This document shows positions 1-64,000 of a stretch of 64,000 nucleotides of DNA, piece after piece. The notes below the pieces were generated by a model. That model did not search any database. It was given only the letters and a program-made list of their open reading frames with translations, and was not told the DNA's origin. Source of the DNA: Patescibacteria group bacterium. Lineage in GTDB: Bacteria; Patescibacteriota; WWE3; JAUXAW01; JAYEID01. The DNA lies in contig JAYEID010000013.1 of the NCBI GenBank assembly GCA_034659915.1, positions 10,627-74,626 of the forward strand, in the 5' to 3' direction. Within the stretch, counting starts at the first letter, position 1; each line of letters begins with the position of its first letter. A program made the position numbers and the translations under genes.

Positions 1-7
1 ACATTAT

Positions 8-35
8 TTGGAGCTTAGGTATTAGAATTTAGTAT
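8..35 (+). promoter_or_regulatory. Conserved promoter-like module TTGGAG-16nt-TAGTAT upstream of dnaK
   Basis: TTGGAG (8-13), TAGTAT (30-35); the ATG at 48 has no SD, implying a very short leader. Confidence 0.4.
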
Positions 36-47
36 TTAAACATTATT

Positions 48-1973
48 ATGTCCAAGATTATTGGAATAGATCTAGGTACAACGAACTCAGTTATGGCTGT
101 AATGGAGGGTGGACAGCCAAAGGTGATTCCTAATGCGGAAGGAGACCGTTTAACTCCTTCTGTAGTTGATCCTGTGAAAAATATTGTAGGTGCGCAAGCA
201 AAGCGCCAGATGTTGGTTAATCCCAAAAACACTATTTACGCAATAAAGCGACTAATGGGTCGGAGGTTTGGTGATGATATGGTAACTAAGGCAATGGATA
301 TGGTTCCCTATAATATTGTGGAGGGAAAAAACAGCTTGGCTGTAGTGAAGGTGGAGGGGAAAGAATATACTCCGCAGGAAATTTCCGCAATGGTCCTTTC
401 TAAAATGAAGCGCGACGCCGAAGATTATTTGGGTGAAGAAATTTCGGAAGCAGTAATTACCGTTCCAGCCTATTTTGACGATTCTCAGCGAAACGCTACC
501 AAAGAGGCTGGTCAGATTGCTGGTTTTGAGGTAAAGCGAATTGTTAATGAGCCTACAGCTTCTAGTCTTGCTTATGGGTTGGCTGAGAAAGGCAATCAAA
601 AGATTGCAGTTTATGACCTTGGCGGGGGGACTTTTGATATTTCAATTCTTGAAATTGGTGAAGGAGTTTTTGAAGTACTTTCCACCAACGGTGATACCTT
701 TCTTGGTGGGGAGGATTTTGATGATCGAGTAATTGATTATCTTTTGGAAGAGTTTAAAAAGGAACAGGGTGTGGATCTTTCTACAGATGCGCAAGCAATG
801 CAGCGCCTTAAAGATGCGGCTGAGAAAGCAAAAATTGAGCTTTCCTCCAAACAAGAAACTAATGTAAACATACCCTACATTACAATGACCGATTCTGGTC
901 CCAAGCACCTGGATATTACCCTCACCCGTGCTAAGCTCGAGCAGCTTACTGATGATTTAGTTAAGAAAACTTTTGATCCTTGCCAAAAATCTCTGGATGA
1001 TGCCGGGCTTTCTTCGGAAGATATTGATGAAGTAATCCTGGTTGGTGGACAGACGCGTATGCCTAAGATTATTGAAGAGGTGACCGAGTTTTTTGGTAAG
1101 GAACCCCATAAAGGAGTGAATCCTGATGAGGTGGTAGGGGTTGGTGCGGCAGTGCAGGCGGGGGTGCTTAAGGGAGATGTGGAAGATGTTGTGCTCTTGG
1201 ATGTTACTCCGTTGACGCTGGGCATTGAGACTTTAGGTGGAGTAACAACCCCAATGATTGAACGAAATACTACTATTCCGACTTCCGCTTCTAAAACATT
1301 TTCTACAGCAGCAGATAATCAGACTTCTGTTGATATTCACGTCTTGCAGGGTGAAAGGGAAATGGCTGCAGATAATAAATCTTTAGGACGATTTATCTTG
1401 GACGGTATACCACCTGCACCGCGAGGAGTTCCCCAGATCGAGGTAACTTTTGATATTAATGCTGACGGTATTGTGGAAGTGAGTGCCAAAGATAAGGGAA
1501 CGGGTAAGGAGCAATCAATTAAAGTAAAAGGAGCAACAGGGCTTACTGAGGATGAGGTGGAGAAAATGAAACAAGAAGCTGAGGCACATGCAGAGGAAGA
1601 CAAGAAAAAGAGGGAAAAGGCAGAAGCGCGCAATCAAGCAGATAATGTAGCTTATACAGCGGAGCAAGCTTTGGAAAAAGCAGGTGATGAGGTGGATGAC
1701 GAAACAAAGGAAAAGATCAAAGGCATGGTAGAAGAACTTCGCGGTATGTTGGATAGTGCCAGCCCCGAGGAACTCAAGAGCAAATCCGAGGCTCTTTCTA
1801 AGGAGCTGCAAAAGATTGGAGAAGCGATTTATGGTTCGACAAGCTCACCACAGGGTGGTGAGCAAGCTAGTCCGGGTGGGGTTCAACCGGATGAGGAGGG
1901 AAGAATGTCCGGCGGTGATGAGAAGAAAGACGAAGACGAAGATGTTAAGGAAGGTGAAGTTGTAGACGAGTAA
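48..1973 (+). CDS. dnaK: Molecular chaperone DnaK (Hsp70)
   Basis: 641 aa; N-terminal [16 protein letters not shown] and the full Hsp70 ATPase and substrate-binding architecture; acidic C-terminus. Confidence 0.97.
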
Positions 1974-2281
1974 TGAAAGATGCAATTGTCGGGGCGTGCG
2001 GTATTTGCTGCAGCGCTTGCGAGTTACATGAAAAACTTGGGTGTTTTTGTAGTTCCGGAACAGAAAAACGAGCAAAAGAGAAAGTAGAATCCAATTGGAA
2101 TGGTAAAGGTGTCTTGTGTTTGGTTTGCAAATGCGCTGTGGAGCGTGGAGTTTCCTATTGTCCTCGAGACTGTGAAGATTTCCCTTGCGAGAAATTCAGA
2201 GAATGGGACTTTCCTTATGGTGAGGCTTATTTAGATATGCACAAGCGCCGACGTGAGGAGGCTGAATCGGGAGAGAAGTAA
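1973..2281 (+). CDS. Cys-rich small protein, DUF3795-like (putative metal-binding)
   Basis: 102 aa with ~14 Cys in CGxCCxxC ... CxxCxC ... CPRDCEDFPCEKF pattern typical of DUF3795; ATG overlaps the dnaK stop (TAATG), implying translational coupling. Confidence 0.55.
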   Translation: MKDAIVGACGICCSACELHEKLGCFCSSGTEKRAKEKVESNWNGKGVLCLVCKCAVERGVSYCPRDCEDFPCEKFREWDFPYGEAYLDMHKRRREEAESGEK

Positions 2282-2393
2282 AGAGGAGTGGATCCCTCGA
2301 CTTTGCTCAGGATTAGTTCGACTTGCGAAAAGTTCTGCTTCCGACAAATCGGAACCGAACTTTTTGAGTCTCACTAAATTTATCAATTGATAA

Positions 2394-2418
2394 AGGGCGC
2401 TCCTCGCCCTTTTTTTGT
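2394..2418 (+). terminator. Rho-independent terminator candidate after the dnaK/DUF3795 pair
   Basis: GGGCG-ctcct-CGCCC hairpin followed by TTTTTTT. Confidence 0.55.
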
Positions 2419-2632
2419 ATACTTAACTCATGGTTACAATCATCTTCGAATCGCACGGGACAACTTTTGATAATGAGAACGAGATTTCTTCCGGGCACGC
2501 GAATATTTAGTTATTTTCCCCCAACAAAAACTTTTACGTTGAAATTTTGCGGAACAATATATTGGCACGGCGACCCTGCCTTTTTGGTGGACAAGCGTCG
2601 TGCGTTTATGTTGGTTTTTTTATATTATAAGC

Positions 2633-2661
2633 TTCCAAAATTTTGCAATTGTTGGTAGAAT
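2633..2661 (+). promoter_or_regulatory. Sigma70-like promoter candidate for the NUDIX gene
   Basis: TTCCAA, 17 nt spacer, TAGAAT; about 50 nt upstream of the GTG start, which has an AAGGAGG RBS. Confidence 0.3.
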
Positions 2662-2709
2662 TAATTTGTAGGCAGGTACTTAGAAGAGATTTGGAAAGGA
2701 GGTTAGCCC

Positions 2710-3201
2710 GTGGGTATTGAAGGAAATGCAAATGTTTCGTGTGGGGTTATTGTCTCGCGGGGTGAACCCCGTATAGAAGAGTGGGAAGCCCTTTTTCTTG
2801 AAAGAGAGAATGGCAAGTTTTGTTTCCCTAGTGGGCATTGGGAGGTTGGAGAAGATTTACCGGCGTGTGCGGCAAGGGAATTCTGTGAGGAGACGGGATA
2901 TGAAGTGGCGCTCTTGGGTACGGTTGGAATATATACTCTCGAGCCCAAAACTGGTGGGGTCCCCTCACTAGGGGTAGTTTACTACGGTGTGCTGGGTGAG
3001 AAAGTAGGCGAACCGGAGGGCGGGCTGTGCTGGTTGGGTACTAAAGATATGCTTCTGATGCACGCTCTAAGACACGGTCTTTTTCTGCCGTGGCTGCACT
3101 TACTTGGCTTTTTCGAAAGCTGTGCCCGCTATCCAGCGTTTTTGCCTCTGGACATCTTTTCCTCAGGTAACCTTCCCCGCAATGAGCGGGAGATTGTTTG
3201 A
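2710..3201 (+). CDS. NUDIX hydrolase
   Basis: Nudix box GHWEVGEDLPACAAREFCEETGYEV (GX5EX7REUXEEXGU); GTG start preceded by AAGGAGG. Confidence 0.8.
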   Translation: MGIEGNANVSCGVIVSRGEPRIEEWEALFLERENGKFCFPSGHWEVGEDLPACAAREFCEETGYEVALLGTVGIYTLEPKTGGVPSLGVVYYGVLGEKVGEPEGGLCWLGTKDMLLMHALRHGLFLPWLHLLGFFESCARYPAFLPLDIFSSGNLPRNEREIV

Positions 3202-3282
3202 TAAAATCACTTTAAGATCCGTAACCCGGCGCTTATTTCGAGGACCGTCGGGTTCTTTCTTTTTTGTGATATAATTTTTCCA

Positions 3283-3624
3283 ATGAACATCGTTGCTTTT
3301 TTGTTTATACTTCTTGTTCGTGGGTTGGCGGTTTTTACTGCTTCTTATGTTATACCGGGTGTGGAGATAGCCTCTTTTGGGGTGGCAGTGATTACGGCGA
3401 TTGTTCTTGGGGTTCTCAATACTTTTCTCCGTCCGATTTTGATTTTCCTCACCTTACCTGTAAATATTTTAACTTTGGGGCTTTTTACCTTGGTTATAAA
3501 TATTTTAATTATTTTGCTTACTAGCAGGCTGGTTCCAGAGTTTAGTGTTTCTGGCTTGCTGCCCGCGTTAGTTTTTAGTATTATGTTGGTACTTACCAAT
3601 TGGTTTCTGAGTTTACTCGTCTAG
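3283..3624 (+). CDS. Small integral membrane protein, DUF360/phage-holin-4-like (YvlD-like)
   Basis: 113 aa, four predicted TM helices, motif LNTFLRPILIFLTLPVNILTLGLFTLVIN typical of the DUF360 family. Confidence 0.55.
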   Translation: MNIVAFLFILLVRGLAVFTASYVIPGVEIASFGVAVITAIVLGVLNTFLRPILIFLTLPVNILTLGLFTLVINILIILLTSRLVPEFSVSGLLPALVFSIMLVLTNWFLSLLV

Positions 3625-3626
3625 TT

Positions 3627-4172
3627 ATGGGTTCCAAAGAACACGGATTTTCACTTATTCCAATAATAATCATTGCCCTGGTTTTGGTTGGTGGGGTAGC
3701 CTTTGCGGTTAATTATATTGTGAGTACAGAGAAGGTCGCGGAAATCCCTAAAGAAGAAACGACGGTCACGGAAGAAGAAGAAGCAGCAGCAGCAGAAGAA
3801 GCAGGAGCAGAAAGAGAAGAAGAGGTAAAAAACCCGCGAGAAGTAGTTGAAGAATTTTACACTTGGTATATTTCTAATGAGGGCCGCCCTCTTTCCAGTG
3901 GGGCATATAAGGAAAGCCCTTACCTAGCTCCCAGTTTCAAAGAATATTTGGATGGCGGTTACGGTCGTGGGGCGGATCTTATTCTTTGTGCGCAAGATAT
4001 TCCACCAAGTTTTGAGGTGGAAGATGTTTCTATTTCGGGTAACACTGCGCGGGTTAATCTAAGACAAGCTTTTGGACCTAGCGGGAGGATTGTGCCGGTT
4101 GAACTTGAAAAGGTGGAAGGTGAATGGCTTATTTCCGATGTCCTTTGTGCCGATGTTGAAGATGTAGAGTAG
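3627..4172 (+). CDS. Membrane-anchored hypothetical protein (DUF3828-like C-terminal domain)
   Basis: N-terminal TM helix, an E/A-rich linker, then a C-terminal globular domain. The ORF track starts at 3600, overlapping the previous gene; the ATG at 3627 just after the upstream stop is the more likely start. Confidence 0.4.
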   Translation: MGSKEHGFSLIPIIIIALVLVGGVAFAVNYIVSTEKVAEIPKEETTVTEEEEAAAAEEAGAEREEEVKNPREVVEEFYTWYISNEGRPLSSGAYKESPYLAPSFKEYLDGGYGRGADLILCAQDIPPSFEVEDVSISGNTARVNLRQAFGPSGRIVPVELEKVEGEWLISDVLCADVEDVE

Positions 4173-4425
4173 GAAACCGGATAAATAAGAACTGTTATTT
4201 TGTACTACCCCAATTAAGAGAAGATCCCGAAGGGGTGAGCACAAATTGGACTGCAAAAGATGTAATTTTTGCCATTAACAGTGATCCCGAAACCTTTTGT
4301 GAATGGATGCAAGTTAGCTGCACCGAAGAAACAACGTCTGCGACCCTACCCCCCTTTGAGGGGTAGTTTTTTTTATTAGCTATGAATTAGTTCCTACCTC
4401 CTTTGAAAATTTTTGGATAATCCCC

Positions 4426-4869
4426 TTACAAATTTCTTTTGTTTCCGAGCCTGATATCTCTGTTGACGCTCGGGCAATGAGTAACGCAAGATTGTAAAGT
4501 GCTTCGTAACTTAGTGTCAGATCGAGACCATGAACCAGTAAGAAAATGTGGGTTAGGAGAACTGCAATTCTTTTGTTTCCATTTTGGAACTGGTGGCTCC
4601 TTATTAATTAGTTGATTAAAATACGCTGCGGCAGCATCGAGTATTGTGGGATTTAGATGTTTCTTTTCGTAAGTTTGTCTAACTGAGTTAAGAATACTTT
4701 CAAGTTTTCCGGGAATCCTTGAATCAAAAGGGGGAATTGGCTCATCAAATTGGATGAGGTGGTTAAACTGTTCAAAAATATTTTTGGATATTTTTTTTGT
4801 CTTATAAACTTTGTAATTATCAGGTTTGTTGGTATAATCATTTTTACAATAGAAAGGAGACAGTGCCAA
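4426..4869 (-). CDS. Hypothetical protein (147 aa), no confident family
   Basis: Complete ORF on the minus strand with an AAAGGAG RBS. There is a weak, degenerate resemblance to a Fido/Doc motif region (AAAY...NPHFLTGSWSR), which is not convincing. Confidence 0.4.
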   Translation of the reverse strand: MALSPFYCKNDYTNKPDNYKVYKTKKISKNIFEQFNHLIQFDEPIPPFDSRIPGKLESILNSVRQTYEKKHLNPTILDAAAAYFNQLINKEPPVPKWKQKNCSSPNPHFLTGSWSRSDTKLRSTLQSCVTHCPSVNRDIRLGNKRNL

Positions 4870-4938
4870 GCGGCCCGCGGGTTATCATATAAAATTCGTG
4901 TTGGCGAGTTCTCCGTTTATACATAAGGAGGGACGGCG

Positions 4939-5973
4939 ATGTCCAGGCGCAAAAACTCGTATGCGAGTTTTGGTAAGGGGGTAGATACACTTGAATCGTG
5001 GAGCTTTGAGGAACTAAAAAGGGCGGTGCAACTACCCGAAGATTTGTTGGAATGGGAGTCAACACCGTACCGCAAGGATCAGGCAAAAAGAGTTTTGCTC
5101 GGTGCTGCGCGAGAGTTACGCCTTGCCGCTCTTCGCGTTATAGCTGAGCAGATGAGACATGTAGCCCGTCGCGGGAGCCCCTCTTGGGCTGGTAGTTCCT
5201 ATTCCCCAGCTTTGCGCAACCGGGTACTCTTTTTATTGGAACAACTGTCCTCTGAGCAATTGCCACAGCCAACTGGGGGTCTGGTCTGGCAGCAAAGGTT
5301 CGCGATTGAGGAACTTGTTCTTAATGTGTTCGCTGATGAGTGTTTCGAAAGAACTCTGTACGGCGATAGCTTTGGTAGGGAATATTTTCATGTGTTTCAG
5401 CGGATTTGGGAATGTACGATAGCCTTGCCGGAGAAGCGCTATTCACCTACACGAGAGTTTGTTGAGCTGTACGATATGTTCTGGAGGAGATTTGTCGATA
5501 AAAGCAAAGCACCTCCTTTAGGTGCTCATATGGAAATGCTCCTTCGTAAGAGAGCTTACAGCAACACCTCAGAAGAGTTTTCGGAGGAGCTAAAAGAGTT
5601 CATTGACAGCGTGTGTGCGTGGTTAATTCGAGACGAAAAGAATGATGACCTGCTTCACTACATACGCCGTTATGGATTTTCGCAGACACGGCACGTACTC
5701 GAAAGACGTTTTTGGAAGATGCTCCTCAGGGCTGCGGAGCTGAGTGTGACAGATGACGAAGACCGCACTGCTTTTATGAAAATGCCTGTTCAGTGGGTAT
5801 TCGGGAATACAGAGGCTTGTAAGCACATCTCTAACCGGGTGGTTACCTCGTGGTGTGTAATGACAAGCCGCTCCATTGATGGCGCTGTGCGCGAGCCGTT
5901 CGAGGTTCCGCAATGGGTGAAGCGGACAAAGGTTTGGCTGGAATTTGAGAAGTGTGTGGAAACCTATACTTGA
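4939..5973 (+). CDS. Hypothetical protein (344 aa), Arg/Trp-rich, no recognised domain
   Basis: Long ORF with AAGGAGG RBS (4926-4932); local GC visibly higher than neighbouring genes; followed by a hairpin and T-run terminator at 6071-6118. Confidence 0.5.
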   Translation: MSRRKNSYASFGKGVDTLESWSFEELKRAVQLPEDLLEWESTPYRKDQAKRVLLGAARELRLAALRVIAEQMRHVARRGSPSWAGSSYSPALRNRVLFLLEQLSSEQLPQPTGGLVWQQRFAIEELVLNVFADECFERTLYGDSFGREYFHVFQRIWECTIALPEKRYSPTREFVELYDMFWRRFVDKSKAPPLGAHMEMLLRKRAYSNTSEEFSEELKEFIDSVCAWLIRDEKNDDLLHYIRRYGFSQTRHVLERRFWKMLLRAAELSVTDDEDRTAFMKMPVQWVFGNTEACKHISNRVVTSWCVMTSRSIDGAVREPFEVPQWVKRTKVWLEFEKCVETYT

Positions 5974-6070
5974 AGAAAACCTTACCAACCTAAACATATA
6001 CTTGAGCGTGCCTCTTGCGCGGCCGCCGTAAAGTACGCTCTTGACTGGGAGGTAAGGAGAACGTGACCTG

Positions 6071-6118
6071 AATGCTCTTCGAGCGCAGCATGCTTCGGAG
6101 AGCATTTTTCTTTTTTCT
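6071..6118 (+). terminator. Rho-independent terminator candidate
   Basis: AATGCTCTTCGAGC-gcagcat-GCTTCGGAGAGCATT hairpin followed by TTTTCTTTTTTC. Confidence 0.5.
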
Positions 6119-6435
6119 AAGGTTCCCTGAAAAGTTATGAAAACAGGTGACGTTCGTCATGCTTCTTCGTATTTAATAGAGGGTGTCTTCTTTCTTTTGT
6201 TCTTTTTTTGGTGGGTGGTTTTTGGTATTGTTTTGGAGAGGCGGGAAGGTAGGTGATTTCTACAACCCCATCCTTTTTCGGTAATAACTCCTGTATACCA
6301 TCCCTATAGCATTCTTTTTCCGAGACTTTGGTTTGCTTGGGGTGGCGGTTCGTTTGTGTTGTTCTTTTTTAGCGACTTTGCAACGGCCGGGAGATTTGGA
6401 GTTTAGTTTGGTTTAGGTAAGAAGCAAGGGGGTTT

Positions 6436-6729
6436 ATGATGGATAGCTGTGTAGATGATGTTTTGTTAGGATTTCGGCGCTGCTTGGGGAGAGTACCACT
6501 GAGAGAAGTGGAAGCTTTCTGTGTAACTCTTGAGGAATCGGATTCTTCCGGGGTTTTTGTGGAGAAGACCCCCCTCGGAAGGGAGTCTTTACTCTATCTG
6601 GTTGCTGAGATTTTGGAAGTTGATCCAGAGGTGCTACTTGTGGAGATGCGTAACTGGGTTGCGGATGTTCGTGCTATCCAGCATCTTAAGATGGAGGAAG
6701 CGGAGAGACGTCACCAGCCTTGTATTTAG
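6436..6729 (+). CDS. Small acidic hypothetical protein (97 aa)
   Basis: ORF with AAGGGGG RBS 7 nt upstream; followed by its own terminator (6757-6800). Confidence 0.45.
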
Positions 6730-6756
6730 TTTGTATTTAGGTTGGTTTTTCCTTTT

Positions 6757-6800
6757 AGGGGGTCTAGAATCGCGCTGGGTTCTAGATTCCCTTCTTTTTT
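6757..6800 (+). terminator. Rho-independent terminator
   Basis: GGGGGTCTAGAATC-gcgctgg-GTTCTAGATTCCC hairpin followed by TTCTTTTTTAT. Confidence 0.6.
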
Positions 6801-6823
6801 ATAATTGCAAAGAAGGTATTGTG

Positions 6824-7114
6824 ATGGTAGTATCAAAGATAGAAATGAGTTTAGAAAAAGAAAAAAAGCAAGAAATAATTGAAGAATTTAGTAACCACGA
6901 GGAAGATACGGGATCTGCCGAGGTGCAGATAGCTCTTCTTACTGAAAAGATTAGTAAGCTTTCTTCGCATCTTAAAGAGCACAAGAAGGATGAGCACTCG
7001 CGGAGAGGCTTGTTAGGAATGGTTGAAAGAAGAAGGAAACTGCTTCGTCATCTTGAAAAAGAAGACGAAAAGCGGTATAATGCTCTTGTTCAGAAGTTGA
7101 AATTAAGAAAGTAG
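6824..7114 (+). CDS. rpsO: 30S ribosomal protein S15
   Basis: [49 protein letters not shown] matches S15; AAGAAGG RBS 10 nt upstream of the ATG at 6824. An alternative start at 6842 (MSLEK...) matches S15 N-termini better. The ORF-track start at 6530 is a spurious extension. Confidence 0.9.
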
Positions 7115-7208
7115 GAATTAAGAGGTTCAATGGCATCAGTGGCGTCGGTAGGAATTTTCTACTGAGACTATTGGTTCTATTGACCTCTTTAGTTCCTCAA
7201 TAAGTTTT

Positions 7209-9329
7209 ATGTCCGAGATTGTGAAAAAAGAAATAGAATTAGCTGGAAGGACTTTGAGTCTGGAACACGGGCGTGTTGCGGAACGTGCAAATGGTGCTGT
7301 TATTGCCCAGTATGGTGATACCATGGTTTTGGTAGCAGCAACCATAGACGAACCGCGTGAAGGAATAAGTTACTTTCCTTTAAGGGTTGATTTTGTAGAG
7401 AGGCTTTATGCGGGGGGGATAATTAAGGGTTCCCGCTGGGTAAAGCGTGAGGGCCGTCCTTCTGATGAGGCTACTGTTACTGCACGGATGATTGACCGGT
7501 GTATTCGCCCCTTTTTCCCTGAAGGTATGCGTCATGATGTTCAGCTTCTTATTTTACCCCTTTCTGTTGATCAAGAAAACGATGCGGGACTTCTTGCTTC
7601 TGTCGGTGCTTCTGCGGCCCTTGCTATTTCCGATATTCCCTGGGAGGGTCCTATTGCTACTACCCGCGTTGGTTATTTAGAAAATGAAGATGAGTTCCTT
7701 TTGAATCCAACTAATGGCCAGCTTGATCAGAGTGTTATGGATCTTATTGTTTCGGCAACCGAAGAACGTGTAGTTATGTTGGAAGCAGATGCGGAGGAAG
7801 TTAGTGAAAAAAAGATTAAAGAGGGTATTGATTTTGCGCGATCTGGTCAAGATAAGATTATTGATCTTATTCACGAGATAAAGTCCGAAGTGGGTAAGGA
7901 GAAGTTAAGTTTGGAGGATTTGGGATTGGAGGAAGAGGAAGAAAGTGTGAAGCAGGCAAAGGAGGAAGTGTCCGATTACATTCGTGAGAATTTTATTGAG
8001 GAGATTTTGGAAGACGCTTTGGTTGATTCCGATGAATTGGAAAGGTACCGGAAGATTTTGTATGAGGAGTTCGAGGGCAGGCTCACAAAAAGCGATATGA
8101 GTAATCTGCTTAGTAAAGTTCTTAAAGAAGCGGTACGAGAAGATATTTTGAAAAATGAACGCCGTTTGGACGGTCGGGGGATTAAGGAAGTACGCCCCTT
8201 AGAAATGGAAATTGGGATGCTGCCCCGTACCCACGGTTCTGCGCTCTTTAAGCGCGGTTCCACGCAAGCATTAACTGTGGCTACTTTGGGTTCCCCTTCT
8301 TTGGAACAAATTTTTGAGAGTATGACTGGCGAATGGACTAAGCGTTATATTCACCATTATTCTTTCCCACCTTTCTCTGTGGGGGAAACAGCACCTCTCC
8401 ATGGTCCGGGTAGGCGGGAGATTGGCCACGGCTTGTTGGCAGAGCGTGCGCTGAGACCAGTTTTACCACCGCAGGAAGAATTTCCTTATACAATGAGACT
8501 AGTTTCGGAAATCCTTTCGTCTAACGGTTCTAGCTCAATGGCGGCTACTTGTGGTTCAACTTTAGCTCTTATGGATGCGGGTGTTCCTATCAAGACTCCT
8601 GTGGCCGGGATTGCCATGGGTTTGGTCGAAGGCCCCAAAGGCTCTTATAAGGTTGTTACGGATATGGCCGGTACGGAAGATTTCTTTGGCGATATGGATT
8701 TTAAGGTTACCGGAACACGAGACGGGGTTACTGCTATTCAGTTGGATGTAAAAAATGCAGGTTTAACCGATGAGATTATTGAGGACGCTCTACAAGGGGC
8801 ACGTGCTGCGCGGTTGGAGATTCTAGAGGATATGGCCAATGTTATCGGTGAACCAAGAAAGAGTTTGTCAGAATATGCACCCCAAATAACTAGTGTTCAG
8901 ATTGATCCGAAGAAAATTGGTAAAGTTATTGGTCCGGGGGGTAAGACTATTCGAAAAATTATTGAGGAAACCGGTGCACAGATTGATGTGGACGACGACG
9001 GTACAGTATCGATTACCGCAGACGGTTTGGAAAGTATGGAAAGCGCAAAGGAAATGATTGAGAATTTGGTTGAAGAGGTAGAAGTTGGGAAGATTTATGA
9101 AGGCAAAGTTACTCGTGTGGTTGACTTTGGTGCTTTCGTGGAGATTCTTCCTGGTCAGGAAGGTTTGGTGCATGTTTCGGAAATGGCTCACCGATTTGTA
9201 AAAGATCCTCACAATGTGTTGTCCGAAGGTGATGAGGTTGAGGTTAAGGTGACAGAGATAGATGATCGGGGTAGAATTAACCTTTCAATTAAAGCTCTAA
9301 AAGATAGACCTCACCGTGAGCGTAAGTAA
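7209..9329 (+). CDS. pnp: Polynucleotide phosphorylase (PNPase)
   Basis: 706 aa; two RNase PH domains, a KH domain (GKVIGPGGKTIRKI) and a C-terminal S1 domain; canonical rpsO-pnp arrangement. Confidence 0.97.
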   Translation: MSEIVKKEIELAGRTLSLEHGRVAERANGAVIAQYGDTMVLVAATIDEPREGISYFPLRVDFVERLYAGGIIKGSRWVKREGRPSDEATVTARMIDRCIRPFFPEGMRHDVQLLILPLSVDQENDAGLLASVGASAALAISDIPWEGPIATTRVGYLENEDEFLLNPTNGQLDQSVMDLIVSATEERVVMLEADAEEVSEKKIKEGIDFARSGQDKIIDLIHEIKSEVGKEKLSLEDLGLEEEEESVKQAKEEVSDYIRENFIEEILEDALVDSDELERYRKILYEEFEGRLTKSDMSNLLSKVLKEAVREDILKNERRLDGRGIKEVRPLEMEIGMLPRTHGSALFKRGSTQALTVATLGSPSLEQIFESMTGEWTKRYIHHYSFPPFSVGETAPLHGPGRREIGHGLLAERALRPVLPPQEEFPYTMRLVSEILSSNGSSSMAATCGSTLALMDAGVPIKTPVAGIAMGLVEGPKGSYKVVTDMAGTEDFFGDMDFKVTGTRDGVTAIQLDVKNAGLTDEIIEDALQGARAARLEILEDMANVIGEPRKSLSEYAPQITSVQIDPKKIGKVIGPGGKTIRKIIEETGAQIDVDDDGTVSITADGLESMESAKEMIENLVEEVEVGKIYEGKVTRVVDFGAFVEILPGQEGLVHVSEMAHRFVKDPHNVLSEGDEVEVKVTEIDDRGRINLSIKALKDRPHRERK

Positions 9330-9474
9330 AAGACTGCATAACTAATCTCCTTGAACATCTCTGAGGGTTCCCATAAACTAGTGACTAGATGTTAGCTTCT
9401 AAAAACTCTTCAAGTAGTAGTGGGATTGATTGGCAAGAATATTGTTTACTGGGCGGTAATTAATAACTCAATCT

Positions 9475-10572
9475 ATGTCCAAAGATAATAAAGATTTACA
9501 CCAGGAAATTCTTTTTCCCGAAATAGAGGAGCTGGCACATTTGGTAGAGGAAACTACACTCCCTCCTAAATTAGAGGATAAGTTGCAACGGATGGTGGAA
9601 AGTTTGCGGCGAATGGCAAGGTTTAGAACTTATACCTCGGAGTATGAATCTATATCTCGGTACATTGAGCTGGCTACAAAAATACCATGGGATGTTCGTA
9701 CTGAAGATAATTTAGATATAAAGAGAGCAAGAAAAATTTTAAATGCAAACCATTATGGTATGGAGAAAGTAAAAGAAAGAGTTTTGGAATACATAGCAGT
9801 TTTAAATTTGACTCAGGAGAAGAGAGGTCGAAAAATGGAACGAGCTACTGGTCCCTTAGCTTCTACCAAAGCATCTGTGTTGTGTTTCGTTGGCCTTCCT
9901 GGAATTGGTAAAACGTCAGTTGCTTATTCTATTGCAGAAGCTTTGGATCGGAAATTTGTCCGGGTTGCTATGGGTGGTGTGGCAAGTTCGGTGCATCTTA
10001 GAGGACGCTCCCGTGCCTACCCACAGTCAGAGGCTGGGCAGGTTGTAAAGGGACTAGTTCGTTGTGGGAGCAAAAATCCAGTTATACTTATGGATGAGAT
10101 AGATCGTATTTCGGAAGAAGCGCGGACAGAAGTAATGGGTGTCCTTTTAGAACTCTTGGATCCAGAGCAAAATGCGGCGTTTCAAGACCATTACTTGGAT
10201 TATCCCTTGGACTTATCTGAGGTTCTCTTTATTTGTACTGCAAACCACAAGAGAGGTATTGCTAATGCGGTATTGGACCGGTTAGAGGTTATTGAAATGC
10301 CTGCTTATACTGATGAAGAGAAGAAGGTTATTGGTCGCGATTACCTTTTACCTCGGGTTCTTGATGAGTGTGGTTTAGATTCAAGTCAAGTTGAAATTGA
10401 GGAAGAGCTTTGGTCAAGTATAATTCGCCCGCTTGGCTATGACGCTGGGATTAGGACCTTGGAGAGAACTATTCAGGGTATTTGTCGCAAAGCTGCTAAA
10501 GAGATTGTGGAAGAAGGTGTAAGTAAGGTAAAGATAACTGAGGATAATATTGATCAGTATTTACCTAAGTGA
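9475..10572 (+). CDS. Lon-like AAA+ ATPase lacking the S16 protease domain
   Basis: 365 aa; strong match to the Lon ATPase module (Walker A GLPGIGKTS, Walker B VILMDEIDR, ...LDRLEVIEMPAYTDEEK...GIRTLER). The gene ends before any Ser-Lys protease domain and lacks most of the Lon N-domain; the next gene is UDG. Confidence 0.8.
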   Translation: MSKDNKDLHQEILFPEIEELAHLVEETTLPPKLEDKLQRMVESLRRMARFRTYTSEYESISRYIELATKIPWDVRTEDNLDIKRARKILNANHYGMEKVKERVLEYIAVLNLTQEKRGRKMERATGPLASTKASVLCFVGLPGIGKTSVAYSIAEALDRKFVRVAMGGVASSVHLRGRSRAYPQSEAGQVVKGLVRCGSKNPVILMDEIDRISEEARTEVMGVLLELLDPEQNAAFQDHYLDYPLDLSEVLFICTANHKRGIANAVLDRLEVIEMPAYTDEEKKVIGRDYLLPRVLDECGLDSSQVEIEEELWSSIIRPLGYDAGIRTLERTIQGICRKAAKEIVEEGVSKVKITEDNIDQYLPK

Positions 10573-10593
10573 TAAAAATCTTGTGTTTTTCAT

Positions 10594-11196
10594 ATGTCTA
10601 GAATTTTGAGACAAGTTAGAAAACAAATACAAAGATGTGACAAGTGTCGTTTGGCTCGGACAAGAACTAATACCGTTCCTGGAGAAGGGCCCAAGGATGC
10701 AGAAGTAGCCTTTGTTGGGGAGGCTCCAGGTTATAATGAGGATAGGGAGGGACGACCATTTGTAGGAAAGGCAGGGAAGCTTTTGGATAAGTTGCTGCGT
10801 TCTGTTCAAATTAGTCGGAAGGATGTTTGGATTGGTAATGTGATTAAATGCCGACCACCAAATAATCGTAGTCCTCACGTTGATGAGTTGCGGGCTTGCG
10901 AGCCTTATCTTGACTTGCAGTTAAGGGAGATTAGTCCCAAAGTTGTCTGTACCTTAGGAAGGTATGCAACAGAGCATTTCCTGGGAGATATAAAAATTTC
11001 TGAGGTACATGGTACTCCTTTCAATGCAGGGAGATTTGTAGTCTTTCCCCTTTTTCACCCGGCAGCAGCTTTGCGGAGTAAAAATGTTAAACGTGAGCTC
11101 CAGGAGGATTTTCGCAAAATAACTGATTTATTGAATGGAGATTTGAAAGCAGAAGAAGTGAAGAACCAGGATGAAAACCAGATAAGTCTGTTTTGA
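10594..11196 (+). CDS. Uracil-DNA glycosylase, family 4
   Basis: Motifs GEGPxDAEVAFVGEAPGYNEDREGRPFVGKAGKLL and HPAAALR; an N-terminal Cys-containing segment (CDKC) typical of the thermophilic-type UDG. Confidence 0.8.
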   Translation: MSRILRQVRKQIQRCDKCRLARTRTNTVPGEGPKDAEVAFVGEAPGYNEDREGRPFVGKAGKLLDKLLRSVQISRKDVWIGNVIKCRPPNNRSPHVDELRACEPYLDLQLREISPKVVCTLGRYATEHFLGDIKISEVHGTPFNAGRFVVFPLFHPAAALRSKNVKRELQEDFRKITDLLNGDLKAEEVKNQDENQISLF

Positions 11197-11291
11197 ATAT
11201 TTATTTGAGTATTTTAACTTAGAAACACTTGAGCACCAATTTACTATATGTTTGTATGCTTTAGTGTTTTATGTTTTGATGACCTTTATTT

Positions 11292-13007
11292 ATGCCAAAG
11301 TTTAAGAAAATTGACAAAAAAACATTACGTTTTATACCTTTGGGGGGCTCTGGGCAGGTAACTCGAAATATGTTTGCTTATGAGTGTGGCAGGGATATTG
11401 TTATTTTGGATTGCGGTGTGGGTTTTCCTGATTTTGAAACACCGGGGGTTGATGCAGCTATTCCTGATATTTCTTATTTGGAGGAAGAGGGAAAGCTTTC
11501 TAATATTCGAGGTATTATTATTACCCACGCTCATTATGATCACTTTGGAGCTCTTCCCCATCTATTACCCAAATTAGATGCTCCTGTTTATGCATCAAAG
11601 CTAGCTTTGGAATTTGCTCGTGCTACTTTGGACGAGGCTGGAATAAAGAGTGATAAAAAACTTTTTGAGATTGATCCGGATAATGGCGCTTTTGACCTAG
11701 GTTGTTTTCATATTGAACCTTTCCGGGTATGCCACTCAGTACCCGACTCTTTGGGTTTTCTACTTTCTACTCCAATTGGGAATATTTTTCATGTTTCTGA
11801 TTACAAATTTGATTGGACTCCGGTCGATGGGCGCCTTTTTGACGTGCGCAAATTAAGCAAGCTTGCAGGGCAAGAAAAACCGATGCTATTAGCTTCAGAT
11901 TGCTTAGGAGCTAATACCGAAGGCTATACCCAATCCGAGAAAGTATTAACAGATTCAATAGAAAAGCTTATTAGCGAGGCAGAGCACCAAATTTTCTTTA
12001 CTACTGTTTCTTCTAACATTTCTAGAATTCAACAAGCTGTTTGGGCAGCAGTGCGACACGGCCGTAAGGTCTGCTTTCTTGGTCGGTCCATGGAACAAAG
12101 CGCTTTGGTTGCCCGAAAACTTGGCTATCTGGAAGTTGAGAAAAAGAATTTGGTTCACCCTAAGCAGGCTCGCCGGTTTGATCAGTCAAAGTTGGCTTAT
12201 GTTGTAGCCGGGTGTTATGGTCAGGTAGGTTCTAGTTTGGAACGCCTTGCGCGCGGTGAGCACAGTTTGGTAGAGCTTGAGGGGAAGGTAGCAGTTATTT
12301 TTTCCGGTGACCCAGAGCCTCCTGGATCCAAGGAAGCAGTGGATAAAGTGGTGGACCAGCTTATTATGAGGGGGGCGGAAGTTTCCTATTATAAAATTCA
12401 GGATAATATGCATGTTTCGGGGCACGGTTCTGCATTAGATATTCAAATGCTTATGGGGTTGGTGCAATCAAAGTATTTTGTTCCCATTGGAGGTATGCCG
12501 CGTCATATGCAGGCATATTCAAAATTAGCTCAGGAAATGGGGGTTCCCCGGGAAAATGTTTTTGAATTGCAGGCAGGCGAGTATTTAGAATTTTCTGAAA
12601 ATTGGAAGAAAGGGAAGGGAGGAAAGCCACCGGAGAAGGGGGAATTCCCCTTCCGGGATATTTTAGTAGATGGTACCAGAATTGGAGATGTAGGTGATGT
12701 TGTCTTGCGGGACCGACAGCTGTTAGCTGATGATGGTATTGTTGTTCTAATTGTTCCTATTGATCCTAAGACAGGTAATATTTCAGGTTCTGTTGAAATT
12801 GCTACTCGCGGGTTTGTTTATGTACGCAAATCTCGGCAAATAATTTCTGATCTGGTGGGCATTGTGAAAAGTACAGCAGGATCCGAACCTTCAAAGAAAG
12901 AGGATTGGGGGGAACTGAAAAAGCAGCTTAGTACTAATGTCTTAAATTATATCCAGCAAAAAACAGGTCGTACACCTCTTATTCTTCCTGTAATAGTGGA
13001 AGTGTAG
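11292..13007 (+). CDS. rnj: Ribonuclease J (metallo-beta-lactamase/beta-CASP RNase)
   Basis: HAHYDHFGALP (HxHxDH), a beta-CASP region and the C-terminal domain characteristic of RNase J; 571 aa. Confidence 0.9.
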   Translation: MPKFKKIDKKTLRFIPLGGSGQVTRNMFAYECGRDIVILDCGVGFPDFETPGVDAAIPDISYLEEEGKLSNIRGIIITHAHYDHFGALPHLLPKLDAPVYASKLALEFARATLDEAGIKSDKKLFEIDPDNGAFDLGCFHIEPFRVCHSVPDSLGFLLSTPIGNIFHVSDYKFDWTPVDGRLFDVRKLSKLAGQEKPMLLASDCLGANTEGYTQSEKVLTDSIEKLISEAEHQIFFTTVSSNISRIQQAVWAAVRHGRKVCFLGRSMEQSALVARKLGYLEVEKKNLVHPKQARRFDQSKLAYVVAGCYGQVGSSLERLARGEHSLVELEGKVAVIFSGDPEPPGSKEAVDKVVDQLIMRGAEVSYYKIQDNMHVSGHGSALDIQMLMGLVQSKYFVPIGGMPRHMQAYSKLAQEMGVPRENVFELQAGEYLEFSENWKKGKGGKPPEKGEFPFRDILVDGTRIGDVGDVVLRDRQLLADDGIVVLIVPIDPKTGNISGSVEIATRGFVYVRKSRQIISDLVGIVKSTAGSEPSKKEDWGELKKQLSTNVLNYIQQKTGRTPLILPVIVEV

Positions 13008-13032
13008 ATTAGTAGATTAGTAGACAGTAGTA

Positions 13033-13058
13033 AGTAGACCTGCCTGCCGGCAGGCAGG
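13033..13058. repeat. Short intergenic copy of the GC-rich palindromic element (perfect palindrome CCTGCCTGCCGGCAGGCAGG)
   Basis: Matches the 5' module of the intragenic copies at 18913 and 29191. Confidence 0.6.
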
Positions 13059-13322
13059 AGCTGGTAACACGTAAATCGTAATTAGATATCCGTTTTTAGC
13101 TTTTAGCAATTAACAATAAACAATTATTTTCTACCAAGACCTTGAGGGATTACGTACGCAAAACCTTACGGACTTTCAGGTTCAAGCCCTTGCCCGGTAT
13201 TCCTTGTCTCCAGTTACGAGGTTCCTGTTTCCAGCCTCTCTCATGCGCTTATGTTTTAACGGTGCTATTATTCTTCTACTAGATTGCACCCCACACCCTT
13301 TTTATGGTTAAATTAATACACG

Positions 13323-15605
13323 ATGGGAAAGAGAGGACGTCCCCGAAAAGTTAAATTTGAGTTAGAGAGAGATGCTGCACATTCTATTGCAGCAGTAGCA
13401 ATTTTGGCTTTATCTATTCTTACTCTTCTCTCCTTTTTTGGTCAGGCTGCAGGTTTTGGTTCTATGCTACAGAAGCTATTGAATCGTGTTTTTGGGTGGG
13501 GTGCTTTTTTAGTTCCTTTTATTCTTGCCCTTTCTAGCCTTATTCTTTTTCGCAAATTGAAATGGAAGATTATTCAGCCTCGGATACTTACGGGTTTGGT
13601 TCTTTTTTTGCTATCTTTTGATGGTACTGTTCATTTTTTCTTTTCTCCAGCTGTTGCTAAAGAGGAAGCTCTTATGGGCCAAGGAGGTGGAATGTTGGGG
13701 TATATTATTCAGAAATATCTTCGCACTTTTTTAGGTCCCTTTGGTGCTATTTTAATTTTGGCCTCATTTCTTTTAGTTTCTGTTTTGGTTATCTTTAATG
13801 CATCATTGGATGAAACCTTAGTATTTTTGGGTAATGTTTTAAGCGGGATAGGGAGATTTTTTGAAAACTTTGTTTTTAGAGGCACTTTGAAAGTTGTTCG
13901 GAAGCTTATTGGTCGGGAAGATGATTTGGAGGCTGAGGTTGTGGAAGGTAAAGAAGGTAGTTCTGAGTTGTCCTATGTGGGTGACGATGATGAGGAATCT
14001 GAAGGCGAGGTGGAGGAAGAGAAACAAGTTGAGAAAGTGCGGAGAGATGATTTGGTTGTTGTACAAGCTACTTATACTCCGCTTGGTGTAGAAGAGGATT
14101 CTGAGGATGTTGGGGAAGATGTAGAAAAAGCTCCATTGCGGCACGAAACTGTAGCAAATCTTCCGGAGAGTAAGAAAGAATGGGAGTATCCCCCACTAAG
14201 TATATTGGAAGATATACCTCCTTATAAGAAGGATCAGGAGGAGATGAAAGATGAGGCGCAGAAGATTGAAGATACTTTGGAGTCTTTTGGAATTAAAGCA
14301 AATGTTGCAGATGTAAAAATAGGACCTACTGTTACTCAATATGCTTTGGAAGCTGCTTCTGGTACAAAGCTTACAAAAATAACTACGCTCCATAAAGATC
14401 TTGCTATGGCTTTAGCCTCCTCTACTGGATCTGTGCGAATAGAGGCACCTATTCCAGGGAAGTCGTTAGTAGGTATTGAGGTACCCAATAAAAAGCCGGC
14501 AACGGTAGGGTTGAAGAGTGTGTTAACTTCCGAAGCAATGAAAAAATCTTCTTCTGTTTTGAGTGTGGCGCTTGGGAAGAATGTTTCCGGGCGGCCCCAA
14601 GTGGCTGATTTGGCTAGGATGCCTCACGTGTTAATTGCTGGTGCTACGGGGAGTGGTAAGTCAGTTCTTATTCACTCCTTCATCTGTTCATTGCTTTTTC
14701 GAACTACTCCAGAGGAGGTTCGACTGATTTTGGCAGACCCTAAGAGGGTTGAACTTTCAATTTATAGAGAAATTCCCCACCTTTTGACTCCTGTTATTTT
14801 GGATTCGGATAAGATGCTCCCTACTTTAGATTGGGCTGTGGAAGAGATGGAACGAAGATATAAACTCTTTCAAGATGCTGGGGCTAAAGATATTGATTCT
14901 TATAATGAAATTTCTGGTTTTCAGGCACTCCCTAAGATTGTTTTGGTTGTGGATGAATTAGCGGACTTGATGGCAGCAGCAGCGAACGAAGTTGAGAAAG
15001 CGGTTGTCCGGTTGGCCCAGATGTCAAGGGCTACCGGTGTTCACTTGGTTCTTTCCACACAGCGGCCTTCTACTGATGTTTTGACTGGGTTGATCAAGGC
15101 AAATATTCCTTGTCGGATAGCGCTGAATACAACCTCGGGAGTAGATTCACGGGTAATTATTGATCAGCCTGGGGCAGATAAGCTCTTGGGGCGCGGAGAT
15201 ATGCTGTACTTACCTCCTGAAGCGTCTACGCCCAAGCGAATTCAAGCTCCCTTTATTTCACTTATTGAAATTAAAGCCCTTGTTGATTTCCTACGAGAAG
15301 AGATGGAGGAAGAACCGGAGTTTGAGGAAAGTCTTCAGGAGGCTCAAGAGAAAATTAGCCAAAGGAACAAGTTGGCTGAGGAGGAGAATTTGGAAGGGCT
15401 TAGTGATGAGCTGTTCCCAGATGCTGTGGAGGTTGTTTGTCGTCATGATCGTGGTTCCGCTTCTCTTCTTCAGCGAAAGCTTTCTATTGGTTATGCGAGG
15501 GCTGCAAGGCTTTTGGATGCTCTAGAGGCTAAGGGCGTGGTTGGTCCTAAGGATGGTTCCAAACCCCGCGAACTTTTGGTTTCCGATCCCAGCGAAGTGC
15601 TGTAG
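13323..15605 (+). CDS. ftsK: DNA translocase FtsK/SpoIIIE
   Basis: N-terminal TM helices, an acidic linker, motor domain with Walker A GATGSGKSV, and a C-terminal gamma winged-helix domain. Confidence 0.92.
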   Translation: MGKRGRPRKVKFELERDAAHSIAAVAILALSILTLLSFFGQAAGFGSMLQKLLNRVFGWGAFLVPFILALSSLILFRKLKWKIIQPRILTGLVLFLLSFDGTVHFFFSPAVAKEEALMGQGGGMLGYIIQKYLRTFLGPFGAILILASFLLVSVLVIFNASLDETLVFLGNVLSGIGRFFENFVFRGTLKVVRKLIGREDDLEAEVVEGKEGSSELSYVGDDDEESEGEVEEEKQVEKVRRDDLVVVQATYTPLGVEEDSEDVGEDVEKAPLRHETVANLPESKKEWEYPPLSILEDIPPYKKDQEEMKDEAQKIEDTLESFGIKANVADVKIGPTVTQYALEAASGTKLTKITTLHKDLAMALASSTGSVRIEAPIPGKSLVGIEVPNKKPATVGLKSVLTSEAMKKSSSVLSVALGKNVSGRPQVADLARMPHVLIAGATGSGKSVLIHSFICSLLFRTTPEEVRLILADPKRVELSIYREIPHLLTPVILDSDKMLPTLDWAVEEMERRYKLFQDAGAKDIDSYNEISGFQALPKIVLVVDELADLMAAAANEVEKAVVRLAQMSRATGVHLVLSTQRPSTDVLTGLIKANIPCRIALNTTSGVDSRVIIDQPGADKLLGRGDMLYLPPEASTPKRIQAPFISLIEIKALVDFLREEMEEEPEFEESLQEAQEKISQRNKLAEEENLEGLSDELFPDAVEVVCRHDRGSASLLQRKLSIGYARAARLLDALEAKGVVGPKDGSKPRELLVSDPSEVL

Positions 15606-15670
15606 TTTTTGCGCCGGGGGTACGCGTTTTCAAGAACCGCGCGCCCGACTAGTGACTTTGGTGACTGCGC

Positions 15671-15760
15671 GCTTAGAGAAAAATTTGCTTTGGTCCGGGG
15701 TTAGTAGATAACTAATTGTAAGCAAATTTTTCTATGCTCTTGAAAACGGCACCCCCGCCA
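15671..15760. repeat. Diverged partial copy of the 172-nt element (3' module) downstream of ftsK
   Basis: GCTTAGAGAAAAATTTGCTTT...AAGCAAATTTTTCTATGCTCTTGAAAACGGCACCCCCGCC aligns with the 3' half of the 172-nt element plus the GGCACCCCCGCC boundary motif. It is flanked by ~45-nt direct repeats (15577-15625 and 15801-15850). Confidence 0.75.
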
Positions 15761-15867
15761 TGCTTACAGCGTGAAAGTATCTGTTCTTAATCTGATTAGC
15801 GTATTTTGATTTCCAATCCCAGCGAAGTGACGTAAATTTCGGGGGTCCGCCGGATTCGCGCGAGACT

Positions 15868-15985
15868 TTGACAGGCACCCCCCTTTCAGGGCCGCTCGCA
15901 CCGTTCAGCGTTGGAGAGTAGGAAAGAGAACCGCTCGCTTTGTGATCAAAACCCTTCATGGCGGGAGCCTGCCAAGTCCCTTTCC
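15868..15985. repeat. Intergenic repeat family B, copy 2 (upstream of rodZ-like)
   Basis: Shares GGCACCCC..CT.TCAGGGCCGCTCGC.CC ... CGCT.GCTTTGTGATCAAAA..CCCTTCA.GGCGGGAGCC.GCCAA with 53603-53760. Confidence 0.75.
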
Positions 15986-16030
15986 TTTTATCCGCGTAAA
16001 TCCGTATTAAATCTGCGAGAATCCTATTCT

Positions 16031-16768
16031 ATGAAATCTGTTGGCGAAATTCTAAAGAAAACACGTAAAAAACAAGGTTATTCTCTTTTAGAAGTTTCAG
16101 AAGAATTAAAAATCCACCCCCGGTTCCTAAAGGCGTTGGAAAGCGGGGATTATAATGTTTTTGCACACACTTTGCATGCAAAGGGTTTTTTGAAAAACTA
16201 TGCCGATTTTTTGGGATTAAATGTTTCTGAGGTTTTAGCTTTTTGGCGGCGTGAATATAAAGATTTTTCTGAGGAACCTGAAATTTGTGATGTTACTAAG
16301 CCTTTGGATCAACCTAGGGTTGTAATAACTCCAAAGAAACTTATTGCCTTTATATCTGCTTTCTTTGTGTTGGGGTTTTTAGCTTATGTCTTTTGGCAAT
16401 ACCGGTCTATTGCTGGTCCTCCGCGTTTGGAGGTGGTGGTACCCAAGCAAGATATGATAGTTTCGGAACCGCAAATAACTTTAAAGGGAAGTGCGGATCC
16501 AGCAGCCACACTTACTATTAACGGTCAGGAAGTTTTGTTGGGTGATGATGGTAGGTTTGCTTTTGATTATGTTCTTTCTGATGGTCCTAACACTTTGACC
16601 TTTACTGCAGTGAATGAGTTTGGAAAAGAAGCAGAGGTTACCCGTACTCTCATTTATGATCGTCCTAGGGATGTGACTTTGCCGCCTCCCGCATCAACGC
16701 CATCAGCTACTCCATCTGCTGAGCAAGAATCTACACCTTCTGCAATACCGGAGATGGATAGCGAATAG
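16031..16768 (+). CDS. rodZ: RodZ-like cytoskeleton protein (XRE-type HTH, TM helix, C-terminal beta domain)
   Basis: MKSVGEILKKTRKKQGYSLLEVSEELKIHPRFLKALESGDY HTH, one TM helix, a DUF4115-like C-terminus and a Pro/Ser/Thr tail. The ORF-track extension to 15911 overlaps a repeat element, so it is most likely not coding. Confidence 0.7.
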   Translation: MKSVGEILKKTRKKQGYSLLEVSEELKIHPRFLKALESGDYNVFAHTLHAKGFLKNYADFLGLNVSEVLAFWRREYKDFSEEPEICDVTKPLDQPRVVITPKKLIAFISAFFVLGFLAYVFWQYRSIAGPPRLEVVVPKQDMIVSEPQITLKGSADPAATLTINGQEVLLGDDGRFAFDYVLSDGPNTLTFTAVNEFGKEAEVTRTLIYDRPRDVTLPPPASTPSATPSAEQESTPSAIPEMDSE

Positions 16769-16933
16769 ATGCGGATAAGAAAGGAGGACTCTATCATTCT
16801 GATAGATTGGGGTTCCGGAGTGACGGTTAATTGGTAATTGTTAACTGTTGATGGTTAGTAGCTGGTGTGTTTTTAAAACAAGAACTCGTTGACAGTGAGA
16901 TGAATGTTTTTTAAACTGGAGGGAGGACTGCCC

Positions 16934-17221
16934 ATGGACACTAACACGCTTCTAATACTCATAATAGGTCTTCTTACCTGCAACCTTCTTTTTGTGGGTG
17001 TTTATATTGTTTTGGTTCTCAAAGAAGTCCGAAAATCAATAAAGCAGCTTAATGTTATTTTGGAGAATGTGGCAGAAGTTTCGGAATCTGTTTCTCGACC
17101 TTTGATTGGGGTTTCCAGTGCAGTTACAGGTATTGTAGAGGGTTTTAATCTTTTTCAGAAACTTAGATCCCTTGGCAGTCGAGATGCTTTGGAGGGAAAG
17201 GAGGTGTCCAATGAGCAATAA
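16934..17221 (+). CDS. Small membrane protein (DUF948/YtxG-like)
   Basis: GGAGGGAGG RBS before the ATG at 16934; one N-terminal TM helix and a coiled-coil tail; paired with the downstream YtxH-like gene. Confidence 0.45.
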   Translation: MDTNTLLILIIGLLTCNLLFVGVYIVLVLKEVRKSIKQLNVILENVAEVSESVSRPLIGVSSAVTGIVEGFNLFQKLRSLGSRDALEGKEVSNEQ

Positions 17222-17519
17222 CAATTCGGGAGAGAGTTTTGTAAAAGGACTTTTCATTGGTGCCCTTGGTGGTGCTATTTTGGGTGTTCTTTTTGCGCCG
17301 GATGAGGGTAGGGAAACGCGGAGAAAGCTTAAAGAAAAAGGCGAGGAGATCCAGAAAAAGGCAGAGCCATTTGTTGAAGAAGCGCGTGAAAGTGTAAAAA
17401 AAATAGCAGAAGACTTGGAGACTGCGTCAGGTCCGGCGAAAGAAGAAGCAAAAAAGAAATTGAAAGATTTGGAAGGAGAAATAGCTAAAACCAAGAAAAG
17501 ATTTTTTAAAGGTGTGTAG
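17211..17519 (+). CDS. YtxH-like protein
   Basis: GLFIGALGGAILGVLFAPDEGRETRRKL matches the YtxH signature; AAGGAGG RBS 7 nt before the ATG at 17211; overlaps the previous gene by 11 nt. Confidence 0.55.
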   Translation: MSNNNSGESFVKGLFIGALGGAILGVLFAPDEGRETRRKLKEKGEEIQKKAEPFVEEARESVKKIAEDLETASGPAKEEAKKKLKDLEGEIAKTKKRFFKGV

Positions 17520-17592
17520 AGCTTCCTCTAATTCTGTTTTTTTCTAGGCTCAGATAGAAAGATAGATGTTTGGTTAGTTTTGTCCTCAAAGC

Positions 17593-19629
17593 TTGCAACC
17601 ACCGCTTTTTTCCGTTATTCTTAAGAACACAGTGACAGCTAGAGAATTGATTGAAAAGTATATTTCCTTTTTTGAGGCGCGTGGTCATGTTGAGATTGCT
17701 GGGGCTTCCTTAGTACCAGAAAATGATCCTTCTGCACTTTTTATCTCTGCTGGTATGCACCCTCTAATTCCCTTCTTGTTGGGAGAAGAACACCCTGCTG
17801 GTAAGCGCTTAGTTAGCTTACAAAAATGTATTCGAACAAATGATATTGAGCAAGTAGGTGACGGGTTTCATCATACCTTCTTCTTAATGCTTGGAAACTG
17901 GTCTTTGGGTGATTATTTTAAAAAAGAGGCAATCTCTTTTAGTTTTGAATTTCTTACTTCTTCTGAGTGGTTAGGGTTAGCTCCGGAAAGGTTGTATGTT
18001 TCTGTTTTTGCTGGTGATGAGACTGCTTCCCGGGATAAGGAGTCAATTAAGTATTGGAAGTTAGAATTTAAGAAAGTAGGGATTAAGGCTGAGGTGGGTG
18101 AGAGGATATTCTTCTTTGGAAAAGAAGAAAACTGGTGGGGACCTGTAGGTGATACAGGACCTTGCGGACCTGATACAGAAATATTTTATGATATAGGCAA
18201 AGACCATTGTGGTCCTAATTGCGATCCCTCTTGTCAATGTGGGAAATATATTGAAATTTGGAATGATGTGTTTATGGAATTTAAAAGAATCCGCCGGTTG
18301 GCGGACCGCAAACCGCAAACCGTGAACCGTGAACCGCAAGATAAAGAGCGGAAGGCGGAGAGCGGTTCGCGGAATGCCGATTACGAATATGTTCCTTTAG
18401 AGCAGAAAAATGTAGATACGGGGATGGGTGTAGCTAGGGTTGTTGCAGTTACTAGCGGCTACGCAGATGATGATTATAAAACCGACCTTTTCCACCCTAT
18501 TATTTCCAAGATTGAAGACTTGTCTGGTAAAGAATACCAGCAATTAGAAGTTAACAATGAACAATCGTTAGTTAGTTCAATGCGCATTATTGCTGATCAT
18601 GTACGGGCAGCTGTTTTTGCTATCAGTGATGGTGTAGTACCTTCAAATACAGATCGAGGTTACGTGGTTAGGCGACTAATTCGCCGTGCTGTTCGTCATG
18701 GACATGCTTTAAACATCCAAGATAGCTTTTTGGGGCAAGTTGCAGAGGTTGTAATTGAGAATTATAAGGATCTTTTTCCTGGGTTGGAAAGTGAGGAGGA
18801 AACAATACTTACTGAGATTTCCGATGAGGAAAAAAGATTTGGTAAGGTTTTGCGGAGAGGTTTGAAGCATTTTGAAAAGTTGGTTGAACAAAAAGTTGGT
18901 GATGAAACGCTGCCGCACCTGCCTGCCGGCAAGGCAGGTTCCCCAGCCCCTGGGGCTGCGGCCAAAGAAGCCCCAGGGGCTTCTCCTGCGCTGGGCGAGC
19001 GAATTACCGGGGAAGAAGCCTTCGACCTTTACCAAACATATGGGTTTCCGTTGGAGTTAACCAAAGAGCTGGCAGAGGAAAGGGGTTTAGCGGTTGATAG
19101 AAAGGGGTTTGAAGAGGCCTACAAAAAGCACCAAGAGAAATCCCGTTCTGGTGCAGATAAGAAATTTAGTGGGGGTTTGGTAAGTGAATCTGAAGAAGTT
19201 ATAAAACTGCATACAGCTACCCATCTTTTGCACGAAGCTCTGCGCCAGGTATTGGGTGCTCATGTAAAGCAGGAAGGGTCGAACATTACTCCCCAAAGAT
19301 TGCGGTTCGATTTTTCCCATCCAAAAGCAATGACGGAGGAGGAGATTGGAGAAGTCGAAGCTCTAGTTAATGAAAAAATAGAGGAAGATTTGCCCGTGCG
19401 GAAAGAGACCATGTCATTAGAGGAGGCAAGGGAGCGGGGTGCTTTAGCGTTTTTTACAGATAAATATGGAGATGAGGTGAAAGTTTATTCTATTGGCGGA
19501 TTTTCAAAAGAAGTTTGCGCTGGTCCTCATGTTGATTCTACCGGGAAACTTGGTAAATTTGAGATAATAAAGGAAGAATCTGTGGGTCGCGGTAAACGGA
19601 GAATCCGTGCTATACTGAAAAAGGATTAG
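17593..19629 (+). CDS. alaS: Alanyl-tRNA synthetase, short form (catalytic, tRNA-binding and editing domains; no C-Ala domain)
   Basis: Class II AlaRS core (ARGHVEIAGASLVP...FISAGMHP...QKCIRTNDIE..GDGFHHTFFLMLGNWSLGDYFK) and an editing domain with HxxxH...CAGPH. The start is uncertain: TTG at 17593 or GTG at 17630 (MTARELIEKY). The gene carries an in-frame 78-nt GC-rich repeat at 18913-18990. Confidence 0.9.
   Translation: MQPPLFSVILKNTVTARELIEKYISFFEARGHVEIAGASLVPENDPSALFISAGMHPLIPFLLGEEHPAGKRLVSLQKCIRTNDIEQVGDGFHHTFFLMLGNWSLGDYFKKEAISFSFEFLTSSEWLGLAPERLYVSVFAGDETASRDKESIKYWKLEFKKVGIKAEVGERIFFFGKEENWWGPVGDTGPCGPDTEIFYDIGKDHCGPNCDPSCQCGKYIEIWNDVFMEFKRIRRLADRKPQTVNREPQDKERKAESGSRNADYEYVPLEQKNVDTGMGVARVVAVTSGYADDDYKTDLFHPIISKIEDLSGKEYQQLEVNNEQSLVSSMRIIADHVRAAVFAISDGVVPSNTDRGYVVRRLIRRAVRHGHALNIQDSFLGQVAEVVIENYKDLFPGLESEEETILTEISDEEKRFGKVLRRGLKHFEKLVEQKVGDETLPHLPAGKAGSPAPGAAAKEAPGASPALGERITGEEAFDLYQTYGFPLELTKELAEERGLAVDRKGFEEAYKKHQEKSRSGADKKFSGGLVSESEEVIKLHTATHLLHEALRQVLGAHVKQEGSNITPQRLRFDFSHPKAMTEEEIGEVEALVNEKIEEDLPVRKETMSLEEARERGALAFFTDKYGDEVKVYSIGGFSKEVCAGPHVDSTGKLGKFEIIKEESVGRGKRRIRAILKKD
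18913..18990. repeat. GC-rich palindromic repeat element inserted in-frame in alaS (copy 1)
   Basis: ~78 nt, ~90% identical to 29191-29269. Contains palindrome CCTGCCTGCCGGCAAGGCAGG and the inverted pair AGCCCCTGGGGCT / AGCCCCAGGGGCT. It is translated as PAGKAGSPAPGAAAKEAPGASPA. Confidence 0.85.
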
Positions 19630-19684
19630 CTTGAACTTGTTAATCAACTATTGCAAATTATTAGTTTAAAGCGCTATTGAAGTT

Positions 19685-20905
19685 ATGTTTCCTGCCATAA
19701 ATTTATTTAAAAGTAAGTCCTCCACTCCCTGTTATCTTTCTCTAGATGTTGGTTCTGGTTCTTGTAAAGCCCTTTCTTTTTCCTGTGTTGTTTTGGAGGG
19801 AGAAAGTGAGGAACGGAAAAGGATAAAAGCTTTAGGAGCGGGTAGTGTTTCCCAGAACTCTTCCGAGATGAGTATGGGTGTACCGGCGGATATTAAGGCG
19901 GTGACTAATCATATTGGAGATGCGGTAGACGAGGCTACTCTTCCTCTGGAGGGACTGAAAATTAAGAACAGAATTTTAGGGCTTTCAGGAGAGATGATTT
20001 CTTTCCTTACTACTAGAATGCGTTTAACTAGGGCAAATCCGGATAAGCCCATTTCAAAAAAAGAGATTGCCCGAATAGAAAGGAAAGCGCAACAAGCTGC
20101 ATTTCTTGAGGCGCATAAGGAGTTGGCAGCAAGAAAAGGTTACCAAGACCTTGATTTAGAAATAGTAGATTCAGCAATAACCGGAGTGGAGGTTGATGGG
20201 TTTCCTGCTACTGAGCCTGAGGGATTTAAGGGAGAGAAGGTGGAGCTTTCCTATTTTAATTCTTTTGCTCCTCAGGACCGACTCTATACTTTGGAATCTA
20301 TTCTTCGTAATTTGAAACTCAAACCACAATTGGTCACAGCTAGTATGTATGCACTTTTACATGCTTTATTGGAAAATTCTCCCAGTACAGGAGTTTCATC
20401 TGTTTTGATAGATATGGGAGCGGATAAAACAGATGTGGGTGTTGTTTTTGATAGTTCTATAGTTTCTAATCGCACACTTCCTATTGGTGGCCGGGATTTT
20501 ACAGAGGCTATCGCGCATAGTTTGGAAATTTCTTTTTCTGAAGCTGAAGGATTGAAACGCAATTATAGTGAAGATGGTGATGATAACGCTAGGATTCAGA
20601 GTGCGGTTGCTGATGTTTTAGAGGTGTGGTCACAGGGATTAATAGATGCATTAATGAATATTAAGGAGGTGAAAGCGTTTCCACCTCAAGTTAATATTTA
20701 TGGTGGTGGTGCGGAATTTAAGGTAGTGTTAGAGCATTTGAGATCTCTGTCTTGGAAACAGAATTTGCCGTTTCACAGCGATCCGCGCGTAAGTATTCTT
20801 AGGCCAGAGGATTTTGATTTTTTTGAGGATGAAACAGGTCAAGTAAGTAAGTCTGATTGGGTTGTACCTGTTGTTTTGAGTTGGTTTGGTTGTAAGGTTC
20901 TTTAG
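19685..20905 (+). CDS. Actin-like ATPase of the FtsA/PilM family
   Basis: LSLDVGSGSCKAL phosphate-1 motif and VLIDMGADKTDVGVV...LPIGGRDFTEAIA motifs of the FtsA/PilM/MreB superfamily; 406 aa. Confidence 0.7.
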   Translation: MFPAINLFKSKSSTPCYLSLDVGSGSCKALSFSCVVLEGESEERKRIKALGAGSVSQNSSEMSMGVPADIKAVTNHIGDAVDEATLPLEGLKIKNRILGLSGEMISFLTTRMRLTRANPDKPISKKEIARIERKAQQAAFLEAHKELAARKGYQDLDLEIVDSAITGVEVDGFPATEPEGFKGEKVELSYFNSFAPQDRLYTLESILRNLKLKPQLVTASMYALLHALLENSPSTGVSSVLIDMGADKTDVGVVFDSSIVSNRTLPIGGRDFTEAIAHSLEISFSEAEGLKRNYSEDGDDNARIQSAVADVLEVWSQGLIDALMNIKEVKAFPPQVNIYGGGAEFKVVLEHLRSLSWKQNLPFHSDPRVSILRPEDFDFFEDETGQVSKSDWVVPVVLSWFGCKVL

Positions 20906-20933
20906 TGTTTTGTTAGGTTGTTTGGTTTAGCTT

Positions 20934-22415
20934 ATGGCTAATATAACTCTTTCTGAAAAGCCAAATATCGTGTCTGTTCTAGAACAAGTAAAGGAGGCTT
21001 CTGCTTCTGAAGTGAAGCTTCTATTGCCTAAAGATACTAGTTATTGGAATGTTCTTGCGCTAAAGACTCTTTCCAGACAGGCGAAGGCTTATGGCAAAGA
21101 GTTGAAATTCGTAGCCCAAAATGAGCAGGGAAAGAGCTTGTTAGCTGCATTTCGAGGGGAACTACCATCGGCAAGAGGTGTGAAAGCAGCGAGTCCTTCT
21201 ATTTTGGACCAAGTCCTTATATTTTTTCAAGTTGCGCGATGGAAGGTTTTAGCTATTTTTGGTGGTTTGGTTTTATTTGTGGTTGCGGTTGTGTTTGTGA
21301 CGCTTTTTTACCTTTCTGAAGCAATAGTTACTGTTAACTTTAATACTTCTCCTCTAGTAAAGACAGCTGCTGTTAGTCTTGATCCTCAGGTTTCTGCACC
21401 AGAGATAGAGGGTATGGTTATTCCTGCAATTTCTGTAGATGTTCAGGAATCAGGGGTGTACGAAGTTGAGACTACAGGAGAAAAGGAAGTTGGAACTAAA
21501 GCAGAAGGGACAATAACAGCTTACAATTATGATACCAGTAATTCTAAGAGTTTTTCTGAGGATGACGAATTGATTACAGAAGAGGAAGGGCTTCGGTTTT
21601 TGTTAAATGAATCTATTGAAGTTGAGGAAGCTTCAGCTAGTGCGGAAGGCGCCGATAGGCTTATTAGTCCCGGAACTACAGAGGTTAAGGTTACAGCGGA
21701 GAAGATTGGGAGCAGTTACAACATTGCGAAGGGTACTAACCTTTATTTTGAAAGTTTGGATGATGATTTTTGGGATGATGTTTATGCGCGGGCTGCTGAA
21801 GATTTTTCTGGAGGGGAAAGTAGAACAGTTTCTGTGGCTACAGTCCAAGACCAAGAGCAGCTACTTGCTGAGGGGTTAGAGCAGATTAAGTCTAAGTGTT
21901 CGGAAAGTCTTTCTGGCAAGCTTTTAGAAGATCAGAAGTTAACAGGGAAAGCAGTAGTGGCAACTCCCCTGGAGCAAAGCTATACTCCCGCTATAGGCGA
22001 AGAGGCAGATAACTTGAGCCTATCTTTGAAAGTTAGGTGTAGTACTCTTGCTTATTCTGGAGGAGATTTAAACGATGTGTGGCAGGGTAGGCTTGCAGGT
22101 TTAGTTCCGGAAGGATTTGAGCTAAGAGATGATGATTTGGAGGTAAGTATCCTTACTGTTGAAAGGCCTCCGGAAGCACAAGGGCTTGTACTTCAGACAG
22201 AGGTTGAGACTAAGTTGGCTCCAAAAGTAGATGAAGAAAAAATTAGGGAAGATTTAGTTGGGAGATCTTTTTCTGATTTAGATGCTTATTTTTCAACCCT
22301 GCCAGATATTAATTCTTATGAATTGCAACTCAAGCCCCCAATTATTCCTGGAATATTGGGGAGATTTCCCCTTAATAAAGATAGAATACATGTTATTTTT
22401 GGGGATAATTCCTAG
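20934..22415 (+). CDS. Hypothetical single-pass membrane protein (493 aa) with a large extracytoplasmic domain
   Basis: A ~100-aa cytoplasmic N-terminus, one TM helix (LAIFGGLVLFVVAVVFVTLFY), then an acidic, Ser/Thr-rich domain; no family recognised; lies directly downstream of the FtsA/PilM-like gene. Confidence 0.5.
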   Translation: MANITLSEKPNIVSVLEQVKEASASEVKLLLPKDTSYWNVLALKTLSRQAKAYGKELKFVAQNEQGKSLLAAFRGELPSARGVKAASPSILDQVLIFFQVARWKVLAIFGGLVLFVVAVVFVTLFYLSEAIVTVNFNTSPLVKTAAVSLDPQVSAPEIEGMVIPAISVDVQESGVYEVETTGEKEVGTKAEGTITAYNYDTSNSKSFSEDDELITEEEGLRFLLNESIEVEEASASAEGADRLISPGTTEVKVTAEKIGSSYNIAKGTNLYFESLDDDFWDDVYARAAEDFSGGESRTVSVATVQDQEQLLAEGLEQIKSKCSESLSGKLLEDQKLTGKAVVATPLEQSYTPAIGEEADNLSLSLKVRCSTLAYSGGDLNDVWQGRLAGLVPEGFELRDDDLEVSILTVERPPEAQGLVLQTEVETKLAPKVDEEKIREDLVGRSFSDLDAYFSTLPDINSYELQLKPPIIPGILGRFPLNKDRIHVIFGDNS

Positions 22416-22418
22416 ATT

Positions 22419-22775
22419 TTATTTTTTTCCTCGCGAGAATTCAAAACCCTTTCCTTCCCTTAGTAAGTCTGTTTTGATTAGCTTGTCAATTAATCTTAGT
22501 GACTTTGCTGAGGATTGTTTTAGAGCATTGCTCATTTGAGCAATAGTGTTGTCGGAGACTTTAAGTGATTCTTTAATTTTGCTGTAGGAAGTATCACGAC
22601 GTAGTTCTTTTAGAATAGCTAGCCTTTTGCCTATTCGTTCTTTTTCGGTGGGGGAAAGAAGAAGGTTTAGAAGAATTCGGCTTTTTTCTGGGTCCTGGAT
22701 AGAGGCAAAAGCTTCCCCTAATTGGGTGATTAGTATTCTTTGTAGCCTTTCTTTTTCTGGTGTTATAGAATTCAT
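22419..22775 (-). CDS. TrpR-like DNA-binding protein (YerC/YecD family)
   Basis: 118 aa; the LLSPTEKERIGKRLAILKEL...SYSKIKESLKVSDNTIAQMS helix-turn-helix is typical of the Trp-repressor/YerC family. Confidence 0.6.
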   Translation of the reverse strand: MNSITPEKERLQRILITQLGEAFASIQDPEKSRILLNLLLSPTEKERIGKRLAILKELRRDTSYSKIKESLKVSDNTIAQMSNALKQSSAKSLRLIDKLIKTDLLREGKGFEFSRGKK

Positions 22776-23038
22776 TCGTTTTCTACTTTATAGACTAGAT
22801 CGCCCTCTCTAACCCTGTTTTCTACTTTTAATCCCACCGCATCCCCAGCTGAAGCCTCTTTAACTGGCTCCTTGTTTGCTTGCATAGAACCCACTTCTTG
22901 AGTGAAATCTGTAGTTGCGCCTTGAATGTGAATCTTGTCTCCTATTTTTAGTGTATCGGACAATTCCAAGACACCCACTCCAATATTGGTGTAGTAGTGT
23001 GTAATTTCTCCAACTTTAGTTTCCAAGATGTTCTTCAC
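22772..23038 (-). CDS. Small beta-barrel protein resembling EF-Tu domain 2 (translation-protein fold)
   Basis: 88 aa; GVGVLELSDTLKIGDKIHIQG...GDAVGLKVENRVREGDLV resembles EF-Tu/SelB domain II; its stop overlaps the start of the TrpR-like gene by 4 nt. Confidence 0.4.
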   Translation of the reverse strand: MKNILETKVGEITHYYTNIGVGVLELSDTLKIGDKIHIQGATTDFTQEVGSMQANKEPVKEASAGDAVGLKVENRVREGDLVYKVENE

Positions 23039-23223
23039 CTCCTTTATTAAGAGTAAGAGCAGATTTAAATAAATGTGTGGTAGGCATGTTTACATTGAGC
23101 AGGGTCAACATGAGGATAAACCTAACCTAATTTTAAAGTTAATGATGATAAATGTCAACCCCACAGTATTTTTTAAGTAGTTGTATATCTTAGACTCAAG
23201 CCACATGTTAGAATAAATAAGCA

Positions 23224-23628
23224 GTGTTACTAGGAATTGATTGGGGGAAAAGACGTATGGGAGTAGCTTATTCCAGTGGTAAGGTGGCTTCACCTTTGAA
23301 GGTTCTTGTGGTTAGGAATAAGTCGGAAGCAGTTGATGCGGTGATTAATCTTTGTGAGGAGCTAAGTGTTGATAAAGTAGTGGTAGGTGTGCCGTTAGAT
23401 TCTGAAGGCAACGAAACTGAACAAGCAAGGGAAATAAAAGAATTTGGAAAAATGCTGAGGAGGGATGGGGAGATGGAGGTTGTTTTTTGGAATGAGGCCC
23501 TTACCTCTAAGCAAGCTTTGTGGGGAAAAATTAGAAGTGGTCAGGGCAAAAAAAAGCGGAAAGACTTAGATGCAACTTCAGCTGCTTACATTTTGCAGAG
23601 CTATTTAGATTCTCGTACTTCATCCTAA
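23224..23628 (+). CDS. ruvX: Holliday-junction resolvase-like RuvX/YqgF
   Basis: MLLGIDWGKRRMGVAYSSG and the downstream acidic-residue pattern of the YqgF RNase H-like family. Confidence 0.85.
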   Translation: MLLGIDWGKRRMGVAYSSGKVASPLKVLVVRNKSEAVDAVINLCEELSVDKVVVGVPLDSEGNETEQAREIKEFGKMLRRDGEMEVVFWNEALTSKQALWGKIRSGQGKKKRKDLDATSAAYILQSYLDSRTSS

Positions 23629-23673
23629 CAATAAATTAGTTTATTAATATTTAAAAAGTCCGGGCGAGATATT

Positions 23674-24393
23674 ATGAAGTATCTTTTGATTGCGGATATT
23701 CATGGCAATAATACTGCTTTGAAGGCTGTTTTTGAAAATGCAACAAGTTTTGATGAGGTATTGGTATTGGGTGATTTTGTTGGTTACGGACCTAGACCAA
23801 ATAAGTGTGTGGAAACTATTCAGCAACACAAGATTCGTGCTGTGAAAGGTAATCACGATGCTGCTGTTTTGGGGAACATAGACCTTTCATGGTTCAATAC
23901 TGCTACTCGTGACGCACTTGAGATAACTCAGAAGTTGCTTTCCAGAAAGACTTGGTTGTTTTTAAAGAAACTGCCTTTAACACGTGTAATTGATAATCAG
24001 CTTACACTTGTTCACGGCAGTCCCCGAAAACCTCTAACTGAGTACATCAGGGGTGAATATTCAGTTAAAGCTAATGTGGGCTATTTAAGTACTTTTATTA
24101 CGTTAGTAGGGCACACCCATGTTCCTACAGTTTATGAAAATTCAGATAACAATATTAAGAAATTGAGAACAGCCGACATTAAATTGGACTCAGACTCACA
24201 GTATATTGTAAACCCAGGTAGTGTCGGTCAACCTCGAGACGGAGATCCCAGAGCTAGTTATGCTTTGCTAGATTTGGATTCTGACAAGTTGATTTTTAAG
24301 CGAGTTACATATGATATCCAAAGTGTTCAAAAAGAAATGCGTAGCCTTGGGTTTCCCAACCCTCTGCAAAGGCGCCTTTCCCATGGAATTTAG
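23674..24393 (+). CDS. Calcineurin-like metallophosphoesterase (YfcE-like)
   Basis: DIHGN ... GDFVGYGP ... GNHD ... GHTH motifs. Confidence 0.8.
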   Translation: MKYLLIADIHGNNTALKAVFENATSFDEVLVLGDFVGYGPRPNKCVETIQQHKIRAVKGNHDAAVLGNIDLSWFNTATRDALEITQKLLSRKTWLFLKKLPLTRVIDNQLTLVHGSPRKPLTEYIRGEYSVKANVGYLSTFITLVGHTHVPTVYENSDNNIKKLRTADIKLDSDSQYIVNPGSVGQPRDGDPRASYALLDLDSDKLIFKRVTYDIQSVQKEMRSLGFPNPLQRRLSHGI

Positions 24394-24433
24394 GTAGAAA
24401 GGGGCCCCACTTTCAATTTAGTGTTGTTGATGA

Positions 24434-24655
24434 TTAGCGGGGCCCCCTTCTAAGACTTTCTAGTGGTCGTTGAAGAGCTGCCCAATGGGCTAGGAACTTA
24501 AAGTCTTCTTCTCGAATTTTGCCTGAGTAATATAAACGACACTGGATTTGCAGGCTTTTCTTTCTCCTTTCTTTTGTTTTTGAGAGTTTTATACACTCTT
24601 CGCAAAGTTTTATTAGGCGTGCTCGTGTACCTGGTAGCTTTTTTAGGTCAATCAC
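24434..24655 (-). CDS. Hypothetical small basic protein (73 aa)
   Basis: ORF only, with no homology signal; may be non-coding. Confidence 0.2.
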   Translation of the reverse strand: MIDLKKLPGTRARLIKLCEECIKLSKTKERRKKSLQIQCRLYYSGKIREEDFKFLAHWAALQRPLESLRRGPR

Positions 24656-24875
24656 ATTTCCTCCAAGTCGTATTTTTAGGGCGTGTTTGGGTGCGCGTGC
24701 TCCTTATCTTACTAGATAAAACGGGTTTATGCACTTTTGTCACAGGAGTTAGATTTGCTAGGATTAAGGAGTTACATATAAATCTACTTATTTAGTTGGA
24801 TGCTCCAGTGAAGGAGCTGCTTTGGGGAAAGGGTTTGCAGCCTGTTTTATGAGTTTTGGCAAGGGTACAGTTTAG

Positions 24876-25790
24876 TTGAGAAAGAGTAAGATGCTAAAGA
24901 TTGTTTGGTCCGAGGAATATTTAAAATATAAGTTTGGTCCTAATCATCCTTTTTGGCCGGAACGGGGACGAGTTTTTCTTGATCTGATTGATGAAGCTGG
25001 GCTTAGGTATGATCTAGCGGAACCGGAAAAAGCTAGTGATAGCGATGTTCTTCTTGTTCATGTACAAGGTTATTTGGATGGGGTTAAGAAATTGTATCAA
25101 GAAGGAGGGAGCCTTTCTCCTGATACCCCACTTTATTCAGGTGTTTTGGAAGCTGCTTACTATTCTGTGGGGGGTTCGATTCTTGCTGCTCGTTTAGCTC
25201 TTTCTGGTGAGAAAGTTATTAATCCTCTTGGAGGTTGGCACCATGCAAAGACAGCTCGCGGTGGGGGTTTTTGTATCTTTGCTGATCACGCAATTGCAAT
25301 TCGAAAGTTGCAACAAGAAAGTGTTATTGAAAAAGCAATGGTTTTTGATTTGGATGCACATGCAGGAAATGGTACCCAAGAAATTTTTTATAGCGATCCT
25401 GCGGTTTTTAATATTTCACTGCATCAAGATCCACACACTTTATATCCTGGAACTGGGTTTGCTCACCAACGTGGACAAGGAGAGGGTAAGGGCTTCAATC
25501 TTAATGTCCCACTTTCTCCCGGAGCAACGGGGTCTAGGTATCTAGAAGAGTTGGACAGTGTTTTACCGTTACGGGGAGAATATCAGCCGGATTTGACGTT
25601 TCTTATTTTGGGAGTGGATACTTATAAGGAAGATCCTTTAACTCAGTTGGGTTTGGAAGAGGATGATTACTTTAAGATTGGAAAACGGTTTAATGAGTTT
25701 CGGAATCTGGCTGTACTTTTTGCTGGCGGCTATTCTAAGAAAACACCAGAACTGTGGCTGAATTTTATCCGAGGGCTTATGTTAAAATAA
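24876..25790 (+). CDS. Histone deacetylase-family amidohydrolase (AcuC/HDAC-like)
   Basis: GGWHHAKTARGGGFCIFADHAIA, DLDAHAGNGTQEIF and GGY motifs of the arginase/deacetylase fold. Confidence 0.85.
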   Translation: MRKSKMLKIVWSEEYLKYKFGPNHPFWPERGRVFLDLIDEAGLRYDLAEPEKASDSDVLLVHVQGYLDGVKKLYQEGGSLSPDTPLYSGVLEAAYYSVGGSILAARLALSGEKVINPLGGWHHAKTARGGGFCIFADHAIAIRKLQQESVIEKAMVFDLDAHAGNGTQEIFYSDPAVFNISLHQDPHTLYPGTGFAHQRGQGEGKGFNLNVPLSPGATGSRYLEELDSVLPLRGEYQPDLTFLILGVDTYKEDPLTQLGLEEDDYFKIGKRFNEFRNLAVLFAGGYSKKTPELWLNFIRGLMLK

Positions 25791-25794
25791 ATTT

Positions 25795-26559
25795 GTGAAG
25801 GTGTCTCTGTGGCTGGTATTTTTAATTGCCTTAGCTTTTTTGGGGGGTTCTGTGTTTGTTGCTTTGAGAAATAGGGGTATTGTTAAAGACGATAGTGCTG
25901 ACGATATAGTAGATAGTGTTTCATTAAGTTCTGAAATGAAACAAAAGAATTCTGAAAAGATAAAGCTTCCTGATCCGCGAACCTCAAGCGAAATTTCAGT
26001 AGAGGAAGCTATTGCAAAAAGGCGTTCGCGGCGAGAGTTTACTTCCCAACCATTGAGTGCGGGACAAATTTCCCAAATTCTTTGGGCAGTGCAAGGCATA
26101 ACTGGTGAAAGTTCGGGACACCGAGCAGCTCCTTCGGCTGGAGCTTTGTACCCTTTGGAAGTTTACATGGTGGCTAAGAGTGGTGGGGTTTCTGGTTACC
26201 AAGCCGGAGTTTATCATTACTTACCTCTTGAGCATTCAGTAGAAAAGATTGGGCAAAAAGACTTAGCTCGCGATTTGGCAGCGGCTGCTTTGGGCCAATC
26301 TTTTATTGCCGATGCTCCTATCTCGTTAGTCATAACAGCGAAATATTCGCGCGTGACTAATAAATATGGTGAGCGGGGAAGGCAGTATGTACATATGGAA
26401 GCAGGGCATGCTGCTCAGAATGTTTATTTACAAGTTGAGACTTTAGGTTTGGGTACTGTAGTGGTTGGTGCATTTGATGGTGAACGGATTGTTGAACTTC
26501 TCCAAATTCCTGCAGAACACGAACCTCTTTACGTTATGCCGATTGGTAATCTCAAATAA
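25795..26559 (+). CDS. SagB/ThcOx-type dehydrogenase (nitroreductase superfamily) with an N-terminal TM helix
   Basis: RRSRREFTSQPLSAGQISQILWAVQGITG...PSAGALYPLEVY...YVHMEAGHAAQNVYL match the SagB-type nitroreductase domain; GTG start. Confidence 0.7.
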   Translation: MKVSLWLVFLIALAFLGGSVFVALRNRGIVKDDSADDIVDSVSLSSEMKQKNSEKIKLPDPRTSSEISVEEAIAKRRSRREFTSQPLSAGQISQILWAVQGITGESSGHRAAPSAGALYPLEVYMVAKSGGVSGYQAGVYHYLPLEHSVEKIGQKDLARDLAAAALGQSFIADAPISLVITAKYSRVTNKYGERGRQYVHMEAGHAAQNVYLQVETLGLGTVVVGAFDGERIVELLQIPAEHEPLYVMPIGNLK

Positions 26560-26775
26560 CTGCCCCCTTTCAATTTTGATGTATTATTAGTTTAGTTCGC
26601 TAGCCCGCTTCGCGACTTGTGTCGACACCGGTGCAAGGCGAGCTGGTGGATTGGCATCCTGTTAGTTATTTACTTATGAATTTAAAAACTTCGCAACAAG
26701 CTCTGTCTTTTTTTTACGGAAGAGGGAAATCCTTTTTGGGTTTTTTACAAAACTTCCACGGGAAATATTTATCCT

Positions 26776-27447
26776 TTGGAAGTGGGTTATGGAGAAATTA
26801 GTTCTGGCAATGTTCCCTATGATAAAAAAGTAACAGTAGAGGCATGTAAAACAGGCTGTGCTCTTTTCGGCAAAGGTGGTGGCTGTCCGCCGTATTCTCC
26901 GGATTTTCAACAAATTAAAAAGAAATTTCCTTATGCACAAGCAATTTATTCTCGCCTTTATACTCGTTACTACCCGCCAAAAGTGGCCCGCGCAAGTTTT
27001 TATATCCGCTGGAATTTCGTTAAGGCGCTAATGGAAAGAAAAATTGCAAATGTGGGTTATTTTTTAAGGGAACAGTTGGGAGGTTTTTTCTTGTCAGCGG
27101 GTCCTTGCCACGGCTGCGGCAACAAAACTTGTGCCTTTAAAGAAGGTGAAAAGAAATGTAGAAAGCCAGAAAAGAGAGTGTTTTCGCTGGAATCAACAGG
27201 AGTTTTGGCAAATGAGTTAGTGGAAAAATTGTTTGGGTTTAGGCTCTTGTGGTTTGATAAAGAGCGTGAGGATTATATTCCCGAATATATGGTAAACGTA
27301 ATTTTACTGATGACCAAGAACAGCGTACCAGAGAATTTGTTGGGTGATTGTGTGCGCGAATATTACCAAAATATACCCGGTGCTTATTTTCCCGTTACTG
27401 ATGAGGAGAGAGAAAACATACTTGGAAGGAATTGGGAGGATAGATGA
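26776..27447 (+). CDS. Cys-rich predicted metal-binding protein (DUF2284-like)
   Basis: Motifs CKTGCALFGKGGGCPPY and GPCHGCGNKTCAFKEGEKKC; the TTG start is uncertain, and an upstream ORF in another frame (26619-26801) overlaps it. Confidence 0.45.
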   Translation: MEVGYGEISSGNVPYDKKVTVEACKTGCALFGKGGGCPPYSPDFQQIKKKFPYAQAIYSRLYTRYYPPKVARASFYIRWNFVKALMERKIANVGYFLREQLGGFFLSAGPCHGCGNKTCAFKEGEKKCRKPEKRVFSLESTGVLANELVEKLFGFRLLWFDKEREDYIPEYMVNVILLMTKNSVPENLLGDCVREYYQNIPGAYFPVTDEERENILGRNWEDR

Positions 27448-27495
27448 GAAGGGTGTTGTTTCATTAATTTAGTGTATTGATATACCGAAGGGGGT

Positions 27496-27810
27496 GTGAC
27501 TTTTGTGACGAAAATATCTCGATATGGTTTAAAAGGAGAGCAAAAAGAAAAATTTATTAAGGAGCTTTGGGATCTTTTTGCGTCCTTTGAAGATGCTGAA
27601 GCAGCCAAAAACTTTCTTGCACATTATTTAACATCTGCTGAAGTAATTATTTTTGCCAAAAGATGGCAAGCGCTCAAGTGCCTTGCGAAAAAACAATCTT
27701 ATGGTGAAATCGGAAAGAAGCTAAAAATGAGTTCGACAACTCTTTCTCGTTATAGCAATCGTATGCGGGCAAATAATAAGTTTTGCGATGAGGTAGCTCG
27801 ACGCTTGTAG
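27496..27810 (+). CDS. TrpR-like DNA-binding protein (YerC/YecD family), second paralog
   Basis: LTSAEVIIFAKRWQALKCLAKKQSYGEIGKKLKMSSTTLSRYS HTH; the GTG at 27505 fits the AAGGGGG RBS better than the GTG at 27496. Confidence 0.6.
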   Translation: MTFVTKISRYGLKGEQKEKFIKELWDLFASFEDAEAAKNFLAHYLTSAEVIIFAKRWQALKCLAKKQSYGEIGKKLKMSSTTLSRYSNRMRANNKFCDEVARRL

Positions 27811-27974
27811 AAGAGCTGCGGGGTGGTATACCATTAATTTAGTTTATTGATACACTAGCTGGGGAGCTACGAATTAGAAGTCTGGAGAAGATATGGATGT
27901 TTTATCATGGACGTTTTATTAAAGGATTTCTATTTTTGTAATAGGACACTAGGATCTTGTGGTAGTATTTCAGC

Positions 27975-28706
27975 ATGACTCCGGAAGAATTTGTTCAAAA
28001 AGTAGTTTTTAGCTATGAACAAGGAGAGGGTGTTTTTATGGATAAGGTTAATGCAGAGGATCACTTACCTTCCAATGCTAGTGCTTTGTCCAAAGCACTT
28101 TTCCTTTTTTATGTAATTCAGTTGGATTACGCAACAAGGTCGCAGAGGTTGTATGCTAATGCGAGGAGTTTGGTTGAAGAGAATTCACGTGCGTTCAGCC
28201 CTTATTATATTTCCAGTTTGGATAACGAAGAATTGAGGGAATTACTTGATAAGTTGTCTCCTCGTTATAGCAACGAAGCAGCCCGGCGCTATAAAGTAAA
28301 CTCTTTGAAACTTCTTGAAGAATATTCTGGGGATCCCCGAATAATTTTTGAAAGCTACGGCCAGGCAGTTAAGGTGCTGGGAAGGGTTAAGGAGTTTCGC
28401 GGGTTTGGGCCCAAGATTGGTAATTTTTTTGTTCGGGCTATGGTTAATACCTTTGGTTATGAATATGATGACGTTGAGGAGTTGCTGCCTCCAGTGGATA
28501 TACATGATGTACGCATTGCTTATTTATTAGGTTTTGTGAATAATGCTGAGATGACAGGGGCAAATGTGAATAGGGTAAAAGAACTTTGGGGCTCCGCGTG
28601 TAAAAACGCCGGTGAAAGTTGGTTGGTTTTTGACAGGGCTTTATGGCTTTTGGGTTCAGAGGGTAAACCCGGTTCCAAAGATGATGTTCTAAATCTTATT
28701 AGGTAA
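27975..28706 (+). CDS. HhH-GPD superfamily protein (putative DNA glycosylase)
   Basis: Helix-hairpin-helix GFGPKIGNFFVRAM followed by PPVDIHDVRIAYLLG (VDxH, Asp-containing GPD-like segment). Confidence 0.55.
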   Translation: MTPEEFVQKVVFSYEQGEGVFMDKVNAEDHLPSNASALSKALFLFYVIQLDYATRSQRLYANARSLVEENSRAFSPYYISSLDNEELRELLDKLSPRYSNEAARRYKVNSLKLLEEYSGDPRIIFESYGQAVKVLGRVKEFRGFGPKIGNFFVRAMVNTFGYEYDDVEELLPPVDIHDVRIAYLLGFVNNAEMTGANVNRVKELWGSACKNAGESWLVFDRALWLLGSEGKPGSKDDVLNLIR

Positions 28707-28708
28707 AA

Positions 28709-29416
28709 ATGTCTGTTGTCGCACGAAGTTTTTATAAGGGAAAGACTACGAGTATTGCTAAAAACCTTTTGGGAAAGGTTTTGGTTCGCCACGTAAAGCC
28801 CACGGAGAGTGGGTCACGTGCCACCGAAGTTGAGAATGAAATAAACAAGAAAGGAATAATCGTAGAGACGGAGGCTTATTTAGGACCGGAGGATAAGGCT
28901 TGCCATTCCTTCAGAGGGAAGACAGAAAGAACGGAGGTAATGTTTGGACCGGCGGGGCATGCTTATGTTTATTTGGTTTACGGAATTCATTATATGTTTA
29001 ATATTGTGACTGAGGCTCCGGGAGAAGCTGTTTTGGTTCGAGCACTTGAACCCCTTGGTGGTGAATTTGGTAAACGCATTGCTTCCGGTCCGGGTAAACT
29101 GACAAAGTGGCTTAATATTGATAAAAGCTTCAACGGTTGGGATTTGACCAAGGGGGAGGGGTTGTGGATTTCCCATGAGCCGCGATCTTCGCCGTACCTG
29201 CTTGCCGGCAAGGCGGGTTCCCCAGCCCATGGGGCTGCGGCCAGAGAAGCCCCAGGGGCGTCTCTTGCGGCGGAGGATTTAGACCACGGAAATTTCGAAA
29301 TTTCTTCCGCAAAAAGAGTTGGTGTAGATTACGCCGAAGAGTGGTCGGAAAAACCGCTTCGTTTTTTCATCAAAGATAATCCCGCTGTTTCTACAGCGCA
29401 GGACTCCTTATGTTAA
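28709..29416 (+). CDS. 3-methyladenine DNA glycosylase (MPG/AAG family)
   Basis: VETEAYLGPEDKACHSFRGKTERTEVMFGPAGHAYVYLVYGIHYMFNIV matches the MPG family; carries the in-frame GC-rich repeat at 29191-29269. Confidence 0.8.
   Translation: MSVVARSFYKGKTTSIAKNLLGKVLVRHVKPTESGSRATEVENEINKKGIIVETEAYLGPEDKACHSFRGKTERTEVMFGPAGHAYVYLVYGIHYMFNIVTEAPGEAVLVRALEPLGGEFGKRIASGPGKLTKWLNIDKSFNGWDLTKGEGLWISHEPRSSPYLLAGKAGSPAHGAAAREAPGASLAAEDLDHGNFEISSAKRVGVDYAEEWSEKPLRFFIKDNPAVSTAQDSLC
29191..29269. repeat. GC-rich palindromic repeat element inserted in-frame in the MPG glycosylase gene (copy 2)
   Basis: Same element and same translated frame as copy 1 (LAGKAGSPAHGAAAREAPGAS). Confidence 0.85.
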
Positions 29417-30331
29417 GTGATCAAAGCGCCAAAGGCCTACCTCTCGTGCCTTTTGTACCGCGTTTTTAAACTCTTCCTTAGTAATTGTGCGAGAAAGTTT
29501 GGGGTAATTGGATGCATTGTGTGTGGGGCGATACTGGTCCATAATATTTACGTAAGTATTTTTCGAAATTTTTTTGGCGAGGAAGTTCATCACTTGCTTT
29601 GTTCCTGCAATATTGTTGGGTAAGATTAAGTGCCGGACCAAAAGACCTTTTTTAGCAATTCCTTCATCATTTATTTTTAGGTCTCCCGCTTGATGGTGCA
29701 TTTCCTTTATAGCTTTGCGTGCTGTGTCCCAATAATCTGGTACTCCCGAATATTTTTCCCCCATTTTATTTTCCGAATATTTGATATCTGGCATGTAAAT
29801 AGCGATAACCCCTTCCAACAGTTTTAGTGTTTCAGGACGGTCGTAGCCTCCTGTGTTGTAGACGAGAGGGAGATTTAAGCCATCTTTTTTCGCAAGTGAA
29901 AGCGCTTTCAAAATTTGGGGCACCCAGATGGAGGGGGAGACGAGGTTGATATTGTGACAGCCTTGTTTTTGTAACTTGAGCATTGTTTGTGCTAATTCTT
30001 GAATAGTGATAACTTGCCCCATTCTTTGTTGAGAAATCCTAAAGTTTTGGCAGTACACACAGGAGAGGTTACAAGAAGTGAAGAAAATGGTTCCGGAACC
30101 GTTGTGACCCACAAGACATTTTTCCTCACCAAAGTGGGGGTGAGCAGAAGATATTACTGGAGCTTCCCTCATACCACAGATCCCGGTAGGTGCGTTTTTA
30201 TCGGTCCGGCTAACTCCACATTCCCAAGGACAAATTTGGCATGGAGCTAATAATTCTTGTCCCCTTTCAATTTTATGCTTCCAATCCTTTTTGGAAAGTG
30301 ACAGATATTTTGGTTTCATCATTTTTATCAT
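29408..30331 (-). CDS. Radical SAM protein (PflX/PflA-like activating-enzyme family)
   Basis: CNLSCVYCQN radical-SAM cluster motif and an N-terminal CQICPWEC; 307 aa. Confidence 0.8.
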   Translation of the reverse strand: MIKMMKPKYLSLSKKDWKHKIERGQELLAPCQICPWECGVSRTDKNAPTGICGMREAPVISSAHPHFGEEKCLVGHNGSGTIFFTSCNLSCVYCQNFRISQQRMGQVITIQELAQTMLKLQKQGCHNINLVSPSIWVPQILKALSLAKKDGLNLPLVYNTGGYDRPETLKLLEGVIAIYMPDIKYSENKMGEKYSGVPDYWDTARKAIKEMHHQAGDLKINDEGIAKKGLLVRHLILPNNIAGTKQVMNFLAKKISKNTYVNIMDQYRPTHNASNYPKLSRTITKEEFKNAVQKAREVGLWRFDHLT

Positions 30332-30357
30332 AGCAAATAACCTGTTTTTTAGTAGTT

Positions 30358-30387
30358 TGGCTTTTAGTATGGAAAATTAGTATAATG
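30358..30387 (+). promoter_or_regulatory. Sigma70-like promoter candidate for the yjbQ-mscL unit
   Basis: TTGGCT, 18 nt spacer, TATAAT (30382-30387); about 28 nt upstream of the GTG at 30415. Confidence 0.4.
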
Positions 30388-30414
30388 CGAAGACAACTGT
30401 GTTAAAATAAATTT

Positions 30415-30833
30415 GTGAAGGAACTAGAGTTTGAGACAAATCGAAAGTACCAGCTAATAGACATAACTTCGGAGGTAGAGGAGGTCGTTGTTAATGCTGG
30501 TGTAGAAGAAGGTCTGTGTCTTGTTTTTGTGCCCACGCCACAGCAGCAATAATTTTGGAAGAAAATGAAAGCGGATTGAAGCAGGACTTTGTTAAGTTCT
30601 TTAAGAACTTAGCAGAGAAAGAAGGCTGGAAACATGATTGTATTGATGACAACGCCTCAGCGCATTTATTGGCAGGGTTTATTGGACAGTCTCGTGTTTT
30701 ACCAATTTCCGAAGGTGAGCTTGTACGCGGTACTTGGCAAAATATTTTTCTTGTGGAGTTAGACGGCCCACGCAGATTGCGGCGTGTTTGTATTTCTATT
30801 CAACCCGGAAATGGAAAGTATCAAAGAATTTAA
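30415..30833 (+). pseudogene. YjbQ/UPF0047-family gene interrupted by a 1-nt frameshift at a CCC homopolymer (30532-30534)
   Basis: N-terminal part (ELEFETNRKYQLIDITSEVEEVVVNAGVEEGLCLVFVP) reads in frame +1 from the GTG at 30415 and stops at 30549. The rest (HATAAIILEENESGL...GTWQNIFLVELDGPRRLRRV) continues in the frame of ORF 30516-30833. Inserting one C in CCC restores VFVPHATAAI. Confidence 0.6.
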
Positions 30834-31149
30834 GAAAAACAATAAATTCCTTAGCGAGTTCTTCTCCTTTCTAAAGGAGTATAAGATTATTGGGTTGGGT
30901 ATAGCTGTTGTTGTTGGTGGGGCTGTGCGGGACCTTTCTACTTCTTTAGCTGAAGATATAATTATGCCTATTGTTGAGGTTTTGATCCCTGGTGGTGGCT
31001 GGCGGGAAGCGGTGCTAAAGATTGGTCCGGTTCAGTTATCTATCGGCAGCTTTTTGGGTTCAGTTATTGATTTTCTAATTATTGCATTAGTAGTTTTTAT
31101 TTTCTACAAATTTATTTTAGGGAAAGAAGAGATTGATAAGGTTGGTTAG
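30811..31149 (+). CDS. mscL: Large-conductance mechanosensitive channel MscL
   Basis: MESIKEFKKNNKFLSEFFSFLKEYKIIGLGIAVVVGGAVRDLSTSLAEDIIMP matches MscL TM1; the ORF-track start at 30784 is an extension overlapping yjbQ. Confidence 0.85.
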   Translation: MESIKEFKKNNKFLSEFFSFLKEYKIIGLGIAVVVGGAVRDLSTSLAEDIIMPIVEVLIPGGGWREAVLKIGPVQLSIGSFLGSVIDFLIIALVVFIFYKFILGKEEIDKVG

Positions 31150-31395
31150 TTAGAGAGGTTAGCAAACCCCTAAGTTTCTCAACAGTTTTTGTTGAAACAC
31201 CTTCCCAAAGCCCTTTTATCTGTTTCCTGTTTTTAGCTTCCGGCTTCTATACTTTAGTACTTAAAATTTTGAATTTGAAATTTAGAAATTGAAGTCCGTC
31301 TTAATTTTTGTATTAACAGAGTTCGGGTTTTACCGAGACCATTGCTGTAAACATCTGCCTGTGTTATCATCTTTTCCTAGAAAGGCAATTTTATT

Positions 31396-32694
31396 ATGAT
31401 CCAAACGGAATTTTCAGCAGCATTGAACCAAGTTTGTGCTGAACGAGGTTTAGAGCCAGAAAAAGTATTAGAAGCGGTAGAAGAAGCCCTTCTTACAGCT
31501 TATCTTAAAGATCATCCCGAGGTGGAAAGTGAGTCCGAATCCTTTGAAGTTAAATTGGATCCGGAAACAGGTGAGGCACGTATTTTGAAGGAGGGTGATG
31601 ATGTGACACCTTCGGGGTTTGGACGCATTGCAGCTCAGACAGCAAAGCAAATTATTTTTCAGAGAGTTCGCGAGGCAGAGAAGGAGGCTTTAGCAGGGGA
31701 ATATGAGAAAAAAATAGGTGCTATTGTGAATGGTTATATTTTTAGGAAGGATAAAGGTGTAGTTGTTTTGGATCTGGAGCGTACTCAGGGAATTATGCCT
31801 CCGGGAGAGCAGGTTCCGGGCGAGAATTATTCTTTGAACCAGCAGCTCAAGGTTTTGGTAGCTGAGGTGCGCGAAGGTCCGCGAGGTCCTGAAGTAATAG
31901 TTTCTAGATCTAGACCTGAGTTTGTGAAACAGCTTTTTGTATTGGAAGTTCCAGAAATAGATTCCGGTACGGTAGTGATAGAGGCAGTGGCGAGAGAAGC
32001 AGGGCAAAGGACCAAGATTGCAGCTTCTTCTGCAAGTAAAAATGTGGATCCTGTAGGTTCTTTGGTAGGTCAAAAAGGCGTACGTGTTCAATCTGTGATT
32101 AGGGAATTAGGTCATGAGAAGATTGATATTATTGAGTATAGTGCAGATCCAGCCCGGTTTATTGCTAATGCCCTTTCTCCGGCAGATGTAACAAGTGTAG
32201 TTTTGGATGAAGAAACAGAAACAGCAACCGTTTCTGTTCCAGAGGACCAGCTATCTTTGGCAATTGGTAAAGGTGGTCAAAATGTGAGGTTAGCCGCTAA
32301 ATTAACAGGTTGGCGTATTGATATTCGTGGTCCTGAGGGCCAGCCGTTGGGTAGTGGTGTTGAAGGTGCTACAAGTTTAGAGGTGTTGGACCTTCCTACT
32401 CGAGTGGAAAATTGTTTGGAGGAAGCAGGGTTTTCTACAGTCGAAGAATTAGCTTCTCTGTCCGAGGAGGAGTTAAGTGAAATGGAGGGAATTGGGGCTA
32501 AATCTATTGAGAAAATTGTGAAAGCTTTAGAAACAGCAGATTTAGAGGAAGCGGGGGAAGAGGATAAAGAAAGTGAAGATGAGGATAGTGAAAATGTGCT
32601 TGAAGAGGAAATAGAGGAAGAAGGTGTTGAGGAGGAAAGGGAACCGGAGGACGAGGAGGAAAAGGAAAAAGATGTGGAAAAGCAGGAAAATTAA
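31396..32694 (+). CDS. nusA: Transcription termination/antitermination factor NusA
   Basis: N-terminal domain, S1, two KH domains (GQKGVRVQSVIRELG; GKGGQNVRLAAKLTG), a C-terminal HhH-like segment and an acidic tail. Confidence 0.92.
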   Translation: MIQTEFSAALNQVCAERGLEPEKVLEAVEEALLTAYLKDHPEVESESESFEVKLDPETGEARILKEGDDVTPSGFGRIAAQTAKQIIFQRVREAEKEALAGEYEKKIGAIVNGYIFRKDKGVVVLDLERTQGIMPPGEQVPGENYSLNQQLKVLVAEVREGPRGPEVIVSRSRPEFVKQLFVLEVPEIDSGTVVIEAVAREAGQRTKIAASSASKNVDPVGSLVGQKGVRVQSVIRELGHEKIDIIEYSADPARFIANALSPADVTSVVLDEETETATVSVPEDQLSLAIGKGGQNVRLAAKLTGWRIDIRGPEGQPLGSGVEGATSLEVLDLPTRVENCLEEAGFSTVEELASLSEEELSEMEGIGAKSIEKIVKALETADLEEAGEEDKESEDEDSENVLEEEIEEEGVEEEREPEDEEEKEKDVEKQEN

Positions 32695-32807
32695 ACCAGG
32701 TAAGGAATAAACCTTTTTGGACACAGGTAAAAAAGTTAAATTAGGCAGGATTAATTAGGTCAATTTTAAGAAATTGTTGTGAATTGTAAATACGTTAGCA
32801 AAATCAA

Positions 32808-34265
32808 ATGTCAGAAGAAAGCCCCGCCAAAAATTTGGTTCCGCGTCCCCCTGTGGTTACTCTTCTTGGCCATGTAGACCATGGCAAAACCTCTCTTTTG
32901 TCAAGAATTAAAGATCAAGATCTAACTCTCAAAGAGTTTGGTGGTATTTCTCAACACACTAATGCATACCAAGTAACTACAGAATTTGAGGGAGAAGAGA
33001 AGAAAATTACTTTTATTGATACTCCTGGGCATGCTGCTTTTTCGAAAATGCGGTCTCGCGGTGGACAAATTGCTGATCTTGTCATTCTTGTGGTAGCAGC
33101 AGATGACGGTGTCCAACCTCAGACTAAGGAGGCTGTTCAATTTGCGCGGGAAGCAGGTGTAGAAATAATGGTCGCATTGAACAAAATAGATTTAGATCAC
33201 GCTCGACCAGAGGAAGTAAAACAAGAACTCACTGAACTTGGATTGAATCCTGAAGATTGGGGCGGTACTACAACAATTATTGAAACTTCTGCTATAAGTG
33301 GAAAGGGTGTGGAGGAGCTTTTGGAAATGATCTTGCTTTGGGCAGAAACTACTGGGTTAGTGGCTGATATTGAAGCTCCCTTTGATGGTGTAATTGTTGA
33401 ATCGCATTTAGACCCTCGTTGTGGACCAGTAGCAACTGTGCTGGTGCGAGAAGGGATGTTGAAGAAAAGTATGGTAGTTTATGCTGGTGAAACAGAAGCT
33501 AAGGTTAAAGCAATGTTTCTAGGTAAAGAAGGTGTGGAAAAAGCGATGCCTGCTGATCCCGTGGAGGTGTTGGGTTTTAAAGATGTACCTACAGTAGGAA
33601 GTCCAGTTTCGGAAGAGAAGGTGCAGCACGAGAAGGGGAGGAGAAAGATGCTGATTGATTTAAATAAGAAGGATGAAAAGACCCTAAATTTGGTGCTTAA
33701 AGCAGATGCGGTGGGAACAGCACAAGCGGTAGAAGCTTCGGTAGAAAATATTAGCATGGGAGATTTTAAAACGCAGATTGTACACTGTGGAGTGGGAAGT
33801 ATTACGGAAAATGATATTCGCTTGGCTGCGGATTCTGATGCATATGTTCTTGCTTTTAACACCAGTTTTTCCTTAGGTGCGGAGAATCTTGCGGAGGAGT
33901 TGGGTGTTCCAGTGGCAAAGTTCAATATTATTTATAAGTTGATTGAAAGAGTTAACGACCTGCTTGAGGAAAAGAAAAGGGAATATGAAGGTCAGCTTCC
34001 GGGTATGGGTCAGGTTATTAAGGTTTTTACTCTCCCCCTTTCTGATGACAAGATAGCTGGTTCCAGACTCTTAGCTGGTTCGATGGAGGTGGGAGACCGA
34101 GTAAAGATTACTAGAGATGCTGATGAAGTTCATAAAGCGCGAATTAAATCTATAGAGAGTAAAAGGGAGGAAGTTGAAAAAGCAGTGAAAGGTCAGGAAG
34201 TTGGCCTTTACCTCAAGCCCCAGTTCAAAAACATTAAAGTAGGAGATGTTATTGAGGTAATTTGA
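32808..34265 (+). CDS. infB: Translation initiation factor IF-2 (minimal form, 485 aa)
   Basis: G domain [20 protein letters not shown]; the C-terminal beta-barrels; nusA-infB synteny. Confidence 0.9.
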
Positions 34266-34269
34266 TTAA

Positions 34270-34340
34270 GAATTAGTAACTGGTAACTTGTTACAGGTTA
34301 AGAGTTAAAATGGGTTGTTACTAGTTACGAGTCTCGTGTT
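34270..34340. repeat. Palindrome-rich convergent intergenic region (likely bidirectional terminator)
   Basis: AGTAACTGGTAAC (34275-34287) pairs with GTTACTAGTTAC (34317-34328); internal palindromes GTAACTTGTTAC and ACGAGTCTCGT; lies between convergent infB and the dnaJ-like gene. Confidence 0.4.
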
Positions 34341-34439
34341 ACCAATTTCTATTTTCCTCCTTTCCGCACAATTTTGTTATACCAACACCTATTAACTAAC
34401 TAGTAATGTTTCTTCTGTAGTAATTCTCTGGCAAGCTGC

Positions 34440-35393
34440 TTAGGATTTCCTCAGTTTTTTTAACAAATCTCGTTCTTTTTTCGATAAGCTTTTTGGAATT
34501 CTAATATTTATTTTTACATAAGCGTCCCCCCTACCCCGTCCGTGAAGATAAGGCATACCTTTTCCTCTAAGGCGAAAAACATCTCCAGGTTGGGTGCCGG
34601 CAGGAATTTTTAGTTTGGATATTTCCACGGCGTTAGGCTTTTGGGGGTCAACGACCTTGACCGGGACTTCGGTTCCCAGCATAGCGTCAATTGCTGAAGT
34701 TTCCTTTTCAATATAGATGTCCGACCCTCGTAATGTGATTCCGGGTGGTGTTTGTACTCTTACACGCACATAAAGGTCGCCTTGCGGGAGTTTGTGACCT
34801 TCTCTATCCCGTGCTTGTCCGCCCGCCCCGGCAAATTTTAGTTCCAACCCATCCCGTGCTCCTTCGGGAATTCGGATTTTTATCTCCCGCCCGTTGTAAT
34901 TAATTTTCTCCTGAGTTCCTTTTACAGCCTTGGGAAAATCTATAGTGATTTCCGCACGTAGGTCTTTTCCCTTTCTTTTACGACGGAACCCGCTAAAGGG
35001 AGACCCACCGCCAAAAAAAGTTGAAAATGCGTCCCCGAAAAGATCTTCAAAATCAATATCCTCTCCGCCGCTGGTATAGGTGTAAGTAAACGGCCCTTGC
35101 CGTCTGCCCCCTGAGGTTTGACCAAACCCAAAGGGCCCGCCGCCGCCAAATCCTTGTCCAAAACCTCCGGTTTCCGAAAAAGCCGCATCGCCAAACTGGT
35201 CATAGGCTTGTTTCTTTTTAGGATCTGACAAAACTTGGTAAGCTTCGTTTATCTTTTTGAAGCGTTCTTCGTCCTTCTCACTAGATTTTGCATCTGGGTG
35301 ATACTTCTTAGCCTTTTCCCGGTAAGCTTTCTTTATTTCCTCTTGATTTGCATTTTTTGACACGCCTAAAATGTCATAATAGTTTTTAGCCAT
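34440..35393 (-). CDS. J-domain co-chaperone (DnaJ/CbpA-like, no zinc-finger domain)
   Basis: J domain YYDILGV...[14 protein letters not shown]; G/F-rich region; C-terminal substrate-binding domains; no CxxCxGxG repeats. Confidence 0.8.
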
Positions 35394-35569
35394 TGCTTTT
35401 AAATTTTAACAAGAAACGCCCCAATTTTTAAGTGGTGGTAGCGGTTTTCCTATAGAAGAAATTTGGCTTTGGTATAATAAAGTCAGGTTACTGAGTAGTA
35501 TTGGGTTGGGATGTTGATTGTCTACCTTGCGTATTTAATCTTTTGGTTTTCAATTGGGTATGATAGGAT

Positions 35570-36604
35570 GTGCTGGTAGAAAAAAAAAGAATGTCTAAGT
35601 TTTTAAAAGTTACAATCTTCTTCCTCTTTTTACTTCCCATTTTGTTTTTTGGGGCTCGTGCTTATTATAAATTTGCCTTAAATCGGGAAGCGCAAATAGA
35701 TACTCCTAAGACTATAATTATTGAACCCGGGATGGGAATTTCTGAGATTGCAACACTTTTAAGTGATCAGGGTGTTATTAATTCCGAAGTTCTTTTTATA
35801 ATTTATGTCAAGCTTAATCACGGGAGCGCAAAATTACAGGCTGGCGAGTATCAAATTCCTGCTGACTTAAACTTGAAAGAGGTGGTTGAGCTATTGCAGC
35901 ATGGTACATTTGATATTAACCTCACTTTTTTGGAAGGGTGGCGTCGGGAGCAAATGGCAGAGTACTTACAAAAGGACCCACGTGCTCGAGGATTGGAGAA
36001 TATTTCTGGTGATGAGTTTTTGGCTTTGACCCAAGGCGAAGAAGGTTATTTATTTCCAGATACGTACCGTATTCCAAGAGATACTAGTACAAAAGAGCTG
36101 GTAGATCTAATGCGTAAAACTTTTGCGGAGAAAGTTGGAGAGGATCTTAGAGAAGATGCCAAAGAGACAGGTTTGTCCTTTCCAGAAGTGATTGTTTTGG
36201 CTTCTGTAGTGGAAAGAGAAGTACCTTCTGCTGAAGACCGTTCCAAAGTTGCGGGTATTTTGATTAAGAGGTTGCAAAATAATTGGCCCTTGGAAGCAGA
36301 TGCGACTGTTCAATACGCGGTGGCGAATGTTAGGTGTGGTGAGGGTAGTTTGGAGTGTGAGAATTGGTGGCCAAATCAACTAACTAAGACTGATTTGGCA
36401 TTAGATGATCCCTATAATACTCGAAAACATAAAGGTCTTCCTCCCGCTCCAATTTGCAATCCGGGCATTGATTCTATAAAGGCAGTGGTTAATTACGAAA
36501 AATCTCCGTATTGGTTTTATCTTTCTGATAAAGAGGGAAATACGCACTACTCTAAAACCCTTGACGAGCACCAGCAGAAGGTGTTAAAGTACTTGAGCGG
36601 CTAA
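35570..36604 (+). CDS. mltG: Endolytic murein transglycosylase MltG (YceG-like)
   Basis: N-terminal TM helix, YceG-like domain with LASVVEREV...LQ...DATVQYA motifs. Confidence 0.8.
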   Translation: MLVEKKRMSKFLKVTIFFLFLLPILFFGARAYYKFALNREAQIDTPKTIIIEPGMGISEIATLLSDQGVINSEVLFIIYVKLNHGSAKLQAGEYQIPADLNLKEVVELLQHGTFDINLTFLEGWRREQMAEYLQKDPRARGLENISGDEFLALTQGEEGYLFPDTYRIPRDTSTKELVDLMRKTFAEKVGEDLREDAKETGLSFPEVIVLASVVEREVPSAEDRSKVAGILIKRLQNNWPLEADATVQYAVANVRCGEGSLECENWWPNQLTKTDLALDDPYNTRKHKGLPPAPICNPGIDSIKAVVNYEKSPYWFYLSDKEGNTHYSKTLDEHQQKVLKYLSG

Positions 36605-36656
36605 AGGTTATTCCTTGCTGAGCTAAGGTAAATATTGATGTTTAATAGGTGGCCAG

Positions 36657-36690
36657 ACGGGCGCAAACCTGATTTGCGCTTGCTTTTTTA
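36657..36690 (+). terminator. Rho-independent terminator after mltG
   Basis: GGGCGCAAA-cctga-TTTGCGC hairpin followed by TTGCTTTTTTA. Confidence 0.55.
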
Positions 36691-36745
36691 TTGTTTACCT
36701 TAGAAATAATTTTGGAATTATTTTAGACAGAAACTCCTCTACTTT

Positions 36746-39700
36746 ATGCGGCATTATTTTGACCAAAAAAGAAGTATCTTGCCCCTTCCAGATTTAACTT
36801 CGCACCAACAGGATTCTTTTTCCTGGTTTAAGGGAGAAGGAATTGCAGAAATATTGGAAGAAATTAATCCTATTGAGGACCAAACTGGGCGTGGGTGGAA
36901 GCTTTATTTTGAAGACCCAAGGTTTGAAGAACCGGAAGTTACTGCGCAGGAAGCAATGAAACGGGGTCTTGTTTACTCCTCTCCTTGGTACTTAACTGCA
37001 AGGTTGGTTGAAGAAGAAAGTGGGAAAGAAAAGAAAAAAGACATTTTTATGGGAGATTTTCCTGAAATGACGGAACGAGGGACTTTTATTATTAATGGTG
37101 TACAGCGCGTGGTTGTGGGACAGCTTACACGTTCGGAGGGCGTACATTTTTCAGGAGAGATCGACCCTTCCACAGGTAATAATCTAACTACAGTTAAGGT
37201 GATACCCAAAAACGGTGCTTGGTTAGAATTTTCAACTTATAAAAGAGATGAGCTTGTTGTTTCTATTAATAGAAGTCGGAAATTTCCGGTAACTACGCTA
37301 CTTCGCGCTTTTGGTGTGGGCAATGATAAGGAAATGCTAGAGATTTTTGATGACGTAGATACGGATCCAAACCGCAAGTTTATTCCCACAACATTGGAGG
37401 CTGACGAAACCCCCAATTATGAAGAAGCAATTTTGGAGTTGTTTAGAAAAGTTCGCCCTGGTGAGCGGGTGATTTTGAAAAATGCTGAAGATTTGTTTAC
37501 GCAGATGTTTAGGGATCCGCAACGGTTTGATTTGGGAGCTCCAGGACGGTTTTTGCTTAACCAGCGTTTGGGACTTGATTATCCGTTGGATAATGACCGC
37601 TATCGGCTTTTGACAAAAGAGGATCTTATTCAGATTGTTAGGAGAATGATTCGGTTAAACAATGGTGAGGGTGATTATATTGATACTGATCACCTTAGTA
37701 ATAGACGAGTGAAGAGAATTGGAGAGCTAGCCCAAGCCCAACTTCGGACTGGATTCTTGCAAATGTCTAGAAATATTCAGGGAAGGATGAGTATACAGCC
37801 TCGAGGTGAGTTTCCTTCTCCAAAAAAGCTTATTTCAGCTCGCCCGGTAAGTGCTCGGATTCTTAGTTTTTATGCTTCAAGCCAATTGGCTCAGTTCCAC
37901 GATCAAAATAATCCTTTAGCCTTTCTTTCTCACCTTAGACGCCTTACAGTAAAAGGTCCCGGTGGTCTTACTCAGCGGAGTGCTTCTATTTCTGTCCGGG
38001 ATGTGCACCCCTCGCATTATGGGAGAATTTGCCCCATTGAAACTCCGGAAGGTGCCAATATTGGTTTTACTACTCACATGGCTTTGTATGCAAGAATAAA
38101 CGAACTTGGTTTTCTGGAGGCACCTTACCGGAAAGTAATTGAAGATGAAAAAGGAATGAAGGTTACGGAAGAAATTGAATACCTACCTTCTTGGGAGGAA
38201 GAAGAACACTTTATTACTAGTGCATCTGTGGATTTAGATGAGAATGGCTATATTGTGTCTGAGCGCGTTCCGTTGCGAAAAGAAGGCAGATTTTTCTCTG
38301 GTTCCAGAGAACCAGTAGAGTATATTGATGTAACACCTACCCAGTTAGTTGGAGCTGCTGCTTCTAGTGTGCCTTTTTTGTCGCACGACGATCCCAACCG
38401 GGCCTTAATGGCTTCCAATATGTCACGTCAGGCTGTTCCTCTGATTAAGCCTGAGTCTCCCATTGTTGGTACTGGATTAGAGAAAGACCTAGCGTTAAAT
38501 TCAGGTGCTATGGTTATAGCTCAAAGTAAGGGAAAGGTGATTTATGTAGACTCCAAGCAAATTAAGGTGCAGACCAAAGACGGCATTGAAGAGTACGAAC
38601 TTACCAAATTTAAAAAATCAAATAACGACACCTGTCTAAATCAGGTGCCCCGGGTTTCTGTTGGTGATAAAGTTAAAAAAGGTGACCTTCTTGCAGATGG
38701 GTCCTCAACTGACTATGGGGATTTGGCTTTGGGTACTAATTTGAAAATTGCGTATGTTTCTTTTAAAGGGCTAAACTACGAAGATGCTTTTGTTGTTTCA
38801 AGACGGTTGGTGGAAGAAGATGTTCTTACCTCTATTCATATTTCAGAATACGAAACTTCAGTTTTAGAGACCAAGTTGGGACCAGAACAGGTAACTCGGG
38901 ATATCCCAAATGTTTCAGAGGAGGCACTTCGAAACTTGGGGGAGGACGGCATTGTTGCTGTTGGTTCAGAAGTTAAATCGGGAGATATTTTGGTAGGAAA
39001 GATTGCGCCTAAAGGAGAAAGTGAACTTTCGGCAGAAGAGAGGTTGCTCCGATCTATTTTTGGTGAAAGAGCGCGGGATGTCCGGGACAATTCGTTACGA
39101 ATGCCTCACGGGGATTATGGTACAGTGGTTGGAATAAAGGTATTAACTGATGAAAATTCTGATTTGGAGCCGGGGGTGTTGCGGAAAATTCAAGTTAGAG
39201 TTGCTCAAAGAAGGAAATTAGCTGTGGGCGATAAATTAGTTGGGAAACACGGTAATAAAGGTGTAGTTGCGGCAATTTGGCCTGAGGAAGACATGCCTTA
39301 TTTGGAGGATGGTACTCCTGTTGATATTATTATGAGTTCTTGCTCGGTTATTTCTCGAATGAATACTGGTCAATTACTTGAAACTCATCTTGGTGCAGCT
39401 GGAGCCAAATTAGGTAAGAGATATGCTGTACCTCCTTTTTCTAAGTTTGATCCTGAGCAACTTCGTGCGGAGCTTGAAGCTGCTGGTCTTTCCAAAGATG
39501 GTAAACAGGTCCTTTACGATGGTTTTACAGGGGAGGCGTTTGAGCAGAAGGTAGTGGTTGGTAACTCCTATATTTTGAAATTAGAGCATTTGGTTGAGGA
39601 TAAGATACACGCCCGATCTACCGGGCCTTATGCACTTATTACTCAGCAGCCACTGGGGGGTAAGGCTCAATTTGGTGGTCAACGGTTTGGTGAGATGGAA

Positions 39701-39910
39701 GTATGGGCTTTGGAGGCGTATAGTGCTGCGGATATGTTACACGAAATGTTGACTATTAAATCTGATGATATAGTTGGACGCGGCCGTGCGTATAAGGCAT
39801 TAATTCAGGGGCAAGAAGTTCCAGAACCAACATTGCCGGAATCGTTTAAGCTTTTGGTTCGCGAGCTAAATGGTTTGGGTTTGGATATTGAAGGAGTAAA
39901 CAAAGAATAA
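36746..39910 (+). CDS. rpoB: DNA-directed RNA polymerase subunit beta
   Basis: 1054 aa with canonical RpoB motifs throughout. Confidence 0.97.
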   Translation: MRHYFDQKRSILPLPDLTSHQQDSFSWFKGEGIAEILEEINPIEDQTGRGWKLYFEDPRFEEPEVTAQEAMKRGLVYSSPWYLTARLVEEESGKEKKKDIFMGDFPEMTERGTFIINGVQRVVVGQLTRSEGVHFSGEIDPSTGNNLTTVKVIPKNGAWLEFSTYKRDELVVSINRSRKFPVTTLLRAFGVGNDKEMLEIFDDVDTDPNRKFIPTTLEADETPNYEEAILELFRKVRPGERVILKNAEDLFTQMFRDPQRFDLGAPGRFLLNQRLGLDYPLDNDRYRLLTKEDLIQIVRRMIRLNNGEGDYIDTDHLSNRRVKRIGELAQAQLRTGFLQMSRNIQGRMSIQPRGEFPSPKKLISARPVSARILSFYASSQLAQFHDQNNPLAFLSHLRRLTVKGPGGLTQRSASISVRDVHPSHYGRICPIETPEGANIGFTTHMALYARINELGFLEAPYRKVIEDEKGMKVTEEIEYLPSWEEEEHFITSASVDLDENGYIVSERVPLRKEGRFFSGSREPVEYIDVTPTQLVGAAASSVPFLSHDDPNRALMASNMSRQAVPLIKPESPIVGTGLEKDLALNSGAMVIAQSKGKVIYVDSKQIKVQTKDGIEEYELTKFKKSNNDTCLNQVPRVSVGDKVKKGDLLADGSSTDYGDLALGTNLKIAYVSFKGLNYEDAFVVSRRLVEEDVLTSIHISEYETSVLETKLGPEQVTRDIPNVSEEALRNLGEDGIVAVGSEVKSGDILVGKIAPKGESELSAEERLLRSIFGERARDVRDNSLRMPHGDYGTVVGIKVLTDENSDLEPGVLRKIQVRVAQRRKLAVGDKLVGKHGNKGVVAAIWPEEDMPYLEDGTPVDIIMSSCSVISRMNTGQLLETHLGAAGAKLGKRYAVPPFSKFDPEQLRAELEAAGLSKDGKQVLYDGFTGEAFEQKVVVGNSYILKLEHLVEDKIHARSTGPYALITQQPLGGKAQFGGQRFGEMEVWALEAYSAADMLHEMLTIKSDDIVGRGRAYKALIQGQEVPEPTLPESFKLLVRELNGLGLDIEGVNKE

Positions 39911-39972
39911 CCTTGATGGCAGAACTTTAGCAGGCACCTCGCCCGTAGAAAGTTTCCGGTTGCGGAACGCGT

Positions 39973-40144
39973 CGGTGCTACACGCTTTCAAGAGCCCTTG
40001 TACTACATAGAGTACAGGGCAGGCCGTGCTTAGGATTGAGCGCGTTTACCCCGAACCCTGCGTGGTTTGGGGCTTAGAGAAAAATTTGCTTTTAGTTTAT
40101 TGTTAATTGATAGGTTATTGTGGGCAAATTTTTCTATGCTCTTG
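39973..40144. repeat. 172-nt structured intergenic repeat, copy 1 (between rpoB and rpoC)
   Basis: 100% identical to 50854-51025; internal hairpins (CTTGTACT/AGTACAGG; CCCCGAACC/GGTTTGGGG with a G-U pair) and a long-range inverted repeat TTAGAGAAAAATTTGC / GCAAATTTTTCTATGC. Confidence 0.9.
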
Positions 40145-40227
40145 GAAACGGTACCCCCGCCGCGCTCGACTCTGTTTATTAATCGTCCTGCTGATAGCTG
40201 ACTGCGGAAAGCTGTTAGCAGATTATT

Positions 40228-43200
40228 ATGTCTAACGACTTATCACAGTTCGAAAAATTTGATGCATTAAAAATAACTTTGGCTAGTCCCCAAGAGGTTC
40301 GTTCTTGGTCTCACGGGGAGGTTACAGAGCCAGAGACTATTAATTACCGTACTTTTAGGGCGGAGAAGGATGGTTTGTTTTGTGAGAAGATTTTTGGTCC
40401 AACAAAAGATTTTGAATGCTATTGCGGTAAATACAAAAAAATTCGCTTCAAAGGTGTTATTTGTGACAAATGTGGGGTTGAGGTTACCCGGAGAAGGGTA
40501 CGCCGGGAGCGAATGGGACATATTGAACTTGCTTCCCCTTGTGGTCACGTGTGGTTCTTTGGTACTGTGCCTTCTAAAATGGCTCGGCTGTTGGGCATGC
40601 GTTCTCGTGACCTTAAAGCTGTTATTTATTACTCAAAGTATTTAATTTTGAGTGTGGACGAAGATGAGCGAGAAAAAGTAGTTTCTGTTTTGGAAAAAGA
40701 TTTGGAGAAAGAAAAGGAGCAACTTCGCGAGGAAACTGAGGCAGAGATTGAAAAGATTGAAAACCAGATTGAGGAAAGAGCAGAAGAAGCTGATAGCGAG
40801 GAGGAAAGGGAGGAAATTCTCTTTTCGGGACGGAAAGAAATTGCACAACTTCGCGATGATTTGGTTACCAAGAAAAACAATTTAGAAAAGAAGTATGATG
40901 TTCTTTCAGCCCATTTAGAAGAAATTGAACCTCTTTCTGTTATTGGTGAGGCTGAGTATCGAAGTTTGCAAAAATATTTAGATAAGTTTTCGCAGGTTGG
41001 GATTGGAGCTCCGGGAGTTAAACGGGTATTAGAAGAGTTGAATACAGAAGAAATTGCCACGGAGCTGCGAGAAAAATTAAGAGAAACTAGTTCTAAGAGT
41101 AAAAGAAAGAAATACACTAGGCGCCTTAAAGCTGTTGAGCAATTTAATCGTTCTGATGTAGAACCAGCGTGGATGATTTTGGATGTTTTGCCTGTGATTC
41201 CTCCCGAACTGCGACCAATGGTCCAATTGGAGGGGGGACGATTTGCAACTTCTGATCTAAACGACCTTTACCGGGCTGTAATAAATCGAAATAATCGGTT
41301 GAAAGAATTGCTAGAATTAGGCGCGCCCGAACTTATTTTAAAAAATGAGCGGAGAATGCTTCAGGAAGCAGTGGATGCTCTAATTGATAGCAGCCGCTCG
41401 CGTCGGCGCCGCTACCGTGGGCAGAAAAAGCTCCGTTCTCTTTCAGATCTTATAAAAGGTAAACAGGGTCGGTTTAGAAGGAATTTACTTGGTAAGCGCG
41501 TAGATTATTCAGGGCGCTCAGTTATTGTAGTTGGTCCCGAGCTCAAAATTTCCGAGTGTGGTGTTCCAAAAGAAATGGCTTTAGAGCTTTTTAAGCCTAT
41601 GGTAATTAGGGAAGTATTGGCAGAGGGGCTAGCGCCTAATGTAAAGATGGCTAAGGAATTTATTAAACAGGAGCCACCTGAAGTGTGGGATATTTTGGAG
41701 CGGGTAGTTGAGGGTTGGCCTGTTCTTCTGAATCGGGCACCCACCTTGCATCGCTTGGGAATTCTTGCCTTTTATCCAAAACTTCTAGATGGTAAAGCGT
41801 TGAGTATTCACCCTTGTGTCTGTGCCGGTTATAATGCAGACTTTGACGGCGATCAAATGGCTGTTCATGTTCCTCTTTCTAAAGAAGCAAAAAGAGAAGC
41901 AGAAGAAATTATGCTTTCGACCAAAAACCTGCTTAAGCCAGCTTCGGGCAGCCCAGTAGTATCACCTTCCAAGGATATGGTCTTGGGTCTGTATTGGTTA
42001 ACAAGAGGACAGGGAGAGTTAGCTGAGGATAAGTTTTACTACTTAGAAGAGGCAAAAGTTGCTTGGGGAGAGGGCTACCTTAAGTTAAGACAGTTAACTA
42101 GGATTGAAATTGATGGAGTAGTTAGGGAAACTACTTTGGGTCGTGCTTTAGTAAATGAGAAAATTCCTAACAGCTTGGGATACGTAAACAAGGTAATGGA
42201 TAAAGATGTAGTCAAAGATGTTTTGAATCGTTGTTTGGAAGAGGAAGGTGAGGAAAGAACCGTTCAGTTGGTGGATGATTTGAAGTCTCTTGGATTTAAG
42301 TATGCTACTGAGTCAGGTATATCTATGGGTATCTTTGATACAGATGTACCAATTGATAAGCAAGAGAAGATTGAGGAGGCTGAGGAAAAAGTAGCAGAAA
42401 TTGAACACAACTTCCGGCGCGGGCTTTTGACTGAGGGTGAGATGCGGAGGCTTTCGCAGGAAATATGGCTGGATTTGACAAACGAATTAGAAGAGCTGAC
42501 CTGGAATTCGATGCGGAAGGAAAACCCAATGCGGATCTTGATTGAATCTGGTGCGCGCGGTTCTCCCGACCAGGTTAAGCAAATTTCAGGAATGAAGGGT
42601 TTGGTTGTTGATCCTACTGGTAAGATTGTAGAGTTGCCAACCAAATCTAACTATTTTGAAGGACTTTCCGAGTTTGAATATTTTGCAGGGGCTCGTGGTG
42701 CACGTAAAGGTTTGGCTGACACAGCGCTGAAGACGGCTGATGCTGGGTACCTCACACGGCGCCTCGTGGATGTTTGTCAGGAAGTTCTTGTTCGGGAAGA
42801 GGACTGTGGTACCCGAGCAGGTTTGGAAATTTCACGTGATGATGGTGAAGAGTTTGGTAGCTTTGCTTCAAGGTTAGAAGGGCGCGTAGCTGCAGACACA
42901 GTAAAAGATTCTGATGGTAATATTCTGGCTCGGCGTAATGACTTGATAGATAAGAGAAAGGCGGAAGAAATTGCAGAACAAGGACCCGATAGTGTGTTAC
43001 TGCGGTCCCCTATGACGTGTGAAACACCGTATGGTATCTGTCAAAAGTGCTATGGTTGGGATTTGGGCTGGCGCCAATTAGTGGAGTTGGGCTCACCCGT
43101 GGGTGTTATTGCTGCTCAATCAATTGGAGAGCCTGGCACTCAGCTGACACTACGAACTTTCCACTTTGGTGGTATTGCTAAAGAGGATATTACTCGTGGG

Positions 43201-43896
43201 CTCCCCCGTGTAACTCAACTATTTGAAGCACGCACCCCTAAAGTGTTGGCAGCAATGACGGAATTTGGTGGTAAGGTGAGTATTGAGGAGTTGGAAGAGG
43301 GGACTACTGTTGTTACTGTTACTTCTGAGGAGGGTGAGGCTGAGGAGTATCGAGTACCACCTACCCGAGAGGTTAGGGTTGAAGATGGTGATGTTGTTCC
43401 TGCTGGTTATGCCCTATCCTTGGGTTATCTTGATCCTGAAGAAGTTTTGGAAACGCTTGGACTTCGGGATGCTCAGAAATATATGCTTTCCGAAATCAAG
43501 AAGGTATACGCTTCCCAGGGTGTGGATTTGGATTCAAAACATGTTGAGGTTGTACTTCGACAAATGGTTTCTCAGGTTAAGATTGTTGAGGCTGGGGATA
43601 CGAACTTATTACCTGGGGAGGTTGTATCGCGGGAGCGCCTTGCTCAAGAAAACAAAAAAGCTCGCGAGGCAGATGGTAAGAAGGCAGAGGCGCAGCAATT
43701 GATTCTTGGTATTACTAAAGTCTCGTTGAATACTGAGTCGTGGCTTTCAGCAGCATCTTTCCAGGCAACGCGAAGAGTGCTTACTGATTCAGCAGTAAAG
43801 GGGGCTACTGATGTTTTACGAGGACTTAAGGAAAATGTAATTGTTGGGAAAAAAATTCCAATTGAGCCAGAAATTTATAAGGAAGAAAAAGAATAA
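40228..43896 (+). CDS. rpoC: DNA-directed RNA polymerase subunit beta'
   Basis: 1222 aa; zinc-binding CxxC...CxxC N-terminus, NADFDGD catalytic motif, and the trigger-loop and bridge-helix regions. Confidence 0.97.
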   Translation: MSNDLSQFEKFDALKITLASPQEVRSWSHGEVTEPETINYRTFRAEKDGLFCEKIFGPTKDFECYCGKYKKIRFKGVICDKCGVEVTRRRVRRERMGHIELASPCGHVWFFGTVPSKMARLLGMRSRDLKAVIYYSKYLILSVDEDEREKVVSVLEKDLEKEKEQLREETEAEIEKIENQIEERAEEADSEEEREEILFSGRKEIAQLRDDLVTKKNNLEKKYDVLSAHLEEIEPLSVIGEAEYRSLQKYLDKFSQVGIGAPGVKRVLEELNTEEIATELREKLRETSSKSKRKKYTRRLKAVEQFNRSDVEPAWMILDVLPVIPPELRPMVQLEGGRFATSDLNDLYRAVINRNNRLKELLELGAPELILKNERRMLQEAVDALIDSSRSRRRRYRGQKKLRSLSDLIKGKQGRFRRNLLGKRVDYSGRSVIVVGPELKISECGVPKEMALELFKPMVIREVLAEGLAPNVKMAKEFIKQEPPEVWDILERVVEGWPVLLNRAPTLHRLGILAFYPKLLDGKALSIHPCVCAGYNADFDGDQMAVHVPLSKEAKREAEEIMLSTKNLLKPASGSPVVSPSKDMVLGLYWLTRGQGELAEDKFYYLEEAKVAWGEGYLKLRQLTRIEIDGVVRETTLGRALVNEKIPNSLGYVNKVMDKDVVKDVLNRCLEEEGEERTVQLVDDLKSLGFKYATESGISMGIFDTDVPIDKQEKIEEAEEKVAEIEHNFRRGLLTEGEMRRLSQEIWLDLTNELEELTWNSMRKENPMRILIESGARGSPDQVKQISGMKGLVVDPTGKIVELPTKSNYFEGLSEFEYFAGARGARKGLADTALKTADAGYLTRRLVDVCQEVLVREEDCGTRAGLEISRDDGEEFGSFASRLEGRVAADTVKDSDGNILARRNDLIDKRKAEEIAEQGPDSVLLRSPMTCETPYGICQKCYGWDLGWRQLVELGSPVGVIAAQSIGEPGTQLTLRTFHFGGIAKEDITRGLPRVTQLFEARTPKVLAAMTEFGGKVSIEELEEGTTVVTVTSEEGEAEEYRVPPTREVRVEDGDVVPAGYALSLGYLDPEEVLETLGLRDAQKYMLSEIKKVYASQGVDLDSKHVEVVLRQMVSQVKIVEAGDTNLLPGEVVSRERLAQENKKAREADGKKAEAQQLILGITKVSLNTESWLSAASFQATRRVLTDSAVKGATDVLRGLKENVIVGKKIPIEPEIYKEEKE

Positions 43897-43968
43897 AGTA
43901 GTATAAAGGATTTTGGAGAGGTACTTTTTCTTACGTACCCTTGCTAGGGTGCGTCTTTTTATGCTTTT

Positions 43969-43993
43969 TGTTATAATATAGGTAGTAACTACC
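43969..43993 (+). promoter_or_regulatory. Extended -10 promoter candidate (TGtTATAAT) plus palindrome GGTAGTAACTACC upstream of rpsL
   Basis: TG at 43969-70, TATAAT at 43972-43977; palindrome at 43981-43993; rpsL ATG at 44040. Confidence 0.4.
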
Positions 43994-44039
43994 AAATGAT
44001 AGGTTTAGATGTTTTTTATTGGCTTAAATTTGTCAAGCA

Positions 44040-44498
44040 ATGCCAACTATTCAACAACTTGTCCGAAAAGGACGCAAAAAACCAAAAAAGGAAAAGAGCA
44101 CTCCAGCGTTGGGGGATATTTATTCTTCTCTTAACAGAGAAAGGAAGGAGTTAGAGGCACCTTTTAAGAGGGGTGTAGTTTTAGACGTTCGAACAAGGGC
44201 TCCTAAGAAACCTAACTCTGCGCTTAGGAAAGTTGCTCGAGTACGCCTTTCAAATGGAAAAGAGGTCACTGCTTACATTCCGGGTGAGGGGCATAACATT
44301 ACAGAGCACGCTGTGGTTTTGGTTCGGGGTGGGCGTGTTCAGGACCTTCCTGGTATTAAATATACAATTGTTCGGGGGCATTATGATGTAGCGGGGGTGG
44401 AAGGGCGAGTAACATCGCGCTCTAAGTATGGAACAAAGGAAAGCGGGGAGATTGGTGGCGCAACTGTGACGGGGGGAGAAGAGTCTGCGGAAGTATGA
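44040..44498 (+). CDS. rpsL: 30S ribosomal protein S12 (with ~14-aa internal insertion and C-terminal extension)
   Basis: [13 protein letters not shown]...[55 protein letters not shown]. Confidence 0.95.
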
Positions 44499-44592
44499 TT
44501 TAACTAGATTGTTATCTTGCTAGCCAGTTAGCCAGCTATCTTGTTAAGTGTTAAGGAGTTAAAGGATATACAATAGATATACGGTAGATATG

Positions 44593-44670
44593 CAATTGTT
44601 CATCTATTGTTTATCGCGATTCTGATCGCAGTTTAACGGCAACTTCTGAGTTGCATTTTACGAGTGTTTA
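44593..44670 (+). ncRNA. Conserved intercistronic structured element (rpsL-rpsG), copy 1
   Basis: CAATTGT...CGCGATTCTGATCGCAGTTTAACG shared with 56461-56535; hairpin GCGAT-tctg-ATCGC and a second hairpin GCAACT-tctg-AGTTGC whose stem covaries with GCAGTT-tccg-AACTGC in copy 2. Confidence 0.5.
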
Positions 44671-44731
44671 GTGAGTTTATCTAGTAGTTAAGTTATGATT
44701 ATTTTATCGATTACCTTTTTGGCTTAAAGTC

Positions 44732-45196
44732 ATGCGTGGAAAAAAAGCAAAAAAGCGAGAAAAAGAAGAAGATTTGCTCTATAATTCTGAGCTTGTGACT
44801 CGGCTAATTAATCAGGTTATGGAAAGTGGTAAGAAAAATGTAGCAGAGGAAATAGTTTATGGGGCACTAGAACGCCTTTCTGAGGATAGGAACGAGGCGC
44901 TCAACCTTTTGGAGCAAGCTGTAAGTAATGTTGTTCCTGATGAGGAAGTTCGTTCTCGGCGGGTGGGAGGTGCAACCTATCAAGTTCCCATTCCTCTAAA
45001 GCGGGATCGGGCTGTGACCTTGGCAATTCGTTGGATAGTTGATGCAGCAAAGAAAAGGAGCGGCGAGCCGATGGTGGTGAGTCTTACTTATGAGCTCCAG
45101 GATGCTCTTCGCGGTGAAGGAACGGCAGTAAAGAAGCGAGAGCAAGTACACCGTACTGCGGACGCAAACCGTGCTTTTGCCCATTTTCGATGGTAG
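44732..45196 (+). CDS. rpsG: 30S ribosomal protein S7
   Basis: S7 family sequence; str-operon synteny. Confidence 0.95.
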   Translation: MRGKKAKKREKEEDLLYNSELVTRLINQVMESGKKNVAEEIVYGALERLSEDRNEALNLLEQAVSNVVPDEEVRSRRVGGATYQVPIPLKRDRAVTLAIRWIVDAAKKRSGEPMVVSLTYELQDALRGEGTAVKKREQVHRTADANRAFAHFRW

Positions 45197-45322
45197 TTTT
45201 CTTTTGATAAGGAACTCTGCTGCGGTGGGCAATCTTGCGCTAAAGCCTTTTCTACAGTATAATTCCTGTATACAAGGGGTCAGGTCTCCTCTATAAATAT
45301 CTGGGAGGTGTCTCTTATCAAG

Positions 45323-45350
45323 AAAACCTTTGCAAGGTTTTTATTTTTTT
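45323..45350 (+). terminator. Weak hairpin and T-run (attenuator or terminator candidate) between rpsG and fusA
   Basis: AAAACCTT-tgc-AAGGTTTT followed by TATTTTTTT. Confidence 0.3.
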
Positions 45351-45432
45351 GCTTATATTGCAAGCACGAGGTACTTTTGCCTGTTGGGTATGGTTCCAGA
45401 AAAACTGTAGGTTATTATTTTTTATTATTATT

Positions 45433-47532
45433 ATGTCTGAACAAGAAGAATACCCGTTAGAGAAAATTAGAAATATTGGGATTATTGCCCACATTGATGC
45501 TGGTAAAACCACTGCTACTGAACGTATTCTTTATTACAGCGGCAAAACTTATAAGATTGGTGACATTGATGAGGGTACTACGCAAATGGATTGGATGGAG
45601 CAGGAACGCGAGCGCGGTATTACAATCCAATCTGCTGCTACTACTACCTTTTGGACTCCTCTTCGTTTTGAGGGAGCGGAGGAACATACCCACCGGATAA
45701 ATATCATTGATACTCCTGGCCACGTAGATTTTACAGCTGAAGTAGAGCGTTCTTTGCGTGTTCTTGATGGCGCTGTGGTTGTTTTTGACGGTGTGGCTGG
45801 TGTTGAACCGCAGTCAGAAACAGTTTGGCGCCAAGCTGATAAGTATGAAGTGCCGCGAGTTTGTTTTATTAATAAAATGGATAAAACTGGGGCAGACTTT
45901 TACAATTCAGTAGAAACTATTAAGGATCGACTTGGTGCTCGAACTGCTATAATTCAGCTCCCAATTGGATCTGAAAGTGATTTTGAAGGTGTGGTAGATT
46001 TAATTGAGATGCGTGCTCTTTATTGGGAAGGTGGTCTAGGAGAGAAGGTTAGATACGGTGAAATCCCTTCGGGTTTAGAGGAAAGAGCTAAGGAAAAGAG
46101 AAATGATCTTTTGGAAATGGCGGCGGAGCAAAGTGAACAGCTTTTTGAACATTATTTGGAAAATCAAGATCTTACTCCTGATGAGATTAGGAATGGTCTT
46201 CGAATAGGTACGTTAAATGGTGATTTTGTTCCTGTAATGTGCGGAAGCGCGCTTCGTAATCGCGGTATTCAACCTCTGCTTGATTCTATTGTTGATTATC
46301 TCCCCTCCCCTTTAGATGTTCCACCTATTACTGGTGTTAATCCAGAAACAAATGAAGAAGAAGTTCGGGAGGCAGATCCGAATGGGCCTTTTGCTGCATT
46401 GGCGTTTAAGATCCAAACTGATCCCTATGTTGGTCGGCTTTGCTATTTTCGTGTTTATTCTGGAACGTTGGATGCTGGTGACGAGGTTTTGAATGCTTCT
46501 AAGGATGAGAAAGAACGGATGGGAAGGATTTTATTAATGCACGCAAATACCCGCGAGGAAATTGATAAAACATCGGCGGGGAAGATTGGCGCAACTGTAG
46601 GTCTTAAGAATACCTTTACGGGTGATACTCTTTGCGATAAGGAAAGCCCTATTGAGTTAGAGAAAATATCGTTTCCGGAGCCAGTTATCTCAGTAGCTAT
46701 TGAACCAAAGACCCGTGCAGATCAGGAAAAGTTGGGTAAAGCACTTAGGCGTCTTTCTGAGGAAGACCCTACTTTTGAAATTAGAGCAAACAAAGAGACG
46801 GGAGAAACTTTAATTTATGGTATGGGTGAGTTGCATTTAGAGATTTTGGTTGAACGGATGAAGCGTGAGTTTGGGGTTGAAGCTAAGATTGGTAAACCGA
46901 GGGTTGCGTATCGAGAGACTATTCGTAACACTGCAGAAGCTGAGGGTGAGTATATTCGCCAATCTGGAGGTCGCGGGCAGTATGGGCATTGTTTTCTTCG
47001 TTTGGAACCTTTGGCACAAGGAGAGGGTTTTGAGTTTGAGAATGAAATTAAGGGCGGTACAATTCCGCGCGAATTTATTCCTGCTGTAGAAAAAGGTGCA
47101 GTTGAAGCGCGAGATAAAGGTATTTTGGCAGGGTACCCTATGGTTGACATTAAAGTTACTGTTTTTGATGGGAGTTATCACGAAGTTGATTCTTCTGAGG
47201 CAGCTTATAAGATTGCAGCTTCTCAAGCCTTCCAGAAAGCTGCTAAGCAAGCAAGGCCTGTTCTTTTAGAACCTATAATGCAGGTAGAAGTTGTAACTCC
47301 TGATGAGTATTTAGGTTCAGTGGTAAGCGATCTTTCTTCTAAACGAGCGAAGATCAGGAAAACATGGGTTCAAGGTAACTCTCGTCGTATTTCAGCTGAG
47401 GTTCCCTTAGCTGAAATGTTTGGATATGCGACGCGGATTCGTTCCTTGACAAAGGGGCGCGCAACCTTTACAATGGAGCCTAGCCATTATGAGGAAGTTC
47501 CTCAAAATGTAGCTGAAGAATTAATTAGCTAA
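45433..47532 (+). CDS. fusA: Elongation factor G
   Basis: [27 protein letters not shown]...; 700 aa; the ORF-track start at 45349 is an upstream extension. Confidence 0.96.
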
Positions 47533-47690
47533 CATATCTGATAGTTGTAAGTTGGTGTTTTGTTGTTGGTTAGGCTAGCAACAAGAAACTAACTTTTGCT
47601 TGTTTTTATTTGTTTAGATTGTTAACTGCAGTGGTCTGGTACATCCAAGACGCGCGGATGCACTAGCTCGCAGCAGTGAAAGGAGGCCGT

Positions 47691-48875
47691 ATGGCTAAAG
47701 AAAAGTTTGAGAGAACTAAACCCCATGTTAATGTGGGTGCTATTGGTCACGTTGACCATGGCAAAACTACTCTTCTTGCTGCGATGACTAAAGTTCTTAG
47801 CGAGAAGGGTTTATCGGATGAGGTGCCCTTTGAGGATATTGATAAAGCTCCTGAGGAACAAGAAAGGGGTATCACAATTGCTATTTCTCATGTGGAGTAT
47901 GAAACTGAGAATAGGCACTATGCCCACATTGATTGTCCTGGTCACGCAGACTATGTGAAGAATATGATTACTGGTGCTGCTCAGATGGATGGGGCTATTC
48001 TAGTAGTGGCTGCGGACGATGGTCCAATGCCTCAGACTAGGGAGCATATCCTTCTTGCGCGTCAGGTGAATGTACCGGCAATGGTTGTTTTCTTGAATAA
48101 GACTGATTTAGTTGAGGATGAAGAACTTCTAGATTACGTAGAAGAAGAAGTAAGGGATCTTCTTAACCAGTATGAATTTCCTGGGGACAAAATTCCTGTT
48201 ATTCGCGGTTCTGCTGAACAAGCCTTGCAGGGCGATGAAAAGGCCAAGGAGCAGGTTTATAAACTTGTTCAAGCTTTGGATGATTATATTCCCGAGCCTG
48301 AGCGAGAACTTGATAAGCCATTTCTAATGCCTGTGGAGGACGTATTTTCCATTGAAGGCCGTGGTACTGTTGCAACTGGAAGGATTGAACGCGGAACTGT
48401 TGATTTGAAGGACGAAGTTGAGATTATAGGTATTAAAGAAACAGAGGAAAGTGTTGTTACTGGTATTGAGATGTTTAGGAAGCAGATGGATAGTGCTCAA
48501 GCCGGCGACAACGTTGGTATTCTTCTTCGAGGTATTAATAAGGACGATATTGAGCGTGGGCAGGTTCTGGCCGAGCCGGGAACTGTTACTCCTCACACTG
48601 AGTTTGAAGCAGAGGTTTATATTCTTACTAAGGAAGAGGGCGGGCGTCATACTCCCTTCTTTTCAGGATACCGTCCACAGTTTTACATTCGGACTACGGA
48701 TGTGACTGGTGAGGTGGAACTGCCTGAGGATGTGGAAATGGTAATGCCTGGCGACAATGTAAAAATGAAGGTAAAACTAATTACTCCGATTGCTATGGAA
48801 GAGAACTTGCGTTTTGCTATTCGTGAGGGTGGAAAAACTGTAGGAGCAGGTGTTGTTTCGAAAGTAATTAAATAA
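47691..48875 (+). CDS. tuf: Elongation factor Tu
   Basis: [28 protein letters not shown]...; AAGGAGG RBS at 47679-47685. Confidence 0.97.
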
Positions 48876-48937
48876 TAATTACGAGGTTAGGAACGAAGTG
48901 CTAAGAATAGGGTGTGGCCTGCCCAAGGTGCATTGCA

Positions 48938-49249
48938 ATGGTTAAAGGTAATAAAATTAGAGTACGCTTAAAAGCTTATGATCATCGAGTAATTGATCAA
49001 TCAGCAGAGAAGATTGTGGATGTGGCAATAAGGACGGGAGCAAGAGTTTCGGGGCCAGTACCCCTGCCAACTGAGATTGAGCGTTGGACAGTTTGTGCTA
49101 GTCCTCATGTTGATAAGCGCTCGATGGAACAGTTTGAGCGGCGCACGCACAAGAGACTAGTTGATATTTTGGAGCCGACTCCAAAAACTTTAGATGAGCT
49201 TTCTCATCTCAACCTTCCTGCGGGTGTGGGAATTGAGATTGAAGGCTAG
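48938..49249 (+). CDS. rpsJ: 30S ribosomal protein S10
   Basis: [45 protein letters not shown]... Confidence 0.93.
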
Positions 49250-49430
49250 GTTTTTCTATTTATTTTTTTTTTGGAAGATGGGATTGTTTAGGTTAATTTC
49301 AAAAATAAACCTCAAGAATATTGTATTCATGGGAATAGACATTTTTGATTCATAAGAAGATTTGGTATAAATTTCGTCTCTTGCGTGGGCGCCAAATCGG
49401 CGTCTTTTTTAATGCCAAAATAAGGGAAAA

Positions 49431-49856
49431 ATGGAAGTAAAAGCAAAGAAACTAAACATGAGTAGAATTTTTACTAAGGGAGGTGCTCCCCAGCCAGTTA
49501 CTCTTGTCAAGGTTGATGATCTTGAAGATTTTGAAGTGGGTGACTTAGTTGTCGTTTCGGGAAAGACTAAAGGTAAGGGGTTTGCTGGTGTTATAAAGCG
49601 GTGGGGGTTTAAAGGTGGTCCGCGAACACACGGCCAGTCAGATCGAGAGCGTGCTCCAGGTTCTATTGGTGGTACTACTGACCCAGGTCGAGTATGGCCC
49701 GGGAAAAAAATGCCAGGGAGGATGGGAGGAAATAATATAACTGTGAAGGGATTGGAGATATTAGAAATTGACGAGGAAAATAATATTTTAAAGATAAAAG
49801 GCTCGATTCCTGGACCTCGGGGTAATGAGGTTACTATTACAAAAAAAGAAAGGTAG
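49431..49856 (+). CDS. rplC: 50S ribosomal protein L3, shortened form (141 aa)
   Basis: N-terminus MSRIFTKGGAPQPVTLVKV joins directly onto the conserved C-terminal core GKTKGKGFAGVIKRWGFKGGPRTHGQSDRERAPGSIGGTTDPGRVWPGKKMPGRMG; about 60 residues present in E. coli uL3 (approx. 35-95) are absent. Confidence 0.85.
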   Translation: MEVKAKKLNMSRIFTKGGAPQPVTLVKVDDLEDFEVGDLVVVSGKTKGKGFAGVIKRWGFKGGPRTHGQSDRERAPGSIGGTTDPGRVWPGKKMPGRMGGNNITVKGLEILEIDEENNILKIKGSIPGPRGNEVTITKKER

Positions 49857-49879
49857 CACTTTTTGTTTGTTGATTTGTT

Positions 49880-50533
49880 ATGAAAGTAAGTATTTTTAAT
49901 ACAAAAGGAGAAGAATTAAAGACTCTAGCAACACTTGCACCAGAGATTTTTGAGGTAGAGCCAAAAGAAGAGCTTCTAGCTCGGTACGTTCGGACCTATC
50001 AACATAACCAAAGGCAAGGTACTGTTAAAACAAAGAATCGGAAGGATGTTTCTGGTGGTGGTCGCAAACCGTGGCCGCAAAAAGGTACTGGGCGAGCGCG
50101 CCATGGGTCAATTCGTTCACCGCTTTGGGTTGGTGGTGGTACTGTGTTTGGTCCGCAACCGCGGGATTGGGGGTTGAAGCTTCCAAAGAAAATGCGAAGA
50201 AAAGCTTTATTTATGGCATTGTCTGATAAAGTGCAGGAAGATGGCGTTGTTGTTTTGAACAAGTTAACACTATCAAAAATAAGCACAAAGGAAATAAATA
50301 GGATTATTGAGAATGTTTTGGGGGAAAAGCTGGAAATTGTCGGTAAAATCTTGATAGTTTTACCTGGTAGTGGTGAAGAAGAAAATGTTTATCTTTCGGC
50401 GCGGAATATTCCCAATGTGCAGTGTGTTCCTGTTCAGAGTTTAAACGCGTACCTGGTATTGGAAGCAGATAAGATAATTTTTACTAAGAACAGCTTGTCT
50501 TTGCTGGAGGATATATTTTTTGCTAAGGGTTAA
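49880..50533 (+). CDS. rplD: 50S ribosomal protein L4
   Basis: [29 protein letters not shown]. Confidence 0.95.
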
Positions 50534-50535
50534 TT

Positions 50536-50832
50536 ATGAAAAAGTACCGAGAGATTTTGAAAAAACCTATTGTAACTGAGAAGACTTTGCGGTTGGCGCG
50601 TGAAAATAATGACTATACTTTTGAGGTTGCATTAAAAGCTTCCAAGGGAGCTATTAAAGAAGCTGTTGAGGAAATGTTTAATGTTGAGGTAGAGGATGTT
50701 CGAACTTTGAAAAGAGCTGCTAAGAATAAAAGGGTTTGGGGAACGTGGAGATACACGCGAAAAGGTCCGTGGAAAAAAGCAGTTGTCAAATTGGCAGAAG
50801 GTGACGAAATCGAAGGTTTTGGGATTGAATAG
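50536..50832 (+). CDS. rplW: 50S ribosomal protein L23
   Basis: L23 family, 98 aa; synteny. Confidence 0.92.
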   Translation: MKKYREILKKPIVTEKTLRLARENNDYTFEVALKASKGAIKEAVEEMFNVEVEDVRTLKRAAKNKRVWGTWRYTRKGPWKKAVVKLAEGDEIEGFGIE

Positions 50833-50853
50833 TAGGTAGTATTGTGGATGCGC

Positions 50854-51025
50854 CGGTGCTACACGCTTTCAAGAGCCCTTGTACTACATAGAGTACAGGG
50901 CAGGCCGTGCTTAGGATTGAGCGCGTTTACCCCGAACCCTGCGTGGTTTGGGGCTTAGAGAAAAATTTGCTTTTAGTTTATTGTTAATTGATAGGTTATT
51001 GTGGGCAAATTTTTCTATGCTCTTG
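50854..51025. repeat. 172-nt structured intergenic repeat, copy 2 (between rplW and rplB)
   Basis: Identical to 39973-40144. Confidence 0.9.
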
Positions 51026-51185
51026 ATCCCCGCCGCATCTTCGAGTTTGGGGGGTTACAACTTGAAAGATTCCGTTCTAATTCGCGTAAATTCGTTTTAG
51101 ATTAGTGTGAATTCGTGTGGGTTCCGGAAACAATGCGATCACATTTCTTTTATCGATTAACTGTCAAAGCTGTCTAGTTGATATT

Positions 51186-52010
51186 ATGAAAAAGTATAAA
51201 CCGACATCCCCGGGGCGACGGCACCGTGTGGATATAGATAAAAGTAAATTATCTAAAAAAGGACCGGAAAAGAAGCTTTCTTCTGGTGTTAAAGAGAAGG
51301 CTGGTCGTTCAGGTGGTAAAATTTCTGTTCGCCACAAAGGGAGTCGGGTAAAAAGGAAATTTAGGAATATTGATTTTAAAAGGAAGAAAAGAAGTATTCC
51401 CGGTGAGGTAGTTTCTTTGGAATATGATCCTAATCGGAGTGCGCATATTGCACTAATAAAATACGCGGATGGTGAAAAAAATTATATAATTGCACCTCAT
51501 GGCTTAGAAGTCGGAGAAAAAATTGTGGCAGGGGAAGATGTGGAGGTTAAAAGGGGTAATGCTATGCCTCTAGCTAATGTTCCTTTAGGAGAAGAGGTAC
51601 ACAATGTGGAGCTCCATCCTGGCGGTGGGGGGCAAATGGTTAGATCTGCTGGTACCAGTGCTCGGGTTATTGCCAAACCTGGTAAATATGTGCACTTGAA
51701 AATGCCTTCTGGTGAGGTCCGAAAGGTTTTGTCTTCTTGTTATGCTACCGTAGGTGGTGTGTCCAATCCTGATTGGGAAAATAAGAATTGGGGTAAGGCT
51801 GGTCGTAAGCGCCACTTAGGTATTAGACCAACGGTAAGGGGTTCGGCTATGGCTCCGGATGCTCACCCTCATGGTGGTGGAGAAGGAAGGACTGGGGAAG
51901 GGATGCCTTCTCCTAAGACTCCTTGGGGAAAGAAAACTCGTGGTAAGAAAACCCGAAAACGAAAACATACGGATAAGTACATAGTAAAAGATAGGCGGGA
52001 GAAGAAATAA
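51186..52010 (+). CDS. rplB: 50S ribosomal protein L2
   Basis: MKKYKPTSPGRRHRV...; GGGGQ...HPHGGGEG motifs; the ORF-track start at 51117 is an extension. Confidence 0.96.
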   Translation: MKKYKPTSPGRRHRVDIDKSKLSKKGPEKKLSSGVKEKAGRSGGKISVRHKGSRVKRKFRNIDFKRKKRSIPGEVVSLEYDPNRSAHIALIKYADGEKNYIIAPHGLEVGEKIVAGEDVEVKRGNAMPLANVPLGEEVHNVELHPGGGGQMVRSAGTSARVIAKPGKYVHLKMPSGEVRKVLSSCYATVGGVSNPDWENKNWGKAGRKRHLGIRPTVRGSAMAPDAHPHGGGEGRTGEGMPSPKTPWGKKTRGKKTRKRKHTDKYIVKDRREKK

Positions 52011-52068
52011 GCATTTTTAAAAGCACCAAACATCAAATACCAAGTTCCAGAAGTTTGTTATTTGAAGT

Positions 52069-52096
52069 TTGGAGTTTGGAATTTAAAATTTAGTAT
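52069..52096 (+). promoter_or_regulatory. Conserved promoter-like module TTGGAG-16nt-TAGTAT upstream of rpsS
   Basis: Same architecture and spacer-sequence family as modules upstream of dnaK (8-35) and rplV (52447-52474). Confidence 0.4.
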
Positions 52097-52113
52097 TTAG
52101 AATTTAAAAAATT

Positions 52114-52407
52114 ATGTCTAGATCAACAAAAAAAGGTCCTTATGTGGACCCGAGACTATTGGAAAAAGTTAAAAAAGCAAAAAAGACTAGCTCTCAGGAG
52201 CCGATAAAAACATGGGCGCGAGGTAGTAATATAAGCCCAGAAATGGTGGGTGTAACTATAGCTGTTCATAATGGGCGGGAGCATGTGCCTGTTTTTATTA
52301 CTGAGGCTATGGTGGGCCACAAATTAGGTGAGTTTGTGCCAACTCGTACTTTCCGTAAGCACGGGAAGAAGGGTGTCAAATCAACCCTTTCCGAAGGCCG
52401 TGTTTAA
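52114..52407 (+). CDS. rpsS: 30S ribosomal protein S19
   Basis: S19 family ([29 protein letters not shown]). Confidence 0.95.
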
Positions 52408-52446
52408 GGGAGAATTTCGAAATTCGAATCTCGAAATCCAAAATAT

Positions 52447-52474
52447 TTGGAGCTTAGGATTTAGAATTTATGAT
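52447..52474 (+). promoter_or_regulatory. Conserved promoter-like module TTGGAG-16nt-TATGAT upstream of rplV
   Basis: ATTTGGAGCTTAGG.ATTTAGAATTTA is shared almost verbatim with positions 6-29 upstream of dnaK. Confidence 0.4.
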
Positions 52475-52484
52475 TTAAATTATT

Positions 52485-52823
52485 ATGGTTGTTTATGCTC
52501 GAAGCAAAAGTTTACCAATATCTCCGCAGAAGATGAACTTGGTTTTGGATTTAATTCGGGGAAAAGATATTGCAGAAGCAAGGAAGATACTTACTTTTTC
52601 TACAAAGAAGGCAGCCGGTCTTGCTAAGAAGGCTTTGAATTCAGCTGTAGCAGATGCTAAGCACAATGAGGGTTTAAGAGAAGATGAGCTAAAAATAGTG
52701 GAAGCCCGAGCAGATAAGGCTCCTACTTTGAAGCGGATCCGGCCTAGAGCTAGGGGGCGTGCTGATAGAATTTTAAAAAGACGTACACATCTTACCATTG
52801 GTGTAGGGACGGAAGAAGGATAA
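52485..52823 (+). CDS. rplV: 50S ribosomal protein L22
   Basis: L22 family, 112 aa. Confidence 0.93.
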
Positions 52824-52958
52824 TCGCAGGTTTTTTTGTCTGTGTAAATCCTTGTTTATACAGTTAACACTTTATTGGTAGTTGCGCATTTATTGATAAT
52901 TTATTTGTTTTGAATTTCCGCGGATATGTAGATTCGCGTTAATTCTACGAGGTTAAAT

Positions 52959-53591
52959 ATGGGTCAAAAAACACATCCGATTGGATTTAGATTAGGGACA
53001 ACTTCAGATTGGAAATCACAGTGGTTCGAGGAAGATCCAGAAGCCTATGCGGAAAAAGTTTTGGAAGATAGGAAGATTAGAGAGTTTATTCGGGAGAATG
53101 TTGGTAGGGCTGGTGTTAGCGAGATACGAATTGAACGATCTCTGGATGATATTAAAGTAACTATTAAGGTTGCTCGACCAGGTATGGTAATTGGGCGTGG
53201 TGGTTCTAGAATTGAACTTTTGCGCGACGGTTTAGAAGATATTTGTAGTAAAAAACCAGAGATCTCGGTTGAGGAGGTCAAGACTCCCGCACTTTCTGCT
53301 AGGTTAATTGCTGAAAATATAGCTCGGCAAATTGAACGACGCCGCTCCCCCATTGGAGTTATGAACTCGCAAGCTAGCAAAGCAATTTATAAAGGGGCAA
53401 AGGGAATAAAGATTCAAGTACGAGGGCGGTTATATGGTAGCCAGTATGCGCGGAAAGCAGAGGTTACTGAAGGTTCAGTTCCTTTGCAAACAATTCGTGC
53501 AAGTATTGATTATGCTTTTGATGAAGCAAGAACTAAGTATGGGAAAATCGGGGTTAAAGTTTGGGTTTATTTGGGAGAAGAGGAAATATAA
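52959..53591 (+). CDS. rpsC: 30S ribosomal protein S3
   Basis: KH domain and the S3 C-terminal domain. Confidence 0.96.
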   Translation: MGQKTHPIGFRLGTTSDWKSQWFEEDPEAYAEKVLEDRKIREFIRENVGRAGVSEIRIERSLDDIKVTIKVARPGMVIGRGGSRIELLRDGLEDICSKKPEISVEEVKTPALSARLIAENIARQIERRRSPIGVMNSQASKAIYKGAKGIKIQVRGRLYGSQYARKAEVTEGSVPLQTIRASIDYAFDEARTKYGKIGVKVWVYLGEEEI

Positions 53592-53602
53592 TATGAAAAG
53601 AC

Positions 53603-53760
53603 TTTGGCGGGCACCCCGCCTCTCAGGGCCGCTCGCGCCTGTCGAAGTTTAAGTCTGATTTGGTTAAGCGCTTGCTTTGTGATCAAAAGTCGAATGGTGT
53701 CAGTGAATAATTGTAGCGACTTTTGATCAAAACCCTTCAAGGCGGGAGCCAGCCAACGTC
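53603..53760. repeat. Intergenic repeat family B, copy 1 (between rpsC and rplP), with a nested hairpin insertion
   Basis: Same modules as 15868-15985, plus a ~45-nt insert forming TGATCAAAAGTCG...CGACTTTTGATCA (53680-53730), flanked by direct repeat GATCAAAA. Confidence 0.75.
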
Positions 53761-53850
53761 TTGTTAGATTCTTAGTTTGGAGTTTTTGATTTGTTGTTTA
53801 TTTGAAATTTGTAATTTGTTCCGCCGGCCGGCGGATTGGAATTATTAACT

Positions 53851-54270
53851 ATGTTGTATCCAAAAAAGAAGAAATATAGAAGAGAATTTAGAGGAACTCT
53901 TAAAGGTGTTGCTCAACGAGGGACAACACTGGCTTTTGGTGATTATGGTTTAAAAGCCTTGGGTAATGGTTGGATAACTATGCGCCAAATAGAAGCAGCA
54001 CGGAGGGCTATAGTTCATTCTACCAAGAGAAGTGGGAAAATGTGGATAAGGATTTTTCCAGATAAGCCTGTTACAGCTAGACCTGCGGGAATGAGAATGG
54101 GTCGGGGTAAGGGTCCTGTTGACCATTATGTGGCGCCAGTTAAGGCTGGAAGAATTCTGTTTGAGTTGGGAGGATTAGATGAGGGTGCTGCTCGAGAAGC
54201 TTTGCGGCGTGCTGCTAACAAGCTTCCAACTAAGACAGAAATAGTTACTCAAGAGGATTTTGTAGTTTAA
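53851..54270 (+). CDS. rplP: 50S ribosomal protein L16
   Basis: MLYPKKKKYRREFRG...; start at 53851 rather than the ORF-track start at 53836. Confidence 0.94.
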   Translation: MLYPKKKKYRREFRGTLKGVAQRGTTLAFGDYGLKALGNGWITMRQIEAARRAIVHSTKRSGKMWIRIFPDKPVTARPAGMRMGRGKGPVDHYVAPVKAGRILFELGGLDEGAAREALRRAANKLPTKTEIVTQEDFVV

Positions 54271-54285
54271 ATTTTTTAAAATAAA

Positions 54286-54492
54286 ATGACGAAGGCGCAA
54301 GAATTACGACAAGAAAGTAAAGAAAGTTTGGAAAAGAAATTAAAGGATTTGCAAAAAGAGTTAATGAATTTACAGATGGAGCACCGAACTGATGGGTTGG
54401 TGGATACTACCGTTTTAAGTAAAAAGAGAAGGGAAATAGCAAAGATAAAAACAGTGTTACGAGAAAAAGAGGTTTTAGCTCAGATTGAGTAA
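54286..54492 (+). CDS. rpmC: 50S ribosomal protein L29
   Basis: L29 family, 68 aa, coiled-coil. Confidence 0.9.
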   Translation: MTKAQELRQESKESLEKKLKDLQKELMNLQMEHRTDGLVDTTVLSKKRREIAKIKTVLREKEVLAQIE

Positions 54493-54509
54493 GCAGCTGA
54501 TTAACTATT

Positions 54510-54875
54510 ATGTTGCAGCCAGGATCTATTCTAAAAGTAGCTGACAATTCCGGAGCAAAGGAGCTAAAGGTTATTACTATTATTGGTTCCAAAAACTGGG
54601 CAGAGGTTGGGGATGTGGTGTCGGGTTCTGTTCAAGGTGTGACTTCGGGCGAAAGCGAGGTTTCGGACCACGAGGTAGTGAGAGCAGTTGTGGTTCGTAC
54701 TAAGAAGGAGAAAAGGCGTAAGGACGGTTCTTATATTCGTTTTGATGACAATGCTTGTGTTATCTTGGACAAGCGGGGCCTCCTCTTGGGAACACGGGTT
54801 CTTGGTCCGGTTGCTCGTGAAGTTCGAAAATCCGGCTTTGTAGATGTTGCATCCAAAGCGCCGGAAGTTATTTGA
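54510..54875 (+). CDS. rplN: 50S ribosomal protein L14
   Basis: VADNSGAKE...AVVVRTKKEKRRKDGSYIRFDDNACV...GTRVLGPVAREVR. Confidence 0.95.
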   Translation: MLQPGSILKVADNSGAKELKVITIIGSKNWAEVGDVVSGSVQGVTSGESEVSDHEVVRAVVVRTKKEKRRKDGSYIRFDDNACVILDKRGLLLGTRVLGPVAREVRKSGFVDVASKAPEVI

Positions 54876-54900
54876 TTTGTAATTAAATTCCGATTTTAGT

Positions 54901-55140
54901 ATGCCAAAGAAAACTCTAGAAGGAAAAGTTATTTCTGACAAAATGGATAAAACTGTGGTGGTTGAAGTTATGCGGACATACCACCACCCGCGCTATAAGA
55001 AGCGCGTTGAGAAACACAAGAAGTATAAGGCTCATGATTCGTTGGGAGCTAAAGTGGGAGATGTTGTGCAAATAGAGGAATGTCGTCCTCTTAGTAAGGA
55101 TAAACACTTTAAGGTGATTAGGATACTCGCGGATTCTTAA
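54901..55140 (+). CDS. rpsQ: 30S ribosomal protein S17
   Basis: GKVISDKMDKTVVVEV...HDSLGAKVGDVVQIEECRPLSKDKHFKV; lies after rplN, the reverse of the usual order. Confidence 0.93.
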   Translation: MPKKTLEGKVISDKMDKTVVVEVMRTYHHPRYKKRVEKHKKYKAHDSLGAKVGDVVQIEECRPLSKDKHFKVIRILADS

Positions 55141-55250
55141 ATTTGGTGGAGATCCAATAAGCATATTCTATTAACAACCTATTTGTTGCCTAATTGCGGA
55201 CAGTAGTTTGAAAGCTTTTCGCAGATGGAATCTGCGGGAGTTAGCATTAA

Positions 55251-55559
55251 ATGAAAATACATTCTGGTGATAAGGTAAAAATAATTTCTGGTAAAGACCG
55301 TAGTAAGACTGGTACTGTAGAAAAGGCTTACCCGAAAAAGGGTAAGGTTTTGGTGCCAGGAATACATGTAGTTAAAAAACATGTACCACCTACTGAAGAT
55401 AAACCTGAGGGTGGTTACATTGAAAAGTCATTGCCAATTGATGTTTCCAACGTTATGTTAATTTGTTCCAATTGTGGAGAACCCACAAGAGTTGGATTCT
55501 CTTTTGAGGGAGGTCGAAAGTTACGTAAGTGTAAAAAGTGCGGTTCCATGTTGAGTTGA
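55251..55559 (+). CDS. rplX: 50S ribosomal protein L24 with a C-terminal Cys4 zinc-ribbon
   Basis: KOW domain MKIHSGDKVKIISGKDRSKTGTV; C-terminus CSNCGEPTRVGFSFEGGRKLRKCKKCGSML with CxxC...CxxC. Confidence 0.9.
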   Translation: MKIHSGDKVKIISGKDRSKTGTVEKAYPKKGKVLVPGIHVVKKHVPPTEDKPEGGYIEKSLPIDVSNVMLICSNCGEPTRVGFSFEGGRKLRKCKKCGSMLS

Positions 55560-55569
55560 AGTTTAAATT

Positions 55570-56115
55570 ATGAATCTTGAAGAGCGATTTGAAAAAGAAA
55601 TAGTCCCAGAGCTGCAGGAGAATTTGGATATATCTAATATTTTGGCTGTGCCGCGCCCCAAGAAAGTTGTGGTTAATATGGGTATTGGTGAGGCGAAAGA
55701 TGATAAAGATTTGTTAGAGGAGGCAAGGCGGGAATTAGCTCAGATAACGGGGCAAGTTCCAAATGTTCGGCGTGCCAAGCATTCGGAAGCAGGTTGGGGT
55801 ATTACTAAAGGTGATCCAATTGGGTTAGCTGTTACCTTACGTGGTACTCGAATGTGGTCTTTCTTGGACAAAATTGTGAAAGCAGCCTTGCCGCGAGTTA
55901 GGGATTTCCAAGGAGTGAAAAAAACTGCTTTTGATGGGCACGGTAATTATTCGTTAGGTTTTAAGGACCATACTATCTTTCCAGAAATGGATGCGGATGA
56001 AGTGGATAGGTCCAAAGGGTTACAAGTAACAATTGTTACCAGTACTGAAAGTGACCAAGAGGGTTATGCATTATTGAGCGCCCTAGGATTCCCATTTATA
56101 GAAGAGGAATCTTAA
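55570..56115 (+). CDS. rplE: 50S ribosomal protein L5
   Basis: L5 family, 181 aa. Confidence 0.95.
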
Positions 56116-56230
56116 GATTGGCCTTAATGGCTTCAGTGGTATCAGTAGATTCAATAGTTTTTATCCGGCTCCTGAATCTATTGAAGCCCTTGAGGCTCTT
56201 GAAGCTCTTTTGTTTCCGAAGGAAGCTATT

Positions 56231-56416
56231 ATGGCGAGAAAAGCATTAGAAGAAAAGCAAAGAAAAGAGAAAAAGTATGATACGCGTGATTATACGCGTT
56301 GTAAGCTTTGTGGTCGATCGCGTGGTTACATGAGAGATTTTGGCATGTGTCGAATTTGTTTTAGAGAGCTGGCTTTAAAAGGAGAATTGCCTGGCGTAAA
56401 AAAAGCCAGTTGGTAA
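56231..56416 (+). CDS. rpsZ: 30S ribosomal protein S14, type Z (zinc-binding)
   Basis: 61 aa [12 protein letters not shown]...[23 protein letters not shown] with the C4 motif. Confidence 0.92.
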
Positions 56417-56460
56417 TTGCAATTGTAATGCAGTGGTAATATGGTGGTAAAACAGTAAAA

Positions 56461-56535
56461 CAATTGTATTACTATCGTTTTACGCGATTCTGATCGCAGT
56501 TTAACGCAGTTTCCGAACTGCATTTAACGTGAGCG
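56461..56535 (+). ncRNA. Conserved intercistronic structured element (rpsN-rpsH), copy 2
   Basis: See copy 1; compensatory base changes keep the second hairpin. Confidence 0.5.
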
Positions 56536-56547
56536 TAGCGAGCTATT

Positions 56548-56940
56548 ATGGATACTATTGCGAATATGTTAACAAAAATAAAAAATGTGCAAGCAGTAAG
56601 GAAGCCAAAGGTAGAGATTCCTTATTCCCAAAATCGAGAAGCAATAGCTAGCGTTCTGGAAGAGTATGGGTATCTTTCTAAAGTTCGAGTTTATAAGCCG
56701 AAGGGGAAAAGGTTTAAAATGCTTTCGCTGGATCTGAAGTATCTTGATGGGGATCCATTTATTTCTAAGGTGAGAAAGATTTCTAAGCCTGGGCAGAGAA
56801 TATATTCCTCGGCGGAAGATTTACCGCTGGCTTTGGGCGGCAAAGGTTTAGTAATAGTATCTACTTCTCAGGGAGTTATGAGCGCGAAAGAGGCTAAGAA
56901 ACGGAACCTTGGTGGGGAGATTATTTGTGAAGTGTGGTAG
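56548..56940 (+). CDS. rpsH: 30S ribosomal protein S8
   Basis: MDTIANMLTKIKNVQ... S8 family. Confidence 0.95.
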   Translation: MDTIANMLTKIKNVQAVRKPKVEIPYSQNREAIASVLEEYGYLSKVRVYKPKGKRFKMLSLDLKYLDGDPFISKVRKISKPGQRIYSSAEDLPLALGGKGLVIVSTSQGVMSAKEAKKRNLGGEIICEVW

Positions 56941-57198
56941 TGACAAACGCGAATCTACACAAATTAAAAGCGAACGAACGCTAATGGAAAAGGAAAGAAG
57001 TAGCAGATTTTCTCGTCCCTGGAAGCCCGCGCTCCTTGTAATGTCCATTTCGAGTTCCGACACTGGTCGAAATGAGAAATCTCAAGAGTAAATAACTATT
57101 GTTTTATGTGGGTCTGCCCGCGATTTAGTGAGGAGTTCTGACGACGAACAATTAACGTGGCTTCTTAGCCACAAATTACGCGCTTTTGGCGCATTATT

Positions 57199-57756
57199 AT
57201 GTCTAGAATAGGTATACAGCCAATACAAATTCCAGAAAAAGTAAGTGTAGAGATTAAACACAATCAGGTGTTAGTTTCTGGTCCAAAAGGGACTGTTGTT
57301 GTTCCTTTTCGGCCTGAAGTTGGGGTGGAGTTGGAGGGGGATCAGCTGGTTGTAAGGAGAAAATCCTCCTCTCGGTTTGCGCGGGCTTTGCATGGTACTG
57401 TGAGAGCTACTCTTGCCAATGCAGTGGAGGGTGTTCAGGAGTTGCACGAGAAAAACCTTGTTTTAAAGGGTTTGGGTTATCGGGCAAGAAAACAAAAGGA
57501 TCAGCTTGTTCTAGATGTTGGTTTTTCTCATCCTGTTAGTTTTAATATTCCCCAAGATCTGCAAGTGACGGTAGAGGGAAGGAGCGAGATTTCGATAAAG
57601 GGGGCTGATAAAGCTGAGGTGGGAAAATTTGCTTCGGAAGTTCGTAGTGCTCGACCCCCAGAACCTTACCAGGGTGAGGGAATACGTTACAAAGGCGAGA
57701 AAATTAGAAGAAAGCCAGGTAAGGCTGCTAAGATGGGGGAGGGTTTTGGTGCGTAA
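57199..57756 (+). CDS. rplF: 50S ribosomal protein L6
   Basis: MSRIGIQPIQIPEKVSVEI... L6 family. Confidence 0.95.
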   Translation: MSRIGIQPIQIPEKVSVEIKHNQVLVSGPKGTVVVPFRPEVGVELEGDQLVVRRKSSSRFARALHGTVRATLANAVEGVQELHEKNLVLKGLGYRARKQKDQLVLDVGFSHPVSFNIPQDLQVTVEGRSEISIKGADKAEVGKFASEVRSARPPEPYQGEGIRYKGEKIRRKPGKAAKMGEGFGA

Positions 57757-57779
57757 TAGTTTAGTAGGTTTTAATAAAA

Positions 57780-58130
57780 ATGATAGTTAAGCATTATAAG
57801 GACAAAAAAGAAAGACGGAGGCAGCGAATTCGGGGCAAGATTCAGGGAACATCCCAGAAGCCGCGCCTTTCAGTTTTTAAGTCAAATAAGCATATTTATG
57901 CTCAGTTGATAGACGATACTGTTGGTGAAACTCTTGTATCGGCATCGGATAATGATTTGGAAGTAAGTGGGAAAAATAAGGAAGTTGCTCGAAAAGTTGG
58001 TCAGGAGTTGGCGAAAAAAGCAAAGAAGAAGGGGATTGAGGAGGCTGCCTTTGATCGTAGTGGTTATCCTTTCCATGGTCGGGTAAGGGCTGTGGCAGAG
58101 GGAGCCCGGGAAGGAGGTTTAAAGTTCTAA
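57780..58130 (+). CDS. rplR: 50S ribosomal protein L18
   Basis: L18 family, 116 aa. Confidence 0.93.
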
Positions 58131-58139
58131 TTTATTATT

Positions 58140-58616
58140 ATGGAAGAAAGAAATCAGAAGGAACAAAAAGAGTTTGAAGAAAAAGTGCTTGAGATTCGAC
58201 GTGTTTCTAAAAAGACAGAGGGAGGTAACCGTTTTAGGTTTACAGCCTTGGTAGTAGTTGGAGATCGTAAAGGTAGGGTAGGAATGGCTTTGGGGAAGGC
58301 TCCGGGGGTAAGACCAGCTATAGACAAAGCTACTTCTAAGGCAAAAAAGAATCTGCAAAAAGTTGTTTTGGAGAATGGTACTATCCCCTTTGAGATTAGG
58401 GTAAAGGAGGGCGCTGCTGATATTTTGCTTCGCCCCGCACCGGCAGGAACTGGAATCTCGTTGGGAGGTGCAGCACGGACAATTGCGGAGTTAGCTGGAA
58501 TTCAAGATATTACTGGAAAGATTTTAGGTACTAGGAATAAATATTCTAATGCTCTAGCAATGTTTAAAGCTTTAGAGAGGATTAGAGAACTCTCTCGTAA
58601 ATATGAAACTAAATAA
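58140..58616 (+). CDS. rpsE: 30S ribosomal protein S5
   Basis: S5 dsRBD and C-terminal domain. Confidence 0.95.
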   Translation: MEERNQKEQKEFEEKVLEIRRVSKKTEGGNRFRFTALVVVGDRKGRVGMALGKAPGVRPAIDKATSKAKKNLQKVVLENGTIPFEIRVKEGAADILLRPAPAGTGISLGGAARTIAELAGIQDITGKILGTRNKYSNALAMFKALERIRELSRKYETK

Positions 58617-59016
58617 GTTACCAAAAATTAAAAAAGGGAAGAAAAAGCGGGTGGGACGTGGGTATGGTAGTGGTAAGGGAGGTCATACTACGGGCCGCGG
58701 TCAAAAGGGTCAGAAGGCGCGATCGGGGGGGACAGCAAAGAAGCCACGAGACTATGGTAAGGAAAAGGGTTTTGAACCACCAACCAGGAAAGAACCTGCA
58801 ATTTTAAACGTTTCTAGCTTAAATGTGTTTTCAGATGGTGCAGATGTAAATCCCGATACTTTGGTGGAGGTTGGTTTACTGGAGAGAATTCCAAAAGACG
58901 GTGTTAAAGTTTTAGGTAAAGGTGTTTTGGAAAAGAGTTTATCTGTTGAAGGTATGGAGGTGTCAAAAAAGGCAAAAGAAAAAATAGAGGCGGCAGGAGG
59001 TGCAGTTAAAAATTGA
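58603..59016 (+). CDS. rplO: 50S ribosomal protein L15
   Basis: MKLNKLPKIKKGKKKRVGRGYGSGKGGHTTGRGQKGQKARSGG; overlaps the rpsE stop; there is no rpmD (L30) between S5 and L15. Confidence 0.94.
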   Translation: MKLNKLPKIKKGKKKRVGRGYGSGKGGHTTGRGQKGQKARSGGTAKKPRDYGKEKGFEPPTRKEPAILNVSSLNVFSDGADVNPDTLVEVGLLERIPKDGVKVLGKGVLEKSLSVEGMEVSKKAKEKIEAAGGAVKN

Positions 59017-59067
59017 TAATTTATGGGAAAAGCTTTGGAATTTGCGTAAAAACTGCTTAAGAATTAA

Positions 59068-60342
59068 ATGCTAGAGAAAATAAGTACAGTATTTAAAATA
59101 AAGGACCTTCGTCGAAAAATTCTTTTTACCCTTTTTATCCTTGTTGTTTTCAGATTGGCAGCTAGTATCCCAGTGCCTGGTGTAGATAGAGCAGCTTTAC
59201 AACAACTTTTTCAAGCTAGTGAGTTGTTGGGTCTTTTGGATATGTTTTCTGGGGGAACGATGCAGCAGTTTTCTATTGTAACCTTAGGTCTGAACCCATT
59301 TATAAATGCTTCTATTATTATGCAGTTGCTTACCGTGGTTTTTCCCAAACTGGAAGAACTTTCCAAAGAAGGAGATTACGGAAGAGCAAAAATTGAGCAA
59401 TACACAAGATTTTTAACTGTGCCCCTAGCGCTTGTCCAGGGATTTGGAATGTATAGTTTGTTTAGACGGCAGGGCGTGTTACCCGCAGTTTCGATCTTTG
59501 CTTTGATTTTGTTAATTGTAACATTGGTTTGTGGCACAATGTTTTTAGTTTGGTTAGGGGGTTTGATTTCAGAATATGGACTTGGAAACGGCACTTCCGT
59601 AGTTATCTTGGCTGGTATTTTGAGCCGAGTACCTTTGAATGTAGTTCAGATCACCTCTACTTTGCGAGGAACTGATGCCTTTGCTTTTCTTGCGTACTTG
59701 GCATTTATTTTGGCGAGTTTTGCTTTGGTGGTTGTGGTTAGTGAAGGAACCAGGCGGGTGCGAGTGGAATATGCGCGAAGGTCGCGGGGCAATACTTCGA
59801 CAGGGGTGCAAAATTATATCCCATTAAGAGTTAACCAAGCAGGCATGATTCCTATTGTGTTTGCAGTTTCCCTGACTCTAATTCCCTCACTGATTGGTCA
59901 GTATATAGGGGATACTTCCCTTCCCTTGCTTGGCTCTGTCTTGGGTACTTTAACAAATATTTTCAATCCTGATTCTCCAGTCTATAACTTGCTTCTTTTT
60001 TCTTTAGTGGTTGCATTTACGTATTTTTATACTGCTGTTACTTTTGACCCAGCAAAGATTGCTGATGATATAAAGAAGCGCGGCGGTTTTATTCCTGGCA
60101 TTAGACCAGGTAAAGCCACAGAAAGTTACTTGGAATGGGTATTAGTTAGAATAACATTGGTGGGAGGTGTTTTCTTAGGCTTAATGGCAATATTGCCAAG
60201 TCTTCTACGCGCGCTTACTGGTATATCAGGTACTATTATTCAAGGTTCTGGATTGCTAATTGTTGTTTCTGTAGTATTAGATATTTTGAAAAAGGCTGAG
60301 GCGCGAATGGTAATGAGTGATTATGACGGCTTTTTAGATTAA
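59068..60342 (+). CDS. secY: Preprotein translocase subunit SecY
   Basis: 424 aa, 10 TM helices, SecY signatures. Confidence 0.96.
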
Positions 60343-60389
60343 CTTGTTGTTGTGCGTATGCTCTTCCTGAAAGGAGGTTGTAAATAAAA

Positions 60390-60659
60390 TTGATACTAGA
60401 TAAAGCTAAAAGACTCTATAATTTAAAAAAGAAAGCAGATAAGATGAAGAAGAAGATGCGCAAGATTGAAGTGGATACCCAAGTTGGCAATGTACGGGTT
60501 GTGATGCGGGGTGACCAGAGTGTGAAATTAATAGAAATAGATGGTAAAAGAGTAGAAAATGTGGAAAAGGCCCTAAACAAAGCATCGAACAGGATTCAGA
60601 AAAAGGTAGCAAAGCAAATGCAGGGGCAAATGGGGGATTTGGGAATACCGGGATTGTGA
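60390..60659 (+). CDS. ybaB: YbaB/EbfC-family nucleoid-associated protein
   Basis: KKADKMKKKMRKIEVDTQVGNVRVVMRGDQSVKLIEID matches the YbaB core; TTG start with AAAGGAGG upstream; placed unusually between secY and adk. Confidence 0.65.
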   Translation: MILDKAKRLYNLKKKADKMKKKMRKIEVDTQVGNVRVVMRGDQSVKLIEIDGKRVENVEKALNKASNRIQKKVAKQMQGQMGDLGIPGL

Positions 60660-60931
60660 TGTTTAACCTGTCTCACTGCTTTTTGGCATGCTAGTTATTT
60701 TTAGTAGTGTTAAGTGTAGTAAAGATTAGTAAAGTAGTTGTAAAGTGTTGAGGAGAATTGTTGCTTTTTTAACTCGTTAAGAGTTAAAGAGTTAAGGGTT
60801 AAAAAGAGGGAGAAAGCTAGGTTTGAATACTTAACTTTTTAACAGTTTAACGCGAGCTCTTGCGAGCACTTAACGATTGTGGAATTAGTTTTAGAATTAT
60901 TGAGAAGTTGCCTTAATGGCCCGCTTTACCT

Positions 60932-61471
60932 ATGAACATAGTGATTATAGGCCCACCGGGGTCGGGAAAATCTACTCAGGCAGATCTTTTAGCTAAGGAA
61001 TTGGGTGTTCCCCATATTTCTACTGGGATTATTTTTCGTGAAATTGCGGATCGGGATTCAGGATTAGCACGAAGTGTAGAAAATTATTTGGAAAAGGGCG
61101 AATTTGTGCCTGACGAAGTTGTGATGAAGGTTTTAGAGGAGGAACTGCCTAGAGAAAAGTACCGACAAGGTTTTGTTTTGGAAGGCTACCCCCGAAACAT
61201 TTGGCAGGCAAAAAACGCACCTTTTCAGCCGGACAAGGTTTTTTATTTGGATGTTTCGGATGAGGAAAGTATGCACCGCCTGTTGAAACGTGGTCGTGAG
61301 GACGATACAGAAGAAATAATCGAAAAACGGTTGGCTGATTATCATCAGCAGACAGAGCCGGTTCTATCTTTTTATAGTGAGAAGGGGGTTTTAGAGCCTG
61401 TGGATGGTGAGCAAAAAATTGAGGAGATTTTTGAAGACTTAAAAGGTTATTTTAGTAATGATAAAGATTAA
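60932..61471 (+). CDS. adk: Adenylate kinase (short, zinc-less lid)
   Basis: IIGPPGSGKSTQ P-loop; 179 aa. Confidence 0.93.
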   Translation: MNIVIIGPPGSGKSTQADLLAKELGVPHISTGIIFREIADRDSGLARSVENYLEKGEFVPDEVVMKVLEEELPREKYRQGFVLEGYPRNIWQAKNAPFQPDKVFYLDVSDEESMHRLLKRGREDDTEEIIEKRLADYHQQTEPVLSFYSEKGVLEPVDGEQKIEEIFEDLKGYFSNDKD

Positions 61472-62249
61472 GTCAAAGAAAGATATTGAAAAGATGGCAA
61501 AGGGCGGTCTGATTACTGCTAAAGCACGCGAAGAGGTATTAAAAGCTGCTGTTCCCGGTGTAAAGACGGCGGATTTGGAGGAATTGGCTGTAAATAGAAT
61601 TAAAGAGTTGGGCGGGGAGCCCGGTTTTATGAAGGTTCCCGGTTATGATTGCGCTACCTGCATTAACCTTAATGCGGGTTTGGTTCACGGAGTACCATCC
61701 GAAAACGTAACAGTAGAAGAAGGTGATGTTTTTACCGTGGATTTAGGTACTTTTTATAAGGGTTTTCACACCGATGCCGCTTGGAGTATTGTAGTCGGAA
61801 ATCGGCGTACCGCGTTCCGCGGACTGCAGGAAAAGGAGCATAAAGAGAAGAAAAGGTTTTTGGAGGTGGGGGAGGAGGCGTTGGAAAGGGCGACGGAGCA
61901 GTGTGTTCCGGGGAATTTTGTGGGGGATATTTCCCATGCAATTCAGGAAACAGTTGAAGGTGCCGGTTATAATGTGATTCGGGCTTTGGTTGGACACGGT
62001 GTTGGCGAAGAGTTGCACGAGGGACCGCAAATTCCTTGTTTTGGCAAACCGGGCGAAGGGTCAATGTTAGAAGAGGGTTTAGTTTTAGCTGTAGAGATAC
62101 TTTATGCAGAAGGTGGTCCTGCTATTGAAACTTTAGACGATGGTTGGACAATAAAGACCAAGGACAACTCACTTTCGGCACTTTTTGAAAATACAATTGC
62201 AGTCACTGAGGGTGGTTCTCGAGTGCTAACACCAAACCCCAAATTTTAA
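61458..62249 (+). CDS. map: Methionine aminopeptidase, type I
   Basis: Pita-bread fold with the metal-binding residue pattern (D..D..H..E..E); overlaps the adk end by 14 nt. Confidence 0.93.
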   Translation: MIKIKSKKDIEKMAKGGLITAKAREEVLKAAVPGVKTADLEELAVNRIKELGGEPGFMKVPGYDCATCINLNAGLVHGVPSENVTVEEGDVFTVDLGTFYKGFHTDAAWSIVVGNRRTAFRGLQEKEHKEKKRFLEVGEEALERATEQCVPGNFVGDISHAIQETVEGAGYNVIRALVGHGVGEELHEGPQIPCFGKPGEGSMLEEGLVLAVEILYAEGGPAIETLDDGWTIKTKDNSLSALFENTIAVTEGGSRVLTPNPKF

Positions 62250-62330
62250 TGTTATTAGTACTCCAGGCTTGCGCCTTATGGGTTCTTATGATAAGATAAG
62301 CACTGAGACTCCCATAGGGGAGTGCTTATT

Positions 62331-62549
62331 ATGCCAAAAAAAGATTTGGTAAAAAAACGTGGTACAGTTGTTAAATCTTTGCCTAATGCAACTTTTGAGG
62401 TTGAGTTGGAAGATGGTTCTAAGGTTTTGGCTCACACATCGGGAAAGATGCGTCGATATAAGATTAATATTCTGCCTGGAGATGAGGTTGATTTAGAAAT
62501 GAGTAAGCATGATTTGAGCAAGGGTAGAATTGTTTATCGATACAAGTAG
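62331..62549 (+). CDS. infA: Translation initiation factor IF-1
   Basis: [54 protein letters not shown]1-like OB fold. Confidence 0.93.
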
Positions 62550-62557
62550 TGAATGGA

Positions 62558-62606
62558 TTATCACGGAATTTAATAAGGATTATCACTGAAATTCCGTGAT
62601 TTTTTT
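62558..62606 (+). terminator. Rho-independent terminator or attenuator between infA and rpmJ
   Basis: 12-bp perfect stem ATCACGGAATTT / AAATTCCGTGAT with a 17-nt loop, followed by TTTTTTT; also three copies of GATTATCAC (two direct, one inverted) at 62553-62630. Confidence 0.55.
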
Positions 62607-62633
62607 GATATTTTTCGGTGATAATCTCTTTTT

Positions 62634-62747
62634 ATGAAAGTAAGGTCGAGCGTTAAGAAAATTTGTAAAAAATGCAAAATTGTCCGGCGAAAGGGCAGGG
62701 TGTATGTAATTTGTGAAAATCCGAAGCACAAGCAACGTCAAGGCTAA
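62634..62747 (+). CDS. rpmJ: 50S ribosomal protein L36
   Basis: [37 protein letters not shown] (37 aa, C-x2-C-x12-C-x4-H zinc ribbon); absent from the ORF track because of its size. Confidence 0.9.
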
Positions 62748-62828
62748 GATGCGGAGAATGCGGAAGCAGAACGGAGAACACGGATTTTTCAGTGTTATCA
62801 GTTTCTTATCAGTTTTATCAGTGTAACC

Positions 62829-63212
62829 ATGGCTAGAATAGCAGGTGTTGAAATACCAGGTAACAAAAAAATAAAAGTCGCTCTTACCAATATCAAGGGT
62901 ATTGGCAGGTCAGCTGCTGAGGATATTTTGGATAAGGTTGGTGTTGATAAAGAACTCCGAACTAAGGAGGTCTCAGCTGATGACTTGGCAAAAATAAGAG
63001 CAGAAATTGATAATAGTTACACTGTAGAAGGTGTACTGACAAGGCAAGTTCGTTTAAATATTAAAAGACTTAAGGACATTGGCTCTTACCGTGGTATGAG
63101 ACACGAGCGAGGATTGCCTGTGCGAGGTCAGCGCACTAAGACCAACGCGCGTACTCGTAAGGGGAGGAAACAAACTGTTGGCGGGACTGGTACAGTTCGA
63201 GAAAAACACTAA
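62829..63212 (+). CDS. rpsM: 30S ribosomal protein S13
   Basis: [26 protein letters not shown]... Confidence 0.95.
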
Positions 63213-63296
63213 GAGGAACTATCAATTTCCAATTATCAATTTTAAATTGGTTGACATTACGAGCTACCAGTTACTGGTTACTAATTACTAATTTTT

Positions 63297-63698
63297 ATGG
63301 CTAAGAAAAAGAGGAATTCAAGAAATAAAAAAAAGAAAAGTCGCAGAAAGTTTCCTGCTGAGGGAAAAGCTTATATTACTGCTACCTTTAATAATACTTT
63401 GATTACCGTTACCACACCTTCTGGAGATAAGGTGTGTAGTGCCAGTGCAGGAACAGCGGGTTTTAGAGGTACTAGAAAGTCTACGCCGTTTGCAGCTTCT
63501 CAGGCAGCTCGTCAGGCTGCGGAAGAAGCTACCAACAAAGGTGTGAAGGAGGTGCATGTTTTTGTCAAGGGTCCGGGAATGGGAAGAAATACAGCTATAA
63601 AATCCTTAGAAGCTGGGGGGTTGGAGGTGTTAAGTATTAAGGATATAACACCCATTCCGCACAACGGCTGCAGACCGAAGAAAAGAAGAAGGGTGTAG
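63297..63698 (+). CDS. rpsK: 30S ribosomal protein S11
   Basis: S11 family ([22 protein letters not shown]...). Confidence 0.95.
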
Positions 63699-63809
63699 TG
63701 ATAAGCACCAACTTCCAAATAAATAGCAAGCGCCAAATTACAAGATACAAACGAAGCTTTGTTTGTGTTTTGTAAATTGGAATTTGTGTTTTATTTGTAA
63801 TTTCGACTT

Positions 63810-64000
63810 ATGTCTCGTTATACTGGACCAAAATGTAAAATTTGCCGCCGTGAGGGGGAAAAACTTTTTCTCAAGGGGGAGAAGTGTGAAACTCGTAAGT
63901 GTCCCCTTTTCCGGCGTCAACAAGCCCCTGGCCAGCACGGAGATTCTCGGCGTCGTGTGAGTGAATATGGGCAGCAGCTCCGTGAAAAGCAAAAGCTAAA
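63810..64000 (+). CDS. rpsD: 30S ribosomal protein S4 (5' partial; runs off the window)
   Basis: [44 protein letters not shown]... N-terminal zinc-finger region of S4; no stop before position 64000. Confidence 0.85.

Follow-up and report, generated by a model that had tools for sequence, protein, structure and literature searches.

The spacers between rpsL and rpsG and between rpsN and rpsH in the window (the whole stretch of 64,000 nucleotides analysed here) are very probably occupied by two members of a dispersed, modular family of hairpin repeats, which we call Family A, rather than by a specific operator. Family A is a previously undescribed, lineage-specific element of an uncultured clade of Patescibacteria (CPR) that does not use Shine-Dalgarno (SD) sequences; with a covariance model we count 17 distinct copies in five related Patescibacteria genomes, at about 12 spacer positions. 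Read from 5' to 3', a copy begins with short tandem repeats and a CAATTG-centred palindrome or a long AU-rich hairpin, continues with one to four hairpins of 5–6 bp that carry a conserved U-UCYG-A loop and are each followed by a UUUWACG linker, and ends in a terminal GAGC...GCGAG unit or a GC hairpin, often 4–7 nt upstream of the next AUG. The linkers vary (TTTATC, TTTTAC, TTGAC), and the copies are mosaics of a few unit types, with units gained and lost.

The preliminary description of this DNA had proposed a single structured element common to the two spacers, with a GCGAT-tctg-ATCGC hairpin followed by a second hairpin whose stem differs between the copies and stays complementary, and all of this is present (table 1). 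The copy between the genes for uS12 and uS7 (c1) and the one between those for uS14 and uS8 (c2) align without gaps at 85% identity over 44593–44638 and 56461–56506 (family D17). They have in common an exact 24-mer, CGCGATTCTGATCGCAGTTTAACG, at 44615–44638 and 56483–56506; its chance expectation is 0, and none of 100 dinucleotide-preserving shuffles contains a match, even with up to three mismatches. In hairpin 2 two adjacent pairs are swapped on both sides between c1 and c2 (A-U to G-C and C-G to U-A). In MFE folds the c1 hp0 has an alternative, longer stem (44566–44578 paired with 44602–44615), and the hp0 arms covary across subfamilies (GATAT...ATATC versus GTAAT...ATTAC). The 5' repeat zone of c1 is also found in the L001 rplW-rplB and L125 copies, and the terminal unit of c2 recurs in L081 (rpsD-rpoA) and L089 (infA-rpmJ). 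The covariance-model match of c2 covers 56478–56529 with 77.4 bits, and there is no Shine-Dalgarno sequence before the rpsH ATG that follows it. An independent Logan assembly (L081) matches over 13,005 nt without a difference, so the two spacers are not an assembly artefact.

Table 1. Positions of Family A copies and their parts in the window
Copy and spacer	Feature	Coordinates	Strand	Basis
c1, rpsL-rpsG	5' repeat zone; GTTAAG/GTTAAAG x3 (44543, 44550, 44558)	44541..44597	+	read from sequence
c1	5' repeat zone, second part; three GATATAC/GATATGC units, 11-nt spacing (44565, 44576, 44587)		+	
c1	hp0, imperfect palindrome TAGATATGCAATTGTTCATCTA, CAATTG centre	44585..44606	+	MFE folds
c1	hairpin 1, GCGAT-TCTG-ATCGC	44616..44629	+	helix 1 of alignment A3
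c1	linker AGTTTAACG, U-rich TTTWACG motif	44630..44638	+	
c1	hairpin 2, GCAACT-TCTG-AGTTGC	44639..44654	+	helix 2 of alignment A3
c1	linker ATTTTACG and terminal unit AGTGTTTAGTGAGTTTAT	44655..44680	+	
c2, rpsN-rpsH	5' repeats, GTAATAT (56436) and GTAAAAC (56447 and 56455), together with hp0	56435..56473	+	
c2	hp0, palindrome AGTAAAACAATTGTATTACT	56454-56473	+	MFE folds
c2	hairpin 1, GCGAT-TCTG-ATCGC	56484..56497	+	
c2	linker AGTTTAAC, hairpin 2 GCAGTT-TCCG-AACTGC (56506-56521), linker ATTTAACG	56498..56529	+	
c2	terminal unit TGAGCGTAGCGAGC, then TATT, then rpsH ATG (56548)	56530..56547	+	
c8, rpsH-rplF	diverged copy	57094..57192	+	covariance-model match 57102-57157, 31.9 bits, E 1.8e-7
c8	hairpin GTGGG-TCTG-CCCGC (57108-57121); unit GGAGTTCTGACGACG (57132-57146)		+	
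c8	hairpin GTGGCT-TCTT-AGCCAC (57157-57172), AAATTACG, GC hairpin CGCGCTTTTGGCGC (57179-57192)		+	
c10, ybaB-adk	copy	60707..60875	+	covariance-model match 60838-60875, 32.8 bits, E 9.5e-8
c10	tandem repeats GTAAAG/GTTAAG	60707-60755	+	
c10	long AU-rich hairpin CGTTAAGAGTTAAAGAGTTAAGG...CTTAACTTTTTAACAGTTTAACG	60775-60852	+	fold
c10	unit CGAGC-TCTT-GCGAG (60853-60867), then linker ACTTAACG		+	

Run with filters off, the covariance model (built from nine copies) gives exactly four significant matches in the 64-kb window, all of them on the + strand and all in operon spacers (rpsL-rpsG, rpsN-rpsH, rpsH-rplF and ybaB-adk). The copy between rpsH and rplF (c8), whose GC hairpin is followed by ATTATT-ATG, is the orthologue of the L089 copy at 4391–4504, and the one between ybaB and adk (c10) has orthologous copies in L089 and L090.

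The covariation that the preliminary description had seen in two copies holds, and becomes stronger, when 9 to 17 copies are compared. Pairing is maintained in 96% of cells with nine copies and in 93.8% with 17, and 8 of 11 base pairs have changed on both sides (in alignment A3, 3 of 5 pairs in helix 1, which is 100% paired, and 5 of 6 in helix 2, which is 92.6% paired). The observed covariation score was reached in none of 500 shuffles, alignments slid to other registers give only 22–54% pairing, and RNAalifold independently predicts the two hairpins. The sense strand has six G.U cells and no A.C cells. In single-sequence folding of the sense strand the MFE of c1 and c2 is no better than that of shuffles (z = -0.4 and -1.1); the predicted structure is thus supported by the comparison of copies, and folding energy gives it no support. 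Family A is conserved above a neutral proxy (72–84% identity between genomes versus 58% at third codon positions, 57.7% when the window genome is compared with the closest relative). Orthologous spacers are 84% (ybaB-adk) and 72% (rpsH-rplF) identical, and copies in non-orthologous positions of different genomes 83–84%. Within the window genome c1 and c2 are only 73% identical, which argues for old subfamilies and not for recent bursts or concerted evolution.

Copies of Family A lie in the presumably transcribed spacers of the rpoB-rpoC-str-S10-spc-alpha cluster, and at least one more operon with a role in translation has them as well. A further site, rpsD-rpoA, lies just outside the window, and in relatives copies are found in rpoC-rpsL, rplW-rplB, rplB-rpsS, map-infA, infA-rpmJ, rpoA-rplQ and yqeY-ybeY. 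(Spurious small open reading frames have been called over such spacers, for example one of 61 amino acids between rpsD and rpoA in L081.) All 22 model matches are in sense orientation, and every loop reads TCYG on the sense strand. Upstream of rpoB, 36.7 kb with 5.1 kb of intergenic sequence are free of copies, versus four in the cluster (p = 0.037), and none lies in 22.6 kb of non-ribosomal, syntenic sequence taken from two relatives. The relatives were reached by way of their genes for ribosomal proteins, so the evidence that Family A is restricted to translation operons consists of one window (p about 0.04), one metagenome match and about 23 kb of control sequence. Among 80 genome loci fetched with uL2 there was one close relative (L001), and the motif is absent from the other 79. 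A first metagenome scan, with the pattern GCGRTTCTGAYCGCANTTTWACG, gave no match; a second, unbiased and using TTWWCGCAGYTTCYGARCTGC, gave 84, of which one belongs to the family (L125, in the yqeY-ybeY spacer downstream of rpsU) and 83 are unrelated, coming mainly from a single conserved locus of the human gut and a single locus from soil. The metagenome collection is incomplete for Family A, since a known JGI relative (L087) was not recovered from it. None of 18 pattern matches in viral contigs is a member, and BLAST searches of phages and plasmids gave no match to the family.

The two focal spacers had been equated in the preliminary description with the positions of the S7 and S8 operators of E. 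coli. This is correct for S7, whose site lies between rpsL and rpsG, and not for S8, whose site is an mRNA structure overlapping the rplE start and is not in the rpsN-rpsH spacer (PMC3616713). The operator RNAs for both proteins are, in addition, narrowly confined to Gammaproteobacteria (PMC3616713). The view that a common element is present here instead of two distinct operators stands as far as the shared structure is concerned, but the element is not special to these spacers. In the closest relative, whose S7 and S8 are 84% and 82% identical to the proteins of the window, the rpsN-rpsH spacer is 8 nt long and has no element, and the rpsL-rpsG spacer (L001) keeps solely the terminal unit as a 3' remnant; near-identical copies are present instead in rplW-rplB and rpsH-rplF. 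The more distant relative L087 has a full copy in rpsL-rpsG, so the absence from orthologous spacers, which had been named in advance as evidence against the element, was found in part. Single copies of Family A can be dispensed with, spacers gain and lose them, and they are not gene-specific S7 or S8 operators. The suggestion of a processing site or a site for a trans-acting factor, common to all copies, is still a live reading.

A translational operator shared by many genes, in which one ribosomal protein or some other repressor binds the hairpins and regulates the cistrons that follow (in the window, those for uS7 and uS8), is very improbable. Loops that are conserved while stems covary are the classic signature of protein-binding hairpins, several copies end a few nucleotides upstream of a start codon, and the rpsL-rpsG position is filled in two genomes, with remnants in two more; but the downstream gene varies by genome (rpsL, rpsG, rplB, rpsS, rpsH, rplF, adk, infA, rpmJ/rpsM, rpoA, rplQ and ybeY), the closest relative has no element before rpsH and lacks most of it before rpsG, c1 stops about 50 nt short of the rpsG start, and S8 of E. 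coli has its site at rplE (PMC3616713). Family A resembles the autogenous operators of E. coli in being structured RNA in ribosomal-protein operons, with one copy in rpsL-rpsG, and differs from them in preceding many unrelated genes, at positions that are not conserved. Nor do the spacers match the ribosomal-protein leader models of Rfam, a comparison that the preliminary description had suggested; at E < 10 the two spacers alone, and at E < 5 a stretch of 24 kb, give chance matches only, so the element belongs to none of the known ribosomal leaders, ribozymes, tRNA-like elements or 5S mimics. At the gathering score Rfam has no match in the whole window and no rRNA.

Other known signals were looked for. 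The strings CCGAACU and UAGUGUG recall 5S rRNA, but there is no match to the 5S model, and no rRNA gene is present in the window or in any fetched locus. Mimicry of an anticodon arm or T-arm does not fit the loop lengths, and integron attC sites (GTTTAAC fits RYYYAAC) can be dismissed because the core genes are in conserved order and the order of the sites is reversed. Neither c1 nor c2 has a hairpin that passes an intrinsic terminator scan (a G+C-rich stem, then at least five U in eight); only the last GC hairpin of c8 (57180–57192) passes, and it is followed by ATTATTATG, the rplF start. There is no + strand sigma-70-type promoter (-35/-10 hexamers) in c1, c2 or c8 and one weak 9/12 site at 60870–60897, the total being 35 sites versus 29.4 +/- 6.6 in shuffles. 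Family A copies lack the usual features of MITEs: the 5' end consists of tandem direct repeats and the 3' end of the GAGC...GCGAG unit, with only the internal hp0 palindromic, and the copies are not near-identical (73% for c1 versus c2, and 32–33 bits for c8 and c10 versus 77 for c1 and c2). No target-site duplication is seen when filled and empty sites are compared, at high divergence. Orientation and G.U pairs were also considered as proof of a function as RNA and were rejected as such, since sense strand and G-rich replication strand coincide. The + strand shows an excess of G that persists at the third positions of genes on the minus strand (+0.21), and is therefore probably the leading strand; every copy, L125 included, lies on the G-rich strand. 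Sense-only orientation thus does not discriminate RNA from DNA, and G.T wobble is also possible in single-stranded DNA.

The explanation that we tentatively favour is that Family A is a co-transcribed, BIME/BOX-like array of RNA hairpins that serves as intercistronic punctuation (processing, stability or insulation). A host-level function of some kind as RNA seems to us an evenly balanced proposition, and the particular processing and stability mechanism described next is more doubtful. The elements would be transcribed as part of the operon and would take effect in cis, as RNA. Endonucleases would cut them in the long 5' hairpin and in the single-stranded U-rich linkers, and the compact tetraloop hairpins remaining on the fragments would guard against attack by 3' exonucleases (PNPase) on the upstream cistron and by a 5' exonuclease (RNase J) on the downstream one; they would also keep the AU-rich, SD-less start region clear of competing structure. 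That loops and linkers are conserved points to a trans-acting partner shared by the copies. RNase J and PNPase are both encoded in the window, SD-like motifs are limited to 3 of 67 genes, and the distance from the end of a copy to ATTATT-ATG is 4–7 nt in several cases. Loss of copies without obvious consequence (as in the 8-nt rpsN-rpsH spacer) is evidence against an RNA role. A bolder version, which we think quite unlikely, makes Family A a dedicated RNA signalling system of this SD-less clade, in which hairpin arrays with a fixed U-UCYG-A loop and UUUWACG linkers, spread along the RNA-polymerase/ribosome supraoperon as redundant, reloadable sites for one trans-acting factor (a Nus-like antitermination complex, or a lineage-specific RNA-binding protein or RNase), would let that factor coordinate read-through, processing and start-site accessibility, and in which sites could be gained, lost and shuffled without loss of overall function.

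The main rival to intercistronic punctuation is a selfish DNA repeat of REP/BIME or IS200/IS605 style, non-autonomous, mobilised as single-stranded hairpins on the lagging-strand template and tolerated in spacers without host function; its conserved loops and TTWAC-type linkers would be recognised and cut by a transposase whose gene lies elsewhere in the genome. As a whole we consider this rather unlikely, yet several observations agree with it: positions differ among close relatives, near-identical copies sit in different spacers, the modular mosaic gains and loses units, all copies are on the G-rich, probably leading strand, as replication-coupled transposition of single-stranded DNA predicts, and the window genome holds several other families of palindromic repeats typical of selfish elements, one of them a GC-rich repeat of 79 nt that is inserted in frame in alaS and mpg. 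It is opposed by the absence of any transposase, RAYT or reverse transcriptase gene from the window and all fetched loci, and of inverted doublets or of terminal inverted repeats that enclose the entire element, as well as by the lack of copies in about 60 kb of non-ribosomal sequence and in the phage, plasmid and viral collections. Moreover, copies that are 73% identical within a genome, in subfamilies that are 83–84% identical across genomes whose synonymous sites are 58% identical, point to long-term purifying selection on fixed copies and not to recent bursts. Processive antitermination, which we regard as improbable, would have a hairpin and its UUUAACG linker act like the boxB-boxA(-boxC) of rRNA operons, reloading a Nus-type complex on RNA polymerase for read-through of long, untranslated, structured spacers in a supraoperon of more than 25 kb. 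In Family A the hairpin precedes a single-stranded U-rich motif that contains TTTAAC, the core of boxA, whose gamma-proteobacterial consensus is GYTCTTTAANA (PMC5725501). The best matches to that consensus, which may not be the host's, are GCTCTTTAC (L089 rpoA-rplQ) and TGCTCTTAACA (L081 rpsD-rpoA), whereas c1 and c2 match it in the TTTAAC core only and miss T3-C4 (AGTTTAACG, ATTTTACG, ATTTAACG). GU-rich sequence comes next in several copies (GTGTTTAGTGAG, TTAGTGTGAG), each operon has several redundant, individually dispensable copies, always in sense, nusA is in the window, and genes for translation make up about a quarter of the boxA targets predicted outside rRNA (PMC5725501); against this stands the variability of the linkers. 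Family A is like the rrn and lambda nut antiterminators in that a hairpin adjoins a single-stranded UUUAAC motif, repeated along a long transcription unit as a sense-strand RNA signal, and unlike them in matching only the core of boxA and in having its units in tandem two to four times.

Among known repeats a close parallel is with the REP/BIME elements of enterobacteria, which likewise are short imperfect palindromes in transcribed extragenic or intercistronic regions, combine a few types of unit and conserved linkers into mosaics, and vary from strain to strain; the 17 distinct copies of Family A are also many extragenic palindromes combined as mosaics. REP/BIME elements stabilise mRNA 3' ends and modulate expression within operons. 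They have no sequence similarity to Family A, whose units all point the same way (BIMEs alternate in orientation and REPINs are inverted doublets), whose stems differ by compensatory changes around a conserved loop sequence, which has no RAYT gene in the 64-kb window or the fetched loci, and which has so far been found only in translation-related operons. The BOX elements of Streptococcus pneumoniae (boxA-boxB(n)-boxC), ERIC and Correia/NEMIS are similarly modular, with a variable number of internal units, and are co-transcribed, as we infer for Family A, with stable RNA folds predicted. Some are cut by RNase III or RNase E, which alters the stability of the neighbouring mRNA. Their copies are near-identical, in either orientation and genome-wide, whereas those of Family A are diverged (73% in one genome) and sense-only, with much shorter units (about 23 nt). 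Tandem direct repeats of the heptamer TAACTGA in Beggiatoaceae and cyanobacteria are intergenic, upstream of genes, and have a proposed post-transcriptional role (PMC4679880). They resemble the 8–11-nt repeats of the Family A 5' zone, but are of other sequence and are not known to carry an attached hairpin array. Phage T7 early mRNA offers an analogy of mechanism only, since its RNase III hairpins also lie between cistrons of a long polycistronic transcript; they are single long irregular duplexes, whereas Family A has arrays of 5–6-bp tetraloop hairpins and its cleavage is our proposal. Cleavage of the T7 sites by RNase III leaves protective stem-loops on the products.

The genomes of Patescibacteria (CPR) are small and streamlined, and to our knowledge gene regulation in this group has almost never been studied experimentally. 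If Family A functions as RNA, it would give the phylum its first described signals for control or processing between cistrons, and would bear on how an SD-less organism expresses a polycistronic unit of 25 kb; if it is selfish, hairpin repeats colonise even the essential operons of reduced genomes. In either case the covariance model is a handle for a genome-wide census. At least three families of structured repeats, one of which (Family A) shows clear covariation and is conserved far better than synonymous sites, fill the spacers of this clade's most conserved operons, which have grown to 100–350 nt.

The spacer between rpsL and rpsG (encoding uS12 and uS7) and that between rpsN and rpsH (encoding uS14 and uS8) contain segments that align without gaps at 85% identity and share one perfectly conserved 24-mer, CGCGATTCTGATCGCAGTTTAACG, to which 100 dinucleotide-preserving shuffles gave no match with up to three mismatches allowed. 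Hairpin 1 (GCGAT-TCTG-ATCGC) is the same in both, and hairpin 2 has two neighbouring pairs swapped on both sides (GCAACT-TCTG-AGTTGC in rpsL-rpsG versus GCAGTT-TCCG-AACTGC in rpsN-rpsH), as the preliminary description had it. A Logan assembly made independently for the same organism agrees without a difference across 13 kb, which rules out an assembly artefact. Two copies alone prove little, and folded singly neither outperforms its shuffles (z = -0.4 and -1.1).

The claim of compensatory change holds when more copies of this repeat, which we call Family A, are added. In an alignment of nine copies 96% of cells are in standard pairs, eight of the 11 pairs have changed on both sides, and no shuffle out of 500 matched the observed covariation score; when the partner column is slid by 1–3 positions, pairing falls to 22–47%. 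The 17-copy set, whose alignment leans towards structure because it was fitted to a covariance model, is 93.8% paired with 28 double-change cells (again 0/500 shuffles). Unguided RNAalifold recovers both hairpins. Nearly all of the stem substitutions are transitions, so that hairpin 1 remains GYGRN and hairpin 2 YRRYT; G.U occupies six cells and A.C none.

Relatives were gathered through uL2, through homologues of uS7, uS8 and AlaRS with their contigs, and by a metagenome pattern scan; the covariance model was trained on nine two-hairpin cores. Run over the window with filters off, it gives four significant matches and no more, and in the 44 kb upstream there is none below E = 1 (calibration was quick and E-values are rough). 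The total is 17 distinct copies, which occupy about 12 positions and all lie in the sense orientation (see the table). The suggestion of one common element in two spacers thus stands in that a single family occupies both, but the same family occurs at many more positions, with varied genes downstream.

Positions of Family A copies and of other features. Loci with L numbers were fetched: L001 and L089 are from the closest relative, GCA_964581885, and L081 is the Logan assembly of the source organism. The first two positions are the aligned segments.
Feature	Locus	Position	Setting	Remark
Family A	window	44593-44638	rpsL-rpsG	+ strand, 77 bits
Family A	window	56461-56506	rpsN-rpsH	+ strand, 77 bits
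Family A	window		ybaB-adk	+ strand, 33 bits
Family A	window		rpsH-rplF	+ strand, 32 bits
Family A	L081		rpsD-rpoA	just outside window; fifth copy in source organism
Family A	L001, L089		rpoC-rpsL, rplW-rplB, rpsH-rplF, ybaB-adk, infA-rpmJ, rpoA-rplQ	model match
Family A	L082, L090, L091		rplB-rpsS, ybaB-adk, map-infA	model match
Family A	L087		rpoC-rpsL, rpsL-rpsG	model match
Family A	L125		yqeY-ybeY, 3' of rpsU	metagenome
Family B	window	39969-40144	rpoB-rpoC
Family B	window	50850-51025	rplW-rplB
Family B	window	15651-15765	ftsK-HTH	partial
Family B	L085	5178-5445, 9179-9314
Family B	L001	2617-2711
Family B	L089	1347-1453
Family C	window	5-40, 52011-52113, 52400-52500	5' of dnaK; rplB-rpsS, rpsS-rplV
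Family C-like	L082		fusA-tuf
Family C-like	L085		rpsG-fusA
Family C-like	L092		several spacers
GACTTTGRCRGGCACCCC...TYTCAGGGCCGCTCGC	window	53592-53835	rpsC-rplP
GACTTTGRCRGGCACCCC...TYTCAGGGCCGCTCGC	window	~15860-15910	5' of HTH gene
79-nt repeat	window	18912-18990, 29191-29269	within alaS and methylpurine-DNA glycosylase gene
uS12 gene	window	44040-44498		152 aa
Mini-ORF	window	44696-44728	5' of rpsG	10 codons
Hypothetical ORF	L081	13610-13795
Hypothetical ORFs	L089	1162-1299, 10402-10608

The source is an uncultured Patescibacteria (CPR) bacterium; proteins identical to its uS7 and uS8 are encoded on a 184-kb contig of an NCBI MAG. Nearly all of the window's genes are on the + strand, in the order dnaK ... 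rpsO-pnp ... rnj, ftsK, alaS, nusA-infB, yceG, and then rpoB-rpoC-rpsL-rpsG-fusA-tuf-rpsJ ... rplO-secY-ybaB-adk-map-infA-rpsM-rpsK. In the rpoB-to-rpsK cluster the genes are set unusually far apart (spacer median 93 nt, maximum 356 nt), and none of the four window copies lies outside it (p = 0.037). No copy turned up in control sequence of about 23 kb taken from relatives, or in the more distant relative L088 (uS7 67% identical), whose spacers are compact. The only unbiased metagenome match sits in the rpsU-yqeY-ybeY operon. So far Family A is known from translation-related operons only; coverage of the source genome was the 64 kb of the window plus a few kb, sampling of relatives went through ribosomal-protein genes, and the distribution is modest evidence for such a restriction. 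The metagenome scan also returned about 60 human-gut contigs with an identical hairpin, GCAGCTTCTGAACTGC, inside a longer inverted repeat (AAAATGCTTTTAATTTA...TAAATTAAAAGCATTTT), and about 20 soil contigs with another conserved locus containing GCAGCTTCTGAGCTGC (all in the range L098-L179); these are unrelated and were rejected as members.

A copy is modular. It begins with two to four short tandem direct repeats (GATATACnnnn or GTAATACnnnn with a period of 11 nt, or GTTAAAGA with a period of 8 nt), followed by a CAATTG-centred palindrome whose arms repeat the tandem unit; in the GTTAAAG type the palindrome forms an extended AU-rich hairpin with as many as about 22 bp. Then come one to four hairpins of 5–6 bp; T-TCTG-A and T-TCCG-A account for nearly all of their loops, and after every hairpin there is a U-rich linker (AGTTTAACG, CATTTWACG or ATTTATCG). 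At the 3' end there is either a GC hairpin or a CGAGC-N3-4-GCGAG unit, whose directly repeated halves could form C-G / tandem G.A / G-C pairs, and in about half of the copies the last unit stops 4–7 nt short of the following start codon (...GCGAGCTATT-ATG, ...GGCGCATTATT-ATG). Copies differ through gain, loss and exchange of units; at the orthologous ybaB-adk position, for example, CGAGC-TCTT-GCGAG of the window corresponds to CAGTT-TCTG-AACTG in L090, and L089 has two additional units.

Positions turn over as well. The closest relative (uS7 84%, uS8 82% and uL2 90% identical) has an rpsN-rpsH spacer of 8 nt, and its rpsL-rpsG spacer of about 90 nt retains only the 3' half of hairpin 2, a linker and the terminal unit, as if an ancestral copy had lost its 5' part. 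In L087 the rpsL-rpsG spacer holds the element in full, which makes this position a probable ancestral one; of the three genomes with a readable rpsN-rpsH spacer, only the window genome has a copy there. The expectation that the motif recurs in the orthologous spacers of relatives was therefore borne out for rpsL-rpsG in L087 but not in the closest relative, whose rpsH-rplF copy, one spacer further along, is 83% identical to the window's rpsN-rpsH copy and whose rplW-rplB copy is 84% identical to the rpsL-rpsG copy (the window has Family B, a different repeat, in rplW-rplB). These non-orthologous pairs at 83–84% are more alike than the two copies inside the window genome (73%), so the subfamilies are older than the split of these genomes, and the comparison of copies points neither to concerted evolution nor to a recent burst. 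The window genome and its closest relative are 88%, 94% and 58% identical at the first, second and third codon positions, respectively (3.3 kb), and the orthologous ybaB-adk and rpsH-rplF spacers 84% (271 aligned nt) and 72%; the subfamilies have been maintained well above the near-neutral rate. The data show a lineage-specific family of modular hairpin repeats, with purifying selection on stem pairing, loop sequence and U-rich linkers and with copies that are individually dispensable.

Family A has no Rfam match at any threshold, a full-text literature search found no prior description, and nothing similar was found in phages, plasmids or viral contigs; in kind it resembles the BIME/BOX-type mosaic repeats. 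The focal copies contain no sense-strand sigma-70 promoter or intrinsic terminator by our scan. The two focal spacers had been equated with autoregulatory sites of E. coli, which is correct for S7, which binds between rpsL and rpsG, but not for S8, whose site overlaps the rplE start (PMC3616713); these regulatory RNAs are moreover confined to Gammaproteobacteria (PMC3616713). A translational operator for any single protein is unlikely because the genes downstream of the family are so varied. A boxB/boxA-like antitermination signal is attractive, but the known consensus (PMC5725501) is matched by Family A in its UUUAAC core alone.

That Family A is a functional RNA signal system is a possibility, and its most likely role, in our analysis, would be RNA-level intercistronic punctuation. 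The transcript would be processed at the long 5' hairpin or at the linkers, and the small hairpins would then shield the fragments from PNPase and RNase J, whose genes are both inside the window, and would also leave the start region unpaired. The genome is essentially SD-less (a Shine-Dalgarno motif precedes three of 67 window genes), and AU-rich strings such as ATTATT or TAAATT precede the starts. We infer this mechanism by analogy, from REP/BIME stabilisers and T7 RNase III sites. Its chief competitor is a selfish repeat that moves in the form of single-stranded DNA hairpins. This reading is favoured by the other palindromic repeat families that are present, one of them in-frame in two proteins; against it, the window contains no transposase gene. 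Sense-only orientation was rejected as proof of RNA function, as the sense strand is also the G-rich strand: + strand GC skew is +0.19 to +0.29 across the entire window, that strand carries 60 of the 67 genes, and the L125 sense strand is likewise G-rich. The + strand is probably the leading strand, because its excess of G persists in the third codon positions of minus-strand genes (+0.21, versus +0.38 for plus-strand genes). Replication-coupled mobility through single-stranded DNA hairpins would place copies in this orientation too, and G.T pairs would be tolerated.

The 79-nt G+C-rich palindromic repeat, similar to Rickettsia palindromic elements, has two copies, 91% identical, in unrelated ORFs, both encoding the peptide (L)AGKAGSPAxGAAAxEAPGAS; in AlaRS it adds 32 aa in frame that a 600-aa homologue lacks, and around residues 231-259 the enzyme carries another insertion, of about 28 aa. 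Family B, a structured repeat of about 176 nt without an Rfam match, also occurs in relatives; its window copies in rpoB-rpoC and rplW-rplB are 99% identical, and it has a closing helix of about 20 bp (GGGGGTACGCGTTTTCAAGA / TCTTGAAAACGGTACCCCC); short-read assemblies break within it (L081 begins at window position 50996). The hairpins of Family C are long and AU-rich and are built from short repeats; the 5' arm is A/C-rich and the 3' arm G/U-rich, with many sense-strand G.U pairs. The motif GACTTTGRCRGGCACCCC...TYTCAGGGCCGCTCGC may be a fourth family. Small ORFs in public gene calls over repeat-filled spacers (45–68 aa, Pfam-negative) are probably spurious. The uS12 protein extends about 25 aa past its usual C-terminal end, an extension kept in L001, and a mini-ORF, ATGATTATTTTATCGATTACCTTTTTGGCTTAA, stops 3 nt 5' of the rpsG start; the string GGCTTAAA also lies 5' of the rpsL start, and its complement, TTTAAGCC, 5' of rpsG in L001.

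Follow-up and report, generated by a model that had tools for sequence, protein, structure and literature searches.

What occupies the rpsC-rplP and ftsK-rodZ spacers of this 64-kb stretch of Patescibacteria DNA (the window), and what kind of element is it? A sequence-only reading had proposed that the loci at 53.6 and 15.9 kb are copies of one repeat, the second intergenic family found there, here called family B. The two loci align end to end with 75% mean column identity. Their common modules were found by blastn with E values of 2e-8 and 3e-4 and were recovered again in a self-comparison of the window, so the alignment is significant and the proposal stands. An exact 27-mer, TGATCAAAACCCTTCANGGCGGGAGCC, occurs twice in the window compared with 0 in 100 shuffles, and TCAGGGCCGCTCGC is exact at both loci. 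Within this genome the two copies have their ends in common. The true boundaries are slightly wider than had been stated, and the complementary copy ends, which close a long stem, had been missed. The copies, and the parts of the complete one, are listed here.

53598 to 53764, plus strand: B53, a complete family B copy in the rpsC-rplP spacer (covariance model (CM) R1, 142.8 bits).
53598 to 53628, plus strand: 5' arm of stem P1 in B53 (AAGAC.TTGGC.GGC..CCCGCCT...AGGG), from the MFE structure, consensus pairs and covariation.
53631 to 53675, plus strand: P2 arm of B53, with conserved closing pairs GC..GCGC / GCGC..GC and a variable interior.
53680 to 53729, plus strand: P3 hairpin of B53, a perfect 13-bp stem TGATCAAAAGTCG / CGACTTTTGATCA with a 24-nt loop.
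53733 to 53762, plus strand: 3' arm of P1 in B53 (CCCT...AGGCGGG.GCC.GCCAA.GTCTT), from the MFE structure, consensus pairs and covariation.
15862 to 15980, plus strand: B15, a deletion derivative of family B in the ftsK-rodZ spacer (CM 44.4 bits, E 7e-12).

The rpsC stop codon ends at 53591, upstream of B53, and the rplP ATG is at 53851. In every family B copy the complementary termini close a long stem, P1, of about 28 bp, which is joined by the variable arm P2 and the hairpin P3 (13-15 bp). The copies fold alike, with P3 absent from B15. The RNA MFE of B53 is -68.5 kcal/mol on the plus strand (z = -4.8) and -70.3 on the minus strand (z = -6.4). Beyond the window, family B was found in four related Patescibacteria assemblies, which brings the total to six copies; these occupy two sites across five genomes.

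L003:1089-1260: family B copy in the rpsC-rplP spacer.
L019:6891-7062: family B copy in the ftsK-rodZ spacer, an intact positional orthologue of B15.
L021:12304-12476: family B copy in the ftsK-rodZ spacer, an intact positional orthologue of B15.
L023:2629-2794: family B copy in the ftsK-rodZ spacer, an intact positional orthologue of B15.

A perfect 13-bp hairpin flanked by a direct repeat had been described in the 53.6-kb copy, and it is present. TGATCAAAAGTCG at 53680-53692 pairs with CGACTTTTGATCA at 53717-53729, and a repeat search gave 16-nt arms (53677-53692 and 53717-53732) that are 94% complementary. The 9-nt direct repeat TGATCAAAA lies at 53680-53688 and 53724-53732. The hairpin had been taken for an insertion within an insertion, which comparison with the relatives contradicts. 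An equivalent hairpin, AGATCGAAAGCC...GGCTTTCGATCT, is found in 4/4 copies outside the window and differs compensatorily from the window version, so P3 is an ancestral module. In B15, P2 has degenerated, P3 is missing and the fold z-scores are weak (-0.5 and -1.9). B15 is a 44-nt deletion derivative that lost P3 between the 9-nt TGATCAAAA direct repeats.

Double compensatory changes occur in 19 of 48 consensus pairs, compared with 6.7 +/- 2.0 in shuffles (0/500 as high); in a control in which partners were slid by 1-3 columns there were at most 6. Across the family B consensus structure 88.6% of cells are paired. Helix 3 (P2) is 100% paired across 5 sequences, and helix 4 (P3) is 98.7% paired, with double changes in 5 of its 15 pairs. 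The core is conserved, CGTTCGCGG and GCGCTCACTCAGAGATCGAAAGCC...GGCTTTCGATCTATG being near-invariant in the four copies outside the window, and the ends of P1 are the least conserved part and show compensation. These compensatory changes suggest that the fold is probably kept by selection, perhaps at the RNA level. It could equally be maintained at the DNA level. Folding energies of the plus and minus strands are mixed across the six copies, and the consensus pairs on the plus strand include 11 A.C cells versus 6 G.U cells.

The element, 119-175 nt in length, contains only short open frames in six-frame translation, and these are broken in some copies. The ALTQRSKA frame matched only L003's own 45-aa ORF among 5.8 billion proteins. 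A 120-nt extension of the rodZ ORF (15911-16030) had been suspected of being non-coding repeat, and we agree: HTH_25 starts at residue 47 of the extended ORF, and orthologues begin at ATGAAATCTGT, from which they are called with lengths of 238-247 aa. At about 165-175 nt, family B is a structured repeat that is specific to its lineage, does not code for protein and can lose P3.

All copies lie 2-60 nt past a stop codon and 60-110 nt ahead of the next start, on the same strand as both genes. Orientation matches the flanking genes at 7/7 distinct insertion sites of family B and a second family, A; it is confounded with replication direction, as nearly all window genes are on the plus strand and GC skew is positive throughout. 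Between L019 and L021 the element is 95% identical with one 1-nt indel, compared with 58% (ftsK) and 69% (rodZ) at third codon positions and 85-86% in aligned columns of the adjacent spacer flanks (51-58% with large indels counted). Between L019 and L023 it is 82% identical in aligned columns versus 40-46% at third positions. Loops are as well conserved as stems between L019 and L021, so recent spread would explain the high conservation as well as purifying selection would. Paralogues are closer than positional orthologues: B53 and B15 are 86% identical, compared with 70-81% between B15 and its orthologues and 68% between B53 and the L003 copy. The ftsK-rodZ spacer of L024 is empty (64 nt), and that of L018 lacks family B. 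The rpsC-rplP spacer holds B in the window and B together with A in L003; that of L007 has only A, and that of L006 has neither.

Family A lies beside B15 and elsewhere in the window, and the 64 kb contain 2 B and 3 A copies in all.

15597 to 15772, plus strand: A15, a family A copy directly past the ftsK stop codon (A-HMM nhmmer 170.5 bits; B-derived CM 35.1 bits, E 5e-9).
39965 to 40169, plus strand: in the rpoB-rpoC spacer, a family A copy whose P2 domain is enlarged, repeat D1/D2 (A-HMM 84.9 bits, 3' half; B-derived CM 21.2 bits, E 1e-4).
50846 to 51042, plus strand: family A copy with a shortened 3' arm in the rplW-rplB spacer (A-HMM 62.7 bits).
15799 to 15850, plus strand: direct duplicate of window positions 15568-15625, between A15 and B15, from local alignments.

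Over 176 nt the 50.9-kb and 40.0-kb copies are 99% identical. A further A copy lies upstream of alaS in L019, a site that is empty in the window. A15 has the P1/P2/P3 architecture of B, and RNAalifold gave family A 49 pairs, 9 of them with double changes. A covariance model built from B only recovers the A copies, which indicates that the two families share one architecture. Sequence-only nhmmer HMMs of A and B gave no cross-matches, and pairwise z-scores ranged from -0.8 to 5.2; what we claim from the models is a common architecture, not sequence homology. The duplicate between A15 and B15 runs from the last ~38 nt of ftsK through its stop codon into the very beginning of the A 5' arm. Its core identity is 24/26 (0/2000 shuffles as good), and it reaches ~52-58 nt when extended. 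A relic of the rpsC 3' end follows the L003 copy. The elements might spread in an unusual way, with duplication of the target gene's 3' end; such a duplication is seen around A15 and hinted at by this relic. In the window, L019 and L021 part of A's 5' arm directly precedes B, and there one element is probably nested in another. The same genome also holds further small palindromic repeat families, one of them inserted in frame within genes.

Family B is of an ordinary bacterial kind; the family itself is new and has been seen in just a single small clade of Patescibacteria. Repeats of the ERIC/bcr1/BOX class lie 3' of genes, are co-transcribed, alter mRNA stability or cleavage and carry compensatory changes (PMC3184786; PMC3049150). 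Family B shows the spacer position 3' of genes and the compensated fold of the ERIC/bcr1 type. With some reserve, we consider it probable that it is an ERIC/bcr1-like structured repeat, rarely duplicated, co-transcribed with its neighbours and folded in the mRNA. Such an element would have no gene of its own, and a few copying events would have placed it in spacers just past stop codons. It would be transcribed within the surrounding operon, always in the sense direction, and its RNA would fold in the mRNA as a closed three-helix structure. Its likeliest role would be that of a 3'-proximal structure for the upstream cistron, one that blocks exonucleases, is processed by an endonuclease or, in some copies, terminates transcription. 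Its transcription, the selection on its RNA, its part in mRNA stability or processing and the way it is copied are all inferred.

ERIC (~127 bp) is likewise an imperfect palindrome that gives a long stem and lies in transcribed spacers 3' of genes. Its copies reportedly occupy orthologous sites in related species, and they are said to be conserved above neutral expectation and to have internal indel variants at fixed points. ERIC differs from B in belonging to another phylum, in forming a single hairpin where B has three helices, and in having no sequence similarity to it. ERIC is found in both orientations, whereas all A and B copies here, a small sample, are sense to their flanking genes. 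ERIC reportedly affects how mRNA is cleaved and how stable it is (PMC3184786; PMC3049150). In Photorhabdus, ERIC-type copies are flanked by TA and show target duplications (PMC3184786), the latter not seen in B. The bcr1 repeat of the Bacillus cereus group (~155 bp) is transcribed, its distribution is not conserved between strains, and compensatory changes keep a cruciform-like RNA fold (PMC3184786). It resembles B in size, in a distribution that varies between relatives and in the compensated fold. It differs in its flanking 5-bp direct repeats, none of which were seen for B, in having no sequence similarity and in its transcription, which for B is presumed.

In the pneumococcal BOX element (boxA-boxB(n)-boxC) the end modules pair, and the inner module folds alone and is freely absent or repeated (PMC3049150). 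P3, in B15 compared with B53, behaves like this inner module, but BOX is made of discrete tandem cassettes whereas the variation in B is a single deletion. BOX termini resemble ISSpn2, while no IS partner is known for B. The Correia elements of Neisseria (CREE, 104-157 bp) are co-transcribed and a reported target of RNase III (PMC3049150), and their presence varies between close strains (PMC3184786). Like B, they are small intergenic elements with complementary ends. Their terminal inverted repeats of 26 bp are conserved and they have TA duplications, whereas the ends of B vary and co-vary and no duplication was seen. REP/BIME sequences, which are associated with RAYT transposases, are GC-rich extragenic palindromes after genes with roles in mRNA stability (PMC3184786). 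B shares the GC-rich palindromes after genes. It differs in size and layout, as REP is a single hairpin of 20-40 nt, often clustered, and B has three helices in 120-175 nt; no RAYT-like gene was found among the window ORFs scanned.

We wondered whether family B could be a plain selfish MITE, its complementary ends serving as terminal inverted repeats for a transposase encoded elsewhere and its fold a by-product with no role for the host. MITEs are shorter than ~400 bp, lack a transposase ORF, have conserved terminal inverted repeats and target-site duplications, occur as dispersed polymorphic copies and have a partner IS (PMC3184786; PMC3049150). Family B is of this size, is non-coding and has complementary termini, but these termini are its least conserved part and co-vary while the core is conserved, and ends bound by a transposase would show the reverse. 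There are several copies per genome, dispersed and polymorphic for presence between relatives, with copies in one genome closer than positional orthologues. The element has nevertheless been retained at the same spacer in four genomes, conserved above its flanks, and one orientation is found at all seven sites. Inspection of the flanks of the six B copies found no short target-site duplication, the only flanking duplication seen being the long one (~52-58 nt) of the ftsK 3' end at A15. A Pfam scan of 20 window ORFs found no transposase among them, and no Y1-transposase domain. The A fragments beside B suggest nesting, other palindromic families are present in the genome, and the G.U signal is not strand-specific, all of which would suit a MITE. 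On balance we regard this explanation as unlikely.

Less likely still is a true cis-acting or small RNA gene family, of a new class with a three-way-junction core, that has been duplicated a few times and is not mobile. A conserved core with a co-varying closing stem is typical of functional RNAs, and conservation exceeds that of synonymous sites and the adjacent spacer. Position just past stop codons and orientation are both fixed, yet the element follows unrelated genes (ftsK, rpsC) with no common gene association. It is also lost or degraded without replacement (B15 lacks P3 and folds weakly, and L018 and L006 lack the element), and in other relatives the same spacers hold unrelated structured elements. 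Pair types show no strand asymmetry. No sigma-70-like promoter was found for family B, and no terminator-like site, that is, a GC-rich stem followed by a T-run on the sense strand, was found on the plus strand at the 3' end of B53 or B15. T-runs follow the copies of some relatives (L019:7096-7102 and, behind an A copy, L019:8950-8956). Rfam 15 gave 0 matches in the window at gathering scores, and at E <= 5 the sole match was an unrelated snoRNA model at 13944-14004. As Rfam had no match even at this permissive threshold, such an RNA family would be new. A broader version is unlikely to about the same degree as the MITE: A and B together would be a new functional class of structured RNA specific to this Patescibacteria clade, its three-way-junction core maintained by purifying selection. 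Placed just past stop codons within essential operons (rpsC-rplP, rpoB-rpoC, rplW-rplB, ftsK-rodZ and upstream of alaS), it would govern read-through, processing or the 3' ends of transcripts.

Several known kinds of element were rejected. No reverse transcriptase adjoins any copy, as a retron ncRNA would need. An integron attC site is contradicted by the core housekeeping genes on either side and by the lack of an R''/R' box pair. Core motifs of the hammerhead or another known ribozyme are absent, and Rfam gave no match. The same element also follows ftsK, which argues against an autoregulatory leader of ribosomal proteins, and the occurrence of several copies and a three-way junction instead of one bubble argues against 6S RNA.

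The sequence-only reading had also proposed that A and B are modules of one composite element with GGCACCCCGCC as its boundary or preferred target and with a secondary hairpin insertion in the 53.6-kb copy. Words resembling GGCACC(C)CGCC do occur at the edges of A and B, the one at 39933-39943 lying about 9 nt from where it had been placed.

53610-53620, 39933-39943 (GGCACCTCGCC), 40150-40161 (GGTACCCCCGCC) and 15749-15760: GGCACC(C)CGCC-like words.

With one mismatch allowed, the 11-mer has 3 matches compared with 0.41 expected. GGCACCCCGCC, however, is the inner part of the P1 5' arm of B53, where it pairs with GGCGGGAGCC. The same columns in relatives read GGTACCGCGC, GGCCCCACGCC or GGGGTCACGCC, and the partner arm changes in step. 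In family A the similar GC-rich word lies in the 3' arm and is paired with GGGGGTACGC. A and B are neighbours in the ftsK-rodZ spacer of the window and in L003, but in either order, and each of the four copies from other genomes has the hairpin. A is recognised by the B-derived CM, but the sequence-only HMMs do not cross-match. A occurs without B in L007, L018, the window at 40.0 and 50.9 kb and L019:8788-8947, and B without A in the window at 53.6 kb and in L023. Because the families occur independently, A and B are not one composite element, and the composite reading as a whole is very improbable. A chance match of GC-rich words or an assembly artefact, which only the GC-rich composition of the modules would favour, is scarcely credible given the exact 27-mer, the presence of the same sequence in an independent Logan assembly (L002) and related copies in four other assemblies.

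Other DNA collections were searched for further copies. AAACCCTTCANGGCGGGAGCC had one chance match in a genome contig collection, in a Gemmatimonadales coding region, and no match in a metagenome contig collection. The family A core GCAAATTTTTCTATGCTCNTG had one chance match in metagenome contigs, inside a kinase-like ORF, and scans of a viral contig collection gave chance matches or none. These scans gave chance matches only, which suggests that the lineage is not in the scanned collections. Plasmids and phages had no blastn match to the element. Exact matches to the proteins encoded at the window's edges came from short Logan contigs only.

Patescibacteria have small, streamlined genomes, and to our knowledge almost no regulatory RNA is known in them. 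No account of interspersed structured repeats in this group turned up in literature searches. Several such families lie inside the most conserved operons of the clade, where they lengthen the spacers of ribosomal-protein genes. Knowledge of family B aids annotation, as the repeats give rise to false ORF extensions (rodZ) and spurious small ORFs (L003:1162-1299). Family B also offers a compact, co-varying RNA or DNA fold that can be tested for a role in operon expression. The repeats coincide with the ends of some contigs in the Logan assemblies, which are built from short reads: L002 starts inside an A copy and L015 inside a D4 copy.

Two spacers of the window carry a structured intergenic repeat of about 165-175 nt, family B. 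The likeness of the two loci, claimed in the sequence-only reading from shared modules, is far above chance. They align end to end with a mean column identity of 75%, and the shared blocks are recovered by blastn and by self-blastn of the window. The window contains two exact occurrences of the 27-mer TGATCAAAACCCTTCANGGCGGGAGCC, against none in 100 shuffles, and TCAGGGCCGCTCGC matches exactly at both loci. DNA scans of the whole collection returned only chance matches as further copies. Relatives' loci were obtained via RpsC and FtsK homologues, and these orthologous loci yielded four additional copies, giving a small sample of six copies at two sites.

Copies of family B (L-numbers are contigs of related assemblies)
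53598-53764, B53, between rpsC (end 53591) and rplP (ATG 53851)
15862-15980, B15, between ftsK (13323-15605) and a RodZ-like HTH gene
L003:1089-1260, rpsC-rplP, GCA_964581885.1, RpsC 93% identical to the window protein
L019:6891-7062, ftsK-rodZ, GCA_964581615.1, FtsK 80% identical to the window protein
L021:12304-12476, ftsK-rodZ, GCA_964467235.1, FtsK 78% identical to the window protein
L023:2629-2794, ftsK-rodZ, GCA_964476415.1, FtsK 82% identical to the window protein

The window derives from a Patescibacteria MAG: an identical FtsK is encoded on a 184-kb NCBI contig of "Patescibacteria group bacterium", and the window DNA is also found in Logan assemblies. Almost all window genes lie on the + strand, and the GC skew stays positive over the full length. 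No tRNA was found in the window and no Rfam family matched anywhere in it at gathering scores; at E <= 5 the sole hit was an unrelated snoRNA model at 13944-14004. The extension of the rodZ ORF at 15911-16030 is repeat sequence, as had been supposed; in the extended ORF HTH_25 begins only at residue 47, which makes the ATG at 16031 the true start. A 16-nt perfect GC palindrome, TCCGCCGGCCGGCGGA, lies outside B53 at 53820-53835, 15 nt upstream of the rplP start, and a related word, TCCGCCGG, immediately precedes B15 at 15846-15853.

Both ends of every B copy are mutually complementary and form a long closing stem, a feature that had gone unnoticed. RNAalifold of the five full-length copies gave three helices: P1, a two-segment closing stem of ~28 bp; P2, an arm with conserved CG.TCGC / GCG..CG closing pairs and a variable interior; and P3, an inner hairpin of 13-15 bp. 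In the consensus fold 88.6% of cells are paired. Double changes that keep pairing occur in at least one sequence at 19/48 consensus pairs. Shuffling gave 6.7 +/- 2.0 (0/500 reached 19), and sliding the partner by 1-3 columns gave at most 6. The B53 fold is -68.5 kcal/mol (z = -4.8) on the + strand and -70.3 kcal/mol (z = -6.4) on the - strand; B15 folds weakly. The outer ends vary among genomes, yet every end is complementary to its own partner (TTGGCGGGC / GCCAGCCAA, TTTTGTGGC / GCCCCAAAA, TTTTGCGGTA / TACCGCAAAA, ATGTCGGGG / CTCCGACAT). The internal core is almost invariant among the four copies outside the window. Covarying ends around a near-invariant core are the opposite of the pattern expected of transposase-bound terminal repeats.

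A 13-bp hairpin flanked by TGATCAAAA repeats is present as described earlier (53680-53692 with 53717-53729), but the reading of an insertion within an insertion fails. An equivalent hairpin, AGATCGAAAGCC...GGCTTTCGATCT, is present in 4/4 copies outside the window, marking it as an ancestral module. B15 equals B53 less 44 nt, cut exactly between the two TGATCAAAA repeats; the difference is a slippage-type deletion in B15 and no insertion in B53. Nor is GGCACCCCGCC a boundary or target motif, as had been proposed. It is the inner 5' arm of P1, paired with GGCGGGAGCC. Relatives have GGTACCGCGC, GGCCCCACGCC or GGGGTCACGCC in its place with the partner arm altered to match, so the word marks neither a fixed boundary nor a target.

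Family A is the other structured repeat family. A covariance model trained on B only was used to score A copies over its full length.

Copies of family A scored with the B-only model
L003:1298-1460, 47.8 bits, E 1.6e-12
window 15602-15769, within A15 (15597-15772), 35.1 bits, E 5e-9
window 39965-40169, rpoB-rpoC, 21.2 bits, E 1e-4
window 50846-51042, rplW-rplB, 10.2 bits, E 0.26

Other hairpins of the window scored at most 11 bits. Family A has the P1/P2/P3 layout of B, with both sides changed in 9/49 pairs, and the model alignment has short blocks common to both (GGTAC.GC; AGAGA-stem ... stem-TCTATGC). Sequence-only HMMs of A and B gave no cross-matches and pairwise scores were weak, so the claim is limited to a shared architecture; common descent is possible but unproven. 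The two are not modules of one composite element, as had been suggested, since A alone and B alone occur at several sites and either order is found when they are together. The GGCACC(C)CGCC-like words reported beside family A are present, with one coordinate off by ~9 nt; in A a similar word lies in the 3' arm, paired with GGGGGTACGC of the 5' arm. A small separate GC-rich hairpin at 39930-39985 (GCAGGCACCTCGCC...TTCCGgttgCGGAA...CGTCGGTGC), just upstream of the rpoB-rpoC copy, contains the word GGCACCTCGCC noted earlier and is no part of A in other copies. Directly 3' of P3 in the A 3' arm is ATGCTCTTG(A/G)AAAC (e.g. 15735-15748, 40136-40149). It resembles the boxA antitermination sequence of E. 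coli rrn operons, TGCTCTTTAACAA, a likeness that may be coincidental.

Between L019 and L021 the B element is 95% identical with a single 1-nt indel. Third codon positions are 58% identical in ftsK and 69% in rodZ, and the adjacent spacer flanks 85-86% over aligned columns, or 51-58% with large indels counted. Between L019 and L023 the values are 82% for the element (aligned columns), 46% for ftsK and 40% for rodZ third positions. Family A is 91% identical between L003 and L007, and rpsC third positions 47%. Family B is non-coding and repeated, its fold is under selection, and both its sequence and its length are constrained. In the closest pair (L019 vs L021) loops are conserved as much as stems, and recent spread thus stays a live alternative to purifying selection as the explanation of conservation.

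Family B is gained and lost between relatives, in sense orientation just after stop codons. The ftsK-rodZ spacer lacks B in L018 and is empty (64 nt) in the more distant L024 (FtsK 68%). In the rpsC-rplP spacer, B is found in the window, B together with A in L003, and A in L007. Two more distant relatives have unrelated structured elements there: a ~85-nt palindrome in L006 (L006:3601-3699) and, in L009 (L009:10634-10950), a ~300-nt GC-rich element closed by TATCGCTATCCCAAAACAA / TTGTTTTGGGATGGCGATA. Insertions of structured elements seem to have a hot spot in this spacer. An A copy lies upstream of alaS in L019 and none there in the window. B53 and B15 have lineage-specific ends and junctions in common and are 86% identical (aligned columns); identity of B15 to its positional orthologues is 70-81%, and that of B53 to the L003 copy 68%. 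Because paralogues are closer than positional orthologues, recent copying in the window genome or gene conversion between copies is indicated. All distinct A and B sites (7/7) are sense to flanking genes, a chance of ~2^-7 if sites are independent, confounded here with replication direction.

Segment 15568-15625 comprises the final ~38 nt of ftsK with the stop codon, followed by the opening bases of the A 5' arm. A direct duplicate of it (~52-58 nt) lies at 15799-15850, between A15 and B15, so that the two copies enclose A15 and a further 31 nt. A single copy of the segment is present in L019 and L021, where ftsK end, A 5' fragment and B follow in this order, which probably places B within a former A copy. 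Either a full A was gained in the window through a duplication-type event, or it was lost from L019 and L021 via recombination between repeats. In L003, a relic, GAAGAGATCTAAGTAAGCTGTGTCGTGGG (L003:1283-1311, between B and A), matches the L007 rpsC 3' end and A boundary, with 0/2000 shuffles as good. It seems that the L003 B inserted upstream of an older rpsC end; this would make a second duplicated gene 3' end beside an element.

Family B would be co-transcribed with its neighbours and fold in the mRNA. The closed P1 helix could act as a structure near the 3' end of the upstream cistron, stabilising it or serving as a processing site; some copies may be terminators where a T-run follows (L019:7096-7102, and L019:8950-8956 after an A copy). 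Roles of this type at the mRNA level are reported for ERIC, Correia, BIME and bcr1 (PMC3184786, PMC3049150). The consensus pair types (G.U cells 6 vs A.C cells 11) and mixed strand folding energies give no RNA-strand signal, which counts against an mRNA-fold mechanism. No sense-strand terminator-like site was found at the 3' end of B53 or B15, and no promoter-like site for either.

REP/BIME, retron RNA, attC site and any Rfam family were rejected as the identity of B. No transposase was found among 20 window ORFs tested and no target duplications at the elements. Because short target duplications, a defining MITE feature, are absent and conserved terminal repeats are ambiguous (the ends covary and differ among genomes), B is not filed as a classical MITE. 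It probably works like the small structured interspersed repeats of the ERIC/bcr1/BOX class and is a new family of that type. Literature searches found no such repeat family described in the Patescibacteria phylum. Recognising the family helps annotation, and it is a candidate structured RNA.

The window holds other repeats. An intergenic pair at 44593-44675 (rpsL-rpsG) and 56461-56542 (rpsN-rpsH), 77% identical, also occurs in relatives' spacers (L003:4429-4486, L007:2583-2617). The AT-rich repeat TATTTGGAGCTTAGG.TTAGAATTTAG.ATTTAAA at 5-50, 52066-52101 and 52444-52487, just upstream of dnaK, rpsS and rplV, may be a shared promoter or leader motif. An 18-nt inverted repeat, GGCGCACGCACAAGAGAC / GTCTCTTGCGTGGGCGCC (49140-49157 and 49376-49393, 83% complementary), spans the rpsJ ORF 3' part to just upstream of rplC. 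A 79-nt palindromic repeat of 72-74% GC lies at 18912-18990 and 29191-29269 (91% identical). One copy is within the alaS ORF, following residue 440 at the end of the first Pfam stretch, and one within the methylpurine-DNA glycosylase ORF, following residue 160. Translated in frame as LP(H/Y)L(P/L)AGKAGSPA(P/H)GAAA(K/R)EAPGAS, the repeat resembles the in-frame coding insertions of Rickettsia palindromic elements. Further copies lie at L023:5321-5372, L023:5713-5762 and the start of L015/L016; the L023 copies match the window copy at 98-100% identity, versus 58% for ftsK third codon positions.
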